Position numbers and translations under genes: made by a program
Assembly: GCA_963712535.1 (NCBI GenBank)
Contig: CAVQIK010000012.1
Span: forward strand, 88,135-152,134
DNA length: 64,000 nt
Direction of reading: 5' to 3'
From: an uncultured delta proteobacterium
GTDB taxonomy: Bacteria > Desulfobacterota > SM23-61
Shown: piece after piece, positions 1 to 64,000 of the stretch
How positions within the stretch are numbered: the stretch's first letter is position 1
How the letters are laid out: each line of letters opens with the position of its first letter
Notes under the pieces: generated by a model
Told to the model about the DNA's origin: nothing
The model's database searches: none
The model's input: the letters and a program-made list of their open reading frames with translations, nothing else

Positions 1-701
1 TCCTGGCGTATGCCTTTGCCGGTTATCACCGCCTCTTCGGCACCTGCAAGATGACGGGAACCCTCGAAGTCATGACCGGGGCAGCGAGTCTGATCGCGGA
101 GTATAACGGCGTCCAGAATGTCCCGCACGTCCGGAAAAAACTGGCCTGGATGGCCATGATCACCGAAACGGTGCAGATGCTGGGGAAACAGGCCTGCCTC
201 GATCCGGTTACCGAATTCGGAATGGACGTGATGATGCCCAACCGGGTGGCCATCAATGCGTCGAAATTCACCTATGCGAGCAATTTTCACCAGATGTGTC
301 AGCACATGCAGGATATCGGCGGTGGACTGACCACCACGGTTCCGGCCTTCCGGGATTGGAAAAATCCGGACATAAAGCCCTACATCGAAAAATATCTGGC
401 GGCGAAAGACGGTGTGCCAACGGAGGACCGGATCCGCATATTGCGGCTCATCAAGGACATAACCGGGAATCACTGGGAGGTCGACACCATTCACGGCGAA
501 GGCTCCATGGCCGCCCAGGAAATGTTTCTGTATGCCAGCGCGAACTGGAAAAAACTCCAGTCGGCGGCGAAAAGGGCGGCCCGGATCGACGGGTGGCAGG
601 ACGATCCCATCTACGGAAAGCTTCCGCTTCAGAAGGATTTCGTAAAAATGCCCGCCGTCGATGAATCCTATAAAAGCATCGGGTTGACCGCCAAGAAATG
701 A
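1..701 (+). CDS. AbfD/HpaB-fold protein (4-hydroxybutyryl-CoA dehydratase / vinylacetyl-CoA isomerase-like), C-terminal part; 5' end lies off the window
   Basis: Frame is open from nt 3 (LAYAFAGYHRLFGTCK precedes the listed M at 51). The product aligns by eye with the C-terminal third of the full-length paralogue at 62048..63484 (shared LAEYNG, DWxNPDI, EGSMAAQ strings). Stop at 699-701. Confidence 0.75.
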   Translation, partial: LAYAFAGYHRLFGTCKMTGTLEVMTGAASLIAEYNGVQNVPHVRKKLAWMAMITETVQMLGKQACLDPVTEFGMDVMMPNRVAINASKFTYASNFHQMCQHMQDIGGGLTTTVPAFRDWKNPDIKPYIEKYLAAKDGVPTEDRIRILRLIKDITGNHWEVDTIHGEGSMAAQEMFLYASANWKKLQSAAKRAARIDGWQDDPIYGKLPLQKDFVKMPAVDESYKSIGLTAKK

Positions 702-738
702 CACCGCCACATAAACCCCAGAAAGGAGGATAACAGGT

Positions 739-1550
739 ATGGACTTCGAATCGATTGCTTCTCAGGAAAGAAAATTGGATTGCGACTCTTACCTTGAACC
801 GCCCCGAACGGCTGAACGCGGTGACTCCCGAACATGGCCCAGGAGCTTTTGTTTGCCCTCGAGGAGGTGGATCAGGACGACGACACCCGGGTGCTGGTCG
901 TTACCGGAGCCGGCAAGGGTTTCTGTGCCGGCGCGGATGTCGGAGGCATGACCGGCGGAACTCAACAGGGCATGGGAACGGCCCGGAACGCGGAGGAGAT
1001 GCGCAGGTATCATTCGCGAGTGGTGGGCCGGATATGCCTTCGGCTCCAGAAGATGCAGAAGCCGACGATCGCCATGGTGAACGGAGTTGCCGTGGGGGGC
1101 GGCTTCGATGTGGCCCTCGCCTGCGACCTGAGGATCGGGTCGAAAGACGCCCGGTTCAGGAATGCCTTCGTAAAAATCGGATTGTTTCCCGGATGGGGAG
1201 GGACGTGGCTCTACCCGCGGGTCATGGGATTGGGAAAGGCCCTTGAATACCTTTTCACGGGAGATTTCCTGGGCGCGGAAGAGGCAGAGAGGCTCGGCGT
1301 GCTGAACAGGATGGTTGTCCCGGAGGAGCTGGAAAAAGAAACCATGGTCCTGGCCCGGAAAATTGCCCAGGGACCGCCCATCGCCATTCGGCTCATGAAG
1401 CTCCAGGCCTACAAGGGGCTGCAGATGGACATGGAGACCGCGCTGGAAATGGCAGCCGCCTGCGAGACGATTACTCTGAACTCGGAAGATCATAAGGAAG
1501 GCGTAGCCGCATTTCGGGAAAAACGCGAGGCCCAATTTAGAGGAAAATAG
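739..1550 (+). pseudogene. enoyl-CoA hydratase/isomerase (crotonase) family; 5' end broken by two single-base insertions. Longest intact ORF is 834..1550.
   Basis: ORF 834..1550 has crotonase strings (VVTGAGKGFCAGAD, MVNGVAVGGGFD, FPGWGGT). The expected N-terminus is spread over two other frames: MDFESI (ATG 739, behind AGGAGG), then LLRKENWIATLTLNRPERLNAVTPE (from 758), then MAQELL (834). Extra bases fall near 757 and 833. Confidence 0.8.
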
Positions 1551-1857
1551 AAATCCGGTGCCTGGGAAACCATTAAGCGATCGTCAATAACAACAGCGCT
1601 AGGACGAGATTATTTGGCCCATCAGATTCCGTCTGTTGTCAATTCCTCAGCAGACCACGACCTTCTGGAAAATGCATTTTGTCCTGAACTTTTCAGATGA
1701 TAATTTTAATCAGACGGTTAGATTTCTACCAGAACGTGAGATTTAGATACACTTATCATTCCTGGCGCGCCATGCCGGATGTGAGGGCCGGCTCAGGTTT
1801 TGAAATCAAATACGCTAAATAATAATAAGCAAAGATAATGGACATAATAAGAAACAC

Positions 1858-2931
1858 ATGGCTCTATTTTGCTTTTTAACAGTCTTACTATTCCTTCCAG
1901 TTGTCGGCGGGTGTGATTTGCCATATTTTTCGCAGGCAATTGCCGGCCACTTTCGGATAATGGCTTCTAGAGTGCCCATCGAAGATGAACTTAAGGAAAC
2001 TCATTTGGATATTGACAACAAAAGTAAGTTATATTTGGTCCTGGAGGTGCGTTCTTTCGCTAGTACACAGTTAGGCTTGCCGAATAATAAAAGCTACACA
2101 ATGTATTCAGACATTAATCAGCAATACGTTGGTTGGAACGTTTATGCTACCCCACATTTTTCCTTGGAACCGATAAAATGGTGCTTCCCCATAGCGGGCT
2201 GCATTGTTTATCGTGGCTATTTTTCAAGAGGAGAAGCACTTCAGTTTGCGGAGGATCTGGCAAAAAAGAACTGTGATGTCTTTGTTGGGCCATTTGATGG
2301 TTACTCTACATTGGGTTGGTACGATGATCCCGTGCTGAGCTCTCAATTGCGATTGAATCCAACTCGGCTTGCTGCACTAGTTATTCACGAGTTGGCACAC
2401 CAACAGTACTATTTATCCGATGATTCCCGGTTTAGTGAAGCTTTTGCAGTTACCGTTGAACGGGCCGGCGTCTTGCAATGGTTGAAATCAAAGAAAAGGG
2501 ATGACCTTATTCTTGAAGCTTTAAGGATGTGGGACGAACAAGACCTAACGATTAGGAAACTTCTTGAGGCTCGAAATCAACTGATAGATCTTTACCGCAG
2601 CGGGTTGGATCCAAATTCTTTAGAGAAGAAGAAGAACGCGCTATTTCAGGCCCTTAAGAAGGATCTGGATGCCACTAGTTGCGCCGGGATAACGCTTCCA
2701 AATACGAATGGTGAAAGCTGTGAATATAATAATGCATATTTAGTCACGATCGATACCTACTATTCTCTTGTGCCAGTATTCCAAAGTATATTAAATCAGC
2801 TGGGTGGTAACCTCCCACAATTCTACGAAAAAGTAAAGAGACTCGGAAACTTATCAGGCGTTGAACGGCAGAACGAAATCGAATCCTTGCAAAAAGCAAT
2901 TAGAGACAAGGAGAGTACTCCGAAGTTGTAA
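1858..2931 (+). CDS. putative zinc aminopeptidase lipoprotein (COG4324 / DUF2265-like)
   Basis: Signal peptide with lipobox (LFLPVVGGC). HELAH (HExxH) zinc motif. Overall pattern recalled from the predicted-aminopeptidase family. The gene sits in a visibly AT-rich stretch. Confidence 0.6.
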   Translation: MALFCFLTVLLFLPVVGGCDLPYFSQAIAGHFRIMASRVPIEDELKETHLDIDNKSKLYLVLEVRSFASTQLGLPNNKSYTMYSDINQQYVGWNVYATPHFSLEPIKWCFPIAGCIVYRGYFSRGEALQFAEDLAKKNCDVFVGPFDGYSTLGWYDDPVLSSQLRLNPTRLAALVIHELAHQQYYLSDDSRFSEAFAVTVERAGVLQWLKSKKRDDLILEALRMWDEQDLTIRKLLEARNQLIDLYRSGLDPNSLEKKKNALFQALKKDLDATSCAGITLPNTNGESCEYNNAYLVTIDTYYSLVPVFQSILNQLGGNLPQFYEKVKRLGNLSGVERQNEIESLQKAIRDKESTPKL

Positions 2932-2944
2932 AAGAACAAAATGA

Positions 2945-2966
2945 GGAGCACAGAACAATCTGCTCC
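2945..2966 (-). terminator. hairpin followed by a T-rich run when read on the minus strand
   Basis: GGAGCA-10 nt-TGCTCC. The minus-strand continuation is TCATTTTGTTCTTTT. No intact minus-strand gene lies upstream of it, only the dctM relic at 3269..3295. Confidence 0.25.
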
Positions 2967-3312
2967 GGAAAACGCGGAAGAGCCGTTTCTCCCTTCGATG
3001 CTCGCCTTTATGGTGTCGCACCCCTGAGAACCACCGAGGCCGGCACGAGGACTTTCCTGACGTTCCGCCTGCATTCCTCCATTCTTTCCTCTATTCCCGC
3101 ACTGAGGGTTTCATTTCCGACCTGCTCCCACGCACCCGGAAGGCGCGGAATAGAACCGTACCCTTGGTAGGTAAACAGGGAGAGGACCCTTTGCTCCGCA
3201 ATTAAACCCGTCGCAGATTTTCGCCTCGAAGAAGTCCCGCCGTTGGCTTTGATTTCTCGCGGAGTCCAACGCCCGAGCACGAGCTTGGGAAGGTAAGGAG
3301 GAAAAATTACGG

Positions 3313-3374
3313 TTGACAAGATATGGGCGACTTGCTATAAATCGCATCGTGAGCTTTCAATTCACATTGTGAAC
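3313..3374 (+). promoter_or_regulatory. sigma70-type promoter plus palindromic candidate operator upstream of the IclR gene
   Basis: TTGACA (3313-3318), 17-nt spacer, TATAAA (3336-3341). Near-perfect palindrome TTCACATTGTGAA at 3361-3373, about 20 nt before ATG 3394. Confidence 0.5.
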
Positions 3375-3393
3375 CCACCAGAGCATCCGGTCC

Positions 3394-4164
3394 ATGGTCA
3401 ACGGGATTAAATCAACCCTCAAATCCTTAAAAGTTCTGGAACTCTTTACCCTCGAGAAAAGGGAATGGAGCATTCAGGAAATGACGGAAGCGCTGGGGTA
3501 CCATAAAAGTTCCATCCAGCGCATCGTTTCGACCCTTGAGCGCGAGAGCTTTTTGAAGCGCGTCCAGTCCAGCCGGGCGATTTACCGCTTGGGTCCGCAG
3601 ATTCTCTTCCTGGGCGGCATTGCCGATATGAGCACGGATCTCAGGTCGATCGCCCGGCCGGTCATGGCCAGGTTGGTGGACCGGGTCCGGGAAACTTCCT
3701 ACCTGTGCACCCTCGAAGGAAATCAATGTCTTTACATTGAAAAAGTGGAGTCCTCCCAGCCCATTCAGATCGTTCACGGCATCGGCAAGAGGAATCCTCT
3801 GCACTGCACGGGGGTCGGCAAAGTCTTATTGAGCGGCATGACGGAAAAGGAGATCAGGAAAACCGTTTCCGCCAATGGCCTGAAAGGCTTTACTCCCCAT
3901 ACGATCACGAATGTGGATTCTTTGCTGGATGAAATCGAACGGGTGAGGAAAAAAGGGGTCGCCCATGATTTTGAGGAGCTTGACGTGGGCGTGAAATGCG
4001 TTGCCGCTCCGGTTCACAATCACACCGGCAGGGTCGTCGCGGCGGTCAGTGTCTCCGGCCCGGCTCAACGCTTTACCCCCGAAGCTCTTGCCCGCTTCGA
4101 AAAAGAAGTGAAGACGGCCGCCAGAGCCATATCCCGGGAATTGGGCTTTCTCAGCCGCAGATGA
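3394..4164 (+). CDS. IclR-family transcriptional regulator
   Basis: N-terminal wHTH (LKVLELF...WSIQEMTEALGYHKSSIQRIVSTLE) plus a C-terminal IclR effector domain of typical 256-aa length. Confidence 0.9.
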   Translation: MVNGIKSTLKSLKVLELFTLEKREWSIQEMTEALGYHKSSIQRIVSTLERESFLKRVQSSRAIYRLGPQILFLGGIADMSTDLRSIARPVMARLVDRVRETSYLCTLEGNQCLYIEKVESSQPIQIVHGIGKRNPLHCTGVGKVLLSGMTEKEIRKTVSANGLKGFTPHTITNVDSLLDEIERVRKKGVAHDFEELDVGVKCVAAPVHNHTGRVVAAVSVSGPAQRFTPEALARFEKEVKTAARAISRELGFLSRR

Positions 4165-4190
4165 ATTGAAGCGTTCAAGGAAGAATTTTT

Positions 4191-5885
4191 ATGTCTTCGG
4201 AATCAAACCCTCGCGGAAAGCTTCGAAGCTCGGTGATCACCCGGGGCCTGGACAGGGCCACCCATCGCTCCCTTTTTTACTCCATGGGGTGGGACCGTGC
4301 CCATCTGGAAAAGCCGCTCGTCGCGGTGGTGAATTCCTTCAACGAGCTCATGCCCGGGCATATTCATCTGAATTCCCTCGCCCAGGCGGTCAAATTGGGG
4401 ATCGCCGAAGCCGGAGGCACTCCCCTGGAGTTCCCCAGCATCGCGGTTTGCGACGGCATCGCCACGGGACATGCGGGGATGAAGATGCCCATGATCAGCC
4501 GGGAGCTGATCGCGGACTCCATCGAACTCATGATCACCGCTCACGGCCTGGATGCCATGGTCCTCCTGAGCAATTGCGATAAGGTGACGCCGGGCATGCT
4601 CATGGCTGCCGGGCGGTTGAATATCCCTGCCATAGTCCTCACCGGCGGCCCAATGGAGGCCGGCTGTTTTCGCGGAAGGCGCATCTGCTACACCGACCTG
4701 ATCGAGGCGGAAGGAAGAGTTGAAAGAGGAGAAATGACTTCGCAGGACCTGGCCGAAATGGAAAAAGCGGCGAATCCCGGCCCGGGGGCCTGCGCCCTCA
4801 TGGGAACGGCCAACTGCATGAACATCCTCACCGAAGCCCTCGGCATGAGCCTGACCGACGGGGCCCTGACCCCGGCGACATATGGCGCACGTATCGCTCT
4901 GGGTCGGGAGAGCGGCCGACGGATCATGGATCTGCACCGGAAAAACATTCTCCCGCGGGACATCCTGACTTCTGCCGCCTTTGAAAACGCCATTGCCGTT
5001 GACATGGCCGTCGGCGGGTCCACCAACAGCTGCCTGCACCTGCCCGCCATCGCCAGGGAAGTGGGACTGGAGATCTCCATGGAAGTCTTTTCGAGAATCT
5101 CGGAAAAAACTCCCCACCTGACCCTGCTGAAACCGGCCGGTCGATATTTTCCAAGAGATTTTTATGAAGCCGGCGGAGTCGCCGCTCTCATGAACGAGAT
5201 GTCCCGGAACGGCTTGATTCATCGGGAATGCATCACGGTGACCGGAAATGCCGTGGGAGAGAATATCGCCGGGCGCGAAATCCTCGACGAGGATGTGATC
5301 CACCGGGTAACCAATCCCCTGGACCCCAAGGGAGGGATTTCCTTTCTGTACGGCTCTCTGGCCCCCGAAGGAGCGGTGGTGAAACGATCGGCAGTAGCCC
5401 CGGAGATGATGGTCCATGGCGGGCCGGCCCGCGTATTTGACCGGGAAGAAGACGCGCTGAAGGCCATCTTTGGGGGGAAGATCAAACCCGGGGAAGTGGT
5501 CGTGATCCGCTATGAAGGACCCAAAGGGGGGCCGGGCATGAGGGAGCAACTGCTGCCGACCTCCGCTCTCATCGGCATGGGACTGGGTAAGAGCGTCGCT
5601 TTGGTGACCGACGGCCGGTTTTCGGGGGCCACCCAGGGCGCCTGTGTAGGCCATGTAACCCCGGAAGCATTCCTCGGCGGCCCGATCGCCCTGGTTCAGG
5701 AAGGCGACAGGATCGAAATCGATATTCCCAAGGGAACGATTCATTTGGGCGTCCCGGCGGACCTGCTGGAGAAGAGAAAGAAGGACTGGAAGCTCCCGCC
5801 CGATGTTCATTTGCCCAAGGGGTCTCTGCTGGAACGGTACCGGCGGTCGGTAGGTTCGGCGATGCGAGGCTGCGTCCTGGAGTAA
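4191..5885 (+). CDS. IlvD/Edd-family dehydratase (dihydroxy-acid or sugar-acid dehydratase)
   Basis: Family strings [52 protein letters not shown]. 564 aa. AAGGAAG sits upstream of the ATG. Confidence 0.9.
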
Positions 5886-6312
5886 AAATATAGTCAGCGT
5901 CAGAAGAAAGTAGTCATGCCTCCTGACATCACGTCCAGAAATTCCCCCCGGCCCGCTGAAGCTGTGAAAAAATCCAGGACCGGGAGTCCTGATCCAGGAG
6001 ACGGCGAAAATTCCGGCCAAAAAAGGCACGATCTTCTTTGCCCATGGTGTGCTGACTTATGCAACCCGAAATTGAAATCACATTGCATTTAGCGAAAGTA
6101 GCCCGTCTGCCGGCGTTCCTTGGCGGAACTCAGATGACCCATGAGGAAAGGTATCCGCCGGTTCTGCCGGCAATTTTCGCCGCTTGGCAACGGAGGGGCG
6201 ATCGGATTTCAGCCCTTATCAAGGGGGGCAGGGGGATTTCGCGGACTTCATATCTGAAGTCCACCGTTCACTATAACCATTCACACACCTCAAGAAAAGA
6301 GAGGGAAAGACA

Positions 6313-7164
6313 ATGAAGAAAGTCACGATCCACACGTTGCTGGAGAAAAAGCAGAAGAAAGAGCCCATCACCTGGCTGACGGCCTATGATTATCCCATGG
6401 CCCAGATGGAAGAGAAGGCGGAAATCGACATCATTTTGGTCGGGGACTCGATCGGGATGACGGTTTATGGTTACGATTCCACTCTCCCTGTAACCATGGA
6501 CCTCCTGATTCCGCATACCCGGGCGGTGCGGAAAGGGGCCCCCAACGTTTTCCTCATCGGCGATATGCCCTACATGACCTACCAGATCAATAAAGAGGAG
6601 GCCATCCGGAACGCCGGCCGCTTCATGGCGGAATGCGGCTGCGACGCCATCAAGCTGGAAGGCGGAAGAGAGGTGGTGGATACGGTGAAGGGGCTGATCA
6701 AAGCCACGATTCCGGTGGTTGCGCACCTGGGCCTGACCCCCCAGTCCATTGCCATGTTCGGGGGCTTCAAGGCGCAGGGCCGGGACGCTTTCGGGGCCCT
6801 GCGGATCATCGAGGATTCAAAGGCCCTGGAAGAGGCCGGAGTCTGTATGATCCTGCTGGAGGCCGTTCCTCCGGAAGTGGGAAGAATCGTAACCGAACGG
6901 GCCAAAGTTCCGGTGATCGGCATCGGCGCGGGCCCCTACTGCGACGGTCAATGCCTGGTGGTTCACGATATGCTGGGGATGTTCGAGGCGTTTACTCCGA
7001 AGTTCGCCAAAAAGTATGTAGATCTCCGGGAACACACGGTCAAGGCTTTCCAGGTGTTTAAAGAAGACGTGAAAAAAGGAGAGTTCCCAAAAACAGAACA
7101 TTGTTACCGCATGCCAGCCGAGGAAGTGAAAAAACTCGAGGAGATGCTGAAAGGGAAAGCGTAA
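6313..7164 (+). CDS. panB: 3-methyl-2-oxobutanoate hydroxymethyltransferase (PanB), copy 1
   Basis: Canonical PanB pattern: LTAYD, LVGDSIGM, AIKLEGG, HLGLTPQS, GGFKAQGR, IGIGAGPYCDGQCLV, TPKFAKKY. Confidence 0.9.
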   Translation: MKKVTIHTLLEKKQKKEPITWLTAYDYPMAQMEEKAEIDIILVGDSIGMTVYGYDSTLPVTMDLLIPHTRAVRKGAPNVFLIGDMPYMTYQINKEEAIRNAGRFMAECGCDAIKLEGGREVVDTVKGLIKATIPVVAHLGLTPQSIAMFGGFKAQGRDAFGALRIIEDSKALEEAGVCMILLEAVPPEVGRIVTERAKVPVIGIGAGPYCDGQCLVVHDMLGMFEAFTPKFAKKYVDLREHTVKAFQVFKEDVKKGEFPKTEHCYRMPAEEVKKLEEMLKGKA

Positions 7165-7196
7165 GTCACACTGTCCAAACACAAGGAGGAATGGAA

Positions 7197-8183
7197 ATGA
7201 AGAGAACCGTAACCGTAGTTCTGGCCACCCTGTTGGTATTTACCATCGCCGCGTCCGCTTCGGCGCAGTACAAGGCGAGCATGAAGCTCGCGTCGGTTAC
7301 GCCCCCGGACCACTTTTACAATGTGGGGGCGAGGAAGTTCGCCGAACTGATCAAGGAGAGGACGGGCGGCCGCATCGACATCAAGGTCTATCCCGCCGGG
7401 CAGCTCGGCAAGGGCGAACGGGAGATCACCGAGGCCGTCCAGCAGGGAGCCGTGGAAATGCTCATCACCTCCACGGGGCCCATGGGCGGGTTCAGTCCCT
7501 CCATCAATATCCTTGATTTTCCCTTCCTTTTCCGGGATTTCAATCATGTGGACCTGGTCATGGACGGCGCGATCGGCCGCAAATTGCTCAACGACTTTGA
7601 GAAGGCCAACATTAAAGCCCTGGCGTTCTGGGAAAACGGGTTCCGGCATCTGACCAATAACAAGAGGGCCATCAAGAAAGCCGAGGACGGCAAGGGGCTG
7701 AAAATCCGCACCATGGAAAATAAGGTGCACCTGGCCGCCTGGAAGGCCGCGGGCTACAACCCGACTCCCATGGCCTGGGGCGAGGTGTTCACCGCCCTCC
7801 AGCAGGGCGTCATTGACGGCCAGGAAAACCCGATCGCCATCATCGCCAGCAACAAACTCTGGGACGCCGGCCAGAAGTTCTTCTCGTTTACCGCCCACGT
7901 TTACTCCCCGTCCCCTTTACTCATGACCAAGAAGAAATTTGACGGCATGCCCAAGGAAGACCAGGAACTGTTCCTCAAAACGGCCCTGGAAGTGGCCAAG
8001 TTCCAGCGGAAAATCAACCGCGACGCGGAAGAGAACAGTATGAAGGAAATGGCGTCGAAAGGCGTGACCGTGGTTCGCGACGTGGACCGGGAAAGCTTCA
8101 AGAAGGCCATGGCTCCGGTCTTCGATCAATTCAGCAGCCAGTTCCCCCGGCCCGAGATTGAATCCATCATGAACGCCAAGTAG
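7197..8183 (+). CDS. dctP: TRAP transporter substrate-binding protein (DctP family)
   Basis: Signal peptide (VVLATLLVFTIAASASA). DctP-family strings (YPAGQLG, FPFLF, WENGFRHLTN, VIDGQENP). AAGGAGGA at 7183-7190 favours ATG 7197 (alternatively 7191) over the listed 7101. Confidence 0.9.
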   Translation: MKRTVTVVLATLLVFTIAASASAQYKASMKLASVTPPDHFYNVGARKFAELIKERTGGRIDIKVYPAGQLGKGEREITEAVQQGAVEMLITSTGPMGGFSPSINILDFPFLFRDFNHVDLVMDGAIGRKLLNDFEKANIKALAFWENGFRHLTNNKRAIKKAEDGKGLKIRTMENKVHLAAWKAAGYNPTPMAWGEVFTALQQGVIDGQENPIAIIASNKLWDAGQKFFSFTAHVYSPSPLLMTKKKFDGMPKEDQELFLKTALEVAKFQRKINRDAEENSMKEMASKGVTVVRDVDRESFKKAMAPVFDQFSSQFPRPEIESIMNAK

Positions 8184-8240
8184 CTTCGGAGGGGCGCCCG
8201 CGCCAAACAGGCGTGTGCGCCCTTTTCAGCGGAGATCCGG

Positions 8241-8733
8241 ATGGGTGCGCTGGGAGCTTTCAACCGTTTCCTGATGAAGATCGGGAGCTGGGGGACGATC
8301 TTCTTCGTGGCCGTCATGGCCGTCGTTATTCCTTACGAGGTCATCGGACGGTACGTATTCCAGAAGATGAGCATCTGGTCGGGCGAGGTCTCCACCTATT
8401 CTCTCGCCTGGGCCTCCATGTTGGGCAGCGCCGTGGGATTGAAAAAAGGGTATCAGGTCGCCATGACCTCGGTCGTGGAATCGGTGCCCCCCGCCCTGGC
8501 CGGAATTCTGAAATGGGGAGCCTATCTTTTTACTCTGTTCTTTTTCGGGGCCATGTTCTATTTCGGCCTCTACCAGACGATTTATAACGTAAACCAGACC
8601 TCACCTGCTATCGGCTTGGTGATGAGCATCCCCTACGCTTCTCTCCCCACGGGGTTCTTTATCATGTTCTTTCTTACCCTGGAGGAGTTTTTTCGCCTTT
8701 CTCAATCCGGCTACGAAAAGAGAAAGACCATGA
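8241..8733 (+). CDS. dctQ: TRAP transporter small permease (DctQ family); 3' end uncertain
   Basis: About 160 aa with 4 TM segments and a typical IPYEVIGRYVF start. As sequenced, the frame runs straight into the dctM start (KT-MIIFLAAF). One more T in the T6 run near 8690 would end it at TGA 8731-8733, overlapping ATG 8730 (the usual ATGA coupling). Confidence 0.75.
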
Positions 8734-10007
8734 TCATTTTCCTGGCTGCCTTCATCATCCTCTGTGCATCTCCGCTCCCATTACCGTCGCCCTCGGCGGC
8801 TGTTCCCTGATATACGCGCTGGTCGGCGGCACGGTTCCCATAACGACCCTGATCCAGACCACCTTCGGCGGGTTGACCAGTTTCCCCCTCCTGGCCATCC
8901 CCCTGTTCATGCTGGCCGGCAATCTCATGAACGAAGGCGGCCTTACGCCCGACCTGGTGAACTTCGCCCGGCACGCTCCTCGGGCATATCCGGGGCGGCC
9001 TGGGCCATGCCACCATCCTGGCCTGCGCCATTTTTGCGGCCATCTCCGGCGCCGCTGTGGCCACCGCCGTGGCCATAGGGGTGGTGATGCTCCCGGCCAT
9101 GAAGAAGGCCGGGTACGACGACGGAGTGGCGGCGGCCCTGACCTGTACGGCCGCCTGTCTGGGTCCCATCATACCCCCCAGCATCCCCTTCATCATCTAC
9201 GGCGTGGCCGCCAATGTCTCGATTGCGGCCCTGTTCATCGGCGGAGTGCTTCCGGGGCTGGTGCTCGCGGCAGCGTTGATGGTGTACATGCATCTCGTCG
9301 CCACTAAACACGATTACCCCCGGGATCCAAGGACACCGTTGAAAGAAATCCTGTTCGCCGGCGGCAAGGCTCTGCCCGCTCTCTTCATGCCGGTCCTCAT
9401 CATGGGCGGTATCCTGAGCGGCATGTTTACCCCCACCGAGGCGGCAGGGGTCACGGTGGTCTATTCAGCCCTGGTGGGAGCTTTTTACTACCGGCGATTG
9501 AACTTCAAAAACTTGCCCCAGGTGCTGCTGAAGTCCGGACTGGAGTCGGGCATGGTGATGCTGCTCATCGCCATGTCGGAACCTTTTGCGTGGTTTGTCG
9601 CCGTGGACCAGATCCCCCAGCTCATCATCGAATGGATTTCGCACGTGACCACTTCGCCCTACGTGATCCTGCTTTTAATCAATGTTTTCCTGCTTCTTTT
9701 AGGAATCCCGATGGAAACCGCCCCGGCGCTGGTCATCGTAACCCCGATCCTGGTTCCCATCGCCGCCGCCGTCGGCATCGACCCGGTGCACCTGGGCATC
9801 GTGGTCTGCCTGAATCTCGTTCTGGGCCTGATCACGCCGCCGGTAGGGGCCGTGCTCTTTGCGGTCTGCGGCGTGACCGGCATGTCCCTCGACCGCCTGA
9901 GCAGGTCCATCTGGCCGCCATTTTTTGTGGCCCTGGGGGTGCTGGCCGTCGTGACCTATGTCCCCTGGCTGACCACGTATCTGCCCAAACTTGTCCTCGG
10001 GCGTTAG
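8730..10007 (+). pseudogene. dctM: TRAP transporter large permease (DctM family), interrupted by two compensating frameshifts
   Basis: The DctM sequence is continuous only across three frames: MIIFLAAFIILCA (frame of 8730); SAPITVALGGCSLIYALVGG...LTSFPLLAIPLFMLAGNLMNEGG...NFARH (frame 2, from about 8771); LLGHIRGGLGHATILACAIFAAISGAAVATAVAIG... to the stop at 10007. A base is missing near 8769-8770 and an extra base lies near 8975. Confidence 0.85.
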
Positions 10008-10766
10008 AGGCTCAATCTACCTCAACGATGGGGATTTCCCTTCAGGCGTCAAACATCTGGGGACGATCTCAGAAACTCTCGTTTCAGGAGATCGAAATAT
10101 CTGGAATCCTTCTGATCTCTAAGGGAGCATATCCCATTGAGCTATTGCTGGAATAATTAACCATACTGCCTGAACTCTGTGGGTCGGGCTCGGATGGCTT
10201 CTTTTCAAATTGCTGGGTAGAGACTCTGACTCTGATCAAATACCATATGAACTCTTACCAAATGAACTCTTCGATGTTTGGGGAAACAGATACAGAAGTT
10301 GTGGACCATACATCCTTCACTTGGAAGGATTTCGGGGCATCGGCATGCTCCATTTCTTCCTGTACTATTGGTTTTCCCTTTTAGCTCTTGAATGCAAGAT
10401 TTCAATCGAAAATCATCAATGTCTCTCCTGGAAGTCCGCATTTCATTCGGGAATTCCGGTGAAATTCATCTCTTGACTCTTCTTCAATAAGATAGTAATT
10501 TTCAGTAAATTTGTTATTTTCAATGGCTTCTCTTCATCGAACCTTCTAAATACTTACGAAAGCTTTTTCCATAGACAAATTACAATTTTGCGATTCACCT
10601 GGCAAGATTCTCCGGATGTTTACTCGTCAGGATATAACATCAGTTGTGCACGTCAGGAGAATATATAAAATGCCCCCAAATGCCAGACCGAGAATGCCAG
10701 AGGCGCCTTTCAGGAAATGGGAAGGGATTATTGGCTGAATAGAACCAGAAAACTGAAGGGAGCACT

Positions 10767-11219
10767 TTGGATGCCATGAGTCACATATCTTCAGGATCTT
10801 CTTTGAAGAAAGGAAGATATGGCCGAGGTGAATCTGAAAAGCTGAGTATTGAATCGGTGCACCAACTGTATGAATCGAACCAGCAGCTTATCTATGTTGC
10901 GGATCGGAAAGTTTCGGCAGGTGTGCTGTTTGCAGTCCTTTCAACCATTTTCTACCTCTTAGCCATCATCCCAAGGATTTCGGAAAAGGCCTCTGAGAGC
11001 CTGCTTCATTACAGGGGTATTTTGGCCATACCGCGAGAGGAGTACGTGTCAAAAATGCGCGCAGGTTGTGGAGAAGATTTGATCAAAGATTACTTGGAAA
11101 CGATTTATGCCCTCTCCTCCATCGAGATGAGAAAGAATCGGTATCTTCGTGTAGGCTCCATACTTTTGATGATTTCCATCGTTCTATTGGGTTTGTCCTT
11201 CATGCTGCATAACCTGTAA
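10767..11219 (+). CDS. small 2-TM membrane protein whose architecture resembles Pycsar-type TM effectors (DUF5706-like); family assignment tentative
   Basis: 150 aa: soluble N-terminus, VADRKVSAGVLFAVLSTIFYLLAIIP (ADxK followed by TM1), a middle helical region, then KNRYLRVGSILLMISIVLLGLSFML (C-terminal TM). AAGGGAG precedes the TTG/ATG start. Ends 20-44 nt before the cyclase gene. Confidence 0.45.
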   Translation: MDAMSHISSGSSLKKGRYGRGESEKLSIESVHQLYESNQQLIYVADRKVSAGVLFAVLSTIFYLLAIIPRISEKASESLLHYRGILAIPREEYVSKMRAGCGEDLIKDYLETIYALSSIEMRKNRYLRVGSILLMISIVLLGLSFMLHNL

Positions 11220-11262
11220 ATCCTCCGCAGGAATTCGGGTGGATCAACGACGGAGAGCTCTT

Positions 11263-14200
11263 ATGAGATGCCCAAAATGCCGGTTCGAAAATCCTGATAC
11301 ATCAAAATTCTGTGGAGAGTGCGGAGCAAAGCTGGAAAAGGTTTGCCCGGAATGCAACGCAGCGAACCCTCTCCAATTCAAATTTTGTGGAGAATGCGGA
11401 CAGGAATTATCTGGCCCAAGGCCGAGTCCAAAAGACCCTCTCTTCGACCCAAGAAGCTGGCTAAGATCCAAAAATATCTTCCCGGCGGACTAACAGAGAA
11501 GATTTTGGCCCAAAAAGGAAAGATCGAAGGCGAGCGCAAGCAGGTCACGGTGATGTTCACGGACATGGAGGGGTTTACTCCGTTGGTGGAGAACCTCGGG
11601 CCGGAGCAAGCCTACGCCATTATGGACCAAGTTTATGAAATTTTGATCCAGAAAGTCCATGCGTTTGAGGGTACGGTGAACGAGATGACCGGGGATGGAA
11701 TTATGGCCCTGTTCGGGGCTCCCATTGCATTGGAGGATGCCCCTCAAAGAGCGATCCGGTCGGGTATTGGCGATCCACCAGGAGATCGCTCGGTTCAGTG
11801 AACGTCTGAGCAAAGAAAAGGGTATTCCTCCGATTCGGATGCGCATTGGCATCCACACGGGCCCGGTCGTGGTCGGGACATTGGGCAGCGACCTGCGGGT
11901 TGAGTTCAAAGCGGTTGGGGATACAGTAAATTTAGCTTCACGGCTACAGAACCTTGCGGAAGCGGGCACAATATATATTTCGGGAGAAACTTTTAAAATT
12001 ACCGAGGGCCTGTTTCGTTTCGAGTCACTTGGGGAGCGGAAGGTGAAGGGCCGGGAAGAGCCGGTGAGGGTTTACCAGGTGATCGCTCCCAGCTCAAGCA
12101 GGACCCGTTTTGACGTGAGCGCGGAACGGGGGCTGACCCCCCTTGTGGGCCGGTCACGCGAGATGGAGCTTCTTGTGGACGGCTTGGGGCGGGCGAAGGA
12201 AGGGAGGGGGCAGGCTTTCTCTATCATCGGAGAGGCGGGGGTCGGAAAATCCCGCCTTCTGTACGAGTTTCGAAAGGCGGTTGCCAATGACAATATAACC
12301 TTCCTGGAGGGGAAATGTCTCTCCTATGGGCGAGGCGCCTCATACCATCCGATTGCCGACATCTTGAAAGGCGCCTTCGAGATTCAGGAACGGGATGGAG
12401 AGGCCAAAATCCGGGAGAGAATCCAGGATGGTCTCAAATTTATGAAAATGGATCCTTCTTCGACCATGCCCTATGTGTTGGAAATCCTGGGCGTGAAAGG
12501 GAGCGGGATCGAAAAGATATCCCTGAGCCCGGAAGGGAAGAAGGATCGGGTTAATGACACATTGAAGAAGATACTGATCAAGAGCTCGCAGTTTCGTCCC
12601 CTGTTCGTCGCTATTGAAGACCTGCATTGGGCGGATAAGAGCACGGAGGATGTCCTGAAATACTTACTGGACGGGATTCCTGCGGCGAGGGTTCTACTGG
12701 TCGTCACCTACCGCCCGGAGTTTGTGCATACCTGGGGGGGCAAATCATACCACAACCAGCTTACGTTCAACCGGCTGTCCAACCGGGAGACCCTGGCCAT
12801 GGCCGCCAGCCTGCTGGGAACGGTCCAGGTCGACAAGGAAATTGAAGAACTCATCCTGGAGAGGACAGAGGGCGTTCCCTTCTTTATCGAGGAGTTTATC
12901 CGATCCTTGAGGGACCTGAACATTATTCAAAAACAAGAAAGCAAGTATCGCCTGGCCAAGAACATTCAGGAGGTGAAGATCCCCTCCACGATCCAGGACA
13001 TGATCATGGCCCGGGTGGATGCGCTGCCCCCGAACGCAAAGGAGCTTCTCCAAACGGGATCCGTCATCGAACGGGAGTTCAGCCACGAGCTGATTAAGTG
13101 CCGAATTAATCTACGAGCGGGGTATTTTTCCTCAATCAACCTACATTTTCAAGCATGCCCTAACCCGGGAGGTTGTCTACGATTCCCTTGTCGCTGTGAA
13201 AAAGAAAAGGCTTCACGCCGAAATCGGGAAAGCCATTGAGGAAATGTTCAAAGATCATCTGTCGGATTTTTTCGAAGCCCTCGCCCATCACTATCTATTA
13301 GCGGAGAATTATGAGAAAGCGGCCGAGTATTCGAGGCTGGCTTCGCGAAAGGCGGAGAAAGGCGTATCTTTATTCCGCGCGATTTCTTTTGCGGAGCAGA
13401 ATATTGCCTGTCTTGAAAAGCTGCCGGTCACGGAGGAATTAGAGAGAAGGCGTATCGATGCCCGAACACGTCTTGGTCTCTATTTCATCCAGATGAATCA
13501 ACAAAAAGCCAAGGAAGCGATCGACCCCATTCTCGACCTGGCGCTCAAATTGAATTACAGGAAAAGACTGTGTCAGATTTATACGATTCTGGGCGCCTAC
13601 CATTCCATCGTAACCGAGGATATGTCCGAGGCCATTAAGACTCTCGAACATGCTTTAAAAGTAGCGGAGGAAACCAAAGATCTGTTGAGCCAGGTGCTGG
13701 CCGGACACTATTATGCAGGTTGTCTGGCAGGCCTTTGTCAATTCGAAAAGTCTGCAGAATATTTCCGGAGATCCTACGAAATCAATTTAGCGGCAGGAAG
13801 CCTGTGGGGCGGTTCCGCGGTGCTCTCCACTCTTGCAGTCGGCTGCCTTTTACCCCAGGGGAAAATCGAAGAGGGATTTCGGACAACCGAACAAGCCATC
13901 GAGCTCGCAGAAAAAAGCGGCGATGTTTTTTCCAGGGGAACGTCGTATGTGGGCCATGGAATATCGAACTTCTACAAAGGATATCTGCAGGAAGCCGAAG
14001 TTCAGATGCAAAAGGGATTTCAGTTCGGAAACCATATTCCTTTTTATTGGTATGGACTCGCTCAGGGGATTTTGGGATGCGTGTATTTTGCAATGGGGGA
14101 AATGAAAAAATCAAAAAGGTCGCTGGCTGAAGCGATTTCTACCTTTGGCGATCATGGCCTGCAACCTTCTCTTGCCACTTTCTTCAAGGCTGCCTTAATG

Positions 14201-14566
14201 AACGTGAAGATCGCTAATCAGGAAATGGACATCGATTTGGGTTTTCTCACCTCCATTCCGCCCACTTATGGCTTTTCACTGTCGGGTTTGTTTTTTCAGT
14301 TTATCGGAGACATTTATCTCCAAATGGGTGCCGAGCACCTGACCGAGGCAGAGCGTTGGTATCGCAAAGGCATCGAAGAAAATGAGGAGAAAGGAACAAA
14401 ACCGTGGCTGGGTCATTCCCTGGCTGCCTACGCCAGGCTGATGCATCGCCAAGGGGATCGCGCCAAAGCCCGGGAGAATCTCGGGAAGGCAATAGAAATT
14501 ATGAAACAATGCGGGGCCGATGGATGGGTGGCGAAATATGAGAAAGAGTTGGCCTCCATTTCATGA
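11263..14566 (+). pseudogene. double zinc-ribbon / class III adenylate-guanylate cyclase / AAA_16-type STAND ATPase / TPR protein, interrupted by three frame changes
   Basis: Zinc ribbons: CPKC..CGEC..CPEC..CGEC. Cyclase motifs: [50 protein letters not shown]-loop: [13 protein letters not shown]-terminal helical TPR-like repeats run to 14566. Frame changes lie near 11450 (base missing), 11761-11763 (extra G) and 13095-13102 (possibly also a short deletion). Listed ORF pieces are 11239.., 11319.., 11695.. and 13196... Confidence 0.85.
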
Positions 14567-14867
14567 GAAGCCTTAATCATACGCTGCAGATTCTTTCAAA
14601 CGGTAATCTTCAATTTGAATTAATTGCGGTGCGTGAAGCTAAGTAGGTGTAAGCAATGTCTGCGCCTTTTGACGACAGAATGCGGCAACAGGATTTATTA
14701 ACCATTCCGTTTGGCATTTCCTCGAACCCATCACGTATGTTGGGTCGTCGGCCCGGGCGAAGGTCGGGGGTCCAGAGTAACAGTATCATCCCGGTTTTCA
14801 CCGGAAAGGCGGATTCCGGCTCTAGCCGGCTTGAGCGAAAAAAGCCAATTTTACCCCTCGGCCATTG

Positions 14868-16173
14868 TCACTTCTGGCCTTTAAGAATCGGGAATGTGTT
14901 CGCCCCCTGCGGCATGATCGTGACTTTCGGATTCTTCGTCCTGCACTTCTCGTAGGCCAGCTGTAACGCTTCGTCGATGCTGGACGCGGGTGTAAACCCG
15001 GTCTTTCGAACAAAATCGAAATTTTCTTTCCGGGTCAGGAGAATAAAAGGCCCCTTGCTGTTGCATTCCAGCTCCTTGAGGGCGACCCAACCGGCGATGG
15101 TGAAATTTTCCCGCAGCGCTTTCTCCATTTCCAGGAGCGATGGATACCGGAACCATTCGAAGAACTCCGGCGGCTCGGTGATGTCCGGGCACTCCGCAAG
15201 GATAATCGCGACCCCGCCTTTTTTCATGGCGTAGTATGCGTTATCCATGGTCTTGCCGGTCTGATACAGGTTGATGTCCTTCGGATAACCGCCGGCCGTG
15301 GCGATCACGATGTCGGCTTCCTCGCGGATTTCCACGCCGAAGATTTCCTCCACCCGCTCGACCGCATCCAGCCACGCCGAAACCCAGTTCCCCGCGAAAA
15401 CCCCGGCAATCTGCCCCTCCAGGTTCGGGACCGTGTTGACGATGAAATCGGGCTGGAGGAAGCCGGCAATTTCCATCATGTCCTCGTGGACCTCGTTCCC
15501 CCGGGTCCGCCCGGACGAGGCGCGGGGATTCGAGCCCGACCCTACGGTGGGCCCCATCGCCCAGAGATGGTTCTGTCGAATCGTCTGGACGGAGGAAAGC
15601 CCGGGAAGGACGCTCTTTCTCCCACCGCCGTAGCCGGCCATGTAATGGTAGATGACGCCGCCGGTCAGGATCAGCTTATCCGCCTCGACCGCGAGGCGGT
15701 TCACCGACACTTCCGTGCCCCGGCTTGTTCTCCCCAGAGGGACCATGTTTTTCGTGTCCCAGCAATCGTGATTGAGGACTCGCACGCGGTGGCAAACCTC
15801 TCTCCCGCAAAGTTCCACGAATTCATCTTCGGTGTTCAATCGATGGGCGCCGACGACGATGAGAATGGTGATATTGCCGTCGGGGATTCCGGCTTCGTTG
15901 AGCGTCTCGATGAGAACCGGCAGCACCTGATCATTCCTCTGCCACCCCCGGGTGATGTCGCTGACCGTGACCAGGACCTTCTCGCCGGGCTTGACGATCT
16001 CGCGCAGAGGAGGCGCATCAACCGGGTGATCCAGGGCCTGGCGGTAGGACTTTCAGAAGATCCGGAAGAGCAGGAAAGTTTCTTCCCCGCAGTTCGTGCA
16101 AGAGCTGCTCCTGGGGGATTTTGAACGAGACTACCCCCTGGCCGTATTTCAGCTGAAAACTGCGCAAGGCCAT
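14868..16173 (-). pseudogene. LarA-like nickel-dependent 2-hydroxyacid racemase/epimerase family (DUF2088 N-domain), one frameshift
   Basis: ORF 14868..15926 carries LarA-like strings (VVGAHR, HYMAGYGGG, PKDINLYQ). The missing N-terminus (MALRSFQLKYGQGVVSFKIP... then YRQALDHPVDAPPLREIVKPGEKVLVTVSDITRG) is found upstream in two frames. ATG at 16173 follows GGGAGG. Extra base near 16047-16048. Confidence 0.8.
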
Positions 16174-16217
16174 CTTCTACCTCCCGGCGCACGAAGGCTG
16201 TCGAGTATTCAAAAAGC

Positions 16218-17072
16218 TCAACTTCGCCCCTTCAGTATCTCCTCTAGTTTTTTCACTTCTTCATCAGGCATTCGGTAGCAATGCTCCGGTTTCGGAAATT
16301 CTGCTTTATTTACCTCACCCTGGAACGTCTGAAAGGCCTTGACGATCTGCTCGTGAATATCCGCATACTTTTTTGCGAATTTCGGGGTAAAGGCCTCGAA
16401 CATCCCGAGCAGGTCATGAACGACCAGGCATTGGCCGTCGCAATAAGGGCCCGCGCCTATGCCGATGACCGGAACCTTGGACCGTTCAGTGACGATTTTC
16501 CCAACTTCCGGGGGAACCGCTTCCAGCAGGATCATGCAGACTCCCGCCTCCTCCAGGGCTTTTGAATCTTCAATGATCCGCAAGGCGCCGGCGGCGTCGC
16601 GGCCCTGGGCCTTAAACCCCCCAAACATGGCGATGGACTGGGGCGTCAACCCTAAGTGAGCCACCACTGGAATCGTCGCCTTGATCAAAGCCTTGACCGT
16701 GTCCACGACCTCCCTTCCGCCTTCCAGTTTGATCGCCTCGCACCCGCACTCAGCCATGAAACGGCCAGCATTGCGGATCGCTTCTTCCTTGCTGACCTGG
16801 TAGGTCATATAGGGCATGTCGCCGATGAGAAAGACGTTCGGAGCTCCCTTTCGCACCGCGCGGGTATGAGGGATTAGAAGATCCATGGTGACCGGCAAAG
16901 TGGAATCATAGCCATAAACGGTCATGCCGATCGAATCCCCTACGAGAATGATATCGATGCCCGCCTTCTCCTCCATCTGGGCCATGGGAAAATCGTAAGC
17001 GGTAAGCCAGGTAATGGGCTCTTTCTTGTGCTTCTTTTCCATCAAGGTATGAATGGTCACTTTTTTCATAGT
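16218..17072 (-). CDS. panB: 3-methyl-2-oxobutanoate hydroxymethyltransferase (PanB), copy 2
   Basis: Same PanB motifs as copy 1. By hand alignment, 28 differences over 283 aa. Start taken at MKKVTIHTLM (17072) rather than the listed 17126. Confidence 0.9.
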   Translation of the reverse strand, partial: TMKKVTIHTLMEKKHKKEPITWLTAYDFPMAQMEEKAGIDIILVGDSIGMTVYGYDSTLPVTMDLLIPHTRAVRKGAPNVFLIGDMPYMTYQVSKEEAIRNAGRFMAECGCEAIKLEGGREVVDTVKALIKATIPVVAHLGLTPQSIAMFGGFKAQGRDAAGALRIIEDSKALEEAGVCMILLEAVPPEVGKIVTERSKVPVIGIGAGPYCDGQCLVVHDLLGMFEAFTPKFAKKYADIHEQIVKAFQTFQGEVNKAEFPKPEHCYRMPDEEVKKLEEILKGRS

Positions 17073-17591
17073 CTTCCCTTTCTGTTCAGATGCTGCAAAT
17101 TTATCAAATAGGGTAAACAAAGCCACAAGATAAGAGTCGATTCATAGCTCACAGCCCAACTGTAGCCTATTTTCACTCGTGATAATTTTTATTCGAATCC
17201 CGACATCCTGTCAACGGATTTATTCCACTTTGTCCGCCACGGCTGAAGCAACCGTAAAGGAGAGTTTATGATTTATTAAAACTTTCGCTTAGAGACGCAG
17301 AGGCGCAGGGAATCGCAAAAACAGACCGAAATAATTTGCGCCCCCGGCGGCTCTGCGGGAGATTTCCTTCAGCCTTTTCCCTCCCCTCGGCCTAGCGCGT
17401 CTTTAACAATTTCTCTCCATTTCTGACATTCGTCAAGGCCAAAAGGTAATCGGAATGGGAATGGTACGATATAGGGAGGGAGGGAGGGGGCAGAAAGGCG
17501 TGGAGAAGCGCCTTCACGGAAGGATCGGGGGAGGAAAAAGGATCTTATGGCTCTCGAGCGTTCTCCCTCTCTATAGCGTTGTAAAAAATCC

Positions 17592-17647
17592 TTGACATTC
17601 AGTATTCAGGGGTATAAGAAATAGACATTGTGTAGATGTTTATACAA
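17592..17647 (+). promoter_or_regulatory. candidate promoter and GntR/HutC-type palindromic operator
   Basis: TTGACA (17592-17597), 15-nt spacer, TATAAG (17613-17618). Imperfect 20-bp palindrome TTGTGTAGATGTTTATACAA (17628-17647) contains the GT..TA..AC-like half-sites typical of GntR operators. Confidence 0.4.
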
Positions 17648-17675
17648 CCAAACCAAGGTGAAGTTCCTATTTGCA

Positions 17676-18569
17676 ATGATCGACGAGCAAATTCCCCTAT
17701 CTTCCTCTGAAACTTTGGAATACATGGCTCAAATAGCCAAGGATGCCCCCCTCCACGTGCAGATTCGGGAAAACCTTCGGAGGCAAATTCTTGCTGGCGT
17801 ATACAAGCCCGGGGACCGCATTCCTTCCGAAGAAGATCTGGGGGAAAGTTGGCATGTGAACCGATTGACGGCGCGCCGCTCCGTTTCCGACCTGGTGAAT
17901 GAAGGGCTTCTCCAGCGCCGTCCCGGGGTAGGCACTTTTGTGATTGGCCGCAAGTTCCTTCGGGATCAAAGTGCTCTCATCAGCTTCTGGGAAGCGACTC
18001 GGGCCATGGGCATGCAACCTAGCGCCAAGCTCATAGGTCAGGAAACAACGCAGGCCTCTGTCGATATTGCCGTGTCCCTGGAGGTCCCTGAGGGCGAACC
18101 TATTTATCGCGTTCGCAGGTTGCGGTTGGCGGACGGGGAGATTTTGGCCTACCATATCGCCCATATTCCGGCGAAATTCTTTGCCGGTCTGTTGGAGATC
18201 GATCTGGCCAGTCAATCGCTTTACGCTTTGTATAGATCTTTTGGCTATCCTCCCGCTTCTGGCGAGCAGAGAATCGAGGCGATTGCCGCGAATGAGGAGG
18301 TCGCCGCTCTGCTGGGAGTTCCGGCCGGCTCCCCGGTTCTTTTTCTGCAGCGGACCACTCGCACCGCTGCGGGTATGCCCATTGAAGTTGTTTGGGCTTA
18401 CCTCCGATCGGACCGCTACGTCATTTATATCCCCCTTCATACCTCGGGGAAAATCGTCATCGAGTACCCGCAAGGGGAGAAAACCTTCATAACCGAGGCA
18501 GGTCTGCTCCCGGACGGAAAAAAGATTATGTCTCGATCCGAGAATGGGCCGGAGGTGCCGGAAGGATGA
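17676..18569 (+). CDS. GntR-family regulator, HutC subfamily (UTRA effector domain)
   Basis: PLHVQIRENLRRQILAGVYKPGDRIPSEEDLGESWHVNRLTARRSVSDLVNEGLL is a GntR wHTH. The C-terminal portion looks like a UTRA domain. The start is uncertain (17628, 17676 or 17724). Confidence 0.85.
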   Translation: MIDEQIPLSSSETLEYMAQIAKDAPLHVQIRENLRRQILAGVYKPGDRIPSEEDLGESWHVNRLTARRSVSDLVNEGLLQRRPGVGTFVIGRKFLRDQSALISFWEATRAMGMQPSAKLIGQETTQASVDIAVSLEVPEGEPIYRVRRLRLADGEILAYHIAHIPAKFFAGLLEIDLASQSLYALYRSFGYPPASGEQRIEAIAANEEVAALLGVPAGSPVLFLQRTTRTAAGMPIEVVWAYLRSDRYVIYIPLHTSGKIVIEYPQGEKTFITEAGLLPDGKKIMSRSENGPEVPEG

Positions 18570-18848
18570 AGCATCTTTTCCTTCGGTTGCGTTGCTCTCC
18601 AGGAGAAATGGGGAGAGGAAATCATGATTGCCGGGAAGGAGGTGACCGAAAAGAAGCCTGCTACGGGTAGAGATCGGGAGTTTTTCGTCTGCCCGCCATT
18701 GGCCGGAGGCTCATTCCCAAAAGGCTGAAATTGGCCTTCATGCCAGGCGGGGTCAAGGGAGCGGGTGAAAGCTGAAAAGATACCCTTCAGGATCAGAAAC
18801 GGAATCATTTTAGACCATGTTTAGCATCCCAAACAAAGGAGGAGGAAT

Positions 18849-19679
18849 ATGGCTACCGCAGCCCGTGAGTTCCTGGTGAAGTATCGCTTTGTTTTTGTCA
18901 TCTGGGCCATCCTCGGTTTCATAGCGCACCTGGTTTTGGTACTTTATTTTGCCCCCTGGACAGCAAAGATGGGAGTGGCCAATTCCCCAACTCGGTTGGT
19001 CACTCGTATTATCGCTGACTGGTGGGTTTTAAAGTTGCCCTTCGCTCTCCTCGCGATGTCGATCGTTGCCGGAAAGAAGAAATGGCTGGCCCCCCGCGGC
19101 CGTTATCAAGAAGGAATGGAATACCCGGTTTTCACGACCTATACGTACGTTTCCATTGCCCTCTGTGCTGCTCTTTTTGCCGCTTCCGGGATCCTCTCCT
19201 ATGAATTTTTCGACCTCCCCGCAGGCCCTGCGGCTCTCTCGGTGACTTTTTTCAACCCCATTATCGGGTTCTTTACCTTATGGCTGGGAGGCGTGGCCCG
19301 CAGTCTGATTTTCGGTACCGGGAACCCTGTTTTCTGGATCTTCGGCCAGGGACCCTCTGACGGCAGTACCTGGATCTACCTGGGCATTTTTTACTGGTGG
19401 TTCCGGGAGGAAACGAAATACGGCAAGAATATCGTCGCCGTCATCGTCTTTTGGGTGGTGACCTATTGGATCTGGCGCACTATCTGGATGTTCGATATCT
19501 GGATGTGGCTCAATCCCGTCCCCGCCCTCTGGGCACGCCTGACCTGGTTCTTTACTCAGTTCATGCCCAGCGGAACGTTTGGTTCCCTGGCTGGTCTGGT
19601 TGCCGCGGAGGCTCTGATCCGAGCGGTGGAAAGGGGACATCAAACGATGCCTACTTCGCCTCCCCCCCCCATAAAATAA
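18849..19679 (+). CDS. polytopic, Trp-rich membrane protein; possible substrate-capture (S) component for the adjacent ECF-type module
   Basis: Several hydrophobic segments. Strong AGGAGGAGG RBS. Located directly upstream of the ECF A-A and T genes. No recognisable family motif. Confidence 0.5.
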   Translation: MATAAREFLVKYRFVFVIWAILGFIAHLVLVLYFAPWTAKMGVANSPTRLVTRIIADWWVLKLPFALLAMSIVAGKKKWLAPRGRYQEGMEYPVFTTYTYVSIALCAALFAASGILSYEFFDLPAGPAALSVTFFNPIIGFFTLWLGGVARSLIFGTGNPVFWIFGQGPSDGSTWIYLGIFYWWFREETKYGKNIVAVIVFWVVTYWIWRTIWMFDIWMWLNPVPALWARLTWFFTQFMPSGTFGSLAGLVAAEALIRAVERGHQTMPTSPPPPIK

Positions 19680-19945
19680 AGAAGGAGCGGGTTTCATAGA
19701 GATAGCGAGAGGAATCGAGTTGACAGGATCAGAAGGCGTCGGCAAAGTAGTGATTGTTCCATAATCGATAATGAAATCGATTCGGCCCGTTAACCTCCGG
19801 CAAAGAGGATGAAAAAGGGCTAGCGTGTCAGGCCGGCTGCTTATGAAAGGAAACTTTTGACCTGGGCCTTGGCCGTTGGGCCGATTCCCGGAGTAACGGC
19901 CGAAGCCTCATCTTTTTTCATTTTCATGAGAAGGTGGTAAGGACC

Positions 19946-21715
19946 GTGAGCAACAAAGAAATTATCTTGCGCCATATGAATTTTACCTATCTGAAGGCCC
20001 CGCAACCTGTCCTCCAGGATATCAATTTAGAGATCGAGGCGGGCACGGTTACGGCCTTCGTAGGCCAGGTGGGATCGGGAAAATCTACCCTATTCAAGAC
20101 TCTGAATGGGCTTATTCCCTCCATCACCCCCGGGATCGTGCAAGGGGAGATCGTGGTTGCGGGCCAGGATGTTCATGGAAAAGACCCGGCTTTCATGGCC
20201 CAGTTTATCAACCTCGTCTTTGATGACCCAGTCCTGCAAATTGTTCAGTTAACCGCGGAGGAAGACGTCGCCTTCGGGCCTGCCAATCTCAACCTGCCCC
20301 GCGAAGAGGTATGGAAGAGAGTGTACAGCTCCATGGACCGGGTGGACCTCAAAGGTTTCGAAAAGCGCAACCCCCGGAGCATGTCGGGCGGAGAGCAGCA
20401 GCTTCTGGCGCTGGCGGGAATTCTGGCCATGCGTCCTCGAATCATTGGCCTGGACGAGCCGATCGCCATGCTGGATCCTCTGGGCAAAGCTAGAGTTCTG
20501 CGGTCCATCCGGGAACTGAAAGAAACCCAGGGAGCAACCATTCTCATCGCTGAATCCGGGACGGATATCGAAGCCATCTGTGAGTTTGCGGATCACATGG
20601 TCCTGATGGACAAAGGCCGCATCCTCGCCATGGGCAAACCGTCTGAATTGTTGGCCCGGCGCGAACTTGTTGAGGGGTCCAAGCTGAAGGTTCCTGAAGT
20701 GACAAGGATTGCCTGGAGCCTAAGATCCCCCGAATCCGCCGAAGAGGTCCCGGTGACTCTGGAGGGTGGACGCCGGTGGATCTCCTCGTTGCTGGACGCT
20801 TCAGGCCAAAAACCGGGCCCCCCCGATCCCCCGCGGCTGGCGCAGTCCCCGGCCCGGTCTGTTCCCGTGCCCAACGCCGAACCGGCGATCGAGGTAAAAA
20901 ATCTCCATCACGTATTTCCCGGGGACCCGCCGGTCCATGCCCTGAAAGGGATTAACCTGACCTTTGCCAAAGGAGAATTCGTGGCTCTTTTGGGGCAAAA
21001 TGGTTCCGGCAAGACCACCTTGGCCTTTCATCTGGTGGGCGTCGAGAAGCCCACGAACAAGGATGCCGCCATCCTCGTGGACGGGCTGGACGTGGTCCGG
21101 TCCCCGCTTTCCAAAGTGGTACGGCGCATCAATTACCTTTTCCAGAACCCCGCCAACCAGTTGTTCTGCCAGACCTTCGGCCAGGAGGTGAGCTTCGGGC
21201 CTCAGGCCCTGGGGTCCAGCCCCGAAGAATCCCTGGAGAAAGGCCGGGCCGCTTTACGCCAAGTGGGGCTGGAGCATCTCTGGGAATATTACACTCTGAG
21301 CGTGGTCAAATCTTTAGAGACCCTCTTGAGCCTGGCGTCGATCTTGGCCATGGACCCCCAGATCCTCATCGCCGACGAGCCAACGGGAGGACTGGACTAC
21401 ACAACGGGTATGAAAGTAATGGAAATACTGCTGGATCTGAATAGCCGAGGGCGCACCGTTATCGTGATCACTCACGATATGGAACTGGCAGCCAAGTATT
21501 GCCGTCGGGTGGTGGTCCTCCGCCGCGGCGAAGTATGGATGGATGGGACCCCCCAAGAAGTATTCGGCCAGCCTGAGCGCCTGGCCCAGACCCGCCTCTC
21601 CCCCCCTCAGGTTACTCTTCTGGCCCAAAGCCTGCCTGGTTACGGCTTTCCCAACGATATTTTGAGTACCGAGGAATTCGTGGCCAGGGTCCAATCAGGG
21701 ATGGTAGCACATTAG
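19946..21715 (+). CDS. ECF/CbiO-type ABC ATPase with two fused nucleotide-binding domains
   Basis: NBD1: GQVGSGKST, MSGGEQQ, LDEP. NBD2: GQNGSGKTT, ILIADEPTGGLD, VITHDM. The NBD2 signature is non-canonical (LSVVK). AAGGTGG at 19931-19937 favours GTG 19946 over 19934. Confidence 0.85.
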   Translation: MSNKEIILRHMNFTYLKAPQPVLQDINLEIEAGTVTAFVGQVGSGKSTLFKTLNGLIPSITPGIVQGEIVVAGQDVHGKDPAFMAQFINLVFDDPVLQIVQLTAEEDVAFGPANLNLPREEVWKRVYSSMDRVDLKGFEKRNPRSMSGGEQQLLALAGILAMRPRIIGLDEPIAMLDPLGKARVLRSIRELKETQGATILIAESGTDIEAICEFADHMVLMDKGRILAMGKPSELLARRELVEGSKLKVPEVTRIAWSLRSPESAEEVPVTLEGGRRWISSLLDASGQKPGPPDPPRLAQSPARSVPVPNAEPAIEVKNLHHVFPGDPPVHALKGINLTFAKGEFVALLGQNGSGKTTLAFHLVGVEKPTNKDAAILVDGLDVVRSPLSKVVRRINYLFQNPANQLFCQTFGQEVSFGPQALGSSPEESLEKGRAALRQVGLEHLWEYYTLSVVKSLETLLSLASILAMDPQILIADEPTGGLDYTTGMKVMEILLDLNSRGRTVIVITHDMELAAKYCRRVVVLRRGEVWMDGTPQEVFGQPERLAQTRLSPPQVTLLAQSLPGYGFPNDILSTEEFVARVQSGMVAH

Positions 21716-21727
21716 CAGGAGAAAAAT

Positions 21728-22573
21728 ATGGCCGTAGCACCTTTTCAGTATGAATTTCATAACACGGTTATTCACCGGCTCAACCCCTTGAGCAAGATTC
21801 TCTTGTTCGGGGCTTTCCTGATCCTGGCCGGTGTTTACCTGGATCCGCGCGTAAAGATCCCCATGCTGGTAGTTCTCGGCGTCATCCTGGCTCTGGCCAG
21901 GATGCCTTTCCGCCCCTACCGGGCGATTTTATTGATTGCTTCTTTCGCGGTAATCGTGGGTCAATCCTATACGGCGGTTTTAATGGTGAACCCGGACTAC
22001 TTCAAAGTGTACGACCCCCAATGGGTCAGTACGGTGATTCTGGAGCTTCTTCCGCCCGGTTTCCCGGTCTTCGGCCGGGCCGCCATCACCTATGGGGCCC
22101 TTCTCTACCTGGTTTCTTTCCCTTTGCAGGTAATCCCCGTCGTCCTCAGCGTGGCCGGGTTGTTGCACACCACCTCCCTCAGTGAGATTGTTTCCATTCT
22201 CTCCAGACTCAGGATGCCATTCCCGGTGATTTTCATGACCACCGTCGCCTTGCGGTTTGTCCCTGAAATTGTTGAAAAGCTCCGCCTCATCCAAAGGGCC
22301 CAATCCCTCCGGGGTTGGACCATGGAGACCCGAAATCCGATAAAAAAGATCGCCCTGCTAAAACCTCTTCTGGTTCCCCTCACCCGGAGCGTGATCCGTT
22401 CCGTGGACATTATCAGCATGTCCTGCAAGAACAGGGCTTTTGGCCTGGGTCCAGTGACCATCATGTCGAGCTTCAAGATGGGTCCCGCTGACTATGTGAT
22501 CAGCATTTCGGCGGTCGTCCTCACGATTTTGGGAATCTATGCTGCCTTTGCCTGGGATTTCGGTTCTTTGTGA
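21728..22573 (+). CDS. ECF transporter transmembrane (T) component, CbiQ/EcfT family
   Basis: 281-aa polytopic protein immediately after the ATPase. CbiQ-like features (RLNPLSKI start, ALRFVP...RA.SLRG helix). Confidence 0.8.
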   Translation: MAVAPFQYEFHNTVIHRLNPLSKILLFGAFLILAGVYLDPRVKIPMLVVLGVILALARMPFRPYRAILLIASFAVIVGQSYTAVLMVNPDYFKVYDPQWVSTVILELLPPGFPVFGRAAITYGALLYLVSFPLQVIPVVLSVAGLLHTTSLSEIVSILSRLRMPFPVIFMTTVALRFVPEIVEKLRLIQRAQSLRGWTMETRNPIKKIALLKPLLVPLTRSVIRSVDIISMSCKNRAFGLGPVTIMSSFKMGPADYVISISAVVLTILGIYAAFAWDFGSL

Positions 22574-22650
22574 GGTCCGTCTTGCTACTCAATGCGCATC
22601 ATCCCAGCGGCCCCGCAGTGGCGAAATAGGAGGAGGGAATCGTAGGCATC

Positions 22651-24174
22651 ATGGCCAGGCGCTTTCTCATGGTTTTGGATTTTGGAACGGGGGCGGGGCG
22701 CTGTTCGCTGGTCGAAGTCGAAGGGCGGGAAAGCTACTCTGCTCAACAGGAATGGGGGTTCGATGCTCCGCCGGAGGCCCAGCCGGGAGGATTCAGCTTC
22801 CCTCCGGAGAAGTTCTGGCGAATTCTGGGAGAGACCTCCAAAGCCGCCATGATGCGCGGGAACATCGAGCCGTCTCAGGTGGTTGCCGTCTCCGGCACCA
22901 GCATACGGGAAGGATTTGTGCTTCTGGACAGCTCTGGCCGGGAGATCTTCGCGGTGCCCAATCGAGATGCCCGCGCCCGGGTTGAGTCCCAAGAGATCGG
23001 GGAAAAGCTGGGACAAGCCTTGAACGATTCCTCCGGCCACTGGCCGGGACCGAATTTTGCCCCCCCACGCTTCCTGTGGCTGCGACGCCACCAACCAGAG
23101 GTGATCGAAAGGACCCGAACGCTTCTTATGATTAATGATTGGGTACTGTATCGCCTTTGCGGAGAGCTGGCCTGCGAGCCCACGAATGCGTCCGAAACTT
23201 CCTTATATGATATTAAAAATCATCGCTGGGATGAAAACTTGATTCGCACGTGCGAGATCCCCACCTCCTTTTTTCCCCGGATAGCCCGCTCCGGACAGGT
23301 TCTGGGAAGAGTGACCCGCTCTGCTTCAGAAGTCACCGGGCTGGCTCCGGGGACACCGGTGGTGGTGAGCGGGGCGGATACCCAGTGCGGCGTTCTGGGT
23401 TCAGGAGGATTGAGGGCGGGCGACGTGGTGGTGGTTGCCGGGACGTCGACGCCCATCCAGATGGTTCTCGACTCGCCGGTCATCGATGCCCGGGCGCGAA
23501 CCTGGACAGGGCCTCATGTTCTTGATGACCGTTGGGTCCTGGAGAGTAATGCCGGCATCACCGGGAGCGTTCTACGCTGGTTCCGGGATTCTTTCTGCCA
23601 GGAGGAAAAGGCAGCCGCGGGAAAACCCGGCGTGGATGCCTATGAGCTTATGGAACAGCGGGCCCGGAAATCTCCCATCGGCTCTTCGGGGGTGACGGCT
23701 CTCATGGGGCCCCGAATCATGAATGCCCGTTTGCTGATGGCTCCTTTCAAGCTTACCGGATTCTCTGTGGCCGTTCCCAGGTCCATGGTGGCCGAAGTGG
23801 ATAGCAAATGTCATTTTATCCGCTCGATCCTGGAGAGCTTTGCTTTCGCCACGCGTGGCAACTGCGAACAGTTGGAGGAAATCTCCGGGAAGAAGATCAA
23901 GCGTTTAATGGTGTGCGGCGGCAGTTCGGCCAGCGGCTTCTGGATGCAGATGCTCGCCGACAATCTGGGGATCCCGGCGGAACGACCCTGGGAGAAGGAA
24001 GCAAGTTCCCTGGGCGCAGCCGCCTGTGCCGGGGTAGGGGTGAAGGAGTATACGGATTTTTCCCAGGGAATCAAGTTGCTGGTGAAGCCTGGGGATCGAT
24101 TTGAGCCGCAAGCGGAAACCCGGGCGCCTTACGATGCTGCCTACCGGCGATGGCTGGGTTTTTTTAACTCGTAG
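22651..24174 (+). CDS. FGGY-family carbohydrate kinase (LsrK / ketose-kinase-like)
   Basis: LDFGTGAGR N-terminal phosphate loop. VAVSGTSIREGFVLLDSSGREIFAVPNRDARA resembles the LsrK-type pattern. C-terminal GGSSASGFW. Confidence 0.85.
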   Translation: MARRFLMVLDFGTGAGRCSLVEVEGRESYSAQQEWGFDAPPEAQPGGFSFPPEKFWRILGETSKAAMMRGNIEPSQVVAVSGTSIREGFVLLDSSGREIFAVPNRDARARVESQEIGEKLGQALNDSSGHWPGPNFAPPRFLWLRRHQPEVIERTRTLLMINDWVLYRLCGELACEPTNASETSLYDIKNHRWDENLIRTCEIPTSFFPRIARSGQVLGRVTRSASEVTGLAPGTPVVVSGADTQCGVLGSGGLRAGDVVVVAGTSTPIQMVLDSPVIDARARTWTGPHVLDDRWVLESNAGITGSVLRWFRDSFCQEEKAAAGKPGVDAYELMEQRARKSPIGSSGVTALMGPRIMNARLLMAPFKLTGFSVAVPRSMVAEVDSKCHFIRSILESFAFATRGNCEQLEEISGKKIKRLMVCGGSSASGFWMQMLADNLGIPAERPWEKEASSLGAAACAGVGVKEYTDFSQGIKLLVKPGDRFEPQAETRAPYDAAYRRWLGFFNS

Positions 24175-24250
24175 GAGTTTCCGGGCTCGATGTCCAGGGA
24201 TTCATGAATCCCTTGGTGACGGGAGAAGATGGGAAAGCGAGGCAATCAGA

Positions 24251-25288
24251 ATGAAGGTGCTTTTTTCGGGAAGGTTTGATGCTCAAGTTGTACAGCGGGT
24301 GGAAAAGGATTGGAACGTCAAATGGCTTCCTCCCAAACAAGGGCAATGGGGGCTGACCGAAGCGGAGCTCATCTCCGAATTGCAGGATGTGGATGTACTG
24401 GTCAGCGAGGCGGATTCCGTTACCGCCAAGGTATTCGCTTCCGTCCCCCATCTGAAAGCGGTGATCGCCACCCGGGGGAACCCGGTGAATGTGGAGGTAG
24501 CCGCGGCCACCTCCGATGGCGTGCTGGTCGCCTACGCGCCCGGACGGAACGCGCAGGCGGTGGCGGAGTTGTGTATAGCGCTGATGATCATGGTCTCCCG
24601 TAATGTAGTTCCGGCCATGGAAGCTCTACGCAGTGGCCAATGGGCCAGCGCTCCCAAGGCCTGGGCCTACCGGACGTTCCAGGGATATGAACTGGGCGGC
24701 CGGACGGCGGGCCTGGTAGGGTTGGGGTCCGTAGCCCGGATGGTGGCCAAGCGGCTGGCGGCCTTTGACATGAAGATATTGGCTTATGATCCTTATATCT
24801 CTCAGGCACTGGCTGATTCGGCCGGGGCTCAACTTGTGCCGATGGACAAACTATTGCAAGAAGCCGACTTCGTCTCCATGCACGTCCACGTTACCGATGA
24901 AACCCGGGGCATGATCGGCGCCCGGCAGTTTGCCCTCATGAAGCCCACGGCTTTCTTCATCAACACGGGAAGAGCCGGTGCAGTTGAAGAAAGGGCCCTG
25001 ATGGATGCGTTGCGGCAAAAGCGCATCGCGGGGGCCGCCCTCGACGTCTATCACCAGGAGCCGCTGCCTGCGGACAGCCCTCTCCTCGGTCTGCCCAATG
25101 TTGTGCTGTTGCCGCATATCGGAGGCGCCACGCAAGATGTCATTCAGCATCAATCCACGATCGCCGAAACCAACTTGCAGGGCCTACGCGCCGGCCGGGT
25201 GCCCCCCTATTTATTCAACCCCGAAGTTCTGAAGAGCCCTCGCCTTCGAATGGCTCTTAAAAATAAGGAAAAAGGGAGTGTGCCATGA
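24251..25288 (+). CDS. D-isomer-specific 2-hydroxyacid dehydrogenase family (PGDH-like)
   Basis: NAD-binding GLVGLGSVARMVAKRL. Catalytic-region strings (SMHVHVT, FINTGRAG, LDVY..EP, LPHIGGAT). Start taken at MKVLFSG (24251). Confidence 0.85.
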   Translation: MKVLFSGRFDAQVVQRVEKDWNVKWLPPKQGQWGLTEAELISELQDVDVLVSEADSVTAKVFASVPHLKAVIATRGNPVNVEVAAATSDGVLVAYAPGRNAQAVAELCIALMIMVSRNVVPAMEALRSGQWASAPKAWAYRTFQGYELGGRTAGLVGLGSVARMVAKRLAAFDMKILAYDPYISQALADSAGAQLVPMDKLLQEADFVSMHVHVTDETRGMIGARQFALMKPTAFFINTGRAGAVEERALMDALRQKRIAGAALDVYHQEPLPADSPLLGLPNVVLLPHIGGATQDVIQHQSTIAETNLQGLRAGRVPPYLFNPEVLKSPRLRMALKNKEKGSVP

Positions 25289-25932
25289 AATACGAAAAAA
25301 TCCGCGAAGAGATCGTAGCGACGGCTAAGCAGATGTTAGAAGAAGGTCTGGTCACTTTAACTGCGGGCAATATCAGCATGCGCATCCCCGGGGAAGAATT
25401 GGTGGCCATTACTCCCACGGGCCGGCCCTATACCACGATGAAGCCGGAGGAGGTGTCCATTGTCAATCTTTCCTGCAATATGCTAGACGGGGAGTGCAAA
25501 CCATCGTCGGAGGCACCCATGCATACGATGGTCTTCCGGCAGAGGCCTGAAATCAATGCTGTGGTGCACACCCACTCGCCCTATGCCCTCGCTTTTGCGG
25601 TAGCTCACAAAGAGATCCCCTTGATCTGCATCGAGGGGCTTTCCACGAAAGCCATGTGCGTTCTGGTGGCGGATTACGGAGTTCCAGGCACGGAGGAAAT
25701 CGGGCGAAAAGCCCTGGAGGCTCTGAACCGGCAGCCGGGTTCTCTGGCCGTACTCCTGGCCAACCATGGCCTTCTGACCATCGGAAAATCCTTGGAGGAA
25801 GCCTATGGGATCGCCAGTAAAGTGGAGACCGAAGCCAGGATCTATCAGCTGGCCCTGAACATCGGTCCGCCGGTTCCCATGACCGCCGAACAGGTGCAAG
25901 CCATCCGCAGCAGATACGAAACTAAAAAGTAG
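25285..25932 (+). CDS. class II aldolase/adducin-family protein (FucA/RhaD/AraD-like)
   Basis: TAGNISMR, PSSEAPMH, VVHTHSPYA motifs. Its ATG overlaps the upstream stop (ATGA). Confidence 0.85.
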   Translation: MKYEKIREEIVATAKQMLEEGLVTLTAGNISMRIPGEELVAITPTGRPYTTMKPEEVSIVNLSCNMLDGECKPSSEAPMHTMVFRQRPEINAVVHTHSPYALAFAVAHKEIPLICIEGLSTKAMCVLVADYGVPGTEEIGRKALEALNRQPGSLAVLLANHGLLTIGKSLEEAYGIASKVETEARIYQLALNIGPPVPMTAEQVQAIRSRYETKK

Positions 25933-26123
25933 TCCCTCGCATTACATCTCACGCCGAAGGGTGTGGGAGGCCTTGCTCCTGCACCCTTTTGTAACCTCCG
26001 GGTATTATATCTATTTCTTCTCGTCCTTCTGAATCCCTGTTCATCCTGCAGGGCGATGTTCATCCATGCTATAGTTTCATCTTTGAAGGAAGGAGATCCG
26101 GCTGTTGAGGATGGAGAAGAGAA

Positions 26124-27365
26124 ATGGCCTTAAGGTTCTTCCCCGGCTGGATGATTGTCGCCGCAGGGTTCCTGATCCTCATGGTCTCCTGGGGGAGCCA
26201 GTTCGCGTTCAGTGTATTCTTCGTTCCCTTGACGCGGGAGTTTGGGTGGGACCGGGCGAGCACGGCCGGGATCTTTTCCCTCAGCATCCTGATTTTTGGC
26301 CTGGGTTCGATCTTCGCCGGCAGGATGGCTGACCGATGGGGAGCCCGATGGGTGGTCGGGTTGGGCGGGCTCTTCTTATCGGGGGGGCTCCTCCTGAGCG
26401 CTGCCGTCCGGAGCCTGTGGCAGCTTTACCTCTGCTACGGAGTCCTGATGGGGCTGGGGGTCAGCGCCGGGTGGGGGCCTCTTACGGCCGCGGTTTCCCG
26501 CTGGTTCCACGCCGGCCGCGGGCTGGCCATGGGCATCATGTCCCTCGGGATCAGCGTCGGGATCCTCGCCATCCCTCTTCTATCCAGCAGCTTGATCTCC
26601 GCTTTCGGGTGGAGGGCGTCTTTCGTCATTCTGGGGATCCTCGCGGGAGTGATCATGATCGGCTCCACTTTCCTGATCAAGAAGGATCCCCCCGCAGAGG
26701 AACCGGGAGCGGCGCAAAATGTGGCGCGGCCGGAGGCAAACCCAAGCACCCCTTCGAAAAACTGGAACCTGAAAGAAGCCCTCACCACCCGAACTTTCTG
26801 GATGCTTTTTGCCGGGTATCTCCTCTGGTGCACGGGGTTCTACATGGTCTCCATCCACCTGGCTGCATACGGAACGGATCTGGGCCTCTCCCCCGCAGCG
26901 GCAGCCATGGCGGTCAGCCTGATCGGCGGAGGAAGCATCTTCGGAAAGATTTTCATGGGCTACCTCTCCGACCGGATCGGCCCCCAAAAAGTGCTGATCA
27001 TGAACCTTTTCCTTCAAGGCCTCTGTATCTTTGGCCTGATCTCTTCCCGGAGCATCGTTCCACTTTACGTCCTTTCGGCCCTCTTCGGCTTTGGCTACGG
27101 GGGAACAGGTCCTCAAATGCCGGTGGTCACGGCCAAATTTTTCGGGATCTCCTCCATCGGGACTATCTTCGGGGTGCTGATTTTGTCCGGCCAGATCGGG
27201 GGAGCGATCGGCCCGCTCCTGGCCGGCAAAATCTTCGATCAAACGCAAAGCTACCTTCTGGGGTTCTCCTTGGGGGGGATCACCGTCCTGCTCGCTTTCG
27301 TCCTGGTGCTCCTGCTGAAGGCCCCGGTGCGGATTTCCGCCGGGCCCAAAAGGACGGGTTTATAA
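26124..27365 (+). CDS. MFS transporter (oxalate/formate antiporter or monocarboxylate-like)
   Basis: About 12 TM segments. G-R-M-A-D-R-W-G-A-R loop motif after TM2. 413 aa. Confidence 0.85.
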   Translation: MALRFFPGWMIVAAGFLILMVSWGSQFAFSVFFVPLTREFGWDRASTAGIFSLSILIFGLGSIFAGRMADRWGARWVVGLGGLFLSGGLLLSAAVRSLWQLYLCYGVLMGLGVSAGWGPLTAAVSRWFHAGRGLAMGIMSLGISVGILAIPLLSSSLISAFGWRASFVILGILAGVIMIGSTFLIKKDPPAEEPGAAQNVARPEANPSTPSKNWNLKEALTTRTFWMLFAGYLLWCTGFYMVSIHLAAYGTDLGLSPAAAAMAVSLIGGGSIFGKIFMGYLSDRIGPQKVLIMNLFLQGLCIFGLISSRSIVPLYVLSALFGFGYGGTGPQMPVVTAKFFGISSIGTIFGVLILSGQIGGAIGPLLAGKIFDQTQSYLLGFSLGGITVLLAFVLVLLLKAPVRISAGPKRTGL

Positions 27366-27478
27366 TTTCCCGACGCCGGGGTAAAATAAGAATCGGCCAA
27401 GGCCTACAAAAAATTTCATCTTAGTTTGACGCCAAAACCGGTCTCGTAAATTTCTCGGCCGGAAACTTCAAGAAGAGG

Positions 27479-28523
27479 ATGAAACCACAGAAAATGCGCA
27501 CCCTGACCGAAACCCCTCTAAACGCCGAAACTCCTGTTGAATCCCTTCGCTCCTGGATCACGGCAAATTCGGTCTTTTTCCACCGCAACCAGTCGGAGAT
27601 GAAATCAGCGGTTTCCCTCGGCGAATGGCGGCTGAAGGTGGAAGGGGAAGTGGAGATCCCGCGGGAATTCACATTCGAGGAGATTCTTCGCCTGCCCAAG
27701 GCCATTGCCGCAGATACGTTGGAATGCGCAGGGAATGGCCGGGGCCTCCTGAAAGAGAAGGCCAGCGGAAATCCCTGGACCATCGGCGGCGCTGGAAATG
27801 CGGTTTGGGGCGGAGTGTGGCTTAAGGATATCCTGCAGCCCGCCGGTCTGAAGAAAACCGCCCGCCACGCGGCCTTCGAGGGTCTCGACGAGCCTCTGGG
27901 CTCAGCCAGGATCAAATTCATCCGCAGCATCCCGCTGGAAAAGGCAATGAGCTCGACCCTCCTGGCCTATGAAATGAACGGGGAGCCCCTTCCGCTGCCC
28001 CATGGATTTCCCGTGCGGGTCCTGGCCCTTGGCTGGGTAGGCGCCAGCTGCTGCAAATGGCTCACAAGAATAACGGTTACGGATCGCCCGTTCGAAGGCC
28101 ACTACATGGACAAGGTCTACCGCATATACCAAAAGGGGGAAGACCCCGGGTCCGGGGTGGTGACGACGGCAATCCCGCTCAAAGCCTTTATCACCCAACC
28201 CGTCCAGGGGGAGAACCTGGAACGAGGGAGGATCTCCGTCCTGGGGGTGGCTTACGGCGGGCAGGCGGAGATCGCCCGGGTCGAAATTTCCGTTGATGGA
28301 GGCAGGACCTGGTCTTCCGCGGAATGGATCGGACCCAACAGAACCGTTTGCCTGGCGTCACTGGCAGTACATCTGGAGTCCGGAGGTAAGTGGAGAGTAC
28401 CGTCTCATGGCCCGGGCCACGGATTCCAGCGGGAATCAGCAGCCCATGAACGCCAAATGGAATGTTCTGGGCTACGGGAATAACGGAGTCGAAGAACATT
28501 CGATAACCGTGCACATCAGGTAA
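27479..28523 (+). pseudogene. sulfite-oxidase-fold molybdopterin oxidoreductase, one frameshift near the C-terminal domain
   Basis: Moco-domain strings (LECAGNGR, GAGNAVWGGV, HGFPVRVLALGW.GASCCKWL). The dimerisation domain continues in another frame (EPFAWRHWQYIWSPEVSGEYRLMARATDSSGNQQP). Extra base near 28340. No obvious Tat or Sec signal. Confidence 0.8.
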
Positions 28524-28567
28524 AGCCGATTTCGCGAATCGCCCAACAGTTTTTGGTATTAATTCAC

Positions 28568-28713
28568 GTTTGAAAGAGATCCCAGAAATCCCTCCCAACC
28601 TCCCTTTTCCAAAGGGAGGAGATATACTTTCCCCCTTTGAAAAAGGGGGATTAAGGGGGATTTCTGAAGTTTCCTGCCCATTTTGGAACATTTTTTGGGG
28701 CTAAACAGTTACA
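28568..28713 (+). repeat. family-A nested-hairpin intergenic repeat, copy A1
   Basis: Nearly identical to 45507..45655 and inverted relative to 42822..42975. Outer stem CAGAAATCCC/GGGATTTCTG encloses two hairpins (CCTCCC-ttttccaaa-GGGAGG and TCCCCC-tttgaaaaa-GGGGGA). Ends with GGCTAAACAGTTAC. Confidence 0.85.
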
Positions 28714-28770
28714 ATTTCGGAAGGTTTTTCGTAGGCCTAAACAAACACAGTTCTTTAAGGAGAAAAAACT

Positions 28771-30024
28771 TTGCACGCCATTGAAAAGATTTTAGCCGAA
28801 GCAGCGGGGAAGAAGGCAGTTGCAACGGGGGAAATCGTGAACTGCCGGGTGGATCTCGGGGAGGTGAACGACATCTATCTTCAGACCGTTCGCTCGTTTT
28901 TCGAGATGGGCGGGAAAAAGGTTTACGACCCGCAGAAGCTCGTCTTCATGATGGACCACTATTCCCCCGCATCCACGATAGGGCAGGCCGAGAACCAGAA
29001 GCAGTTCAGGGAATTCTGCCGCGAGCAGAACATACCCATGCTCTTCGACGTGGACCAGGGGGTATGCCACCAAGTGATGATCGACCGCGGCCTGGTTTAT
29101 CCCGGGATGGTCCTGGTTGCCACGGACTCTCACACCACCACGCACGGGGCGCTGGGCGCCTTTGGGACCGGTGTGGGGGCGACGGATATGGCGGTGATCA
29201 TGATCACCGGGAAGCTCTGGTTCAGGGTTCCCGAGATCGTCCATTTTCGACTGGAGGGAAAGCTTTCCAGGGGAGTCATGGCTAAGGACGTTATCCTGAA
29301 GATCATCGGCGACGTGGGGGCCGATTACGGGGTTTACCGGGGCATCGATTTCACCGGCCCCCTTCTCGACACCCTGGGCGTTTCCGAACGCATGACCCTG
29401 TGCAACATGACCACCGAAATGGGCGCCAAGGCCAGCTACATTCAGCCGGACCGGATCACCCTCGACTTTTTGCGGGACCGGGTGAAAACGGCTTTCAAAA
29501 CCTTTACCACCGATACTGGTTATTCCTATGCGGCGGAGCATGCGTACGACGTCTCCAGCTTGAAACCCCAGGTCGCGGCTCCCCACAGCGTGGACAACGT
29601 TCATCCCCTGGAAGAGTTCGTCGGCAGGCCCGTTCAGCAGGCATTTATCGGCACCTGCACCGGCGGACGCGTGGAAGACCTGGCCGTCGCGGCTCGCATC
29701 CTGAAAGGGAAGAAAGTGAAAGCGGGGACCCGCCTGCTCGTGGTCCCCGCCTCCAAAACCGTCCTCCTCGAGGCCATGGCCAGGGGGATCATGCAAACCC
29801 TGGTGGAGTCCGGGGCGACATTCGTGACCCCGGGCTGCGCCGCCTGCCTGGGAACTCACCAGGGGGTCCTGGCGGCGGGGGAGACCTGCATTACTGCGTC
29901 CAGCCGGAATTTCCCCGGCCGGATGGGCCACCCCAAAGCGGAAATCTTCGTCGCTTCCCCTGCTTCCGTGGCTGCGGCCGCGCTGGAAGGGATGATTGCC
30001 GATCCCGCGAAATACCTGGACTGA
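28771..30024 (+). CDS. aconitase-family hydro-lyase large subunit (archaeal-type LeuC/HacA-like)
   Basis: DSHTTTHGALGAFGTGVGATD and GTCTGGR.ED, with CAAC near the C-terminus (Fe-S ligands). 417 aa. TTG start behind AAGGAG. Confidence 0.85.
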   Translation: MHAIEKILAEAAGKKAVATGEIVNCRVDLGEVNDIYLQTVRSFFEMGGKKVYDPQKLVFMMDHYSPASTIGQAENQKQFREFCREQNIPMLFDVDQGVCHQVMIDRGLVYPGMVLVATDSHTTTHGALGAFGTGVGATDMAVIMITGKLWFRVPEIVHFRLEGKLSRGVMAKDVILKIIGDVGADYGVYRGIDFTGPLLDTLGVSERMTLCNMTTEMGAKASYIQPDRITLDFLRDRVKTAFKTFTTDTGYSYAAEHAYDVSSLKPQVAAPHSVDNVHPLEEFVGRPVQQAFIGTCTGGRVEDLAVAARILKGKKVKAGTRLLVVPASKTVLLEAMARGIMQTLVESGATFVTPGCAACLGTHQGVLAAGETCITASSRNFPGRMGHPKAEIFVASPASVAAAALEGMIADPAKYLD

Positions 30025-30034
30025 GGGAGAACCA

Positions 30035-30970
30035 ATGGAAAAAGTCATCAAAGGAAAAGCCTTCGTGTACGGCGCGAATATCGATACCGACCAGATCTAT
30101 CCCGGCAGGTTTCTGGAATTGACCGACCCCGAGGAGGTGGGAAAACACGCCATGGAAGGGGCTGACCCCGGATTCGTGAAGGCGTTTCAGCCGGGGGATA
30201 TCATCGTCGCTTCCACTAATTTCGGATGCGGTTCGAGCCGGGAACAGGCGGCCATTGCGCTGAAGGCGCGGGGAGCCGGGGCCATCCTCGCGGACTCCTT
30301 CGGGCGGATCTTCTACCGGAACGCCGTCAACCTGGGCATCCCGGTCATTGTTTGCCCGCATATTCACACGGTCGTTAAGAACGGAGACATTTTGAGGGTG
30401 GATTTAACCGCCGGGCAGGTGACCAATGAAACGACGGGGGCGGTAACCCGGGCGGAGCCGCTCTCCGATTACGTCATGAAGATTCTGGAAAGCGGGGGGA
30501 TCAAGGAGCTGATCCGAAAGCAGGTGTCGTCAGGCCGAGGTTTAGAAGCAAATGGGTCGTGCCTTCGCAGATGTGCGCAACACGCTCAAAATGTTCGTGG
30601 CGCAGATAGTCCCGAGACGAAAGTCCTGATCTCGAAAATTTTATCTTTCCCTGCATCCGTGTCGAACTCCGCGTCAACGGGCCTTGGACGGAAATTCTGG
30701 CTCTCGGCGTTGCATCTGTGTCCGATTCGGAACAGAGATCTCACTCAAACCCCGGCGGCGGGACGAACCCCTGGAACTCCCGCTCCAGCAGCCGGGCGAA
30801 ATGAATGCACGTGTGGTCCCCGTACTGCGGCCCGACGATTTGCACGCCCACCGGTAATCCCCCTTCCGTCAATCCCACCGGAGCCATGGTGGCCGGCAGG
30901 AAAAAGTTGCAGGAGTAGCCCGCCCAGAACATCTGGGTCGTGGAAGGCTGGGGCCGCCCGTTCACCATGA
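30035..30970 (+). CDS. aconitase-family small subunit (LeuD/HacB-like) with an anomalous about 145-codon 3' extension
   Basis: The conserved domain covers about 164 aa (NIDTDQIYPGRFL, TNFGCGSSREQAA, up to ILESGGIKELIRKQV, near nt 30526). No stop follows until 30970, so the ORF overlaps the convergent amidase by 230 nt with low-complexity sequence. Confidence 0.8.
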   Translation: MEKVIKGKAFVYGANIDTDQIYPGRFLELTDPEEVGKHAMEGADPGFVKAFQPGDIIVASTNFGCGSSREQAAIALKARGAGAILADSFGRIFYRNAVNLGIPVIVCPHIHTVVKNGDILRVDLTAGQVTNETTGAVTRAEPLSDYVMKILESGGIKELIRKQVSSGRGLEANGSCLRRCAQHAQNVRGADSPETKVLISKILSFPASVSNSASTGLGRKFWLSALHLCPIRNRDLTQTPAAGRTPGTPAPAAGRNECTCGPRTAARRFARPPVIPLPSIPPEPWWPAGKSCRSSPPRTSGSWKAGAARSP

Positions 30971-32198
30971 CCATGCGCTCCCACCGCTCGCCCTTCTGGT
31001 TGTGCGGGAAAGCGGCGGTTGCGGCCTCGGGGCACAAGAACAGGTCGTACTCGCGGAAAAATTCATCCCAGGCCCAGCGCATCTTGTGGCGCGCTTCGTT
31101 GACTGCCAGCCAATCCTTGTGGAAGAGGGTCTCTCCCCGGATCTTCTCCGCCGGATAGCTTTCGTCGCCGGGGTCGAGCGCCTGGAGGGTCGCCAGGTTC
31201 TTCCGGAACTCCTCCGGAGTCTGGCGCCCCGACGTCTGCGCCCGCAGAAGATGAAGGTAGTTTCGGTGAGCCTCCCGGGAATCGATCTTTGGCCGGCCGT
31301 TTTCCACCACTTTTACTTTATTTTTCTTCAAAAACTCGACCATCTTCTGAAGGCTTTTCTGAACCTCCTGGTCGACTTCCGCCCGAGGGTCGGTGTAGGC
31401 AACCGCCACCCTGTATTCGCGGAGGGTCTTCTTCGCCGGCCCCGGGAGGCTCAGCTTCCAGCCTCTCCCGTCGATCTCATCCGGCCCGGCGACCACGTCG
31501 AGGGCGATGGCAAGGTCCTCGGCGCTTCGCGCCAGGGGCCCGATCACCGCAATATCCTCCGGGGCCACCTGCCCTTCCAGCGCCTGGCCCAGGGCCGTGG
31601 CGATCCCGTGGGTCGGCTTGTGGCCGTAAACCCCGCAGTAATGGGCGGGGTTGCGGATGGAGGAGCCGATGTCGCTCCCGTTTTCCAGTCCCGTAAGCCC
31701 CGCGGCGAGCGCGGCGGCGGCTCCGCCCGAGGACCCCCCCGGAACCCGGGTCACGTCCCAGGGGTTGTTCGTCGTCCCGTAAATTTCGTTGAAGCTCTGC
31801 CAATCGGCCAGGTAGAGCGGGACGTTGGTCTTGCCAAAGAGGATCACCCCGGCCTTAAGGTACCGTTCTACCGCGACCGAGTTCTTCTTCGGGTAATTGT
31901 TCTTGAACTCGGGCACTCCCCAGGTGGTTGGCATCCCGACCACATCGAAGGATTCTTTGATGGTCATAGGCACCCCGTGTAAGGGTCCCCAGATCTCACC
32001 CCGGGCTAGCGCCCGATCGGCTTGCTTCGCCCGTCTTCGGGCACTTTCGCGGTCCATGAAAATGACCGCGTTGATCTTCGGGTTGTAACGCTCAACCCGT
32101 TCCAGGTACAGGTCCAGCAGTTCCAGGCACCCCACCTTCTTCTGGCGAATGAGCGAGGCCAGCTGCTTGGCTGAACGAAAAGGCATAGCTAACATCAT
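30741..32198 (-). CDS. amidase-signature (AS) family amidase
   Basis: GGSSGGAAAALAAGL and ENGSDIGSSIRNPA signature. 485 aa. AAGGAGG lies upstream. Confidence 0.9.
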   Translation of the reverse strand: MMLAMPFRSAKQLASLIRQKKVGCLELLDLYLERVERYNPKINAVIFMDRESARRRAKQADRALARGEIWGPLHGVPMTIKESFDVVGMPTTWGVPEFKNNYPKKNSVAVERYLKAGVILFGKTNVPLYLADWQSFNEIYGTTNNPWDVTRVPGGSSGGAAAALAAGLTGLENGSDIGSSIRNPAHYCGVYGHKPTHGIATALGQALEGQVAPEDIAVIGPLARSAEDLAIALDVVAGPDEIDGRGWKLSLPGPAKKTLREYRVAVAYTDPRAEVDQEVQKSLQKMVEFLKKNKVKVVENGRPKIDSREAHRNYLHLLRAQTSGRQTPEEFRKNLATLQALDPGDESYPAEKIRGETLFHKDWLAVNEARHKMRWAWDEFFREYDLFLCPEAATAAFPHNQKGERWERMVMVNGRPQPSTTQMFWAGYSCNFFLPATMAPVGLTEGGLPVGVQIVGPQYGDHTCIHFARLLEREFQGFVPPPGFE

Positions 32199-32256
32199 CT
32201 CCTCCTTAGTTATTACCTGAATCCTGCACCGAGAGAGATGAAATAGGGTGAAACAT

Positions 32257-32320
32257 CTGGGCTACCCCTGTTATTGTAGGGTTATCACCACATAACCGGT
32301 AACAACAGGAGGTAACCCAG
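32257..32320. other. 64-nt imperfect long hairpin in the divergent intergenic region
   Basis: CTGGGCTACCCCTGTTATTGTAGGGTTAT / ATAACCGGTAACAACAGGAGGTAACCCAG. Five paired blocks (5+4+6+2+6 bp) with small bulges and a 6-nt loop. Confidence 0.4.
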
Positions 32321-32616
32321 ATGGTTAAAAGGCAAGATCAGGGTAGTGCTGGAAGCTGCAAAAAATCAAGGGGAAAATGAATATCAACAGAAGGCGAGTA
32401 AAATAGGGCCTTCTACGGCATACGATTATTGTCGGAAGCGTTTGAGCCCCTTCGGTGTATTCCCGGCATGACAGCCGGGTTGCGGGACTGTTCAAGTTTA
32501 CGGAGTATCTGGACCAGCGTCGTCAGCGGGTGCGAAAGGCCCGCAAACAAACCCAAGATCTTGCGCGAATATTTCTGCGTCAGTGATTCTGCCGCCAATA
32601 ATTTCCCAATAATTCC

Positions 32617-32645
32617 TTGACACCCAATTGTCTCTTTTATATATT
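32617..32645 (+). promoter_or_regulatory. sigma70-type promoter for the ABC operon
   Basis: TTGACA (32617-32622), 17-nt spacer, TATATT (32640-32645). This implies a roughly 200-nt leader before ATG 32856. Confidence 0.45.
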
Positions 32646-32802
32646 CAACCCACCCCCATGCGAGTCCGTATTAAATCAAACCGGTTATTCAACTCATCCA
32701 AGAATGAGTCCTTAGCCAAAATCCTTTTGGACGCACGATCGGAAAGGGAGCGCGCCATGCCCCGGGCGGATTCGGTCCCGGCGATTGGCGTTCGTGTTCG
32801 GC

Positions 32803-32840
32803 GATCGGGCCGGCTCAGCGCCCGATCCTTTCACTCTTCT
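32803..32840 (+). promoter_or_regulatory. terminator-like hairpin in the 5' leader (possible attenuator)
   Basis: GATCGGGC-9 nt-GCCCGATC (perfect 8-bp GC-rich stem) followed by CTTTCACTCTTCT, immediately before the AAGGAGGA RBS. Confidence 0.35.
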
Positions 32841-32855
32841 CGAAGGAGGATGATT

Positions 32856-34367
32856 ATGAGGAAATGGACCCTTTGGATGACGTTTCTTGCCCTGGTGCTC
32901 GTGTTCGGTACAGCGCCGGTTCTGGCCGCCCCCAAGGGCCAGATCGTGATCGCCCTTGACACGGACACCCCCACCATGGACCCCCATGGCCACCAGGAAC
33001 GTGTCGGCCACAACGTCGGCTGGCACCTGTTCGATTCCTTGTTTTACCGCCACCCGGACACGACCACCGTTCCGGCCCTGGCCGTAAGTTACAAGGTCGT
33101 GGACCCGGTCACCGTGGATCTGAAATTGCGCCAGGGCGTCAAGTTCCACAACGGCGAGCCCTTCGACGCCCAGTCGGTGAAGTTCAGCCTGGAGCGGATC
33201 CTGGACCCGAAGACCAAGTCTCCCCGGACCAACTCGGTGGCCTGGCTCAAGTCAGTGGAGGTCAAGGGAGAACACGAGGCCCGGCTTCATTTAAAGGCGC
33301 CTTCACCCACCTGGCTCATCGAGCTCTCCAACCTCAGCATGATGCCTCCCAAGTACGCCAACGAGAAGGGGATCGCTCACATCGCCCAGAACCCCGTGGG
33401 CACCGGGCCGTACAAGTTCGTGAAGTGGACCCGGGGCCAGGAGATCGTGCTGGAGGCCAATACCGAGTATTTCAAGGGCGAGCCCAAGGTCAAGACTCTC
33501 ATTTTCAAGATCATCCCCGAGTACTCCACCCGCATCGCCGCCCTTCTTTCGGGGGCCATCGACCTGGTGGGTCACGTGGCGCCCGAGGACGTACCCACCA
33601 TCGAGGCCAACAAGGGTCTCAAGGTGCAGGCCGTCCCGATTCTCCGTTTCCAATGGACGTACCTCTCCGACGCCATGACCAAGGGCTCCCCCCTGGCCGA
33701 CAAGCGGGTCCGCCAGGCCATTAACTACGCGGTGAACACGCCGCGCATCATCAAGGACATTCTCGGGGGATACGGTACCCCCACGGTGTGCCTCAACTCC
33801 CTGCATTTCGGGTACAATCCCGCGGTAAAACCGTATCCCTACGACCCGGCGAAAGCCAAGGCGCTGTTGAAGGAGGCGGGGTACCCCGGCGGGTTCGAGA
33901 TGACCGTGCACTACGCCACGGTGAACATGATGAAGGGCGACGAGATGTACCAGGCGGTCCAGTCGGACCTGGCCGCGGTGGGCATCAAGATCAAGCTGCA
34001 GAAATGGAGCGGCGTGGGGTACATGGACATGGTCAAGTCCGGCCGCGCCAAACCGGCCTTCGGGCTGAACTGGGGCAGCAGCGGGCTGTTCGACGGCGAC
34101 CAGATCTTTCCCTTTTTCCGCTCCGGCGGCATTTACACCTTCTGGAGCACTCCCGAGGTGGACAAGCTCATCGACCAGCAGCGCACCGAGATGGACCTGG
34201 AGAAGCGCAAGGCCTTGATGTTCAAGATCCAGGAAATCGTCCGGGAAGAGGCCCCCTGGCTGTTCCAGTACTCCTTCCACGCGTTGTGGGGGTACAACAC
34301 CAAGTTCAAGTTCGCACCGCGCAAGGATGAATTCATATACGTGTACGAGATCGACTTCGCCCCTTGA
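32856..34367 (+). CDS. ABC transporter substrate-binding protein, family 5 (peptide/nickel/opine type)
   Basis: Signal peptide MRKWTLWMTFLALVLVFGTAPVLA. SBP_bac_5-like strings (GTGPYKFVKW, LLSGAIDL). Start chosen 6 nt after GGAGG. Confidence 0.9.
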   Translation: MRKWTLWMTFLALVLVFGTAPVLAAPKGQIVIALDTDTPTMDPHGHQERVGHNVGWHLFDSLFYRHPDTTTVPALAVSYKVVDPVTVDLKLRQGVKFHNGEPFDAQSVKFSLERILDPKTKSPRTNSVAWLKSVEVKGEHEARLHLKAPSPTWLIELSNLSMMPPKYANEKGIAHIAQNPVGTGPYKFVKWTRGQEIVLEANTEYFKGEPKVKTLIFKIIPEYSTRIAALLSGAIDLVGHVAPEDVPTIEANKGLKVQAVPILRFQWTYLSDAMTKGSPLADKRVRQAINYAVNTPRIIKDILGGYGTPTVCLNSLHFGYNPAVKPYPYDPAKAKALLKEAGYPGGFEMTVHYATVNMMKGDEMYQAVQSDLAAVGIKIKLQKWSGVGYMDMVKSGRAKPAFGLNWGSSGLFDGDQIFPFFRSGGIYTFWSTPEVDKLIDQQRTEMDLEKRKALMFKIQEIVREEAPWLFQYSFHALWGYNTKFKFAPRKDEFIYVYEIDFAP

Positions 34368-34424
34368 GATTCGTTCCGGGCCGGCGGGAACGCCGGCCCG
34401 GGACGAACCTGATCTGGAGTCCCG

Positions 34425-35342
34425 GTGGCCCGATACGCCCTACGGAGCCTGATCCAACTGGTCCTCGTCACCTGGGCCGTGGCCACCACTGCGTTTTTGC
34501 TCGTATTCATGAGCGGCGACCCGGTCATGCTCATGGTTCCCATGACTGCTACCCGGGAGGAGGTCGAGGCCCTGCGCGACGCCTTTGGCCTCAACCAGCC
34601 CCTCTGGGTGCAGTACGCGCGGTACATGGTCCGGGCGGTTCAGGGGGATTTCGGGGTCTCCATCAAGGCGGGACAACCCGCGCTAAACCTGGTCCTGGAG
34701 CGCATCCCCGCGACCCTGGAACTGGGGCTCTCGGGAATGATCCTGGCCACCGTGGTGGGCGTGGGCGTGGGGGTCCTGTCCGCGCTCAAGAGGGATTCGT
34801 GGATCGACGCCGCGGGCCGGGTGCTCGCCCTGGGCAGCCAGGCCATGCCCATCTTCTGGCTGGGCCTAATCCTCATCATCATTTTCTCGGTGAAGCTTCG
34901 TCTTCTTCCCCCCTTCGGCCGCGGAGGGCTGAAGGAACTCATTCTCCCGGCCATCACCATGGCCACGTACAACATCCCCCTGATTCTTCGCCTCACGAGA
35001 TCGACCTTCTTCGACGTCCTGTACCAGGACTATGTCCGCACGGCCCGGGCGAAGGGCCTCCCGGAGCGGGTCGTGGTGTTCGTGCACATTCTGCGGAACG
35101 CGGCCATCCCCCTGGTCACGGTCCTGGGGATGAACTTCGGGCGGATCCTGGGGGGAGCCATCGTAACCGAGACGGTCTTCGCTTGGCCCGGGGTAGGGTC
35201 GCTGAGCATCGATGCCATTTTCACGGCGGACTACCCCGTAATTATGGCCGCCACCATCATCCTGGTGGTGAGCGTGGTGGTGATCAACTTCCTCACGGAT
35301 CTGACCTACGTGGTGCTGGACCCGCGGATTCGTTACGGGTGA
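34425..35342 (+). CDS. ABC transporter permease (DppB/OppB type)
   Basis: Typical N-terminus (ALRSLIQLVLVTWAV.T..FLL). EAA-like region (YVRTARAKGLPERVV). 6 TM segments. Confidence 0.9.
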   Translation: MARYALRSLIQLVLVTWAVATTAFLLVFMSGDPVMLMVPMTATREEVEALRDAFGLNQPLWVQYARYMVRAVQGDFGVSIKAGQPALNLVLERIPATLELGLSGMILATVVGVGVGVLSALKRDSWIDAAGRVLALGSQAMPIFWLGLILIIIFSVKLRLLPPFGRGGLKELILPAITMATYNIPLILRLTRSTFFDVLYQDYVRTARAKGLPERVVVFVHILRNAAIPLVTVLGMNFGRILGGAIVTETVFAWPGVGSLSIDAIFTADYPVIMAATIILVVSVVVINFLTDLTYVVLDPRIRYG

Positions 35343-35351
35343 GGGGGAGCG

Positions 35352-36269
35352 ATGTCAGCGGATGGGGCCAAGAACGAAACTCGCTTGCGCTTCCTCTGGT
35401 GGGACTTGGAAGCCGTGCCCATGCCGCGGGCTCTTCGGGCGGTGCTGCGAAGCCGAACGGCCTTGTGGGGGATCCTGTTCGTTTTCCTCGCTCTGTTCGT
35501 GGCCGTGACCGCCCCCTGGGTCTCGCCGCACGATCCGTATAAGCAGGAGACCGGCATGCGTCTCAAGCCCCCGGTCTGGGATCCCGCAGCCAAGGAAGGC
35601 CATCTCCTGGGGACGGACCAACTGGGCCGGGATGTGCTCTCCCGGATGATGTACGGCGCGAGGGTGTCCCTCATCGTGGCGGCCGTGGCCGTGTTCATCG
35701 CGGCGGTCAGCGGAGTGGGGATCGGACTCCTGGCGGGTTTCTACGGGGGCTGGATCGACTCGGTCCTTATGGGCCTTACCAATTTCTTCCTCAGTTTCCC
35801 TCACGTGCTTCTGGCCATCGCCATCATGGGGATCGTGGGACCGGGGTTCACCACCCTGATCCTGGTCCTGGGCCTAACTTCCTGGCCCATTTACACGCGG
35901 ATCATCCGCTCGGAGGTCCTGACCGTCAAGGAACTGGAGTTTGTGGAAGCGGCCCGGGCCCTGGGCGTCCGGGAAATCGTGATCCTGTTCAAACACATCA
36001 CCCCCAGCGTGCTCAACTCCATCCTGGTCACGGCCAGCCTCGAGACCGCCCGCATGATCATCAACGAGGCTTTTTTCAGTTTTCTCGGTCTGGGCGTGCA
36101 GCCCCCCATCCCCTCCTGGGGGAATATGCTCTATGACGGAAAGGCGTATATTTTCGTGAACCACTGGTTAATCACCCTGCCGGGGATCGCCATCTTCCTC
36201 ACCACCTTGGGGTTCAACCTCATCGGCGACTGGCTGAGGGACGTGTTCGATCCGCGCATGGTTTTCTAG
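35352..36269 (+). CDS. ABC transporter permease (DppC/OppC type)
   Basis: HLLGTDQLGRDVLSRMMYGARVSL. EAA motif (FVEAARALGVRE). 6 TM segments. Confidence 0.9.
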   Translation: MSADGAKNETRLRFLWWDLEAVPMPRALRAVLRSRTALWGILFVFLALFVAVTAPWVSPHDPYKQETGMRLKPPVWDPAAKEGHLLGTDQLGRDVLSRMMYGARVSLIVAAVAVFIAAVSGVGIGLLAGFYGGWIDSVLMGLTNFFLSFPHVLLAIAIMGIVGPGFTTLILVLGLTSWPIYTRIIRSEVLTVKELEFVEAARALGVREIVILFKHITPSVLNSILVTASLETARMIINEAFFSFLGLGVQPPIPSWGNMLYDGKAYIFVNHWLITLPGIAIFLTTLGFNLIGDWLRDVFDPRMVF

Positions 36270-36279
36270 GAGGAAGCGC

Positions 36280-37317
36280 ATGGAAGATTTTCGACACGAT
36301 TTATTGGAACTGGTGGCCCTGAACGGGCCGTCCGGATTCGAGGGGCCCGTGGCCGAGTATATTCGAAACCGGGTCCGGCCCTTCGTCACCCGGGCCGAGA
36401 TCGACGGCGTGGGCAATGTCCTGGCCACCAAGCAGGGCCCGCCGGGGTCTCCGGTCCTCATGTTCATGGCCCACATGGATCAGGTCAGCATGGTCGTCAC
36501 GGCAATACCCGACGGATTCGTTCGTTTCGACTACGTGGGCTCCGTGTACCCGGCGTGCATCGTGGCCCACCCCCTGCTGGTCCTCACCGAATCCGGACCG
36601 GTGCCCGGGGTCGTGGGTTCGCCCAGTTATCACATGGGCCAGGCCAACCTGGACAACCTCTGGCTCGACGTGGGGGGCCGCGCGGACCGGGTGAGGGTGG
36701 GGGATCCGATCGTCTTCGACTCCACCCCCCGCTGGCTGGACGACGATCAAAAGATCCTGGCGTCCCGGTCGCTGGATGACCGGACCGGCTGCGCGATCCT
36801 CCTGGAGCTGGCCCGCCGTTTCGAGGACGTGGAGCTGGACGTAACGGTGATCTTCACCTTCACGGTTCAGGAAGAGGTCTTTGCGCGGGGCGCTCAACAC
36901 GCCGCCAAGACGGTCCATCCGAAATGGGTCATCTCCGTGGACGGCGGGACCGCCAGGAATCCCAGCATCCCTCCCGAAGCGAACTGCCCCCCCTTCGACG
37001 ACGGGTTGAGCCTGCGCCGGTACGAGACGATCAAGCCGCAGCGCGGAGTGCTGACCTTCTGGGCGGACCCGGATCTCGTCCGGCAACTCACCCGGGCGGG
37101 AGAGAGGACCCGCATACCCATTAATTACGACGTCCGCTTCAATGTGTACACCGACGCCGCCGGCGCCTCGGAATCATGGATGGACATCAAGTGCGCGGCG
37201 CTGGGCACCCCCCGTCGATACGGTCACGCGCCCCTGGAGATCGTGCACCTGGACACTCTCGGGAAGGCCATAGTCATGCTGGAGGAGTTTCTCAGGACCG
37301 AGCATGGGAGGAAATAA
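36280..37317 (+). CDS. M42-family metallopeptidase (glutamyl aminopeptidase / FrvX / SgcX-like)
   Basis: LNGPSGFEGPVAEYI, MFMAHMDQV, SRSLDDRTG, QEEV. 345 aa. AGGAGGAAG RBS. Confidence 0.85.
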   Translation: MEDFRHDLLELVALNGPSGFEGPVAEYIRNRVRPFVTRAEIDGVGNVLATKQGPPGSPVLMFMAHMDQVSMVVTAIPDGFVRFDYVGSVYPACIVAHPLLVLTESGPVPGVVGSPSYHMGQANLDNLWLDVGGRADRVRVGDPIVFDSTPRWLDDDQKILASRSLDDRTGCAILLELARRFEDVELDVTVIFTFTVQEEVFARGAQHAAKTVHPKWVISVDGGTARNPSIPPEANCPPFDDGLSLRRYETIKPQRGVLTFWADPDLVRQLTRAGERTRIPINYDVRFNVYTDAAGASESWMDIKCAALGTPRRYGHAPLEIVHLDTLGKAIVMLEEFLRTEHGRK

Positions 37318-37580
37318 GAGGCGAAGGACGGAGGGGGGCGAAAGACAGTGGGACATGCAAATGGGGAAATGAAAAGCGCTGATCCGGGGGGAAGGCCGGA
37401 AGCGCTTTTTTTTGTCCTGCCGGCGAAACCCGGATCGGAGTACGGGGCCGTTGCCGGAATCCGAATGTATACTCAACAGGTGCAAAAATATTCCGCAGTA
37501 AGTGCTTCCGCAGCCACGCTGTTATTGGGAAAAAGCGTTCCAATATATCGTTGCAGGAATTCACCGCCGGTGACTTTTGG

Positions 37581-37680
37581 TCGCCCCTTTTTTAAAGGGT
37601 CGGGCGGGGGGGATTTCTGACCCAGCCTGTCCAAGAAAATCCCCCCTCCCCCCTTTGCCAAGGAGGGGGGAATTTTTGGA
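37581..37680. repeat. G/C-run hairpin repeat units related to families A/B
   Basis: CCCCTTTTTTAAAGGG..GGGGGGGATTTCTGA and AAAATCCCCCCTCCCCCCTTTGCCAAGGAGGGGGGAATTTTT, inside a 460-nt gap within the ABC operon. Confidence 0.6.
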
Positions 37681-37778
37681 TCACTAGGTAGGTATCAATG
37701 GGGGCCATTGGCTTGCGCGCCGCCTGCCTGTGAACCCCGTTCCGGGGCCGAAGCGCCCTAAGTATCGTCTCGTAAGGG

Positions 37779-38756
37779 GTGAGCGTGGCGCAGGAAATGC
37801 TCAGGATCGAGGGTTTGCGGACGGTCTTCTTTACCAACCGCGGGATGGTCGCGGCCGTGGACGGCGTGGATCTCTCTCTGGATCGGGGAGGCACCCTGGG
37901 GGTCGTGGGGGAATCGGGTTCGGGGAAGACCGTCTGCGCCTATTCTATCCTGAGGCTGATCCCGTATCCCGGGCGGGTCGTCGGTGGCTCCATCCGCTTT
38001 GACGGGGAAAACCTGCTGGCCCTGTCCTCGGCGGAAATGCGGAAGATTCGGGGCAACCGCATCTCCATGATCTTCCAGGAGCCCATGACCAGTCTGAACC
38101 CGGTGCTCACCGTGGGTCGCCAGATCATGGAACCCCTCATTTTTCATCAGGGAATGACGCGCGCCCGGGCGTGGGAGGAGTCTGTCCGGCTGCTCGGTCT
38201 CGTGGGCATTCCCTCGGCCGAGCATAGGATCCGCGAGTATCCTCATCAGCTCTCGGGCGGCATGCGCCAACGCGTTATGATCGCCATGGCCCTTTCCTGC
38301 CGCCCGTCCCTGCTCATCGCCGATGAACCGACCACCGCCCTGGACGTGACCATCCAGGCTCAGATCCTGGACCTCATGAAGCGGCTGCAGTCCGAGCTGG
38401 GCATGGCCATCATGCTCATCACCCACAACCTGGGGGTGGTGGCCCAGATGGTGGAGCGGGTGGCGGTGATGTATGCGGGGCAAGTCGTGGAGTATGGCCC
38501 CACCTCGCCGGTGTACGACGAGCCCCGACATCCGTATACCGCCGGGCTTTTGGGCTCCATCCCCAAGCTTCATGAGCGGCGGGAAAGGCTGCAGTCCATC
38601 GCCGGCACCGTCCCGTCCATGCTGGAGATGCCGAGCGGATGCCGCTTCCGGGAAAGATGCCCGCAGGCCATGGACCGCTGTCAGGCCCAGCCGCCGCCGG
38701 TGATGGAGGTGGGGGCGGGGCACACGGTCCGCTGCTGGTTGGCGGTTAACGGTTGA
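37779..38756 (+). CDS. ABC transporter ATP-binding protein (DppD/OppD type)
   Basis: [29 protein letters not shown]-terminal oligopeptide-ABC extension (HPYT..LL.S.P). Start could be GTG 37779, GTG 37785 or ATG 37797. Confidence 0.9.
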
Positions 38757-38811
38757 AAATTATGGAATGCCCGGCGCGGGACCCCGACCGCCCCGGGAAT
38801 CGGAAAAGGGT

Positions 38812-39801
<990 letters not shown>

Positions 39802-40007
39802 TACCGGATCTTGCCGTTGGGCTTGCGGACTTTTTTCCCCAGGCAATTTCGCCGATGCCCCCCAAGATTTCCGGCATACCGGGCACCGCAACCTGAAATC
39901 GTTCTATTTCCGGCCGTCGCAAGGGCGCGCGCCGCGCGCCCCTACAACCATCAACCTACGGATTGTGATCCTAAAAATCGGAAATCTGCAATCTGCAATT
40001 AAAATCC

Positions 40008-40820
40008 CTACTCCTTCTCTTCTCTCAAATATCCCAACATCTCTTCATGCACCAACCCATTGCTCGCCAGAATGGCCCCGCTCTCCAAATGAAAGGCGCC
40101 CCCTTCCGGAGAGGTGATGAGGCCGCCTGCCTCCCGGACAATCACGATGCCGGCGGCGACATCCCATGGATAAAGGCCCCACTCCCAGTATCCTTCCAGG
40201 ATTCCTGAGGCCACATAACAAAGGGCGAGAGCCGCCGTCCCCAGGACCCTGACTTCTTGCGACGGGAACAGCAGGCGCTCGAGGGACCTCAGGACCCCGG
40301 GCGTTTGGCTCTTGTCGTAAGGCCAGCCCGTAGCCAGGAAGGATTGGCTGAGAGACTGATTCTGGGAGACCCGTATTGGTTCTCCGTTCCGAAAGGCCCC
40401 CTTGCCCGAAAGGGCCCAATATAACTCATCATCGATGGGATTATACACCATGCCGGCAAAGGGTCTTTTCTCCACCCAGTAGCCGATGGACACCGCAAAG
40501 AGATTTAATCCGTGAAAGTAATTGAGCGTTCCATCCAGAGGATCCAAGTAGATCACTTCTTCGGAAACCGCTTCATTCTCCTTTTCTTCTCCGATAATTT
40601 GAACCCCCGGAAGTTCCCGGGACAATATTCGCAGGACCGCCTCCTGAGATTTCAGGTCCGCATTGGTCACCAGGTCGGCATAGCTCGACTTGGTCTTCGC
40701 CTGAACCTTTTCCGAGCGGAAATATTCCTTGAGAATCTTTCCGCCCGCGAGCGCGGCGGCAATAAGAACTTCTTCTACCCGCTTCAGGTCTTCAGGCAAA
40801 ATTTCCTCCGGTCGGTTCAA
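40008..40820 (-). CDS. inositol monophosphatase family (SuhB/CysQ-like) phosphatase
   Basis: IIGEE, LDPLDGTLNY, WDVAAG motifs. Start uncertain (TTG 40820 or TTG 40799). Confidence 0.85.
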   Translation of the reverse strand: MNRPEEILPEDLKRVEEVLIAAALAGGKILKEYFRSEKVQAKTKSSYADLVTNADLKSQEAVLRILSRELPGVQIIGEEKENEAVSEEVIYLDPLDGTLNYFHGLNLFAVSIGYWVEKRPFAGMVYNPIDDELYWALSGKGAFRNGEPIRVSQNQSLSQSFLATGWPYDKSQTPGVLRSLERLLFPSQEVRVLGTAALALCYVASGILEGYWEWGLYPWDVAAGIVIVREAGGLITSPEGGAFHLESGAILASNGLVHEEMLGYLREEKE

Positions 40821-40897
40821 TCCTCGCGCAAGACGGGATTTTTGGGATTCCTATTTCCCCCCCACCTTCCACATTTCGCATTCCGAATTCCGCATTC

Positions 40898-41800
40898 CTA
40901 GAACCATCTGGCCCAGGCCTCCACGCTCTGCTTGTGATCGTCGATGATCTGCCCATCCGGGGCATCGAAGGCGTGCCCCAACTCAAAGATCAAATCCACC
41001 CGCTCCAGGGGAGATCCTTTTACAATCTCCACCACCCTTTGGGGATGAACGATCCCCTCTTTCGCGTGCTCGGCGGTGAACGGCCAATGATGATCCCCTT
41101 TCCCGTCCGTCTGTTGCAGGTGGACCACCGGCGTGAATGGAAGGAGCCTCTCCAGCCACTCGTGGGGGTCCCCCGGTTTCTTCAGATCGAAGGAACAGGC
41201 GTGGCCCAGGTCAAAACAGATACGGACCGGCACCCCGGCTCCCTCGTTTACCTCCCGCATCAACTCCAGCGCTTCTTCCGGTGTGTGGGGGAACTCCCTC
41301 GGGGTGGGCATCAGTTCCCACAAAAAATACTTCTGGCCGAGCCTCGCGGCCGTCCGGGTCAGCTGTCGGACGGAGTCGATTAACGTTTTGCGCAGGAATG
41401 TCCTGCGGCCCGCATTCGCGAAATCCGTCGCGCTCATCGCCCCGATGTGCCCCCCCGACGCTTCGGCGGAGAGCAAGCCGGTGACTTCCAACGCCGCTTC
41501 GAACCAGCGCCGGGCCTGATCGCGAAAATTGGAATCGGGATGGGCAAGGTGGTTCTGGGCATAGATGATGAGCCCGGTGAAAGTCGTTCTGAGAGAGAGG
41601 CCGTATCTCCTCGTCGCCTCCAAGATTTCGCGGCACAATATGCTGCGCCCCGGCTCGGGGATGGTAGGGTCCAGGAGGTCGAAAGAAAACTGCACCTCCT
41701 TTAGCCCCAAATCCTCGGAGATGATTCTGGCCCAGGCCGCCGGCTCGGGCCAGTTCTTCAGGGCAAAGCCATTGTTCACTCCCAGGACGATTTGGGCCAT
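40898..41800 (-). CDS. sugar phosphate isomerase/epimerase (xylose-isomerase-like TIM barrel, AP-endonuclease-2 family)
   Basis: 300 aa. Pattern of conserved His/Asp/Glu (CFDLGH, HLQQTDG, ELGH). GAGGGAGA RBS. Confidence 0.75.
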   Translation of the reverse strand: MAQIVLGVNNGFALKNWPEPAAWARIISEDLGLKEVQFSFDLLDPTIPEPGRSILCREILEATRRYGLSLRTTFTGLIIYAQNHLAHPDSNFRDQARRWFEAALEVTGLLSAEASGGHIGAMSATDFANAGRRTFLRKTLIDSVRQLTRTAARLGQKYFLWELMPTPREFPHTPEEALELMREVNEGAGVPVRICFDLGHACSFDLKKPGDPHEWLERLLPFTPVVHLQQTDGKGDHHWPFTAEHAKEGIVHPQRVVEIVKGSPLERVDLIFELGHAFDAPDGQIIDDHKQSVEAWARWF

Positions 41801-41840
41801 GTTTCATCTCCCTCACATCTTTCGCTGATGCAGGAAAAGG

Positions 41841-42644
41841 TTACTCCATCCACGCCCCGCCGTTCACGTGAAGCGACGTGCCGGTCATGAAGTCGGCAGC
41901 GGGAGAGGCCAGGAACAAAACCACGCCGGCCACATCCTCGGGGGTCTCCAGGCGGCGGAGCGGGGTATCCGCCACATACAGCCGCCGGACCTGTTCCTCG
42001 GAGATGGATCTCAGGCGGGCTTCCCAGCCGACCTCCCTCTCCTGCATCCCGGTTCGGACGTACCCGGGGCATACGGCATTTACCGTGATACCCAGGGGAG
42101 CCAGCTCTCCCGCCGCGGTCTGGGTCAAGCCGATCACCGCGAATTTGGAGGCGACGTATGGGGCCAGAAAGGGGGCATTGCCCCTTCTGCCGGCCATGCT
42201 GGCCAGATTGATAATTTTCCCGCGAAGTCCGCTCTTTTCCTCCGGAGCTTGCCCCGCCATCTGTCGCGCCGCCGCCTGGGTGCAGAAGAAAGTCCCTTTG
42301 GCGTTCACGTTCAAGTTAAAATTCCACTCTTCCTCGGTGACCTCCAGGAATGGAGTCATCGTGCTGACCCCGGCGTTGTTCACCCACACATCCAGGCGGC
42401 CCCATTCTTCGACAACTCGTTCCACCGCCGCTTGGGATTCGGCCCTTCGGGTCACATCCAGTTTCACGGCTCTGGATTCACCCCCCCGGCCTTCAATCTC
42501 CCCGGCAACCCTTCCCGCCGAATCCGGGTCGAGGTCCGAGACCAGCACCCGGGCTCCCGATCCGGCCAGAGCCAGCGCGATCGCCCTCCCGATCCCTGAA
42601 CCCGCGCCGGTCACCGCCGCGATCTTCTTTTCCAGAGATTTCAT
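41841..42644 (-). CDS. short-chain dehydrogenase/reductase (FabG / sorbitol-type SDR)
   Basis: TGAGSGIGRAIA, NNAG, Y..SK (YVASKFAV), PGYVRT. Start at MKSLEKK. Confidence 0.9.
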   Translation of the reverse strand: MKSLEKKIAAVTGAGSGIGRAIALALAGSGARVLVSDLDPDSAGRVAGEIEGRGGESRAVKLDVTRRAESQAAVERVVEEWGRLDVWVNNAGVSTMTPFLEVTEEEWNFNLNVNAKGTFFCTQAAARQMAGQAPEEKSGLRGKIINLASMAGRRGNAPFLAPYVASKFAVIGLTQTAAGELAPLGITVNAVCPGYVRTGMQEREVGWEARLRSISEEQVRRLYVADTPLRRLETPEDVAGVVLFLASPAADFMTGTSLHVNGGAWME

Positions 42645-42821
42645 CTTCCGACCCCCACCCGGTGGGACCCACAAAATGTACCCGTTTGGGCTTTTGAAAA
42701 AGCATTCCGAAAATCAGGTAGGGCCTGATCCCTGATCAGGTCACGCCGTAGCGTGATTGGTTCGGGAACGCACCCTACCGTTGCCCAGCTGGTTTTCTAT
42801 TCGCCAATTATGCCCTGCTTC

Positions 42822-42975
42822 GTAACTGTTAAACTAATGAAAAATAGAGTTCCAAGATGCCAGGAACCCCCAGAAATCCCCCTCAATCCCCCTTTTCCAA
42901 AGGGGGAGACTATTTTCCTCCCTTTATGAAAGGGAGGCTGGGAGGGATTTCTGCGATGGCTAAACAATTTCCCTT
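42822..42975 (-). repeat. family-A nested-hairpin repeat, copy A3 (inverted)
   Basis: Reverse complement aligns with A1/A2 by eye. GTAACTGTTAAAC on the left and GGCTAAACAATTT on the right form terminal inverted repeats. Confidence 0.8.
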
Positions 42976-42984
42976 CTTCTCATC

Positions 42985-44481
42985 TTAGATGACTACCGCC
43001 TTGTGCAGGACTTGAAAGTTATCTTTCAAGGATTCGTAAAGGTCACGGTAAACCCCAAAGAGCCGCTGGTACACCTTATGCGCTTGCGGGTCCGGTCGGA
43101 CCACGGCAGATATCTCGATGAACCTCTCGATCTCCCCCCAGTCTTTGAACTGGCCCGTCCCCATTCCGGCCACGAACGCGGCTCCCATGGACGAACCGGG
43201 GTGGTGAGCCACCTCCTCCAGGGGGATTCCCAGGACATCGGCGGTTACCTGTTTCCAGAGAGCGGACCGGGCCCCGCCGTTGGTAACCCTCGCCCTCTTT
43301 GCCCGCAGGTTTCGCTCGGCCAGCACCGCAAGGTGGTGCTGAAAGCCGTAAGCGATCCCCTCGAGGATCGCCCGGTAGACATGCCCCCGGGTGTGCCTCA
43401 GGGTGAGCCCGAACAGGACCCCCCTTGCCAGGGGGTCGTTTATGGGTGTCTTCTCGCCCAGAAAATAGGGAAGGAGGACCAGGCCGTCGCTTCCCGGCGG
43501 CACGGAACTTCCTTCGGCGTCCAGGGCGGGATAGTCCGCATCGGGGGCGAACTGGGTCCGGAACCACTTGATGATGCTCCCGCTCGCGGCCATGCAGCCG
43601 TTGATCAGGTATTTTCCCGGGATCACATGATAATCCAGAAAGAGCCGGGGGTCCACCAGGAGTTCATCCAGGTCATAAAGGATGTCTCCCGCCCCGCCCA
43701 GCTTCACCAGCAGATCCCCGGGGGATTTCACTCCGGCGGAGAAAGCCGAAGCGATGTGGTCTGCGCTCCCGGCCACCACCGGAGTGCCTTCCGCCAGTCC
43801 CGTGTGGCGCGCCGCTTCGGAGGTCACTTCTCCCGCAATCTCGGCAGGCCAGTGAACCTGCCCCAGCCATTCACGGGGGGCAGTGCTCAGGGTCAACAGA
43901 TGGTCATCCCAGTCCTGCCGCCGCAGGTCGAAAAGGCCGCTCTCCAGCGCCCAGTTCCGCTCGCAGGAGAATGACCCGGTCAGCCGGTGGACGATGTAGT
44001 CGTAGGAGCCCATCAGGTGGGCCGCTTTTGAAATGCATTCCGGCTCGTTCCGGCGGAGCCACAGGAGCTTGGGACCGATGCTCTGCTGGGTCACGGCGCT
44101 GCCGGTCCGCTGAAGGAGATCGTTCTCGTCGACCTGTTTTCGGAACGCCTGAATCTCCTCGAAAGACCTGGCGTCATTCTGCTGAATGGAAGGCCGGAGA
44201 ACGTTGCCCCGTCCGTCCAGCAGGATGAGGGTGGGCACCATTCCGCTGACCCCCACCCCGGCGACTGCATCTTTCCCGACCCCCGCTTTCAGGAAGCACT
44301 TCCGGGTGACCTCGCCCACATTCCTCCACCACTCCTCCGGGTCTTCCTCGGCCCAACCTGCCCTGCGGGAGATGAGCTGGGCCGGCGCCTCTGCTTCTGC
44401 CACGATCCCGCGGCCGGGATGGAGCAAGATCCCCTTGGTAGCCGTCGTCCCGATGTCAATTCCCAGGAGGTATTGGTCCAT
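42985..44481 (-). CDS. FGGY-family carbohydrate kinase (xylulokinase/gluconokinase-like)
   Basis: LLGIDIGTTATKG start, GSYDYIVHRLTG, GGGARSALW. Start at MDQYLLG (44481). Confidence 0.9.
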   Translation of the reverse strand: MDQYLLGIDIGTTATKGILLHPGRGIVAEAEAPAQLISRRAGWAEEDPEEWWRNVGEVTRKCFLKAGVGKDAVAGVGVSGMVPTLILLDGRGNVLRPSIQQNDARSFEEIQAFRKQVDENDLLQRTGSAVTQQSIGPKLLWLRRNEPECISKAAHLMGSYDYIVHRLTGSFSCERNWALESGLFDLRRQDWDDHLLTLSTAPREWLGQVHWPAEIAGEVTSEAARHTGLAEGTPVVAGSADHIASAFSAGVKSPGDLLVKLGGAGDILYDLDELLVDPRLFLDYHVIPGKYLINGCMAASGSIIKWFRTQFAPDADYPALDAEGSSVPPGSDGLVLLPYFLGEKTPINDPLARGVLFGLTLRHTRGHVYRAILEGIAYGFQHHLAVLAERNLRAKRARVTNGGARSALWKQVTADVLGIPLEEVAHHPGSSMGAAFVAGMGTGQFKDWGEIERFIEISAVVRPDPQAHKVYQRLFGVYRDLYESLKDNFQVLHKAVVI

Positions 44482-44602
44482 AAGAAACAAGAAATCAAAT
44501 GGCAAAGAAAACGCTGAATGCCGTTTAAAGACAATTTTTGATTTTTGCTCTTTGCCTTTTGCCTTTTGATGTTTTTCATCTCTTTCTAGATCTTTGTTGC
44601 GG

Positions 44603-45433
44603 CTATGCCGCACTGTGGTTAATTTTTTTGCGGACTTCGTTCACCGCTTCCATGAACGCCTTCACCCTGACTGGATCAACCGGGTTCCAGGTGTGCCCCT
44701 CTTCTTTCAGGCTGGAGCCGACGATGACCCCGTTGGCCACGGACAAGAACCTCTGGATGTTGTCCGCCCGGGCGCCGGTGTTGAGAAAAACCGGGACCTC
44801 CTGGCCGACCGCATCTTTGGCCTCTTTTAACCAGGACAGATCCGGCTCGGAGCCCGCCATCACCCCCGAGATGAGAACCACATCCAGGAGCGAGGAGACT
44901 ACCGCGCTCTTCGCCCGCTGGCCTACGCTTCGATTTCCCAGGGGAGATGCAAATTCGGGGGTGATATTGCCGAAGATTTTTACATTTTCGGCGTCAATTT
45001 CTTTCCGGTAGCGGTAGATCGCGGCCGGGTCGGGAGCCCACAGCCCCATATCACTTTCATAAACCCCGGTGACCACTTCCCGGATGAATGCCGCTCCGGT
45101 GGCTTTGGCAATCGCCAGCGGCGCCCTGGCATCCCAGAGAAAATCGACTCCGAAAGGGACTTCCGTGGGACGAAGCTCGGTGATCACCCGGGACATAACG
45201 GCAACCGCCTCCAGGTCCGCCTTCAGGGAATACGGGCGGTCATCTTCATTGCAAAAGAGGATCCCGTCCACCCCGCCGTTCAGAAGGTGGAGAATATCCT
45301 GACGCACGCGGTCAACGATCCCCTCCACCCCGCGGGAAGCGTCATAGCGGGGCGTCCCCGGGAGGGCGGGGATATGGGCCATGGCGATGACCGGTTTGGT
45401 GACCCCGAACAATTTCTGCAGCAGCTCCGGCAT
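44603..45433 (-). CDS. BtpA/SgcQ-family TIM-barrel protein
   Basis: PVIAMAHIPALPGTPRY..GVDGILFCNEDDRPY matches the BtpA family pattern. AAGGAGG sits 7 nt before ATG 45433. The listed longer ORF runs into repeat A2. Confidence 0.75.
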   Translation of the reverse strand: MPELLQKLFGVTKPVIAMAHIPALPGTPRYDASRGVEGIVDRVRQDILHLLNGGVDGILFCNEDDRPYSLKADLEAVAVMSRVITELRPTEVPFGVDFLWDARAPLAIAKATGAAFIREVVTGVYESDMGLWAPDPAAIYRYRKEIDAENVKIFGNITPEFASPLGNRSVGQRAKSAVVSSLLDVVLISGVMAGSEPDLSWLKEAKDAVGQEVPVFLNTGARADNIQRFLSVANGVIVGSSLKEEGHTWNPVDPVRVKAFMEAVNEVRKKINHSAA

Positions 45434-45506
45434 GAACACCTCCTTAGATCCGTTCGTCAGATCAAAGCCTGTCATTCCTGACTTTGCATTTTGTATCAAT
45501 TTAGCG

Positions 45507-45655
45507 GTTTGAAAAGAGTTCCCAGAAATCCCTCCCAACCTCCCTTTTCCAAAGGGAGGAGATATAATTTCCCCCTTTGAAAAAGGGGGATTAAGGGGGA
45601 TTTCTGAGGATTCCTGGCAATTTTGGAACTCTTTTCAGAGGGCTAAACAGTTACC
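45507..45655 (+). repeat. family-A nested-hairpin repeat, copy A2
   Basis: Near-identical to A1 over about 150 nt, including GGCTAAACAGTTAC. A further GGTAAACAGTTAC lies at about 45703-45715. Confidence 0.85.
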
Positions 45656-45925
45656 GTATTTTAAATTGCCCTTTGAACAAAAGCTTAGCCGCTCGGTCAG
45701 GGGGGTAAACAGTTACTGGAGATCCATTTTTTTGCCTATTTTGTAATTTTATCCAAATTTTTTATTTAACCGTAAATAATAATAACATATTCTTTAAATG
45801 GAATATAAAAGAGCAGACCGCAGACCGCTGACTGCCGCCATTCAATTCTCGCCTGGCGGCATTCTTTGGTCGTCCGTCGGCGGCCGGGTTCTGCTCGAGT
45901 GTCCATCTTTAAAGGAGGCATCTGG

Positions 45926-47260
45926 ATGAATTCCCGGGAAAGAGTGAAAAAAGCGATTTCCCACGAACTGCCGGACAAGGTCCCTTTTGACCTGGGGAGC
46001 ACGACCGTCACCGGCATCCACGCTATTGCCTACGGAAACCTGAAACGGGCCTTCAAACTGCAAGGCGGGATGACGAAAGTATACGAACCATTTCAAATGC
46101 TCGCTGAAGTGGAAGATTCGGTGAGAAAAGCCCTGGGGGTTGATACGTTCGGGATTCAGCTCCCCTACACTCCATTCGGGTTCAAGAACGAGGATTGGAA
46201 AACCTGGAAGATGCCGGACGGCACCGAGGTCCTCGTTTCCGGCCATTTCACCTTCGACCTGGATCGCGACGGGTCGATCCTCCTTTACCCCCAGGGAGAC
46301 CGGAGCGTCCCGCCTTCGGGAAGAATGCCCAAGGACGGGTTCTATTTTGACAACGTCATCCGGCAGCCCCCTCTTCGCGAAAGAGACCTCGACCCCAGAG
46401 AGTGGGTTAAGCAAACCTACTTCCTCTATACGGACGAAGACCTGCGGTACCTCGAGAAGCTCGCCGCCTGGGCCTACGGGGAGACCGAATACTCCCTGGT
46501 GGGCATCCTGCCGGAGGGCTCCCTCGGGGATATCGCCGTCGTCCCCGGGCCGCACATAAAATCTCCGAAAGGAGTCCGGGACCCCCAGGAGTGGTACGTC
46601 TCTTTTCTGAAGAGGAAAAATTACCTCCAGGATATCTTCGGCTACCAAACCGAATTGGCCCTGAAGAATTTGAAAGGCTTTCATGAAGCCGTCGGCGGCC
46701 GGATCGACGTTCTCGACGTAAGCGAGGCCGATTTCGGGACCCAGGAAGGGCCGCTCTTATCCCCGAAGCTCTTCCGGGAACTGTTCAAACCCTTCTTCCG
46801 GGAGATGAACGACTGGGTCCACAAGAACACCCCCTGGAAAACGTTCTACCACAGCTGCGGCTCCGTCGCCGAGCTGCTGGAAGATTTTATCGAAATGGGA
46901 GCGGACATTATCAACCCGATCCAGTACCGGGCCGCCGGCATGGATCTCGAATTTTTAAAAAAAGAATACGGAGACAGAATCGTATTCTGGGGAGGGGCGG
47001 TGGAGACCCAGCGGATTCTCCCCTTCGGGAGCCCGGAAGAGGTGAGGGATGAGGTGATCAAGAACCTGGAAATCCTTTCCCAAAAAGGAGGATATGTTTT
47101 CGCCTCCATTCACAACATCCAGCCCGATGTGCCAGGCCAGAACTTGAAAGCTATGATCGAAACTTTTAACGAGTGGAGAGAGCCCGGAAGATTCGCAGGT
47201 CGAAGCGGTGTTGAAGCTTTTCAAAAAGGGAATAAGGCGCCGGAGGAGGGAGCAAAATGA
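45926..47260 (+). CDS. uroporphyrinogen-decarboxylase (URO-D) superfamily protein (MtaA/CmuA-like fold), function unknown
   Basis: N-terminal RERVKKAISHELPDKVPFDLG and C-terminal HSCGSV...GADIINPIQ resemble URO-D-family members. AAAGGAGG RBS before ATG 45926. Confidence 0.7.
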   Translation: MNSRERVKKAISHELPDKVPFDLGSTTVTGIHAIAYGNLKRAFKLQGGMTKVYEPFQMLAEVEDSVRKALGVDTFGIQLPYTPFGFKNEDWKTWKMPDGTEVLVSGHFTFDLDRDGSILLYPQGDRSVPPSGRMPKDGFYFDNVIRQPPLRERDLDPREWVKQTYFLYTDEDLRYLEKLAAWAYGETEYSLVGILPEGSLGDIAVVPGPHIKSPKGVRDPQEWYVSFLKRKNYLQDIFGYQTELALKNLKGFHEAVGGRIDVLDVSEADFGTQEGPLLSPKLFRELFKPFFREMNDWVHKNTPWKTFYHSCGSVAELLEDFIEMGADIINPIQYRAAGMDLEFLKKEYGDRIVFWGGAVETQRILPFGSPEEVRDEVIKNLEILSQKGGYVFASIHNIQPDVPGQNLKAMIETFNEWREPGRFAGRSGVEAFQKGNKAPEEGAK

Positions 47261-48267
47261 AAGAACCCCGTTTTGCTGTCTGCAGGCCGGAGGATTTCAA
47301 GAGATACTGGGATGGCGTGTTGGATACCGTCCGGAAGTTCGATCCCGAACCTCGCATTGAAAAGTGGGAGCAGGAGGACCCGAACTTCGAAGATGAGTAC
47401 ATCCTGGATGGTCCGGTGCGGGGACCGGGCAAGCAACCGCAGGAAGTTAACCCTTTCGATTTCCGCTGGGACAGCCACGTCATCATCACCGGCCTGACGG
47501 TGAAAAGGGTACGCTTTGCTTCCTACGACGGCCAGGAAGTGGGCGGCCTGCTGCAGCAGCCGCGCTACTCCCGAAAAGAGCATTTCCCCGGGATCGTCCA
47601 TTTTGCCGGGTACGGGGGCGAAGTGCTCATCGATTCCGATTTCGTAAGCTCCGGTTACTCGGTCTTCAATTTTTCCCACCGCGGCATGCTCCTGGGCAGC
47701 AGGAACTTCGACCGTTATTCCCCGACCCCCCTTTTAGTGCGCCACATCGAAGACCCGGACCGCTACATTTACCGGTCCATCGTCATCGATTCCCTTCTCG
47801 CACTGAAGGCCATGGCCAAGCTGGGAAACGTCGACCCCCGGCGCGTGGCCGTTTTGGGGACGAGCCAGGGCGGGGCTCTGGCAGTCATAACCGCCGCGCT
47901 GGATGCTCAGGTCCGGGCGGCAGCCTGCGACCTTCCCTGGCTGACCGATTTTGAGTACCTGGTCGAACATCCCCTGGAAGGCCCGAACAACGAACTGAAA
48001 GAATTTTTGACAAGGTTCCCGGAAAAAGCGAATGCCGCGGCCCGCACCCTCGGGTACTTCGACGCCCTCTCGTTCGCGGAGCAAATTGAAAAACCGGTAT
48101 TGGTGTCCCTGGGGCAGGAAGACCATCTCGCCCCCCCTCCCGCCGTGAGGAAGCTTTTTGAACGAATTCCGTCGGTGAAACTTCTCCTGGAGATCCCCGG
48201 AATGGGCCATGAAAGAAGCACCCTCTTCCGCAACCTGGCGCAGAAATGGTTTGATTTTTTCGTTTGA
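47257..48267 (+). CDS. acetyl xylan esterase / cephalosporin-C deacetylase family (AXE1, alpha/beta hydrolase)
   Basis: DF..YW N-terminus, GTSQGGALAV nucleophile elbow, C-terminal GH. Its ATG overlaps the upstream stop (ATGA). Confidence 0.8.
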   Translation: MKEPRFAVCRPEDFKRYWDGVLDTVRKFDPEPRIEKWEQEDPNFEDEYILDGPVRGPGKQPQEVNPFDFRWDSHVIITGLTVKRVRFASYDGQEVGGLLQQPRYSRKEHFPGIVHFAGYGGEVLIDSDFVSSGYSVFNFSHRGMLLGSRNFDRYSPTPLLVRHIEDPDRYIYRSIVIDSLLALKAMAKLGNVDPRRVAVLGTSQGGALAVITAALDAQVRAAACDLPWLTDFEYLVEHPLEGPNNELKEFLTRFPEKANAAARTLGYFDALSFAEQIEKPVLVSLGQEDHLAPPPAVRKLFERIPSVKLLLEIPGMGHERSTLFRNLAQKWFDFFV

Positions 48268-48307
48268 TTTTGGTTTCATTTATCGCTGCCTCTGCTTCAA
48301 CCTAAAA

Positions 48308-48458
48308 CTATAGTGCCCGACGAAAGAAAGTGGACATTGCATGTTAGGCAATCCCGGTAAATCCCCCCACCCCCCCTTTGTCAAAGGGGGGCAAGGGGGG
48401 ATTTTGCGGGTCAACCAGAGGCCAACAGCATGTCAACTTATTTAAGTCGTTCAATATA
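48308..48458 (-). mobile_element. family-B MITE-like palindromic element, copy B1
   Basis: 151 bp. Reverse complement is nearly identical to 61799..61949. Termini are CTATAGTGCCCGAC / GTCGTTCAATATA. Central hairpin AAATCCCCCCACCCCCCCTTTGTCAAAGGGGGGCAAGGGGGGATTT. Confidence 0.8.
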
Positions 48459-48478
48459 ATAATGATTGGGAGGTCATC

Positions 48479-49202
48479 ATGAAAGCGGGAGAGACTGGGC
48501 TTACCCAGAAACTGGAGAAGTTTTCTCGAAAAGGGGGTGCGGACCTTTTCGGCGTGGCCGACCTGGGTTTGGCCGTCGATTTCATCGCTTCTCAATGCCC
48601 TTCCTGGGTCGGAGCTTTCCCCCGGGCCGTTTCGCTGGGTATGCAGGTCAACGCTGGAATCGCCGAGCAGCACGATCCCAACGAGCCGCGCCATCTCAGC
48701 ATGTACTGGTTCCATGTGTACGAGGTCGTCTCCCCGGCGCTGAACTTCCTGGCTTACGATACGGCCCGCTGGCTCACCGCCAAGGGCTTCAAGGCTTTCC
48801 CGATCCCGGCCTCCATGCCTTATGATCCCGGCAAAGCTCATGGGCGTCTTCTCCCACAAGCTCGGCGCCCACCTCGCCGGCCTGGGATGGATCGGAAAGA
48901 GCTGTCTTCTCCTCACCGACCGGTTCGGCCCCCGGGTCCGCTTTGTCTCCGTGCTCACCGACGCTCCCCTGGAAACGGGCTCCCCCCTGGACCGGCCCTG
49001 CGGAAAATGCCGCGCCTGCGTAGACGCTTGCCCGGCGAAAGCGTTCACCGGAGCCGAATTTCACCCGGAAGAGCCGCGCGAGGTCCGGTTCGACGTTTTC
49101 AAATGCAGCGAATTCCGTAAAGGGCACCCCTGCGGGGTTTGCGTCTCCACCTGCCCCCGGGGAAAACGGTCCCGCAACTCCGGAAAAGGGGTTTCCGGAT
49201 AG
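48479..49202 (+). pseudogene. QueG-like / reductive-dehalogenase-related 4Fe-4S protein, one frameshift
   Basis: N-part ORF 48479.. ends in nonsense. It continues in another frame as AKLMGVFSHKLGAHLAGLGWIGKSCLLLT...CGKCRACVDACP...CGVCVSTCP. Extra base near 48829. Confidence 0.55.
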
Positions 49203-49275
49203 GCGGTTTTTGGGGAAAATCGGGAGAACGGAGGCTAGCGGCGGGAGGTTTGGAACGGGAGATCAGGAGTTATGC

Positions 49276-49506
49276 TCACGGGGACGTTGTCTTTTTTTTA
49301 CCTTCTTTTTTCTTAATCACTTCCAGTCCGTAATTCTCTTTCATGTAGCGCTCGAAATCTCTCAGGTACTCCTTGAGCAGGGACTGCTCTTTCACGCCCA
49401 TAGTCCTCAACTGGATCAATATATCCCGTCTTGATAACATGATGAAAAGATTAAAAGCAAAACACGCGCCAGCTTTCTCAACGTGAAACCAATCGTTTTT
49501 ATTCAT
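49276..49506 (-). CDS. hypothetical small protein
   Basis: AT-richer ORF (MNKNDWFHV...KEYLRDFERYMKENYGLEVIKKKEGKKK) with GGAGGAAG 11 nt upstream. No family recognised. Confidence 0.25.
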   Translation of the reverse strand: MNKNDWFHVEKAGACFAFNLFIMLSRRDILIQLRTMGVKEQSLLKEYLRDFERYMKENYGLEVIKKKEGKKKTTSP

Positions 49507-49672
49507 GTTTTGAAAACTTCCTCCGGGAATCCTTCCGTGTAAGGATACGGATTTCACTTTTTTCCCCCCTTTTTTTCCCTTTCTCAGCCTGAGGATTCAA
49601 AGCTGATGCCCCAGAATCCGCGGGATCAGACCGGCATCCAAATGTCAGTTGCATATAGATGGGAAAAGGATC

Positions 49673-50294
49673 ATGAAAATCTTGCGAAGAATGTATCAGG
49701 CATTGATTGTCTTACTTCTTCTGGCGCTGCCAGTATCTGGCTGCCAAAAATCCGATGTCGGACCTGGAGGTGAAAGAATGAACAGCCCAAGTACGAATGT
49801 GGACCGGCGAGCCGGCCAAAGCCCGCAATTCGAAAGCCGGCGGGCCTACTCGAAGCCGGATGATGCCACCCTCCGAAAAGAACTCACTCCCGCTGCAGTA
49901 CGAGGTCACCCAGAAGGAAGGCACCGAGCCGCCGTTCAAAAACGAGTACTGGAACAATGAGAGGGAAGGCATTTATGTTGACATTGTCTCCGGAGAACCG
50001 TTGTTCAGTTCGAAGGACAAGTTCGATTCGGGCACGGGGTGGCCGAGTTTTGTAAGGCCTCTGAACCCGGAAAATATCGTGCAAAGGGAAGACCGCCGGC
50101 TGCTCTTCTTGAAGAGGGTTGAGGTCAGGAGCAAACACGGCGACTCCCATCTGGGCCATGTCTTTGACGACGGACCCCCTCCTACCGGTCTTCGGTACTG
50201 CATGAACTCGGCGGCCCTGAGGTTCATCCCCAAGGAGGACCTGGAAAAAGAAGGGTATGGGGAGTACCGGAAACTTTTTGCAGGCGACAAGTAA
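49673..50294 (+). pseudogene. msrB: peptide-methionine (R)-S-oxide reductase MsrB with lipoprotein signal peptide, one frameshift
   Basis: MKILRRMYQALIVLLLLALPVSGC (lipobox)...[11 protein letters not shown] in one frame, then [15 protein letters not shown]...GWPSF...[17 protein letters not shown]...RYCMNS in the next. Extra base in the CCC(G) run near 49889-49892. Confidence 0.85.
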
Positions 50295-50321
50295 GCCTGT
50301 GTTCGTGCACGGGGGGAGTTC

Positions 50322-50939
50322 ATGAAAAACCCGGTCCTGATCAGCCTTCTTTTCGGAGCGGCCTTTTCCATCGTGGCCATGCTGTCAAGAGAGGGCGTTG
50401 CCGCAAGTGGAGAAAAGCAGATGGAAAAGGCTACCTTCGCAGGAGGATGTTTCTGGTGCATGGAGCATCCCTTCGACCAGCTGGAGGGCGTGATTTCGGT
50501 CACTCCGGGATACACCGGCGGGCAGAAGAAAAATCCCACTTACGAGGAGGTCTCGGCGGGGGGGACCGGGCACGCGGAATCCGTCCAGATCGTTTACGAC
50601 CCCGAGAAGATCAGCTACGCCAAGCTGCTGGAGGTCTTCTGGCATAACATCGATCCGACGACCCCGGACAGGCAGTTCTGCGACGTCGGCAACCAGTACC
50701 GTTCAGCCATCTTTTACCACGACGATGCCCAGAAGCGGCTCGCGGAAGAATCCAAAAAAGCCCTGGAAGATTCCGGCCGGCTGAAGGGCAAGATCTTCAC
50801 CGAAATCGTCCCGGCCTCGGAATTCTACCCGGCTGAGGAGTATCACCAGCATTACTATCTGAAGAACCCGATCCGCTACAAATTTTACCGCTTCAACTGC
50901 GGCCGCGACCAGCGCCTGCGGGAACTCTGGGGCCAGTGA
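50322..50939 (+). CDS. msrA: peptide-methionine (S)-S-oxide reductase MsrA with N-terminal signal peptide
   Basis: GGCFWCMEHPF active-site motif, GYTGG, HAE..Q..YDP, YHQ.Y. Hydrophobic N-terminus (VLISLLFGAAFSIVAML). Confidence 0.9.
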   Translation: MKNPVLISLLFGAAFSIVAMLSREGVAASGEKQMEKATFAGGCFWCMEHPFDQLEGVISVTPGYTGGQKKNPTYEEVSAGGTGHAESVQIVYDPEKISYAKLLEVFWHNIDPTTPDRQFCDVGNQYRSAIFYHDDAQKRLAEESKKALEDSGRLKGKIFTEIVPASEFYPAEEYHQHYYLKNPIRYKFYRFNCGRDQRLRELWGQ

Positions 50940-51153
50940 AAATCGGAATGGAACGGAAATAGAATTATTCTCCCCGCAGAGCCGCTGAGGCGCAGAGTAT
51001 TCTTTCCCCTGGCAAACGGACTGGAATCGGCGTCATTTTATTCCTGCATTTCTTGCGCATCCCGCGCCCCTGCGGGATCCGAACACCATTGGTTTGCCTT
51101 GACCCCCGGCGCGAAATAAGCAATATTGAGGAAAAAAAGGGAAGGAGCAAAGC

Positions 51154-51732
51154 ATGGAGCCAAAGGTACCCACCCGCGAAGAGGCCCTTGAGCTTCTGCA
51201 CCGGTATAACGAAAGCGACAGCCTCCGCAAGCACGCCTACGCGGTCGAAGGGGTGATGCGGTACATAGCCAGGAAGCGCGGGGAAAATGAGGAGAAATGG
51301 GGGGTCATCGGTCTGATCCATGACCTCGATTACGAAAAGTTCCCGGAACAGCACTGCACGAAAACCAAGACTCTTCTCGAGGAGAACGGGTGGCCGGAAG
51401 AGTACATCCGGGCCGCCGTGTCTCACGGCTGGGGCATATGCTCGGAGGTGGAACCCCAGACCCCGCTGGAAAAAACGTTGTATGCCATAGATGAGCTCAC
51501 CGGCCTGGTCGTCACCACCGCCTTAATCCGCCCCTCCAAGAGCGTGATGGACGTCGCCGTGAAATCGGTGAAGAACAAATGGAAGGACAAGAGGTTTGCC
51601 GCCGGTGTCGACCGCAGCGTAATCGAAAAAGGAGCCGCCATGCTGCAGGTCGGACTGGACGAACTCATTGGCGACACCATCAAAGGCATGCAGGAGGTGG
51701 CCGAGGCGATTGGATTGAAGGGGGCTGGCTGA
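51154..51732 (+). CDS. HD-domain metal-dependent phosphohydrolase (HDIG-like)
   Basis: H..AV..VM....., GLIHDLD (the HD motif). 192 aa. Confidence 0.7.
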   Translation: MEPKVPTREEALELLHRYNESDSLRKHAYAVEGVMRYIARKRGENEEKWGVIGLIHDLDYEKFPEQHCTKTKTLLEENGWPEEYIRAAVSHGWGICSEVEPQTPLEKTLYAIDELTGLVVTTALIRPSKSVMDVAVKSVKNKWKDKRFAAGVDRSVIEKGAAMLQVGLDELIGDTIKGMQEVAEAIGLKGAG

Positions 51733-51818
51733 AAGGAGGGTGAGGATTTTCCTGTTGAGTATCCATCTTATACCGGAATCGGTTATTGACTCACATTCCC
51801 AGGAGCGGGGGTTCATCC

Positions 51819-52570
51819 ATGAAATCTCGCAAACAAACCCTCTCCCTCAAATCCTTCGAAGCGATAAAGACACTGCTCGAGTCCAAATCCATATCTTTTC
51901 CTGAAGCCCCCCCGGCCCCCCATCCCGGACCCGCAACCCTGAAGAGAGACCGGACCCCGAATCGGAAAAAAGACTTTTCCGCGAGGCTATGAAGGACGTG
52001 ACTCCGGTTGCGAGGAAAAATATCGTTGAAAGGGCCATTCCGGTTCCCCACGCCCTGAAGTCCAGCGACCGGGAAGAAACGGAACCCCTGGTAAAGCTGA
52101 AAGACCTGGTTCAGCACGGGATGGGTTTCGAGATCGCCGACACGCCTGAATACATCGAGGGGACCCTGTACCAGGTCAATCCGGACGTGGCCAGCCGCTT
52201 GCACCGGGGGGATTACTCGATCCAGGCCTATGTCAACCTGCATGGGCTGAACGTTTCCGGCGCCAAAGACACCCTGGAAAAGTTTTTGAAATGGGCTGTG
52301 ACAACGGGAAAGAATGGAGTGCTCATCATCCATGGCCGGGGTCTTTCTTCCCCCGACGAACCCCGGCTCAAGCAGAAAGTGGTGGAATGGCTCACACGGG
52401 GTCCCTGGCGGAAATGGGTCGTCGCGTATGCGAGCGCGAGGTCATGCGACGGTGGCGCCGGGGCGACCTATGTTCTGTTGAGAAGGCTTCCGGCCACCAA
52501 GCGCCTCCGGAAGTCGATAAAGGGCCATTACCGTGGAGGGCCGGTAGGGGCTAAGCGCCTGGCGGAATAA
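51819..52570 (+). pseudogene. Smr (MutS2 C-terminal-like) domain protein, one frameshift
   Basis: C-terminal Smr domain (VNLHGLNVSGAKDTLEKFL...VLIIHGRG). The conserved LFREAMKDVTP lies in the same frame, open from 51905. The N-part MKSRKQTLSLKSFEAIKTLLESK is in another frame. The junction is in the C7/C6 runs at about 51907-51922. Confidence 0.75.
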
Positions 52571-52585
52571 TTCGAACACCGAATC

Positions 52586-53647
52586 CTAAGAACACCGCAC
52601 CGCCCTCTCATACGCCCGGATGAGCGCCTCCGCCTCCTCCGCGGGGGTGGGCCATTCCGCCGCCCGCTTCCGGCCCTCCTCACCCAAGGCCTCTCTGAAC
52701 GCCTCGTCCTCCACCAGCCGCAATGCCTTTTTCCTGAAATCTTCTGGGTCTTTCGGATCGAAGAGACAGGGGGAAGGGGGGTCCCCATTCTTTCCCAGGA
52801 CTGCCGTTCTGTTCCCCCGTATGTCGGACGCCAGCACCGGCCGGCCGGCGGCCATCCCCTCTAGAAGCGCGTTCGAGAGCCCCTCCGAGAACGATGCGTT
52901 CAATACTACATCCGAACCCCCGTAGGCGGCGCGCATGCAGGCCGGCGGAATGAGCTGGATCCAGCGGGCAAAATGGCCGGTCCGCCTGACGAGGCTTTCG
53001 AACCGGGCGAAGTAATCGGCGTCAAGGCTCGGCCCGGCGAACACGACCCGGATCTCAGGGCGAGCCGCATGCACTTCCTGAAGGTATTCTAGACACTCCA
53101 GGTTCCCCTTAACCGGCCGGATCCCAGCGGGAAGGAAGAAGAGGAATTCCTCAGCCCCCCACCCCAAAGTCCGCCGGATGTCAAACGCGTCCCGGCCTAG
53201 CCAGCAAATCGATTTGGGGATTGCGACGGTCCGGTCGCCGAATCCTGGAGCAGCTTCGGCCAATCTTTCCGCGATCCCCTGCCCTTGCGCGATGATGAGC
53301 CGGGCCAAGCGGAAAACGCCGAGGATCGTTTCCTTGTTTTTACCGGATCGGAGGTCCCCGTTTATATCCGTTCCCGCGGGAGAAACCACAAGCGGGATAC
53401 GGCCGCATTCCTGCGCCAACCTGGCATCCAAAAACAGAAACCCTGCCCGGAGCGCGTGATGGACATGAATCAAGTCCGGTTGAAAGCGGGCGATTTCTCT
53501 CACAACCTCCCCCACGCTCAGCCTCTGGGTGGGAAGCACCTGCACCGCGCATCCCTTCTCCGACAGCGAGCGGCGCCATCGCTCCGCGGTAATCGCGTTT
53601 CCCGTAACCGATGGGAGGGCCGCGGGGGTTAGGATGGAGATGCGCAT
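52586..53647 (-). CDS. GT4-family (GT-B fold) glycosyltransferase
   Basis: MRISILTP start. C-terminal EGLSNALLEGMAAGRPVLASDIRGN (E-x7-E region). 353 aa. Confidence 0.85.
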   Translation of the reverse strand: MRISILTPAALPSVTGNAITAERWRRSLSEKGCAVQVLPTQRLSVGEVVREIARFQPDLIHVHHALRAGFLFLDARLAQECGRIPLVVSPAGTDINGDLRSGKNKETILGVFRLARLIIAQGQGIAERLAEAAPGFGDRTVAIPKSICWLGRDAFDIRRTLGWGAEEFLFFLPAGIRPVKGNLECLEYLQEVHAARPEIRVVFAGPSLDADYFARFESLVRRTGHFARWIQLIPPACMRAAYGGSDVVLNASFSEGLSNALLEGMAAGRPVLASDIRGNRTAVLGKNGDPPSPCLFDPKDPEDFRKKALRLVEDEAFREALGEEGRKRAAEWPTPAEEAEALIRAYERAVRCS

Positions 53648-54510
53648 TGGGTAAACTCCGCAAACGGAAATGGCGTGAGATGGATTTCTTCTTCCATGAG
53701 ACCCGCGCGGAATCCCGGATCGAGGAGAGCCTTCAGCTCCAGCTCCCTTTCGCGCGTCGAAAAAGCGGAGAAGGGACCCCGGGGAGACCTCGGGGAGATC
53801 CGGCCTGGATGGACCATCAACTCCGTGATGCCGGGGGCAAGAGACGCCAGGGTCTCGCGTAACAGGGCCAAAGAGGAGTTTCCTTTCAGATACAGACCCC
53901 GGAAGTGATCCGGCGCCCGGACTCCCGTTCGTTTCAAGAAGGGACGGGCAGCCCCCCCGAGGCTGCTGAACAATCGAGCCTCCTCACGCAGGTCCCCGGA
54001 AACCGGGGCCGAAACGGGCGTGGAGCCCTCTTCGGGGATTCGCATCCAGGGAATTTTATTCTCCCGGGCCGCCGCAACGGCTGCGCAAACAACAGCCGGG
54101 AAAACGTGGACGTGCTGGTGGCTATCCAGGTGGCGGATCGGAATCCCCCATTCGCGGACTGCACCCATCTGCGCCCTCAACTCCCTTGTGATCTCGTTTT
54201 CCAGGGCCGAATCATCCCGCCGCATCAGGAGTTCGTGGGCCCGCCGCTTTCCCAGGAAAAGGCCGTCCGGCCCGGAGAGCAGCCGCAACCCGGGGCAAAT
54301 CGGCTTCCCCTCGGACAGGTTGACGTGAAGGCCGAAAGAGACGTCCGCGGACCCAAGGGACTTGATATTCTCAAGGGCATGCTCCAACGCCGACCCGTTG
54401 GGGAGGATGCTGGCGCTGGTCACCGCCCCGGAGAGGATGGCCTCGAAGATGCCCGCGTTCCGGCCCTCATCGGCCCCTAGATCGTCGGCGTTCACAATCA
54501 GCTGTTTCAT
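53629..54510 (-). CDS. YdjC/ChbG/HpnK-family carbohydrate deacetylase
   Basis: MKQLIVNADDLG start, HLDSHQHVH motif. 293 aa. Overlaps the GT4 start by 19 nt. Confidence 0.85.
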   Translation of the reverse strand: MKQLIVNADDLGADEGRNAGIFEAILSGAVTSASILPNGSALEHALENIKSLGSADVSFGLHVNLSEGKPICPGLRLLSGPDGLFLGKRRAHELLMRRDDSALENEITRELRAQMGAVREWGIPIRHLDSHQHVHVFPAVVCAAVAAARENKIPWMRIPEEGSTPVSAPVSGDLREEARLFSSLGGAARPFLKRTGVRAPDHFRGLYLKGNSSLALLRETLASLAPGITELMVHPGRISPRSPRGPFSAFSTRERELELKALLDPGFRAGLMEEEIHLTPFPFAEFTQCASPS

Positions 54511-56186
54511 TCTCTCCTGGGTCCTGACGCGCGAAAGAAGAGGTTCCGAAACACGTATTGTCCTTTCCCCGCCTCCCGGAATTCGGACCTCCCGGAACTC
54601 CGAAGCGAGAGAAAATAGTCGAAAAGCCCCTTCTCCATTTCTTCGTATTCTTCCGCCGTGAACCGCCGTTCTGTCTCTTGGACCAGGGTCACCGCGGAAA
54701 ATGCTTTTTCGAGGTGCCTCCGCAGGCGCAAGGAGTCAGCCAGCGAAATTGCCAGAACCCACAGCCTTCCCCCGACCGGCTCGAGGAAATCCCTGGCCCC
54801 GTCGACGACGGCCAGTAAATGCCTGGTCCCATCTGCCCCGCCATAGCGGGGGCCGAACGGCCTGGGGCCGGGGGTCTGCGGGGGTGTCGCAAGGATTAAG
54901 CCAAACCGCTCCCTTCGCCCGGAGCAAGCGGCGGACCCCACCGCTTCATACCAGGACCCGGCCCGGATTTCGATCCTGTCCTCGAGGCCATTGATCCGGG
55001 CATTGAACGCTGTTGCCTCCAATGCCCGTGGGTCCAGGTCCGTGGCCACGACACGCCCCGCGCCGAGCTTTGCCGCGGCGATGGATAAGAGACCGGTGCC
55101 GCACCCCAGCTCCAGCACGTTTTCCCCGGGTTTCACGTCCAGGAGCTTGGCGAGATCGATGCTCGATTGCGGCGGGTGATGCACCCCCGCGGGAACTTTC
55201 AGCTCGATCGGCCCACACGGGAGGTCGATTCGAATTCGGGGGCTCTCCTTTTGAGCCGGCTCTCCGTACCGTCCCAGGCCCGCGGACAGCATGCGCTCCA
55301 CGAGGCCGGGGTAGTCGAGCCCCGCCCATCGCGCCGAGAGGGCCAGGGCTTCCTCCGGCTCGAGACTCGGCGTCGTGTTCGCCTCGAAGAAGAAGAACGC
55401 GCCGCCCGGGGAAAGCTTCAGGTCGAATCGGGCATAGTCTCTCAACCCGAGGGCTTCAAAGGCCGTCACCGCCAGCTCCTCGATTTCCTCCCTGAGGGCC
55501 GGAGACAACTCCGCACGGAATGCGTCGCCCCTCCCGCGTGCCACGGGGGTCAGTTTGAAGGATTCGGTGAGTATGCCCGCCCCGCCCGGGTCAACGCGCC
55601 ACTCCAGCACGGGAAGGACCTCCGGGCCCTTCGGGCCCGCGAGGAGAGAGACGGCCAGTTCCCTTCCGGGAATATACGCCTCTACCAGCAACGGTTGCCG
55701 CAGCTTGGTCAAAAGGTCCGCTGCGGTCGAATACGCCTCCTCGTCCGTCCCGGCCAGCGCGAGCCCCCGGCTCATGTGCTCGAAGATCGGCTTCAGAACG
55801 AAAGGGGGCTTCAGCCAGCGGGGAATCTTCCAGTGAGCGGAGTCGGCCACGATGCCGGGGGGAACGTTTATCCCCGAAGCAGCCATCCGCTCTTTGGCGG
55901 CGGCTTTGTCATCCGCGAGAAAGCAGGCCCGGGCATCCGACCCCACCACCTTTGCCCCCCGGGATTCCAGGATCCATCTTACCAGCGGCCGGAAAAACCC
56001 ACGCCCCCGGAAGGTGTCGGTGTGATCGATGACCAGGTCGCAATGGCTAGCGAGTTCCGATGCCCGAAGCTCGATCTCCTCCGAGTCGGCGAGGAGCGGC
56101 TCGTGACCAAGAGCCTCCAGGCCTTTCGAGACCGACTCGGCGCAGCGGCAGGGAGAGCCGACTGTTCGAACGACACCTACACGCAT
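54507..56186 (-). CDS. fusion protein: ATP-grasp ligase (Ddl/RimK-like) N-domain plus class I SAM methyltransferase (HemK/PrmC-like) C-domain
   Basis: The N-half resembles D-Ala-D-Ala-ligase-type ATP-grasp (MRVGVV.., PFVLKP, LLVEAYIPGRELAVS, FFFEANTTP). The C-half has VLELGCGTGLLSIAAAKLGA..VVATDLD and LILATPPQTP. Its stop overlaps the YdjC start by 4 nt. Start is ATG 56186 or GTG 56210. Confidence 0.7.
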   Translation of the reverse strand: MRVGVVRTVGSPCRCAESVSKGLEALGHEPLLADSEEIELRASELASHCDLVIDHTDTFRGRGFFRPLVRWILESRGAKVVGSDARACFLADDKAAAKERMAASGINVPPGIVADSAHWKIPRWLKPPFVLKPIFEHMSRGLALAGTDEEAYSTAADLLTKLRQPLLVEAYIPGRELAVSLLAGPKGPEVLPVLEWRVDPGGAGILTESFKLTPVARGRGDAFRAELSPALREEIEELAVTAFEALGLRDYARFDLKLSPGGAFFFFEANTTPSLEPEEALALSARWAGLDYPGLVERMLSAGLGRYGEPAQKESPRIRIDLPCGPIELKVPAGVHHPPQSSIDLAKLLDVKPGENVLELGCGTGLLSIAAAKLGAGRVVATDLDPRALEATAFNARINGLEDRIEIRAGSWYEAVGSAACSGRRERFGLILATPPQTPGPRPFGPRYGGADGTRHLLAVVDGARDFLEPVGGRLWVLAISLADSLRLRRHLEKAFSAVTLVQETERRFTAEEYEEMEKGLFDYFLSLRSSGRSEFREAGKGQYVFRNLFFRASGPRRE

Positions 56187-56350
56187 GAGATATATCCTGA
56201 AGGATCGCACAACCCGTATTGAGTTTCCATTAGCCTATCCAGGGAATCCCCCCATCGTCAAGGCGAAAATCCACCTTTGATAGTGTCTGCAGAAATCGCT
56301 CGGCAGAATTCGGAGCTTGAATCGTCCCCGATGATCTTCACTGGCGGCCA

Positions 56351-56420
56351 CCATTCACCCTGAGCTTATGTCGAAGGGTGCATCTGCGCGCCGTTCATGG
56401 TTCGACATACTCGGCACGAA
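56351..56420. repeat. short palindromic repeat unit of the widespread HPELVEG / VRQAHHE type
   Basis: TTCACCCTGAGCTTATGTCGAAGGGTG hairpin followed by GTTCATGGTTCGACATACTCGGCACGAA. Recognised from memory as a common intergenic element in many bacterial genomes. Single copy here. Confidence 0.45.
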
Positions 56421-56769
56421 TTCTTAGTCTCCAGCGTCCACACAATTCCGGACTGATTAGAAAATGAAAAAAATTGTCATGCGCGAAACCTTAAGTTTCA
56501 TGGAGCGGGGTCTGCCATTTGACGTAATATTCCAATCCAGTATTAAACGTCTCTTCTAATTCCCATTTAACCGGATTGCAGAGAAATGAACTTTTATGCA
56601 GGTTCTTTCCATTTCATCTCTAATTGCGGCGGGGCCAAAATCGGTCGGTCGCAAAATACACTGTCTCACAATGTTAAATACATTCTCTCCCGTATTGGGA
56701 ACTCAGGTTGTCTTCCCTAGGATAGATTCTGAGTTTCCTTTCTTAAATCCAATTCAGGGAAGATTCGCA

Positions 56770-58195
56770 ATGAGAAAGAGAAAATCCTCGGCCGACCTCC
56801 TTCCATCCCTGCTCGCCTCTCTCTCAATCCTCGCCGTCCTTTCGGCGTGCGGAGGCGGAGGCGGCGACGGGTCCCAGTCGGTCCCGCCGCCTCCTGCGAC
56901 GGGAACCGTGAGCGTTACCCTCTCTGACCCGCCCGTCTGCCTCGCACCGAATGGTCCATTCCAAAATGTTTGGGTGACTCTCACCCGAGTGCGGGCCCAC
57001 GCATCCGGCACGGCGGGCCCGAACGACAGCGGCTGGGTGGACCTGGTGGATCTTCGCAGCAACCCCGCCCAGATCGATCTGCTAAGCCTTCAGTCCCCGG
57101 CCTGCATCCTGTCCCAGCTCGGCTCGAGGAGCGGGATCCCACCCGGGTCAATACCAGCAGATCCGTCTGCACCTGCTGAGCAACTCTCCGGATACGACCG
57201 TCGCAGTTCCCGCCGCCAACCTGTGCAGCGGGAGCGGGTTTAATTGCGTGATTTTGGCCAGTGGGGGAATTCAAACCTTGCTCTTGACCAGCGAAGCAGA
57301 GTCGGGGATCAAGATCCCCTCCGGGCAGATCTCCGGGGGAGCTTTCACGGTAGCGGCCGGCCAGACCACGTTTCTCAATATCGATTTCGATGCCTGTTCA
57401 TCTCTAATCCAGCAGGGGAACGGGCAATTCCGCCTGAAGCCGGTGCTCCACGCGGGGGCGATCTCCCTGAACAGCAATTTCATCAGCGGGGCGGTGGTAG
57501 ACAGCTCGACCCGGGGCCCTGTCCAGAACGCGACTGTATTCATCGAGCAGAGGGACCCGAATAACCCCAGTCTGGACCGCGTCATCGCCCGGACTACGAC
57601 GGGTCCGGCCGGCGAGTTCATCGCTTGTCCCCTGCCGCCCGGGAATTACGACGTGGTTGTTTCCGGCAGGACCTTTCTCTATACCTTCAATCCTACGGCA
57701 ACCCTTCAGGTGCCCGTTGGAACGCTTATGGGAAACATTCCCCTGATGCCGCAGGCCGGAGAACTCCCTGCCACCGTCTCGGGAGAAATCGTCACGACCA
57801 ATGCCGCAGGAGCGGCGACGACCGCCGACCTCGAGATTTCAGCGCTGCAGCCCGCCGATTCTTTGCTGGTCACCATCCCGCCGCTGGGGAATTCTATATC
57901 CCAGGTGACTTCGGAAGGCGGCAGGGCAACCTATACTCTGGTTTTGCCGGCAGCGAATCCACTGGTCGGAATTTTCAGCGCAACGCCCGCGACCGTCTAT
58001 TCGCCCGCCGTTGCGGGTCCGGGGGTTTACCAGCTGAATGTCCAGGCTTTTAATCTCATGTCTTCCTCTTTAAACCCCGGCTCGCCGAACTGCAGCCCGC
58101 CCAGCCTCCCGGTCCCCTTTGACGCCGGAAACCAGCTATTCGTTACCCCCGGCGCAACCCTGACCAGGGATTTTACATTTACCGGCTGCCAGTAA
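56770..58195 (+). pseudogene. DUF4382-family lipoprotein, one frameshift
   Basis: Lipobox (LSILAVLSAC). VSVTLSDPP...VWVTLTRVRAH...WVDL...PAQIDLLSL, then in the next frame GQYQQIRLHLLSN...SGIKIPSG...LNIDFDACSS...FRLKPV, matching the DUF4382 pattern. Extra G in the GGG run at about 57145-57147. Confidence 0.7.
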
Positions 58196-58345
58196 GGACC
58201 ATCGTGGGCTCTTAAATCAGAGAATTCGTTCTCTAGGTTCCGAAAAGTCTAGAAGCAAAATGTGGGGGAGGCCCTCCCGCCTAGGCGGGACCGCCCGCAA
58301 GATAGGCAACTACGGGGAGTTGCCCCCAGCATTTAAAGCCCAATT

Positions 58346-58503
58346 ATAGTGAACGGCTCAAGTAAGTCGACATCCAGTTGCCTCTTATTGACTTATGTCT
58401 CGCCGTAAAATCCCCCCTGCCCCCCTTTGATAAAGGGGGGTTTGGGGGGATTTACCAGGGATTGCCCAATGCAATGTCCACTTTCTTTGGTCGGGCACCA
58501 TAA
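58346..58503 (+). mobile_element. family-B MITE-like element, copy B3
   Basis: TATAGTGAACGG...AAAATCCCCCCTGCCCCCCTTTGATAAAGGGGGGTTTGGGGGGATTT...GGTCGGGCACCATAAC. Same orientation as B2. Its right end abuts the stop codon of the decayed acyl-CoA synthetase. Confidence 0.8.
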
Positions 58504-60022
58504 CTACCCGCGGTCGAGCTTCCTCAATTCTTTTTTCAACACCTTCCCCACGAGGCTCTTGGGCAGAGCCTTCATGAAGGCCACCTCGGCGGGCAGCAGA
58601 AACGGGGTGAGCCGGGTCCGGCAGTAATCGATGATCTCCGCCTCCGTAGGCGTTCTCGCCGGGCTTTCAGGACGACGAATGCCTTGATGTTCTCCCCGTA
58701 CACTTCGTCCTTGATCCCGATCACCGCCGCCTCGGATACTTTGGGGTGCTTGAAGAGGACTTCCTCGATGGTCCGGGGTGAGATGTTCTCCCCTGCCTTG
58801 ATGATCAGATCCTTCTTGCGGTCCGTGATCCAGAAGTAGCCGTCCTCATCGACGTAGCCGATGTCGCCGGTGTGGAGCCATCCGCCCCTGATCGCCTTCG
58901 GCGGTCTCCTCCGGCTTGTTCCAGTACCCTTTCATGAGCATGGGCCCGCGGATCACGATCTCACCCTCTTTGCGGATGGGAAGGGGGTTCCCCTCGTTGT
59001 CCACGATCCTCATCTCCGTCCCTTTCATCGGCAGGCCGATGGACCCGACCTTCTTCACCCCGTCCGGCGGGTTGACCGAATTGTTCGCCCCCGCCTCGGT
59101 GAGGCCCCATCCCTCGATGATCTCGAACCCGAAAGTCTCCTTGAACCGGTTGAACGTTTCCAGCGCCAGGGGCGCGGAGCCGCAGAACCAGTACTTCATC
59201 GAGCTCAGGTCGAATTTTTTCGGGTCGGGGAAAAGGAGCATGAAGACGTACATGGTCGGGAACTCCGGCCAGTACGTCGGCCCGGTACTTCTGGATCGCG
59301 GTGAAGATGCCCTTCCACGTTGAAGGAACTGAGCAGAACGGCCCCTCCGGTCCGGCGGAAGAGCCCCTGGTTCATGCTCGCGATGCCGTAGGAATGGCAG
59401 AGAGGGAGGACAAAGATCGAAACCAGGCCGTCCGGAAGGGGGACTGAGTCGTACTGCATCCGGGCGTTCGAGTACAGGCTGAGATGGGTGTGCATCACCC
59501 CTTTGGGGCGGCCGGTCGTCCCGGCGGTGTAGATCAGCGCGGCTAGATCGTCGTCGGCCGTATCCTCCACTTCTGTCTCCTCCGGACTTTCGCCGACGAT
59601 CTTCGGATACGAGAGGAACCCGCGCGGAGCGTCGGCATCCGTGAGAATCACGGTTTCCAGGCTGGGAGACTTCGCCAGCCCGGGAGGATTTTGGGGAGAA
59701 AGGCCGAGTTGCTGATGAGCACCTTCGCGCCCGAATCCTGGTAGATGTAGGCTGTCTCCTCCTCCCCGACGAGGTAGTTGATCGGCACGACCACGCCCCC
59801 GAGCCTCCAGACGGCCGAGAACCCCTGGAGCACCTCGGGACAGTTGGGGATCTGGAGGATGACCCGGTCGCCCCGCTTGACCCCCAGGTCCTTGAGGGTC
59901 CTGGCCAGCCTGCGGCTTGCGCTCAGCATCTCAACGTTGGTGAACTCCTTCCCCTCATAAATCAGGCTGACCTGCTCCCCCTGCTGTCTCACCCTCTCTT
60001 CGGCGATCCCGGCGATATTCAT
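58504..60022 (-). pseudogene. AMP-dependent acyl-CoA synthetase/ligase, heavily frameshifted
   Basis: All family motifs are present but spread over frames: IYTAGTTGRPKGVMHTH, GWGLTE, GGWLHTGDIGYVDEDGYFWITDRKKDLIIKAGENISP, LPKSLVGKVLKKEL. Frame changes near 59678-59684, 59308-59314, 59255-59262, 58893-58900 and 58645-58668 (probably two there). Confidence 0.9.
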
Positions 60023-60054
60023 CTCATCCCTCCTCCTCTGTGAGATAAAATGCC

Positions 60055-60205
60055 GTTAGCAGTTTGCTGAAAAACCCAATTCAGGAGGTCATTGCGAGGA
60101 GCGCAAGCGGACGCGGCAATCTGATTTTCTTTGATTTTTTTCTGGATCAGATTGCTTCGCTTCGCTCGCAAAGACAGCTCAAAGAGTTTTTCAGCAAACT
60201 GTTAG
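60055..60205. repeat. 151-bp element with 16-21-bp terminal inverted repeats and an internal palindrome
   Basis: GTTAGCAGTTTGCTGAAAAAC (60055-60075) versus GTTTTTCAGCAAACTGTTAG (60186-60205). Inner CATTGCGAGGAGCGCAAGCGGACGCGGCAATCTGAT / ATCAGATTGCTTCGCTTCGCTCGCAA (IARSEATKQS/IASLRSQ-type motif). Confidence 0.6.
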
Positions 60206-60246
60206 AAAGAGAGCCCCGCCATAAAACTGAATCGGGCTGCCGTGCC

Positions 60247-61752
60247 TCAGGTCCGCAGCAGGGGCCTGAGCTCCCGCATGGACAACACCTTCTCCAGTCC
60301 CCAGATCGTGCGGATGAGAGAATCCGAACGGTCCTTCCCGATTACGTCCTGGAGGAGGTCCTGGCATTTGACTTCGACTTCTTCCCGGGTCATGGGGTTG
60401 TCGGCGGTTCCCCTGACCGTCGGAACCAGTTTCTCCACCATCCGGCCGTCGTTCAGGTGAACTCGAACCAATCCCGGTCGTTTCCGCTCCTGGGGCTGGA
60501 ATTGGGGGTCCCCGATTAGGTTTACGCGCGACCGCACCTGCTGGACCCGGGGGTCCGACATGCGGTCATACGACTGGGTAGCCTTGAAGGTGAGCTTTCC
60601 GTCCAGCAGGATTACAGCCATGATGTACTGGCAGTTCACGTCCGGCATCGTTCGGTTGTTCACCACCTGCGCCCCTCGCGGGGGAAGGTGAACGTCGATT
60701 TTTTTCACCTGGTCCGCAGTGAGGTTGTGCTCCTTCACCAGCCAGCTCATGGCGTCGGCTGGAGCCTGAATGGGAGAACCGACGCTGAACTTCTTAATGT
60801 TCGTGATGTTGATGTCATAGTGGCTTCCCAGGGTGTCGATCCACTTGGGCAGCTGATCCCTCGAAGGGCAGAAGACCTCGAGGAAGTTATTTTCCCCCGC
60901 AAAGATATCCTCCTCTCCCGTAAGCCCGCTCTGCACGAAAACGACGGAGGTGACCCCATTCCTTGCGCCCATCCCGGCAAAGACGAAAGCTTTCTCCACA
61001 TGCTCACGGTCCCGGGTCCAGGAGGTGATCCCCGAAGCCTGGTGCCCCGTGTAAGCCAGGGCGTGGCGGACCTGGCGGGTGTCGAACCTGGCCAGGCTGG
61101 CTGCCGCGGCCGTGGCTCCGAATAGGGGCCCTATCGAATGGGTGGAGTGGCCCTCCACCTTCGGTTCCCCCGCGTGCATGACCCTGGCGATGCGGGAGGA
61201 AACATCGTAGCCTAAAACGACGGCGCGCAGGAACGCCTCCCCGGAGGCATTCTCCCGCTCGGCCATGGCCAGAGCCGCGGGGACGATCGCCGCCCCCGGG
61301 TGGGTAATCGAGGGAGCGTGGGAGTCGTCCGTCTCGTCGGCGTGGGCCATGAAACCGTTGGCCATCGCGGCGTTGACGGCCGTGCTGAGGAAATCAGCCC
61401 CGATCACTTGGGCCTCCGGAGTCCCCCCCTGGGTCCGGATGTATTTTATCGCCAGCGAGCCCGGCTTGAGGCGGGATCCCGAAACCATCGCGGCAAGGGT
61501 GTCCAGGACGTGGTGCTTGGCTTTCTGCGAAACATTCTCAGGAAGAGACCTGTTCCCTGCTTCGACGATGTAGGTGCTGAGCTTTGCCATCACCTCCTTG
61601 GATTCCGGGGCTTCCCTCTTCGCCCCGGATTCGGCCTGGGGCGATGCCGCCCACGCTCTCGCGGTCGGTGAAATCCCCTGGCTCAATCCTGCCGCCGAAG
61701 CGGTGGCCAGCCCCGCCTTAACGAAATCCCGCCGGGATAATCCGCTCTTCAT
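60247..61752 (-). CDS. MmgE/PrpD-family protein with a twin-arginine (Tat) signal peptide
   Basis: N-terminus MKSGLSRRDFVKAGLATASAAGLSQGISPTARAWA (SRRxFxK, h-region, AxA). Body has MmgE/PrpD strings (LDTLAAMVSGS, HADETDDSHAPSITHPGAAIVPAALA, VLGYDVSSRIA). Confidence 0.85.
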   Translation of the reverse strand: MKSGLSRRDFVKAGLATASAAGLSQGISPTARAWAASPQAESGAKREAPESKEVMAKLSTYIVEAGNRSLPENVSQKAKHHVLDTLAAMVSGSRLKPGSLAIKYIRTQGGTPEAQVIGADFLSTAVNAAMANGFMAHADETDDSHAPSITHPGAAIVPAALAMAERENASGEAFLRAVVLGYDVSSRIARVMHAGEPKVEGHSTHSIGPLFGATAAAASLARFDTRQVRHALAYTGHQASGITSWTRDREHVEKAFVFAGMGARNGVTSVVFVQSGLTGEEDIFAGENNFLEVFCPSRDQLPKWIDTLGSHYDINITNIKKFSVGSPIQAPADAMSWLVKEHNLTADQVKKIDVHLPPRGAQVVNNRTMPDVNCQYIMAVILLDGKLTFKATQSYDRMSDPRVQQVRSRVNLIGDPQFQPQERKRPGLVRVHLNDGRMVEKLVPTVRGTADNPMTREEVEVKCQDLLQDVIGKDRSDSLIRTIWGLEKVLSMRELRPLLRT

Positions 61753-61798
61753 AGCTCCTCCTTATTTGTCATCGCTCGTTTCTCTCTGTGAATGAAGT

Positions 61799-61949
61799 TA
61801 TAGTGAACGACTTAAATAAGTTGACATGCTGTTGGCCTCTGGTTGACCCGCAAAATCCCCCCTTGCCCCCCTTTGATAAAGGGGGGGTGGGGGGATTTAC
61901 CGGGATTGCCTAACATGCAATGTCCACTTTCTTTCGTCGGGCACTATAG
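61799..61949 (+). mobile_element. family-B MITE-like element, copy B2
   Basis: 151 bp. TATAGTGAACGAC...GTCGGGCACTATAG termini. The arms are imperfect inverted repeats of each other around AAAATCCCCCCTTGCCCCCCTTTGATAAAGGGGGGGTGGGGGGATTT. Confidence 0.8.
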
Positions 61950-62047
61950 GTAGTTTCGATCTCACACTTTCGTCACCCCACCCCCGCCCTCCCCCGTCAA
62001 AAGGGGAGGGAAATTTCGGGCTTTCGGATGAAAACAAACTATTCGTC

Positions 62048-63484
62048 TTACCCGGTGATCCCCGCCGCTCTCCTGGCCATTTCCTTGTATTTTTTCAGGG
62101 GGGACTCCACGAGGATCATCATCTTCTGGGCGGCCATCGACCCTTCGGCATGGACGGTCGTCACTTCGTGGAACGCCGCCTCGTGGGAGCACACCATCCG
62201 CTGGGCGGTGGCAATCATTTTCAGGCGGTCCTCCGTGCTGAACTTGGATGAGCCGCCGAGGTAGTGTTCGAGGTAGCCACGGATATCCGGGTTTTCCCAG
62301 TCCTTCCGGTCCGGAGACGTTGCTATCAGCCCGCCCGCGATGTCCTGGATGAGCCTGACAAAATCATGGTACTTGCTTGCGAAGTGGAGCTTGGCCATGT
62401 TGGCGATGAGGGGGTTGGGCACCGCGATCTCGCCGTACATGACCGGTTCTTTGGCGGCCGCGTTGGCCAGGGCCCGGAGCGTCTCCACGTAGGCTGCGAT
62501 GTCCGCGAGCTTGTCCCGGATGTGGCCCACTTTGTCCAGCCCGTTGTACTCCGCCAGGGCCACGGCGCAGCCGGCCATCACTTCCACCGACGGGACCTTG
62601 TAGCTGATGGCGGTGAAGCGGTGGAACGTCGCGAAGGTGTAGGCCAGGAGCATGGAGAACTGCCACTCCCCGCACATAAAGACCCGGTCCCAGGGGACGA
62701 ACACGTTGTCAAAGACGATCATCGCCTCGGTCAGCTCCCGGACGGGATTGTTGGGGTGAAACTCGTGCTCGGTCCACTGGCCTCTCCCCGCCCGGCAGAT
62801 GAACGTGATCCCCTTGGTGTTCGCCGGAACGGCAAAGCTGACCGCGTAATCCGCCTCGCTCTCCCGCATCTGGCGCGTGGGCACGACGATGATCTCGTTC
62901 GCCACCGGCGCGCTGGTGATGTGGATCTTGGCCCCCTTCACCACGATTCCGTCTTTGTTCTTGTCCACCACGTGGAGGTAGTAATCCGGATGCTTCTGCT
63001 GGGAGGGCTCCTTGGACCGGTCCCCCTTCACGCAGGTCACGGCCCCGCACATGGCCAGGTCGTGTTTGCGCACGTGCTCCAGGAAGTTCATGGCGTTCTC
63101 CTGGTACTGCTTCTTTCCCATCTGCCCGGCCACCACGAAAGCGGCGTTCAGGCAGTCGGTGCCGATGTCCTTCCCGAAAGGGAGGCCGCCGGTCAGCTCG
63201 ATCGAGCGCTGGATCATCCGGGTCCGAAGCGCGAGGTCTTCCGCGTTTCTCGGGGTGACAAAATAGCGGTTGATCGGCTCCCCTGTCTTCGGATGGGGAG
63301 CGGTGAAGAGGTTTCTGACGTCCGGGTCTTCGGAAGCGGTGAGGGCAAACCCCTGAGCGACCGTGTCGACTGAAACCCCGAGAATCGGATGTCTGGTGAC
63401 ATCCTCCACTTTCTCGCCCCGGATGTAAACCCTGCGTCCGTCGCGCAAGCTGGACTTGTATTCTTCGACCGTGCGGATTCCCAT
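62048..63484 (-). CDS. AbfD/HpaB-fold protein (4-hydroxybutyryl-CoA dehydratase / vinylacetyl-CoA isomerase-like), full length
   Basis: MGIRTVEEYKSSLRDGRRVYIRGEKVEDVTRHPIL matches the family N-terminus. About 478 aa. Paralogue of the gene at 1..701. GGGGGTGG sits 5 nt before ATG 63484. Confidence 0.85.
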   Translation of the reverse strand: MGIRTVEEYKSSLRDGRRVYIRGEKVEDVTRHPILGVSVDTVAQGFALTASEDPDVRNLFTAPHPKTGEPINRYFVTPRNAEDLALRTRMIQRSIELTGGLPFGKDIGTDCLNAAFVVAGQMGKKQYQENAMNFLEHVRKHDLAMCGAVTCVKGDRSKEPSQQKHPDYYLHVVDKNKDGIVVKGAKIHITSAPVANEIIVVPTRQMRESEADYAVSFAVPANTKGITFICRAGRGQWTEHEFHPNNPVRELTEAMIVFDNVFVPWDRVFMCGEWQFSMLLAYTFATFHRFTAISYKVPSVEVMAGCAVALAEYNGLDKVGHIRDKLADIAAYVETLRALANAAAKEPVMYGEIAVPNPLIANMAKLHFASKYHDFVRLIQDIAGGLIATSPDRKDWENPDIRGYLEHYLGGSSKFSTEDRLKMIATAQRMVCSHEAAFHEVTTVHAEGSMAAQKMMILVESPLKKYKEMARRAAGITG

Positions 63485-63593
63485 TTTCCACCCCCTGGAA
63501 TGTGATTTTATGCTTTGCATTGAAAACCATTTGCCCGAAATTTACAAGGAAGAAAATAGAAAGGGCGCAAAGGGAAGGTGGCCGCAAACCTCG

Positions 63594-63623
63594 TTGACAC
63601 CCTGCTGCCCACTATCCTATGCT
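63594..63623 (+). promoter_or_regulatory. candidate sigma70-type promoter for the ABC ATPase gene
   Basis: TTGACA (63594-63599), 18-nt spacer, TATGCT (63618-63623). Confidence 0.3.
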
Positions 63624-63663
63624 TTTAACAGGCTTCATGCTTGGGGGTAAATGGAGGGCAAGG

Positions 63664-64000
63664 TTGAAATTCGCGGTTGAAGTAAAAGGGCTCCGGAAGA
63701 CCTTCTCGTCCGGCTGGTTCCGGAAAAGAAAAACCGAAGCCTTGAAAGGGGTGGACCTCAGCGTTCCCGAAGGGGGGTTCTGGGGGATCCTGGGTCCGAA
63801 CGGCGCCGGGAAGACCACTCTTCTCTCCATCCTCTCCAACCTCCTCACTCCGGAAGAAGGGGAAGTGAAAATTTTGGGGAAGGAAATCCGGACCCATGCC
63901 CTGGAGCTCTGTGAACGCGTCAACCTCTCCTCCGGGCACGCCAATTTTCTTTGGTCCCTGACCGTCCGGGAGAATCTCGAGTATTACGCCATGCTGTACG
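63664..64000 (+). CDS. ABC transporter ATP-binding protein (ABC-2/drug-exporter type), N-terminal part; continues off the window
   Basis: Hand translation: [14 protein letters not shown]...[31 protein letters not shown]...[14 protein letters not shown] (Walker A, Q-loop region). TTG 63664 lies 5 nt after GGAGGG. An in-frame ATG at 63637 is the alternative start. Confidence 0.85.

Follow-up and report, generated by a model that had tools for sequence, protein, structure and literature searches.

A degraded PycTM gene beside a giant sensor-fused nucleotidyl cyclase: a candidate Pycsar-like cassette in an uncultured delta proteobacterium

The window analysed here, a stretch of 64,000 nt from an uncultured delta proteobacterium, contains a damaged gene of the PycTM effector family followed on the same strand by a large, interrupted gene combining a double zinc ribbon, a class III nucleotidyl cyclase, a STAND NTPase and TPR repeats (Table 1). 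The homologous start of the large gene is ATG 11263 and its stop lies at 14566, the coding sequence is broken into four ORF pieces, and the intact product would be around 1,100-1,120 aa in size.

Table 1. Features of the two-gene cassette in the window, including the sites of damage.
Feature	Position	Strand	Evidence
AT-rich spacer separating the cassette from the TRAP permease gene, no recognisable gene	10008..10766	.	GC 0.40-0.43
Damaged PycTM-family effector gene	10767..11219	+	Pfam, PADLOC, alignments A1 and A2, hydropathy
Homologous start ATG 10819-10821 (AAGGAAG upstream), now out of frame, ending at TGA 10843-10845	10819..10845	+	DNA alignment with L037, frame translations
Junction of 90-nt in-frame deletion (30 residues, LLLINAVLISLSATW... 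plus loop), first hydrophobic helix removed	10919..10920	+	clean 90-nt gap vs L037
First piece of the large gene, with the double zinc ribbon (four CxxC pairs) plus a linker	11263..11451	+	Pfam DZR 4.2e-14; tblastn of intact homologues covers 11263-11460, frame 1
Frameshift 1, one base missing (GAC CCA [A]AG AAG)	11451..11452	+	vs second copy in L005; repaired translation reads through
Class III nucleotidyl cyclase domain	11500..12090	+	Pfam Guanylate_cyc (PF00211)
Frameshift 2, one extra T in cyclase domain	11765..11765	+	blastn vs 77%-identical relative, L005 7523-8596
AAA_16 (STAND, MalT-type) NTPase, Walker A GEAGVGKS, then helical/winged-helix part	12139..13098	+	Pfam AAA_16 3.9e-27
Junction of 19-codon deletion with frame change (stray T at 13099), winged-helix region	13098..13100	+	homologue comparison
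C-terminal TPR sensor region, single open frame up to the stop	13100..14566	+	Pfam TPR_12 2.4e-16, TPR_MalT 8.6e-12

The 150-aa product of the small gene matched the Pfam PycTM family (PF18967; E=4.4e-13, 50 bits against a cutoff of 27.2) and the PADLOC PycTM profile (2.9e-12), which bears out an earlier, sequence-only reading of this DNA in which it was likened to a Pycsar transmembrane effector. An intact homologue matched the PADLOC profile at 7e-21 with the full profile covered, and the PADLOC models for CBASS 2TM effectors likewise matched the 150-aa protein. The ADRK and KNRYL motifs on which that reading relied are indeed found, but the segment it took for TM1 is the second helix of the family, because the 30 residues with the first helix have been deleted from the window copy. 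As assembled, the 150-aa frame opens with 25 non-homologous residues and retains two of the three hydrophobic helices of the family, and the homologous ATG, identified against the closest intact relative of the small gene (L037, the reference for the DNA alignment), is out of frame because of a 4-nt gap near 10831. The missing stretch corresponds to a near-invariant hydrophobic helix that is kept in 21/21 homologues of alignment A1 and 42/42 of alignment A2. A natural two-helix variant was considered as the source of the gap and rejected, since the stretch occurs in every homologue and the remoter relatives, too, match from end to end. When the closest intact PycTM protein was modelled with AlphaFold2 (pLDDT 69, pTM 0.54) and the model compared with the PDB using Foldseek, nothing better than E=0.6 was returned, and the predicted structure therefore adds only an all-helical, three-helix layout.

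All four parts previously proposed for the large protein were recovered in Pfam (DZR, Guanylate_cyc, AAA_16 and TPR), the Guanylate_cyc match being split over two ORF pieces (3.8e-5 and 1.7e-16), and the NCBIfam model TIGR03903 gave a partial match (5.6e-69). The protein has the elements of a STAND ATPase of the AAA_16/MalT clade, namely a P-loop NTPase bearing both Walker motifs (A and B), then a helical/winged-helix module and a repeat-based sensor, and the TPR region is its most divergent part among homologues (median identity 18%). The earlier comparison with Avs holds as an analogy only, the NTPase being of the AAA_16/MalT type: no PADLOC Avs model matched the pieces in the window, their repaired form or any of three intact homologues, and neither other STAND defence models in PADLOC nor NACHT models matched the large protein.

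Once the window sequence is repaired, the six canonical cyclase residues are all present (the metal-binding D and D, the N and R, and the base-selecting pair), as anticipated from the intact-looking catalytic motifs noted previously, and 23 homologues likewise have D, D, N and R. The specificity pair is Glu/Lys, at positions occupied by Lys/Thr in CyaB and Glu/Gly in Cya2. Lysine is an unusual partner for Glu at the second position; pseudogene drift was rejected as its origin, E/K being found in 105 of the 120 closest homologues. The nearest solved structures to the cyclase domain were Pseudomonas aeruginosa CyaB (3r5g, 6.6e-31) and Synechocystis Cya2 (2w01, 8e-30), with no PycC enzyme among the best 60 solved-structure matches, and matches of the protein to the PADLOC PycC profiles were partial, covering 44% of PDLC00734 and 66% of PDLC02367.

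GC content was 0.40-0.47 between 10000 and 11250, 0.48-0.58 over the large gene and 0.56-0.66 in the flanks, a contrast that confirms the AT-richer insert described before. The two ORFs of the spacer (10210-10476 on the plus strand and 10205-10441 on the minus strand) had no Pfam match, scans of the insert with Rfam and for tRNAs gave no match, promoter/terminator and repeat scans found nothing above chance, and no flanking direct repeats, tRNA genes or integrase were found around it.

Five lesions affect the window cassette, two of them large (90 nt and 19 codons), together with a 4-nt gap and two one-base frameshifts; the damage to the effector gene (the 90-nt helix loss and the 4-nt gap) was absent from the sequence-only reading. 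That reading had counted three frame breaks in the cyclase gene, all of which are real, although the third is a 19-codon loss with a frame change and no simple slip. Over 1,100 residues aligned with L034 the 19-codon loss is the sole indel of at least 3 aa, and the motif RVTxLPEKELLSxLSxLKD stands at the deleted STAND segment in 12/12 of the homologue sequences shown. Comparison of both genes with their nearest relatives gave dN/dS values of 0.04-0.09 (0.043 for the small gene vs L037), so that both were under purifying selection until recently. Decay recurs in related copies, being seen in the window, in L032 and in the second copy in L005.

It could be argued that the living organism carries an intact locus, that all five lesions are assembly or sequencing artefacts and that the window represents a working two-gene system. 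One-base frame breaks are indeed pervasive: ORF inspection combined with Pfam (a codon-usage frame tracker being too noisy) revealed them in at least four other window genes, encoding DctM (twice), LarA, an AMP-binding ligase (in three pieces) and an Fe-S protein, and they occur also in related contigs of long-read style (contig_N; L004/L013 and L005), so the one-base part of the apparent decay may be assembly error. The very low dN/dS and the retention of all catalytic residues point the same way. Base-calling errors do not, however, typically remove 90 nt or about 57 nt cleanly, the lost segments are present in every homologue aligned or shown for the effector helix and the STAND segment, and no independent assembly of the sequence, whose cluster has a single member, was found in the collections. 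We consider it improbable that the locus is intact; most likely the window cassette is no longer functional, with an effector that has lost its first helix and own start and a cyclase bearing two frameshifts and a 19-codon deletion. A dead pseudogene, named in the sequence-only reading as an outcome that would tell against it, is thus found in part, in that this copy looks inactivated.

Conservation of the pairing was assessed in 24 informative loci, these being the non-redundant relatives of the small gene. The giant cyclase gene directly adjoins PycTM on the same strand in 22 of the 24, in either gene order and with gaps of 30-100 nt, and the adjacency is kept down to about 50% PycTM identity and across three cyclase subclasses; the two gene families thus co-occur as neighbours across genomes, and PycTM and its adjacent giant cyclase gene(s) are probably co-transcribed. 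That the two genes might sit together by chance, with unrelated functions, gains a little from the abundance of the giant cyclase family, for which some chance adjacency is expected, but is contradicted by the frequency, shared strand, short gaps and both gene orders of this survey, and we find it very hard to credit. The related PycTM loci often hold 2-4 paralogous giant cyclases, whose median pairwise identity as tandem paralogues is 57% in the zinc ribbon, 49% in the cyclase, 39% in the NTPase and 18% in the TPR region, and their base-selecting pairs vary between E/K, Q/T and K/G, of which the Q/T subclass is reminiscent of Rv0386 with its non-canonical Gln/Asn pair. Seven loci encode an Apyc1-like MBL phosphodiesterase and seven a cNMP-binding protein, which matches the nucleotide-binding domain of PycTIR. 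A GAF histidine kinase stands beside PycTM in place of the cyclase in L024. In Candidatus Methanoperedens (L038), a remoter PycTM relative lies downstream of a small 239-aa cyclase in the canonical Pycsar layout, the cyclase covering 82% of the PADLOC PycC profile PDLC02367 (7e-32), and so the PycTM subfamily has swapped cyclase partners. Given the PycTM membership, the kept adjacency and this canonical pair in a remoter relative, Pycsar logic with a STAND-fused cyclase, the central proposal of the sequence-only reading, appears a fair description.

The linkage is one-way, in that PycTM keeps a cyclase and the cyclase family is mostly without a PycTM neighbour. The family comprises at least 7,994 clusters (E<=1e-50), and no PycTM gene was found within 8 kb of the three closest intact giant cyclases on long contigs; since giant cyclases are mostly without PycTM, they clearly work without it in most places. 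Such PycTM-less cyclases occur in arrays with FIST, an extra cyclase and a response regulator, or among ETF/acyl-CoA dehydrogenase genes. A defence-island setting, the kind of association through which the Pycsar family was discovered and one that the sequence-only reading had proposed to look for, was not borne out: about ten neighbourhoods, a small sample, contained no known defence system, and held toxin-antitoxin pairs, one transposase and otherwise housekeeping genes, neighbours including NifU/NifS, a tRNA synthetase and ABC transporters. The PADLOC matches of the neighbours were generic, e.g. NifS resembling DndA.

Pycsar pairs a PycC cyclase with a PycTM effector (Tal et al. 2021, via PMC11224242, PMC13069673), and the PycC enzymes of clades A-F are small, with one or two cyclase domains (PMC11224242, PMC13069673). 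The window cassette shares with Pycsar an effector of the same Pfam/PADLOC family, of similar size and helix layout, and the two-gene logic of a cyclase next to an effector. It differs in that its cyclase is not a small stand-alone enzyme of this kind but one domain of a polypeptide of about 1,120 aa that also carries a zinc ribbon, a STAND NTPase and TPR repeats, in that this domain is nearest to CyaB/Cya2, with the solved PycC enzymes farther away and no pointer in the residue comparison to pyrimidine cyclic nucleotides (cCMP, cUMP), and in that related loci lie outside defence islands in the roughly ten neighbourhoods. The cassette may thus represent an interesting variant, in which a Pycsar-like logic relies on a sensor-fused cyclase where a small one is usual. 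‘Pucsar’ is described as a Pycsar offshoot whose cyclases make 3',5'-cGMP and are paired with TIR or TM effectors (bioRxiv 10.64898/2026.08.12.744502); the wording ‘linked to STAND NTPase’ occurs in the preprint, as does ‘and TPR repeat’. The sequence-only reading was aware of no described system with this architecture, yet STAND- and TPR-linked cyclases may already be mentioned there. The window cassette has a TM effector, and the Glu at the base-selecting position, found also in the guanylate cyclase Cya2, would agree with a cGMP-forming enzyme; the Lys at the second specificity position is the unusual feature.

The MalT/AAA_16 cyclase-ATPases (Rv0386, Rv1358, Rv2488c; TIGR03903 kinase/cyclase fusion) share the order of class III cyclase, AAA_16 and helical/TPR region, whilst the mycobacterial ones end in a LuxR-type HTH and are without the N-terminal double zinc ribbon and the PycTM partner; names of MalT-clade cyclase-ATPases appear in a published survey (PMC2447327). 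Avs and bacterial NLR-like STAND proteins are similar in having an effector domain followed by a STAND NTPase and a variable repeat sensor, and in their tandem diversified paralogues, but their output is a fused nuclease or protease, whereas the cassette would release a diffusible nucleotide to act on another protein. Cyclases are nowhere mentioned in a 2026 survey of bacterial STAND receptors. The Apyc1-like/PDEase_II gene beside PycTM in related loci recalls Apyc1 and host MBL class II phosphodiesterases, and host Apyc1 homologues have been suggested as possible regulators of Pycsar or other cNMP signalling (PMC9117128). The window differs in this respect, since tblastn found no MBL or cNMP-binding accessory gene, or remnant of one, within it.

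On balance we favour reading the locus as the degraded remains of a conserved PycTM and giant sensor-cyclase cassette of anaerobic Thermodesulfobacteriota-type bacteria, the intact form of which would probably work through a cyclic nucleotide as follows. The hypervariable TPR/STAND part would bind a trigger and the NTPase would switch, upon which oligomerisation could pair two cyclase domains into a dimeric active site. The product would be a 3',5'-cyclic mononucleotide, probably a purine one because the cyclase is CyaB/Cya2-like and carries Glu at the base-selecting position. This nucleotide would activate the three-helix PycTM protein, perturbing the membrane and leading to growth arrest or death, and in the richer cassettes the Apyc1-like phosphodiesterase and the small cNMP-binding protein might reset or buffer the signal.

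Such a cassette need not serve in defence. The giant cyclases could be environmental sensors of ordinary physiology, with PycTM as one of several cNMP outputs, e.g. a cNMP-gated membrane conductance, alongside cNMP-binding proteins, GAF kinases and phosphodiesterases, and we give this account an appreciable, if less than even, chance of being right. Most members of the very large cyclase family have no link to PycTM, the PycTM loci themselves encode cNMP-binding proteins, phosphodiesterases and, at L024, the GAF histidine kinase, their neighbours are largely housekeeping genes, and a scan of IMG/VR found no relatives, the family being absent from viral contigs. Mycobacterium tuberculosis cyclase-ATPases of the MalT clade, e.g. 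Rv0386, are moreover regarded as signalling enzymes. Against this, the remoter relative of the subfamily forms a canonical Pycsar pair, the distribution is patchy (3 of 185,579 species representatives), and several traits are those of conflict genes, namely the AT-rich accessory setting, the toxin-antitoxin and transposase neighbours, the repeated decay and the hypervariable sensor arrays. The sole characterised members of the PycTM family are, in addition, cell-killing Pycsar effectors (PMC11224242). Weighing these observations, we regard a conflict or abortive-infection role as somewhat more likely than ordinary physiology. A bolder proposal, which we put forward tentatively and hold to be rather unlikely, is that the intact relatives constitute a new cyclic-nucleotide immune class in which arrays of diversified STAND-TPR receptor-cyclases would feed one shared PycTM pore, with the Apyc1-like phosphodiesterase and the cNMP-binding buffer as safety devices, and in which the E/K, Q/T and K/G pairs might encode different signals; if so, it would reveal directly the way in which a Pycsar-type cyclase perceives infection.

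How the small PycC of canonical Pycsar detects infection is, to our knowledge, not known, and if the immune reading is true a PycTM protein wired to a cyclase with an explicit STAND/TPR sensor would make the trigger step accessible in a tractable model. Such a link would further connect two large themes of prokaryotic immunity, STAND receptors and nucleotide second messengers, and provide a cellular role for host-encoded Apyc1-like phosphodiesterases. If the cassettes serve ordinary signalling instead, PycTM-type proteins would not be confined to defence, which matters for automated defence finders that read PF18967 matches. Of less weight, the window copy, as a probable relic, illustrates the fast turnover of such cassettes.

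The two gene families of the cassette proved to be conserved as neighbours. Exact-protein look-ups, a species-representative genome scan and a metagenome scan gave 26 non-redundant loci with a homologue of the small protein, the species-representative matches being a Syntrophorhabdus sp., an uncultured deltaproteobacterium and Deltaproteobacteria RBG_13_43_22, and in 22 of these a DZR-cyclase-AAA_16-TPR gene adjoins PycTM (tblastn), on the same strand and 30-100 nt away. The window's order, with PycTM ahead of the cyclase, is shared by 13 of the paired loci; six have the reverse order, and three have cyclases on both sides. Two of the other four loci run into a contig edge, L032 has a broken PycTM among toxin-antitoxin genes, and in L024 (884-2431) PycTM stands upstream of a GAF-domain histidine kinase that takes the place of the giant cyclase, the ORFs overlapping by ~40 nt. 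More than one giant cyclase gene is present in 11 loci, mostly as two to four tandem paralogues, with the extra copy in some loci either truncated or running off the contig. Between paralogues, identity is 49% in the cyclase domain and 18% in the TPR array, a steep drop. Accessory genes recur: an Apyc1-like/PDEase_II metallo-beta-lactamase phosphodiesterase in seven loci, a cNMP-binding protein in seven (in L010 a 149-aa protein matching the PADLOC PycTIR nucleotide-binding domain) and a second MBL/ODP protein in three; tblastn found none of these three kinds in the window. The Apyc1-like or class II phosphodiesterase directly adjoins PycTM in the related loci L004, L010, L012, L014, L021, L022 and L025. 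Bacterial Apyc1 homologues have been suggested as possible regulators of Pycsar or other cNMP signalling (PMC9117128), and a host-encoded copy beside PycTM fits that suggestion.

The small protein, which the sequence-only reading had likened to a Pycsar effector from its layout, is matched by Pfam PF18967 (PycTM) at E = 4.4e-13 and 50 bits, above the gathering cutoff of 27.2; in PADLOC it matches three PycTM models as well as several CBASS '2TM effector' models. PF18967 is found in every homologue, and their length is ~164 aa. Between A51 and G52 the window protein lacks 30 residues (LLLINAVLISFSATW and a loop) that are present in 21/21 and 42/42 homologues in two alignments, and DNA alignment with L037, the closest intact relative, places a clean 90-nt gap between 10919 and 10920. 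In the same alignment the homologous start codon, ATG at 10819-10821 with AAGGAAG before it, is shifted out of frame by a 4-nt gap near 10831. Hydropathy analysis gave three hydrophobic segments in intact proteins, at ~33-51, 61-79 and 143-161; the window protein has just two, so that its soluble middle part would face the wrong side of the membrane.

All four parts read into the large protein were recovered with Pfam, namely the zinc ribbon (DZR, 4.2e-14), the class III cyclase (Guanylate_cyc in two halves, 3.8e-5 and 1.7e-16), the P-loop AAA_16/STAND module (AAA_16, 3.9e-27) and the TPR-like repeats (TPR_12, 2.4e-16; TPR_MalT, 8.6e-12), and the catalytic motifs described as intact-looking do retain all catalytic residues of the cyclase domain. 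The frame is broken three times, as had been claimed, although the third break differs in kind from the others: 19 residues kept in every homologue (RVTALPEEPFLTHLSSLKD in the closest one) are gone, leaving a stray T at 13099. Over 1,100 aligned positions this is the sole indel of at least three residues. The first two breaks were read against the closest DNA relative of the gene (77% identity), a second, truncated copy in the related locus L005 (7523-8654) with its own frameshift elsewhere; the full copy beside PycTM in that locus (1870-5241) has an in-frame stop (ESL*DLF).

Coordinates of the cassette genes, their frame breaks and other features (window positions, except the last row)
Feature	Position	Strand	Remarks
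Small ORF	10767-11219	+	150 aa; ORF map
Large gene, four overlapping ORF pieces	11239-14566 in total	+	frames 1, 3, 1, 2; ORF map
Large gene piece, frame 1	11263-11460	+	tblastn of intact homologues
Large gene piece, frame 3	11448-11771	+	tblastn of intact homologues
Large gene piece, frame 1	11764-13098	+	tblastn of intact homologues
Large gene piece, frame 2	13103-14560	+	tblastn of intact homologues
Break 1	~11451	+	one base lost, GAC CCA [A]AG AAG; vs second copy in L005
Break 2	11765	+	one T too many; vs second copy in L005
TRAP DctM gene	8740-10007	+	broken twice, ~8765 and ~8965
LarA-like gene	14868-16173	-	broken once, ~16040
AMP-binding ligase	58846-60022	-	three pieces matching successive Pfam profile parts
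Fe-S protein	48479-49202	+	split in two
Host-encoded Apyc1-like phosphodiesterase of L010	1842-2591	-	example

The proposed AT-richer insert is evident, with GC at 0.40-0.47 over 10000-11250 and ~0.5 over the large gene vs 0.56-0.66 in the flanks, where the TRAP transporter on the left and the LarA-like gene on the right were identified by Pfam (DctM; Lar_N and LarA_C). What had been observed from sequence was thus correct in every particular by ORF map, Pfam, PADLOC, GC and flanks. In the AT-rich spacer that precedes the cassette, a 15-nt unit occurs twice in tandem (TACCATATGAACTCT / TACCAAATGAACTCT, 10241-10270), which suggests no function.

One-base frame breaks are common across the window, and small frame changes in several unrelated genes mark it as either an error-prone assembly or a pseudogene-rich genome. 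Two consecutive ORFs at 56596-58195 (+; 215 and 315 aa) look like one secreted/lipoprotein-type gene interrupted at 57243-57248. Since breaks of the same kind also affect cassette genes of related contigs with long-read-style names (contig_N), error and mutation are indistinguishable for one-base indels. The 90-nt and ~57-nt losses are atypical of base-calling errors and probably real. Against the nearest relatives dN/dS was 0.04 in the effector and 0.09 in the cyclase part, rough values since dS is saturated; together with the retention of all catalytic residues they indicate that any inactivation is recent; the window copy is a probable relic.

The PycTM-subfamily profile retrieved 694 representative clusters at E<=1e-3 and only 10 at E<=1e-30, which marks the subfamily as a small branch within a larger family of 160-180-aa proteins. 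A remoter member in Ca. Methanoperedens directly follows a stand-alone cyclase of 239 aa whose match to a PADLOC PycC profile (7e-32) spans 82% of the profile, a textbook Pycsar pair, whereas PADLOC PycC profiles match the window cyclase over only 44-66% of their length. The solved structures nearest to the window domain were those of P. aeruginosa CyaB (6.6e-31) and Synechocystis Cya2 (8e-30), with no PycC structure among the best 60, and PycC clades A-F have been described as small enzymes (PMC11224242, PMC13069673). The simplest reading is a partner swap, in which this PycTM lineage traded a small PycC for a sensor-fused CyaB/Cya2-type cyclase, and the evidence points to a conserved, apparently little-described Pycsar-type signalling variant. 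Beyond domain content and adjacency, we infer how the cassette works. A 2026 survey of bacterial STAND receptors leaves cyclases unmentioned, and in a 2020 paper on conflict systems the cNMP cyclases described have other architectures. 'Pucsar' is defined in a preprint of August 2026 (bioRxiv 10.64898/2026.08.12.744502) as cGMP-forming cyclases with TIR or TM effectors. The wordings 'linked to STAND NTPase' and 'and TPR repeat' occur in its text, and this architecture may already have been noted there.

A role in conflict is favoured by the cell-killing function known for the effector family (PMC11224242), by the patchy distribution (three matches in 185,579 species representatives), by the AT-rich, accessory setting and repeated decay of the cassette, and by the steep fall in identity towards the TPR array among paralogues. 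This reading is tempered by the size of the giant cyclase family (at least 7,994 clusters at E<=1e-50), by the failure to find relatives in viral contigs and by the absence of PycTM within 8 kb of the three closest intact giant cyclases on long contigs, of which one is stand-alone, one belongs to an array that also has FIST, a further cyclase and a response regulator, and one is a tandem pair amid ETF and acyl-CoA dehydrogenase genes. Contig L035 (1-15461, assembly GCA_040960625.1) has four or more giant cyclase paralogues in succession, along with FIST, a further 594-aa cyclase and a response regulator, and no PycTM. Nor was a defence-island setting seen: the ~10 PycTM neighbourhoods examined contain toxin-antitoxin pairs (PIN/MazE, HEPN/MNT, BrnT, HicB) and one transposase, with no restriction, CRISPR or other known system, and the genes around loci L025 and L028 encode NifU/NifS, a radical SAM enzyme, a PAS kinase, a lytic transglycosylase and a tRNA synthetase. 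The likeness of the STAND part to an Avs sensor is one of analogy, with no Avs model matching. The link of the cassette to phage defence is putative and unproven.

The base-selecting pair is Lys/Thr in CyaB and Glu/Gly in Cya2, and guanylate cyclases have Glu at the first position. At this pair the PycTM-linked cyclases form three classes: E/K, Q/T and K/(G, Q, K or E). The window cyclase has E/K, a pair shared by 105 of its 120 closest homologues, so the Lys at the second position is a conserved feature, and drift was rejected as its explanation. Tandem arrays in the related loci L006, L025 and L012 hold paralogous giant cyclases with differing pairs (E/K, Q/T, K/G), which, judged from these residues, could yield different nucleotide products from a single locus.

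Follow-up and report, generated by a model that had tools for sequence, protein, structure and literature searches.

Bacterial MITEs are defined in reviews as elements shorter than 200 bp with TIRs, 5'-TA-3' ends, a target duplication and a transcript that forms a long stem-loop (PMC2229807, PMC10969869). RUP of pneumococcus, present in about a hundred copies, has a TIR listed as 9 bp and IS630-Spn1 as its proposed mobiliser (PMC2229807). The Correia elements (CREE/NEMIS) of Neisseria come in classes of about 105 and 155 bp, duplicate TA and lack any mobilising enzyme so far found in the host genome (PMC2649163, PMC5039591); their IHF site has been proposed to help the ends meet (PMC2649163). 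In Geobacter uraniireducens the MITE Chunjie, of 178-235 bp, has been recently active; its full copies and its partial copies each number in the tens, and most of them lie between genes (PMC10969869).

Here we analysed a window, that is, one whole stretch of 64,000 nucleotides (C12:88135-152134; C denotes a contig) from a 5.95-Mb assembly in 22 contigs of an uncultured Desulfobacterota lineage. It harbours three copies of an element that fits the definition of bacterial MITEs given in those reviews, being small, non-coding and multi-copy, with IS630-matching TIRs and with insertion into and duplication of TA. Very probably these copies belong to a non-coding, TA-duplicating MITE family of IS630 type, with about 90 copies, which was moved in trans by an IS630-family transposase absent from the assembly. 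It is an ordinary bacterial MITE family of a well-known kind, and the current view of MITEs is unchanged by it; points of some interest are the missing resident transposase, the TIR found across phyla and the interchangeable central palindromes. The system of RUP and IS630-Spn1, and likewise Nezha of cyanobacteria, is alike in its size of 100-200 bp, its TA insertion, its IS630-matching TIRs, its mostly intergenic location and its roughly one hundred copies. The RUP sequence is unrelated, however, and here the genome has no resident cognate IS, and the element has a longer TIR, of 29 bp, and a G6/C6 hairpin at its centre. The Correia elements share the size class, the TA duplication, the long TIRs and a central structural module, but their centre is an IHF site instead of a G/C hairpin and the host here is an uncultured Desulfobacterota lineage; moreover, while Correia ends form promoters together with the flank and Correia elements undergo RNase III processing, the likeness in our element consists of predicted consensus hexamers. 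The first 7 bases of the Correia TIR (TATAGTGGATTAA...) are identical to the TATAGTG of the MITE, and beyond them the TIRs differ (PMC5039591). Comparison of both MITE ends with the 26-bp Correia repeat, TATAGTGGATTAA(C/A)..., gave no agreement beyond these 7 nt, and since only the tip is common the element does not belong to the Correia elements. Chunjie is similar by description (a host from the former Deltaproteobacteria, copy numbers, intergenic location), and we claim no relationship with it.

Architecture of the element and its copies in the window

The original prediction placed three palindromic copies at 48308-48458, 58346-58503 and 61799-61949, the first one inverted with respect to the other two. 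All three were present in those orientations, and their limits could be refined as follows, together with the parts of the element and its remnants in the window:

48309-48458, minus strand: MITE copy B1, 150-bp subfamily (limits count the TA at both ends)
58345-58502, plus strand: MITE copy B2, 157/158-bp subfamily (limits count the terminal TA)
61799-61948, plus strand: MITE copy B3, 150-bp subfamily (limits count the terminal TA)
48359-48404 (B1), 58408-58453 (B2) and 61853-61898 (B3), no strand assigned: two-tier G6/C6 hairpin module, from alignment and folding
61799-61827, plus strand: 29-bp TIR, end A, TATAGTGAACGACTTAAATAAGTTGACAT, identical at 27 of 29 positions to the left end of a 1139-bp IS
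61920-61948, minus strand: 29-bp TIR, end B, TATAGTGCCCGACGAAAGAAAGTGGACAT in the minus-strand reading, from the TIR pattern
6222-6275, plus strand: 5'-truncated MITE of a fifth subfamily, with half a hairpin and a TIR end at 6263-6275
37581-37680, no strand assigned: two degenerate solo G/C hairpin units without TATAGTG termini, in a spacer of a Dpp/Opp-type operon

The element consists of two 29-bp TIRs, short linkers and the central G6/C6 hairpin, and encodes nothing. Its termini, TATAGTG(A/C)(A/C)CG(A/G)C ... G(T/C)CG(G/T)(G/T)CACTATA, agreed with those proposed, with variation at one base (A/G and T/C) added, and the central hairpin matched the proposed AAATCCCCCC-nn-CCCCCC-TTTGnnAAA-GGGGGG-nn-GGGGGGATTT in all three copies. 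The TIR is the presumed transposase binding site, and the asymmetry between ends A and B is also present in MITEs of other phyla. Folding of the whole element as RNA or single-stranded DNA gave a single long hairpin for each of the two orientations (-78.3 and -74.6 kcal/mol; z = -8.5 and -7.5).

B1 and B3 were 99% complementary across 152 nt, with the right terminus of B1 mutated to CAATATA. B3 did not differ from the consensus of the 150-bp subfamily, and more genomic copies were 100% identical to it over 150-152 nt. A 10-bp insert assigned B2 to a second subfamily, the 157/158-bp class, which is the commonest in the genome. Allowing up to one mismatch, TATAGTGNNCGNC had 9 matches in the window against 0.94 expected; six of them were the ends of B1-B3 and another was the end of the truncated copy at 6263-6275. 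This truncated copy lies 37 nt upstream of the ATG at 6313, whose gene has an inverted duplicate at 16227-17078. Fragments of the same G/C-run core had also been listed at 6222-6245, 37581-37680 and 61985-62010: the first of these is part of the truncated copy and the second corresponds to the degenerate hairpins, while the third is a different G/C-run hairpin, in which BLAST detected no similarity to that of the MITE.

B1 is preceded by an AXE1-type esterase gene, which stops at 48267, and followed by the start of gene 48479-49120. A position between divergent genes was considered and rejected, the minus-strand ORF 47734-48279 having no family hit and the upstream neighbour being the plus-strand AXE1 gene (47257-48267). 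B2 has on one side the end of a DUF4382 gene (58195) and on the other the stop of a decayed gene for an acyl-CoA synthetase, and B3 lies 46 nt upstream of the start of a minus-strand PrpD-like gene (61752) and downstream of the stop of an HpaB-like gene (62048). In a search for orthologous empty sites, the gene downstream of B1 was conserved in 11 relatives and the upstream neighbour was not. The 213-aa protein encoded by 48479-49120 had no Pfam hit, and its homologues in 11 genomes of the family aligned as two pieces in different frames (aa 1-122 and aa 120-213), so that either the gene in the window is a variant produced by fusion or frameshifting, or its relatives require a frameshift.

Copy number, insertion site and genomic location

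The family had been proposed to be genome-wide, and this was the case. By blastn we found 62 full copies, 18 partial ones and 214 further loci with the 46-nt hairpin alone. The genome was also searched with a 29-nt end pattern, TATAGTGNNCGNCNNAANNAANNNGNCAT, which matched exactly at 130 positions against 0 for the reversed control, and at 190 positions against 2 when up to 3 mismatches were allowed. Pairing of opposite ends found with up to 3 mismatches yielded 87 complete TIR-bounded elements and 16 solo ends, the elements measuring 145-177 bp and making up 0.24% of the genome. Their lengths clustered at 150, 157, 165 and 176 bp, defining four subfamilies that have the TIRs and the central hairpin in common and are joined by unrelated linkers; within subfamilies the median pairwise identity was 97-99%, and several copies were identical.

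At C19:52200-52673, outside the window, a 312-bp insert with ends AGCTGTGAAAAAAT... / ...ATTTTTTCACAGCT interrupts the central G/C hairpin of a 157-bp-type MITE; another small element seems to target the MITE hairpin. In addition, a repeat of about 555 bp with ends like ...GGGCATAAGCGCTAACTTA... occurs inside G/C hairpins in 15 copies (C2:42110-42688 and 14 more).

Alignment of all full copies revealed sharp ends, the similarity stopping at Y|TATAGTG ... CACTATA|R. Many copies are inserted inside other repeats, which supplied paralogous empty sites, and in at least 5 independent cases the empty site consisted of the left flank, TA and the right flank. Examples are GCGCCAAC-TA-AGTGAAAT, with at least 5 empty copies and filled at C21:24075, and CTCCGAAC-TA-AATTACTCC, filled at C14:28242; in one host repeat, a member of another subfamily occupied the identical TA in a different copy. 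Since the empty sites lack the second TA, TA was duplicated on insertion, as the original prediction had suspected. The logo of the 87 elements (A62% A56% Y95% | TA | R98% T52% T64%) described a palindromic target, AAY-TA-RTT. As a side observation, CTAA/TTAG accounted for 38 of 60 insertion targets, against 9 for the palindromic CTAG and 7 for TTAA, an excess over the half-site prediction which possibly reflects a genomic scarcity of CTAG.

Intergenic locations were found for 59 of the 62 full copies defined by blastn, although the spacers between genes of at least 150 aa represent 24% of the genome. Tandem, divergent and convergent spacers contained 38, 12 and 9 copies, respectively, against 60, 21 and 19% of the spacer length, that is, without bias. 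Because this split follows spacer length, the intergenic pattern argues for purifying selection against genic insertions, not for selection of a regulatory role. The same data bear on a different explanation, in which the palindromes would be a conserved cis-regulatory RNA or a bidirectional terminator, held in place by selection and not mobile. The high stability of the fold, whichever orientation is taken (-78 and -75 kcal/mol), the AAAA/TTTT-like runs beside the hairpin and the intergenic position of the copies would all suit such a role, but the explanation is largely refuted by the paralogous empty sites with TA duplication. Moreover, both orientations are represented among the copies, all spacer types contain them in the numbers that spacer length predicts, some copies are inserted in other repeats, and Rfam gave 0 matches at the gathering score in the window; at E values up to 1, it returned only chance hairpin matches, far below the gathering score of each family. 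No position bias towards a terminator or promoter role was detected among the 62 copies, and the terminator scan did not call the hairpin because its T run is too short. Nor were the sites fixed and orthologous, an outcome that the original prediction had named as speaking against mobility, the copies being located in unrelated intergenic regions. We therefore hold a stationary regulatory RNA or terminator to be extremely improbable, and a mobile MITE remains our preferred reading.

Insertion may nonetheless affect neighbouring genes. Owing to the target consensus, 87 of 174 outward junctions read TATAAT or TATAGT, and in front of 50 of the 174 ends a gene starts no more than 150 nt away, 23 of these 50 ends having one of the two hexamers. 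At the left end of B2, an outward TCGACT-16-TATAAT (58370->58343) matches 10 of 12 positions of the sigma-70 consensus, the best score in 15.5 kb of the window, and at B1 the junction TATAAT (48455-48460) precedes the ATG at 48479 by 18 nt, with an RBS, GGGAGG (48468-48473), in between. The -35-like hexamers of the outward sites are weak (2-4 of 6 positions). From their sequence, the junction TATA(A/G)T hexamers may function as outward -10 boxes.

The missing transposase and its relatives elsewhere

The window had been predicted to contain no transposase, which proved correct, and the whole assembly lacked such a gene as well: a PF13358 search for an IS630-type gene in the 5.95 Mb gave 0 hits, and tblastn of the same genome with three TIR-matching transposase sequences returned nothing below E = 0.04. 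No TIR was present at the contig ends of the assembly. A survey of the genomic repeats of at least 500 bp disclosed repeat-domain proteins, Y1 transposases, an IS91-like unit, a group II intron and the 555-bp cassettes, and no IS with TATAGTG ends. Two pairs of the TIR scan were examined as candidate ISs and rejected: C5:126362-127269 turned out to be an ordinary gene, and C22:28445-29040 is a MITE that contains nested inserts. With a CheckM-type completeness of 75.6%, absence of the gene from the assembly is no proof of its loss. As there is no resident partner, the link with IS630 is based on TIR identity and TA duplication.

IS630 genes were present in 7 of the 17 genomes of the same GTDB family. 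Their ends differ from the MITE TIR (GACACATAAGTATCGC... in L044, TAATACAAACGCATTAAATAATGTTACA in G003), so they were rejected as partners of the MITE and regarded as relatives only. One of these genomes, the MAG G003, has about 15 TIR ends, together with an IS630 homologue of 38-48% identity whose tips, TAATACAAACGCATTAAATAATGTTACA, are related to those of the MITE but different.

The original prediction had suggested looking for an IS whose inverted repeats match those of the MITE. Such ISs do exist and encode IS630-family transposases, but in genomes other than the host. A scan of 185,579 species genomes with the 29-nt pattern gave at least 90 loci. Among the matches listed, the majority were MITEs of 125-160 bp, and the TIR occurred in Desulfobacterota/'Deltaproteobacteria' (Syntrophaceae, Syntrophobacteraceae, Desulfobacteraceae and Syntrophorhabdaceae), Nitrospinota, Nitrospirota (Nitrospira and Thermodesulfovibrionia) and Planctomycetota (Brocadia); other families and phyla also have genomes with the identical 29-mer of end A. 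Of 201 genomes sampled evenly from the window's phylum, 8 matched, the host with 130 matches and the others with 1-2, and the host genome is thus an outlier in TIR number. Also among the matches listed, a few Clostridia records (L072, L106, L110, L111 and L127) corresponded to short palindromes of about 38 bp, TATAGTGAACGTCAAAAATAATTTGACATTCACTATAA, made of two TIR tips back to back, which are either minimal elements or unrelated operator-like palindromes.

Autonomous partner ISs, of 1139-1156 bp, came from other MAGs and from metagenomes. In the MAG 'uncultured delta proteobacterium MFD04492.bin.2.115' we found seven copies of a 1139-bp IS (L091), the five compared being identical. They are flanked by TA at AAY-TA-RTT-like sites and have ends TATAGTGAACGTCTTAAATAAGTGGACAT / TATAGTTAACGCCATAAATAAGTAGACAT, the first of which agrees with MITE end A as listed above. 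At a run of eight A (TTAAAAAAAACT in L091), its coding region is divided into two ORFs with HTH_29/32/33 and DDE_3 domains, each of which matches one half of NF033545, 'IS630 family transposase'. In a metagenomic IS of 1149 bp (L211), both TATAGTG ends fit the 29-nt pattern and a single intact ORF of 331 aa scored 190.9 bits with NF033545 (cut-off 100). The metagenome scan also recovered a further two-ORF version, and because it comes from a separate data set, it points to a natural frameshift at the A run. Altogether the split at this run was seen in three independent elements (L091, L213 and L069) and the ORFs were fused in L211, which suggests programmed frameshifting or transcriptional slippage. 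In the IS, a TTGACA-like hexamer within the TIR (TAGACA) lies 17 nt upstream of a TATAAT, so that the TIR overlaps the inward transposase promoter and the TTGACA of MITE end A corresponds to that -35 position. MITE and IS are similar over the 29-bp TIR only, and by sequence comparison no simple deletion within the IS found would yield the MITE. The MAG bearing the IS has no MITE, and the genome rich in MITEs has no IS; a plasmid collection queried with the IS and viral contigs queried with the TIR pattern gave no match.

These ISs also allow us to weigh whether the MITE could belong to another transposase family that duplicates 2-4 bp at YTAR-like sites, such as a subgroup of the IS5 family, its match to IS630 ends being coincidental. 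Both the YTAR-like target and the lack of a resident IS630 gene would agree with this, but 27 of 29 TIR positions are common with IS630 elements that are flanked by TA at AAY-TA-RTT-like sites, several independent TIR-matching ISs all encode IS630 transposases, and no multi-copy IS5-like element was present among the long repeats of the genome. A coincidental match consequently appears very remote, and we retain the IS630-type MITE as our interpretation. In the mechanism that we propose, an IS630-family DDE transposase acting in trans would bind both TIRs through N-terminal helix-turn-helix domains, cut the element out and paste it into the TA of an AAY-TA-RTT site, with TA being duplicated; these catalytic steps are modelled on what is known of IS630/Tc1-mariner elements. 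The four subfamilies would have multiplied recently to about 90 copies, selection would have left them almost solely between genes, and the cognate transposase gene would either have been lost or lie in the unassembled part of the genome. Given that the assembly lacks this gene, the present copies have probably been left stranded.

The central hairpin as a separate module

The original prediction had further proposed a modular recombination between this element and a second type of repeat, family A. The modularity was evident: the G6/C6 hairpin has 294 genomic loci, 214 of them outside full or partial MITE copies, and was found in all four MITE subfamilies between unrelated linkers and in at least 4 other repeat clusters of the genome, including family A, so that it is common to at least five repeat families and also exists solo. 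The proposal is supported in part, with capture, recombination and insertion all being candidates for the entry of the hairpin into these families. At 90-98% identity the hairpin extends to most genera of the GTDB family and to seven other families of the phylum, several of which are without any TATAGTG end and have it solo, in unrelated flanks. Conversely, the TIR-sharing MITEs of other phyla contain a different central palindrome, GTCATTGCGAGG...CCTCGCAATGAC. One more element of the window is to be considered in this context:

60055-60205: element D, ends TTAGCAGTTTGCTGAAAAAC / GTTTTTCAGCAAACTGTTAG, inner palindrome GTCATTGCGAGGAGCG...CGCTCGCAAAGAC

TATAGTG-ended MITEs of Nitrospinota, Nitrospirota and Planctomycetota have the palindrome of element D as their core, but the ends of element D are different.

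A short, G/C-rich imperfect palindrome that is intergenic, solo and present at hundreds of loci resembles the unit of REP, BIME or REPIN sequences. The family could accordingly be read as REP/REPIN-type palindromes spread as single-stranded hairpins by a resident Y1 (IS200/RAYT-like) transposase, and the genome does contain at least 12 Y1-type genes and about 294 loci of the G6/C6 hairpin, which is also present solo, without TIRs, in other families of the phylum. Three near-identical units of 1.1 kb (C14:181495-182595, C15:86297-87395 and C4:418019-419036) each encode a 350-aa Y1 protein and are bounded by GGGGGACGTTCGTGCAGAAATTGCTT. REPINs mobilised by RAYTs lack such TIRs and a target duplication, however, and RAYT genes are typically flanked by their own REPs, whereas our element carries 29-bp IS630-matching TIRs and a TA duplication, and none of 16 tblastn matches to Y1-type proteins had a G6/C6 hairpin within 1.5 kb. 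The full element is no REP/REPIN, and we consider its spread by a Y1 enzyme very unlikely; a REP/RAYT reading could apply to the solo hairpin module, not to the MITE. For the MITE itself, we infer that the likeliest roles of the hairpin are to pair the ends of a very short element or to act on read-through transcripts.

A bolder interpretation, which we put forward as a rather doubtful one, is that these MITEs are mosaics of two layers, in which the ends of one IS630 clade repeatedly capture between them a palindrome that is maintained independently throughout a phylum, the central palindrome being functionally required. If so, the captured palindrome would be the G6/C6 hairpin here and GTCATTGCGAGG...CCTCGCAATGAC in other phyla, and it might act, for example, by cruciform extrusion that joins the ends, as is thought of IHF in Correia elements; the TIR of that IS630 clade is conserved over at least 4 phyla. 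To our knowledge, the mobiliser of the Neisseria Correia elements has never been found. A corollary of the mosaic interpretation, no less tentative, is that the TATAGTG-tipped IS630 clade would be the kind of enzyme which once moved them.

For annotation, the family amounts to about 90 intergenic blocks of 150-176 bp which, with the many spurious ORFs over them, can be masked, and the hexamers at half of the junctions bear on gene-start and promoter calls. For the biology of the group, it provides a clean worked case of a MITE in an uncultured Desulfobacterota lineage, in which a credible parent IS has been defined along with the ends, the target, the duplication and the subfamilies of the element, and an example of a massive MITE expansion that survives in a genome without its transposase. 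Its 29-bp TIR is conserved not only in Desulfobacterota but also in Nitrospinota, Nitrospirota and Planctomycetota, and its modularity lies in the combination of one set of TIRs with different central palindromes.

What the first reader, a model, noticed from the sequence alone, without database searches (positions are those of the whole stretch)
52586..56210. Overlapping three-gene operon: GT4 glycosyltransferase, YdjC/HpnK deacetylase and an ATP-grasp::SAM-methyltransferase fusion
The three genes overlap (4 nt and 19 nt), so they are almost certainly co-translated. The chemistry they imply is glycosyl (probably GlcNAc) transfer, then N-deacetylation to a free glucosamine amine, then ATP-dependent amide ligation of a carboxylate or amino acid, then methylation.

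This parallels the logic of mycothiol/bacillithiol-type GlcN conjugate synthesis (GT4, then deacetylase, then ligase). Here, however, the deacetylase (YdjC type instead of LmbE) and the ligase (ATP-grasp instead of a Cys-ligase) are non-homologous, and there is an added methyltransferase domain. The product could be a novel small-molecule glycoconjugate: a thiol cofactor, a compatible solute or a lipid head group. I do not recognise this fusion as a characterised enzyme.
Basis: inference. Interest (0 to 1): 0.6.

Follow-up and report, generated by a model that had tools for sequence, protein, structure and literature searches.

The report
Uncharacterised amino-sugar (possibly selenosugar) tailoring cassette
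Three overlapping genes carrying four enzyme activities form a widely conserved but unstudied pathway that remodels an N-acetylglucosamine-derived small molecule, and close sister versions sit in operons with selenium-activating genes, so the product may be a new selenium-containing metabolite.

Summary
Three minus-strand genes overlap by 4 and 19 nt: ATP-grasp::methyltransferase (54507-56210), YdjC deacetylase (53629-54510) and a short GT4 glycosyltransferase (52586-53647).

The fusion is real. There are more than 100 full-length homologues, and an independent short-read contig spans it without indels. The same module recurs in about 60 MAG loci (Syntrophales, Syntrophorhabdus, Desulfarculaceae, Planctomycetota) with no other conserved neighbour. 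The four activities also occur unfused, or fused differently (MT::YdjC, GT4::MT). Catalytic residues are intact in all four. It is not a Ddl, HpnK, GPMC, BshA or MshA orthologue, and I found no paper describing it.

New here:
- The GT4 belongs to a superfamily whose only characterised member is SenB, the selenophosphate-dependent selenosugar synthase. SenB's acceptor-pocket residues are largely kept.
- A sister cassette (homologous MT, YdjC and GT4, but a RimK-like ATP-grasp) is followed directly by yedF, a NifS-like gene and selD in 8 of 19 loci.
- In one Riflebacteria MAG that adjacent selD is the only selD, and selA and selU were not found.

The window's own cassette type never has adjacent selenium genes (0 of about 63 loci). 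The selenium reading is therefore inferred (about 0.4-0.45). The rival is a bacillithiol-like O-glycoside (about 0.35).

The parts
54507..56210 (-). ATP-grasp::SAM-methyltransferase fusion gene (P0001). The ORF opens at GTG 56210; the probable start is ATG 56186 (559 aa).
   Evidence: Homologues begin at the residue aligned with M9. AF2 mean pLDDT is 84.6.
55251..56186 (-). Ddl-fold ATP-grasp ligase domain (aa 9-320). ATP/Mg and catalytic residues are intact; the substrate pocket is remodelled.
   Evidence: Foldseek top hits are Ddl (TM 0.86 normalised to target). K102, K140, E177, E184, K219, R261, D263, E276 and N278 align with DdlB K97, K144, E180, E187, K215, R255, D257, E270 and N272. The DdlB E15 loop is 5 aa shorter and reads S-P-C-x-C (C21 and C23 invariant). 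S150 is replaced by M and Y216 by L.
54510..55208 (-). Class I SAM methyltransferase domain (aa 335-567), PrmA/MTS/HemK-like. Motif I is LGCGTG; motif IV is ATPPQTP instead of NPPY.
   Evidence: Invariant residues are G47-C-G49, D69, P122-Q123, G135-G136, G139 and H142 (numbering of alignment A3). The best PDB relatives are mostly N-methyltransferases (MJ0882, PrmA, HemK, PRMTs, METTL5, GenN).
53629..54510 (-). YdjC-family sugar N-deacetylase (P0002).
   Evidence: PF04794 190.6 bits. HpnK model 122 bits, below its cut-off of 232.6. The motifs NADDLG, GLHVNL and LDSHQHVH align with chitooligosaccharide deacetylase 7vi8.
52586..53647 (-). Short soluble GT4 glycosyltransferase (P0003) of the SenB/GPMC-like superfamily.
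   Evidence: NF038229 285.7 bits (cut-off 400) and SenB TIGR04348 87.7 bits over the full length. The next-best GT4 in the same genome scores only 77 bits against NF038229. AF2 pLDDT is 92.7; Foldseek hits are GlgM, MshA, SenB (TM 0.82, 21% identity) and BshA. SenB pocket equivalents are N17, T20, H64, R67, T93, D94, R177, V179, K180 and E255.
56211..56595 (-). Upstream non-coding region (presumed promoter and 5' leader) shared with the divergent DUF4382 gene.
   Evidence: No Rfam family matched at E<=1. No sigma-70-like site was found on the minus strand.

Best explanation
The three genes are one self-contained, translationally coupled cassette with four enzyme activities. It builds a tailored 2-amino-2-deoxy-hexose small molecule in the cytoplasm.

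Proposed steps:
1. The short GT4 takes a UDP-HexNAc, probably UDP-GlcNAc (the SenB residue that contacts the acetyl group, V157, is V179 here and invariant). It transfers the sugar to a small anionic acceptor.
2. The YdjC enzyme removes the N-acetyl group.
3. The Ddl-fold ATP-grasp domain activates a carboxylate as an acyl-phosphate and joins it to an amine, most simply the freed 2-amino group.
4. The fused methyltransferase adds a methyl group. This is probably on nitrogen, but on selenium if a selenol is present.

My committed reading of step 1 is that the GT4 works like SenB. It attacks the UDP-sugar with selenophosphate made by the genome's SelD and yields 1-seleno-GlcNAc. The cassette would then turn a selenosugar into a methylated, N-acylated selenoglucosamine.

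What is shown:
- gene structure;
- conservation of the module;
- alternative fusions of the four activities;
- intact catalytic residues;
- superfamily relationships;
- selenium-gene linkage of the sister cassette.

What is inferred:
- donor, acceptor and order of steps;
- identity of the acyl group;
- site of methylation;
- transfer of the selenium link from the sister cassette to this one.

I put about 0.8 on the general statement (a small-molecule GlcNAc-derived tailoring pathway). I put about 0.4-0.45 on the selenium version; the confidence given for this explanation is that of the selenium version.
For: One pathway:
- Only these three genes are conserved across 82 loci.
- The four activities are separate genes in G047. 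They are fused as MT::YdjC (P0166, P0188) or GT4::MT (P0227, P0359) elsewhere.
- The methyltransferase's nearest relatives among 1.8 billion proteins are those of such cassettes.

Active enzymes.

Small anionic acceptor and UDP-HexNAc donor: the profile and fold hits are BshA, MshA, SenB and GlgM.

Selenium:
- SenB is the best characterised family over the full length (87.7 bits).
- SenB residues N20, T23, H58, R61, T85, R155, V157, K158 and E231 (SeP pocket, sugar contacts and the Se-P-cleaving lysine, taken from PMC10891094) correspond to N17, T20, H64, R67, T93, R177, V179, K180 and E255. These are 63-100% conserved in the family.
- The sister cassette has homologous MT (36% identity), YdjC (31%) and GT4 (28%). 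In 8 of 19 loci it is followed on the same strand by YedF (TIGR03527), a TIGR01977 NifS-like protein and/or SelD (TIGR00476, 353-362 bits). In L129 the GT4 and yedF overlap by 4 nt.
- Linked and unlinked loci interleave in the GT4 tree.
- A third GT4 clade shows YdjC-GT4-SelD.
- In the Riflebacteria MAG the adjacent selD is the only one, and selA and selU were not found.
- selD is present in 47 of 50 cassette genomes reached through loci and in all 15 cassette-positive genomes of the phylum sample; the two sets share some genomes.
Against: - None of about 63 loci of the window's own cassette type has selD, yedF or a NifS-like gene within 6 kb.
- selD is nearly universal in the phylum (275/301) and common in Planctomycetota (113/151). 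Co-occurrence therefore carries no weight.
- One complete genome (G027) has a GPMC-clade GT4 of the same superfamily and no selD, so the shared pocket is not selenium-specific.
- The ATP-grasp of the selenium-linked sister cassette is a different subfamily (RimK-like, no CxC), so the products need not be the same.
- The deep branching of the GT4 clades is unresolved, and SenB sits on a very long branch.
- The yedF/NifS-like/selD trio is also the hallmark of selenium-dependent molybdenum hydroxylase maturation. I could not exclude that in the Riflebacteria MAG.
- In MT::YdjC loci and several Planctomycetota loci no GT4 is adjacent.
- There is no biochemical evidence of any kind.
Confidence: 0.42

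Rival explanations
1. This is a bacillithiol/mycothiol-like O-glycoside pathway. The GT4 puts GlcNAc on an organic acid or a phosphorylated alcohol (malate-, glycerate- or inositol-phosphate-like). YdjC deacetylates it. The ATP-grasp ligates an amino acid (possibly cysteine) to the GlcN amine. The methyltransferase N-methylates it, as NmbA does in N-methyl-bacillithiol. No selenium is involved.
For: - With the family profile, BshA is the best solved relative (2e-21), ahead of MshA (1e-15) and SenB (3e-15).
- MshA and BshA are among the top fold matches.
- The methyltransferase's relatives are mostly N-methyltransferases.
- The invariant C-x-C plus invariant H145 (H63 is conserved in most members), at the position of the Ddl first-substrate pocket, could form a Zn site that selects a thiol substrate, as in MshC or CysRS. 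This is inference.
- No selenium gene lies near any locus of this cassette type.
- GPMC-clade relatives exist without selD.
Against: - The BshA and MshA similarity covers mainly the C-terminal donor domain. The N-terminal acceptor domain and the GN..T..R motif match only SenB.
- The patchy distribution is unlike a major redox buffer, and there is no complementarity with a GshB-like gene.
- The homologous sister cassette is tied to selD.
- No acceptor-making gene is conserved next to the cassette.
Confidence: 0.35
2. This is nucleotide-sugar or glycan tailoring for a cell-envelope structure. YdjC, the ATP-grasp and the MT modify UDP-GlcNAc or an existing GlcNAc-containing glycan or lipid into an N-aminoacyl, N-methyl amino sugar. 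The GT4, where present, transfers it to an envelope acceptor.
For: - In MT::YdjC loci (L125, L126) and several Planctomycetota loci the GT4 is not adjacent, so the other three activities can be inherited without it.
- N-acylated amino sugars are common in O-antigens and capsules, and ATP-grasp amidoligases are known from capsule synthesis (own knowledge).
Against: - No flippase, polyprenyl-phosphate transferase, polymerase, transporter or other glycan gene is conserved near any of about 80 loci.
- By inspection of the translations and the AF2 models, none of the proteins shows an obvious signal peptide or membrane segment; no dedicated predictor was run.
- The closest GT4 relatives all act on small soluble acceptors.
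Confidence: 0.1
3. This is a protein or RNA modification system. The PrmA/HemK-like methyltransferase and a RimK/Ddl-like ligase act on a ribosomal or other protein, with glycosylation as an added mark.
For: The best named HMM hits of the MT domain are ribosomal protein L11 and release-factor methyltransferases. RimK-type ligases modify protein S6.
Against: - All those hits are far below the family cut-offs and cover mainly the SAM-binding half.
- Motif IV is TPPQ, not NPPY.
- A YdjC sugar deacetylase and a SenB/BshA-like GT4 have no known role in protein modification.
- No candidate target gene is conserved nearby.
Confidence: 0.05

Closest known systems
SenB/SenC selenosugar module of selenoneine and ovoselenol biosynthesis (TIGR04348 Se-glycosyltransferase plus SelD)
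   Same: - Short GT-B/GT4 enzyme of about 320-350 aa with the N-terminal GN..T..R(W) motif.
- Equivalents of SenB residues N20, T23, H58, R61, T85, R155, V157, K158 and E231 are kept.
- SenB gives the best TM-score normalised to the target (0.82).
- Sister cassettes are operonic with selD, as senB is with senC.
   Different: - Only 21% identity; 87.7 bits against a cut-off of 300.
- No SenA/OvsA-type iron enzyme is present.
- Instead there are a deacetylase, an ATP-grasp ligase and a methyltransferase, so the sugar itself would be kept and tailored rather than used as a selenium donor.
- No selD is adjacent in this cassette type.
N-methyl-bacillithiol and mycothiol pathways (BshA/MshA GT4, BshB/MshB LmbE deacetylase, BshC/MshC ligase, NmbA methyltransferase)
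   Same: The same four chemical steps are available: GlcNAc transfer to a small acceptor, N-deacetylation, ligation to the amine and N-methylation. BshA and MshA are top sequence-profile and fold relatives of the GT4.
   Different: The deacetylase is YdjC rather than LmbE. The ligase is a Ddl-fold ATP-grasp rather than BshC or a CysRS-like enzyme. The methyltransferase is PrmA/MTS-like. All BshA and MshA HMM scores are far below cut-off (33-40 bits). The distribution is patchy rather than lineage-wide.
GPMC system of Geobacter/Pelobacter (NF038229 GT4, NF038231 MBL hydrolase, NF038230 sigma-54 regulator, TIGR04442)
   Same: NF038229 is the best-scoring HMM for the GT4 (285.7 bits). The two belong to the same GT4 superfamily and share pocket residues.
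   Different: The score is below the 400-bit cut-off. The true system (G102) has no YdjC, ATP-grasp or MT, and the window has none of the GPMC partners. In the tree it forms a separate clade. The GPMC system is itself uncharacterised.
D-alanine--D-alanine ligase (Ddl)
   Same: The fold matches (TM 0.86), and all ATP-, Mg- and phosphoryl-transfer residues are conserved.
   Different: The E15 loop is replaced by SPCxC. S150, Y216 and S281/L282 are not conserved. It scores 93 bits against a cut-off of 243. It is fused to a methyltransferase.
HpnK / ChbG (YdjC-family GlcNAc deacetylases)
   Same: It is a YdjC-family member with intact DD/H/HxH motifs.
   Different: It is below the HpnK (122 vs 232.6) and ChbG (114 vs 227) cut-offs. 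There is no hopanoid or chitobiose gene context.

Membership tests
SenB-type Se-glycosyltransferase (TIGR04348) | Score at or above the curated HMM cut-off (300 bits) | tested here: not met
   87.7 bits, aligned over 3-345 of the protein and 1-307 of 310 model positions.
SenB-type Se-glycosyltransferase (TIGR04348) | Selenophosphate pocket (N20, H58, R61, T83, T85, R155) and the Se-P-cleaving K158; sugar contacts N20/T23/E231 | tested here: inconclusive
   The equivalents are N17, H64, R67, A91, T93, R177, K180, T20 and E255. Five of the six pocket residues plus the lysine are kept, with 63-100% conservation in the family; T83 is A. The same residues are kept in GPMC-clade enzymes, one of which lies in a genome without selD. 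They are therefore not proof of selenium use.
SenB-type Se-glycosyltransferase (TIGR04348) | Genomic linkage to a selenophosphate synthetase (senC/selD) | tested here: not met
   0 of about 63 loci of this cassette type. The feature is met in the sister cassette (8 of 19 loci) and in G023.
SenB-type Se-glycosyltransferase (TIGR04348) | Formation of a C-Se glycosidic bond from selenophosphate and a UDP-sugar | not testable with these tools
   Needs an enzyme assay.
GPMC system GT4 (NF038229) | Score at or above 400 bits, with GPMC partners (NF038230, NF038231, TIGR04442) nearby | tested here: not met
   285.7 bits. The partners are present around the true member in G102 but absent from the window and from all cassette loci.
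Bacillithiol / mycothiol biosynthesis | BshA (TIGR03999) or MshA (TIGR03449) equivalog score; LmbE-type deacetylase; BshC or MshC ligase | tested here: not met
   33.5 and 40.4 bits against cut-offs of 273.7 and 462.5. The deacetylase is YdjC and the ligase is an ATP-grasp.
D-Ala-D-Ala ligase | Equivalog or subfamily HMM cut-off and the substrate triad E15/S150/Y216 | tested here: not met
   93 bits against 243. E15 is lost with a 5-aa shortening of its loop, S150 is M and Y216 is L.
ATP-grasp superfamily | Fold plus ATP/Mg ligands (DdlB K97, K144, E180, E187, K215, R255, D257, E270, N272) | tested here: met
   All are conserved and invariant in 40 homologues. Foldseek E-value 7e-24 to Ddl.
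YdjC family (PF04794) | Pfam gathering score and the DD / H / HxH motifs | tested here: met
   190.6 bits against 29.7. The motifs align with 7vi8.
HpnK (hopanoid-associated deacetylase, TIGR03473) | Cut-off of 232.6 bits and a hopanoid gene neighbourhood | tested here: not met
   122.4 bits. No hpn genes are in the window or in related loci.
PrmA / HemK protein methyltransferases | Equivalog cut-offs; (N/D)PP(Y/F) motif IV for HemK | tested here: not met
   52.6 bits against 183 (PrmA) and 40.6 against 199 (PrmC). Motif IV is A-T-P-P-Q, with only P-Q invariant.

The most novel reading that the evidence does not exclude
The cassette, together with its sister version, is a new selenium-specific small-molecule pathway widespread in anaerobic bacteria (Syntrophales, Syntrophorhabdus, Desulfarculaceae, Planctomycetota, Riflebacteria, Verrucomicrobia). 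It would stand beside the selenosugar module with its derivatives selenoneine and ovoselenol. A SenB-like enzyme makes 1-seleno-GlcNAc from selenophosphate. Instead of donating its selenium to a histidine derivative, the selenosugar is kept, deacetylated, N-acylated by an ATP-grasp ligase and methylated. The product would be a new low-molecular-weight selenol or methylselenide. It would be a microbial counterpart of the methylated, partly deacetylated selenosugars known from animal selenium excretion.
Probability: 0.4. Interest if true: 0.9.

Novelty: new variant of a known kind. Interest (0 to 1): 0.7.

Why it matters
According to the ovoselenol preprint (10.1101/2024.04.10.588772), selenium-specific small-molecule biosynthesis is known only from the selenosugar module and its derivatives selenoneine and ovoselenol. 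The same source says a larger family of selenometabolites awaits discovery.

This cassette offers a concrete, testable candidate. It has four soluble enzymes and no extra partners, occurs in hundreds of metagenome assemblies from soils, bogs, sediments and digesters, and has a selD-linked sister version.

If the selenium reading fails, it is still a convergent solution to bacillithiol/mycothiol-type chemistry. Three of the four enzymes are non-homologous to those pathways, and the Ddl-fold ligase carries an unprecedented invariant C-x-C substrate loop.

Either outcome assigns function to genes that annotation pipelines currently name 'D-alanine--D-alanine ligase' or '50S ribosomal protein L11 methyltransferase'.

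Tried and rejected
- Riboswitch or leader RNA upstream of the operon: nothing in Rfam, at gathering thresholds or at E<=1.
- Promoter and terminator scan: nothing informative.
- Assembly-artefact explanation of the fusion: rejected.
- Membership of the GPMC system: rejected after inspecting a true GPMC locus.
- Hopanoid (HpnK), Ddl, PrmA and HemK orthology: rejected on scores and motifs.
- Conserved accessory genes: all-against-all clustering of ORFs from 82 loci found none.
- selD co-occurrence as a test: uninformative, because selD is present in 91% of the phylum sample and 75% of the Planctomycetota sample.
- yedF co-occurrence: also uninformative (34 of 44 genomes, independent of the cassette).
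- Complementary distribution with glutathione synthetase: not seen.
- Selenocysteine (TGA) variants of the C-x-C motif: none in any locus.
- Sequencing-run search: only DNA (metagenome) runs were listed; I did not run a dedicated RNA search.
- Literature searches for YdjC + ATP-grasp, 'GPMC system', selenosugar + ATP-grasp, and low-molecular-weight thiols of Deltaproteobacteria: no paper.
- AF2 coordinates are not exposed, so I could not measure whether C21, C23, H63 and H145 cluster.

Full report
**1. What is there**

On the minus strand of the window lie three ORFs:
- 54507-56210: 567 aa from a GTG. Homologues start at the residue aligned with M9, so the likely start is ATG 56186 (559 aa).
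- 53629-54510: 293 aa.
- 52586-53647: 353 aa.

The first junction reads AGGAGAGAATGA. It is a Shine-Dalgarno-like sequence inside the upstream gene followed by a 4-nt stop/start overlap. The second junction is a 19-nt overlap.

Pfam gives the following:
- Dala_Dala_lig_C (aa 128-308) plus PrmA/MTS methyltransferase (aa 335-515) for the first protein.
- YdjC (190.6 bits) for the second.
- Glycos_transf_1 / Glyco_trans_1_4 for the third.

The operon has 63.6% G+C against 57.4% for the window. Its neighbours are unrelated and on the other strand: exported MsrB and MsrA, an HD protein and an Smr protein on one side, and a DUF4382 lipoprotein on the other.

**2. The fusion and the module are real**

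- More than 100 proteins of 550-560 aa with both domains are 59-70% identical to the fusion. They come from independent ENA, JGI, NCBI and Logan assemblies, and are mostly annotated as 'D-alanine--D-alanine ligase' or '50S ribosomal protein L11 methyltransferase'.
- A 1977-nt short-read contig from a bog metagenome covers 53798-55774 with 19 substitutions and no gaps. It spans both the domain junction and the gene junction. This matters because the window's assembly (5.95 Mb, 22 contigs, 75.6% complete) carries frame-broken genes close by (58846-60022 and 56596-58195).
- A scan of one genome per species returned 78 loci, all MAGs. They are labelled Syntrophaceae/Syntrophales, Syntrophorhabdus, Desulfarculaceae, some 'Acidobacteriota', and Planctomycetota.
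- All-against-all clustering of the ORFs of 82 loci found only three conserved genes. Every other recurrent cluster was a shadow ORF or was shared by at most 10 closely related loci.
- Of 65 loci with at least 2.1 kb downstream, 57 have the complete order. 4-nt overlaps dominate (45/63 and 40/63).
- In a 301-genome sample of the phylum, 17 genomes carry the fusion (13 of 259 high-quality genomes). Only 4 of 10 genomes in the window's own family carry it. The module is accessory and patchy.

**3. Four activities, one pathway**

- In G047 the ATP-grasp and the methyltransferase are separate genes, followed by YdjC and GT4.
- In the 50%-identity representative library the relatives include MT::YdjC fusions (P0166, P0188), a GT4::MT fusion (P0227), and standalone ATP-grasps and methyltransferases.
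- Planctomycetota have all four as separate genes (L108).
- In G299 the fusion gene has suffered an internal deletion (only residues 2-53 and 519-565 remain) next to intact YdjC and GT4 genes.
- In MT::YdjC loci (L125, L126) an ATP-grasp precedes the fusion but no GT4 is adjacent. Several Planctomycetota loci also lack an adjacent GT4.

The methyltransferase is therefore fused in turn to each of the other three activities. That is classical Rosetta-stone evidence for a shared pathway. The linkage of the GT4 is looser outside Desulfobacterota.

**4. The enzymes**

*ATP-grasp domain.*
- The AF2 model has pLDDT 84.6. The best structural matches are D-Ala-D-Ala ligases (E 7e-24, TM 0.86 to target).
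- I aligned it to E. coli DdlB, whose sequence I verified against PDB 1iov. The ATP-, Mg- and phosphoryl-transfer residues are all kept: DdlB K97, K144, E180, E187, K215, R255, D257, E270 and N272.
- The substrate residues are not kept. The E15 loop is five residues shorter and reads S-P-C-x-C, with both cysteines invariant even in 37%-identical standalone homologues. S150 is M, Y216 is L, and the S281/L282 region differs.
- It is therefore an active carboxylate-amine (or -thiol/-selenol) ligase, but not a Ddl.
- Invariant H145 and the conserved DHTDT motif (H63) lie where the Ddl first-substrate pocket is. Together with C21 and C23 they might form a metal site.

*Methyltransferase domain.*
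- Motif I is LGCGTG. Motif IV is A-T-P-P-Q-T-P, of which only P-Q is invariant (Planctomycetota have LPQ). A conserved (R/K)(Y/W)GGxDGxxH loop follows; it is poorly ordered in the model.
- A family profile hits PH1915, MJ0882, PrmA, HemK, PRMTs, METTL5 and aminoglycoside N-methyltransferases. These are mostly N-directed enzymes. All matches are weak and mostly confined to the SAM-binding half.

*YdjC.* The DD, H and HxH motifs align with the chitooligosaccharide deacetylase 7vi8. Scores are below the HpnK and ChbG cut-offs.

*GT4.*
- The best HMM is NF038229 ('GPMC system family 4 glycosyltransferase') at 285.7 bits (cut-off 400). The second is SenB (TIGR04348) at 87.7 bits over the full length. 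BshA and MshA reach only 33-40 bits.
- No other GT4 of the genome exceeds 77 bits on NF038229.
- With a family profile the best solved relatives are BshA (2e-21), MshA (1e-15) and SenB (3e-15).
- With the AF2 model (pLDDT 92.7) they are GlgM, MshA, SenB (highest TM to target, 0.82, and highest identity, 21%) and BshA.
- All of these transfer a sugar to a small anionic acceptor: glucose-1-phosphate, inositol-1-phosphate, selenophosphate and malate respectively. MshA and BshA use UDP-GlcNAc, and SenB accepts it along with other UDP-sugars.

**5. What it is not**

A true GPMC locus (G102) consists of the sigma-54 regulator NF038230, TIGR04442, the MBL hydrolase NF038231 and the GT4 (459 bits). 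It has no YdjC, ATP-grasp or methyltransferase. The window's GT4 is therefore a paralogous clade and not a GPMC member.

No hopanoid, EPS, O-antigen or peptidoglycan genes accompany the cassette anywhere. No Rfam element lies upstream.

**6. The selenium lead**

*Pocket residues.* SenB's published selenophosphate pocket is N20, H58, R61, T83, T85 and R155. K158 cleaves the Se-P bond, V157 contacts the acetyl group, and N20/T23/E231 contact the sugar (PMC10891094). In P0003 these map onto N17, H64, R67, A91, T93, R177, K180, V179, T20 and E255. In 59 family members they are conserved at 98, 85, 63, 42, 98, 100, 100, 100, 85 and about 100%. H235 of SenB only contacts the sugar 4-OH; it is N259 here.

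*A third GT4 clade.* In G023 the gene order is YdjC-GT4-SelD.

*The sister cassette.* Following the GT4::MT fusion led to a sister cassette in Riflebacteria, Verrucomicrobia, Anammoximicrobium and unbinned contigs. It consists of MT, YdjC, a RimK-like ATP-grasp and a GT4.
- Its MT, YdjC and GT4 are homologous to the window's (36%, 31% and 28% identity; E 1e-31, 2e-23 and 2e-24).
- The two ATP-grasps are barely alike.
- In L129 the GT4 overlaps by 4 nt a YedF gene (TIGR03527, 192 bits). A TIGR01977 NifS-like cysteine desulfurase (second-best hit: selenocysteine lyase SclA) and SelD (353 bits) follow. L127 has the same trio, with a Se/S-carrier::SelD fusion.
- After adding 19 JGI metagenome loci, 8 of the 19 loci with downstream sequence carry selD, with or without yedF and the NifS-like gene, directly after the GT4 on the same strand.
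- In a maximum-likelihood tree these selenium-linked loci are interleaved with unlinked ones throughout the sister clade.
- In the Riflebacteria MAG the cassette-adjacent selD is the only selD of the genome. Neither selA nor selU was found. That makes it an 'orphan' SelD of the kind that led to the discovery of the sen cluster. The selenium-dependent molybdenum hydroxylase trait could not be tested there.
- The Verrucomicrobia MAG, whose cassette has no adjacent selenium genes, has selD and selA elsewhere.

I found no paper describing such a cluster.

**7. How far this carries to the window**

The five GT4 clades are each well supported, but their deep order is unresolved and SenB sits on a very long branch. 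The clades are window type in Desulfobacterota, window type in Planctomycetota, G023 type, GPMC, and sister type.

None of about 63 loci of the window's type has a selenium gene within 6 kb.

selD is present in 47 of 50 cassette genomes reached through loci and in all 15 cassette-positive genomes of the phylum sample (the two sets share some genomes). The base rates are 91% in the phylum and 75% in Planctomycetota, so this says nothing. yedF behaves likewise.

One complete genome with a GPMC-clade GT4 lacks selD. The shared pocket is therefore not diagnostic of selenium.

A plausible reason for the missing adjacency is that these Desulfobacterota already keep a housekeeping, Sec-containing SelD, so no dedicated copy is needed. 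That is an argument, not evidence.

My estimates are:
- about 0.8 that the sister cassette is selenium-dependent;
- about 0.4-0.45 that the window's cassette is too;
- about 0.35 for a selenium-free, bacillithiol-like O-glycoside;
- the rest for envelope or macromolecule modification.

**8. On the thiol-cofactor idea**

A GshB-like gene is present or absent by family, regardless of the cassette. Close relatives without the cassette are common. Both facts argue against a role as the principal redox buffer. The source environments are bog, soil, wetland and freshwater sediment, which do not suggest an osmolyte.

**9. Verdict**

The cassette is an uncharacterised, compact, widely distributed four-enzyme pathway.

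It is best described as a new variant of known small-molecule amino-sugar pathways (SenB-type or BshA-type). There is a realistic chance that it defines a new class of selenometabolite. It is directly testable with four soluble enzymes.

Noticed in passing
L129:3739-10044 (Riflebacteria MAG GCA_015233155.1); also L127, L131-L133, L136, L137, L147: A sister four-enzyme cassette (MT, YdjC, RimK-like ATP-grasp, SenB/GPMC-like GT4) lies in one operon with yedF, a TIGR01977 NifS-like gene and selD. This holds for 8 of 19 loci. In the Riflebacteria MAG that selD is the only one, and selA and selU were not found. It looks like an undescribed selenium small-molecule gene cluster in its own right.
   Followed up: partly
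L123:2956-5851 (G023): YdjC, a GT4 of a third clade of the same superfamily, and a SelD (Sec-type, with an in-frame TGA) are arranged in a row, followed by a NapC/NirT cytochrome. Two relatives (G086, G133) keep YdjC-GT4 but have selD on another contig.
   Followed up: partly
L121:2938-9599 (G102): A true 'GPMC system' locus: sigma-54 regulator NF038230, TIGR04442 protein, PhnP-like MBL hydrolase NF038231, and a divergently transcribed GT4 NF038229. Its function is unknown. A related GT4 occurs in a complete genome without selD (G027).
   Followed up: partly
L124:7667-9884 (G299): A remnant of the ATP-grasp::MT gene, retaining only residues 2-53 and 519-565, lies directly upstream of intact YdjC and GT4 genes. 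This is an internal deletion, i.e. decay of the cassette in one lineage.
   Followed up: no
L125:6103-8536 and L126:3182-5606: A standalone CxC-type ATP-grasp is followed by an MT::YdjC fusion, with no GT4 nearby. L126 has thioredoxin, molybdopterin oxidoreductase and sulfur-transport genes next to it.
   Followed up: no
window 58846-60022 (-): An AMP-binding (acyl-CoA synthetase-like) gene is broken into at least three frames. It is either a pseudogene or a patch of assembly indels.
   Followed up: no
window 56596-58195 (+): A DUF4382 / CarboxypepD_reg protein is split into two ORFs (56596-57243 and 57248-58195), probably by a single frameshift. It is transcribed divergently from the cassette.
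   Followed up: no
window 49797-50939 (+): An MsrB (SelR) and MsrA pair lies a short distance downstream of the cassette on the other strand. The pairing is not conserved in other cassette loci.
   Followed up: no
L130:7688-12310 (Anammoximicrobium-like contig): Downstream of a sister cassette lie DsrE, TusA, FlpD and Hdr-like genes (sulfur trafficking / heterodisulfide reductase-like) rather than selenium genes.
   Followed up: no
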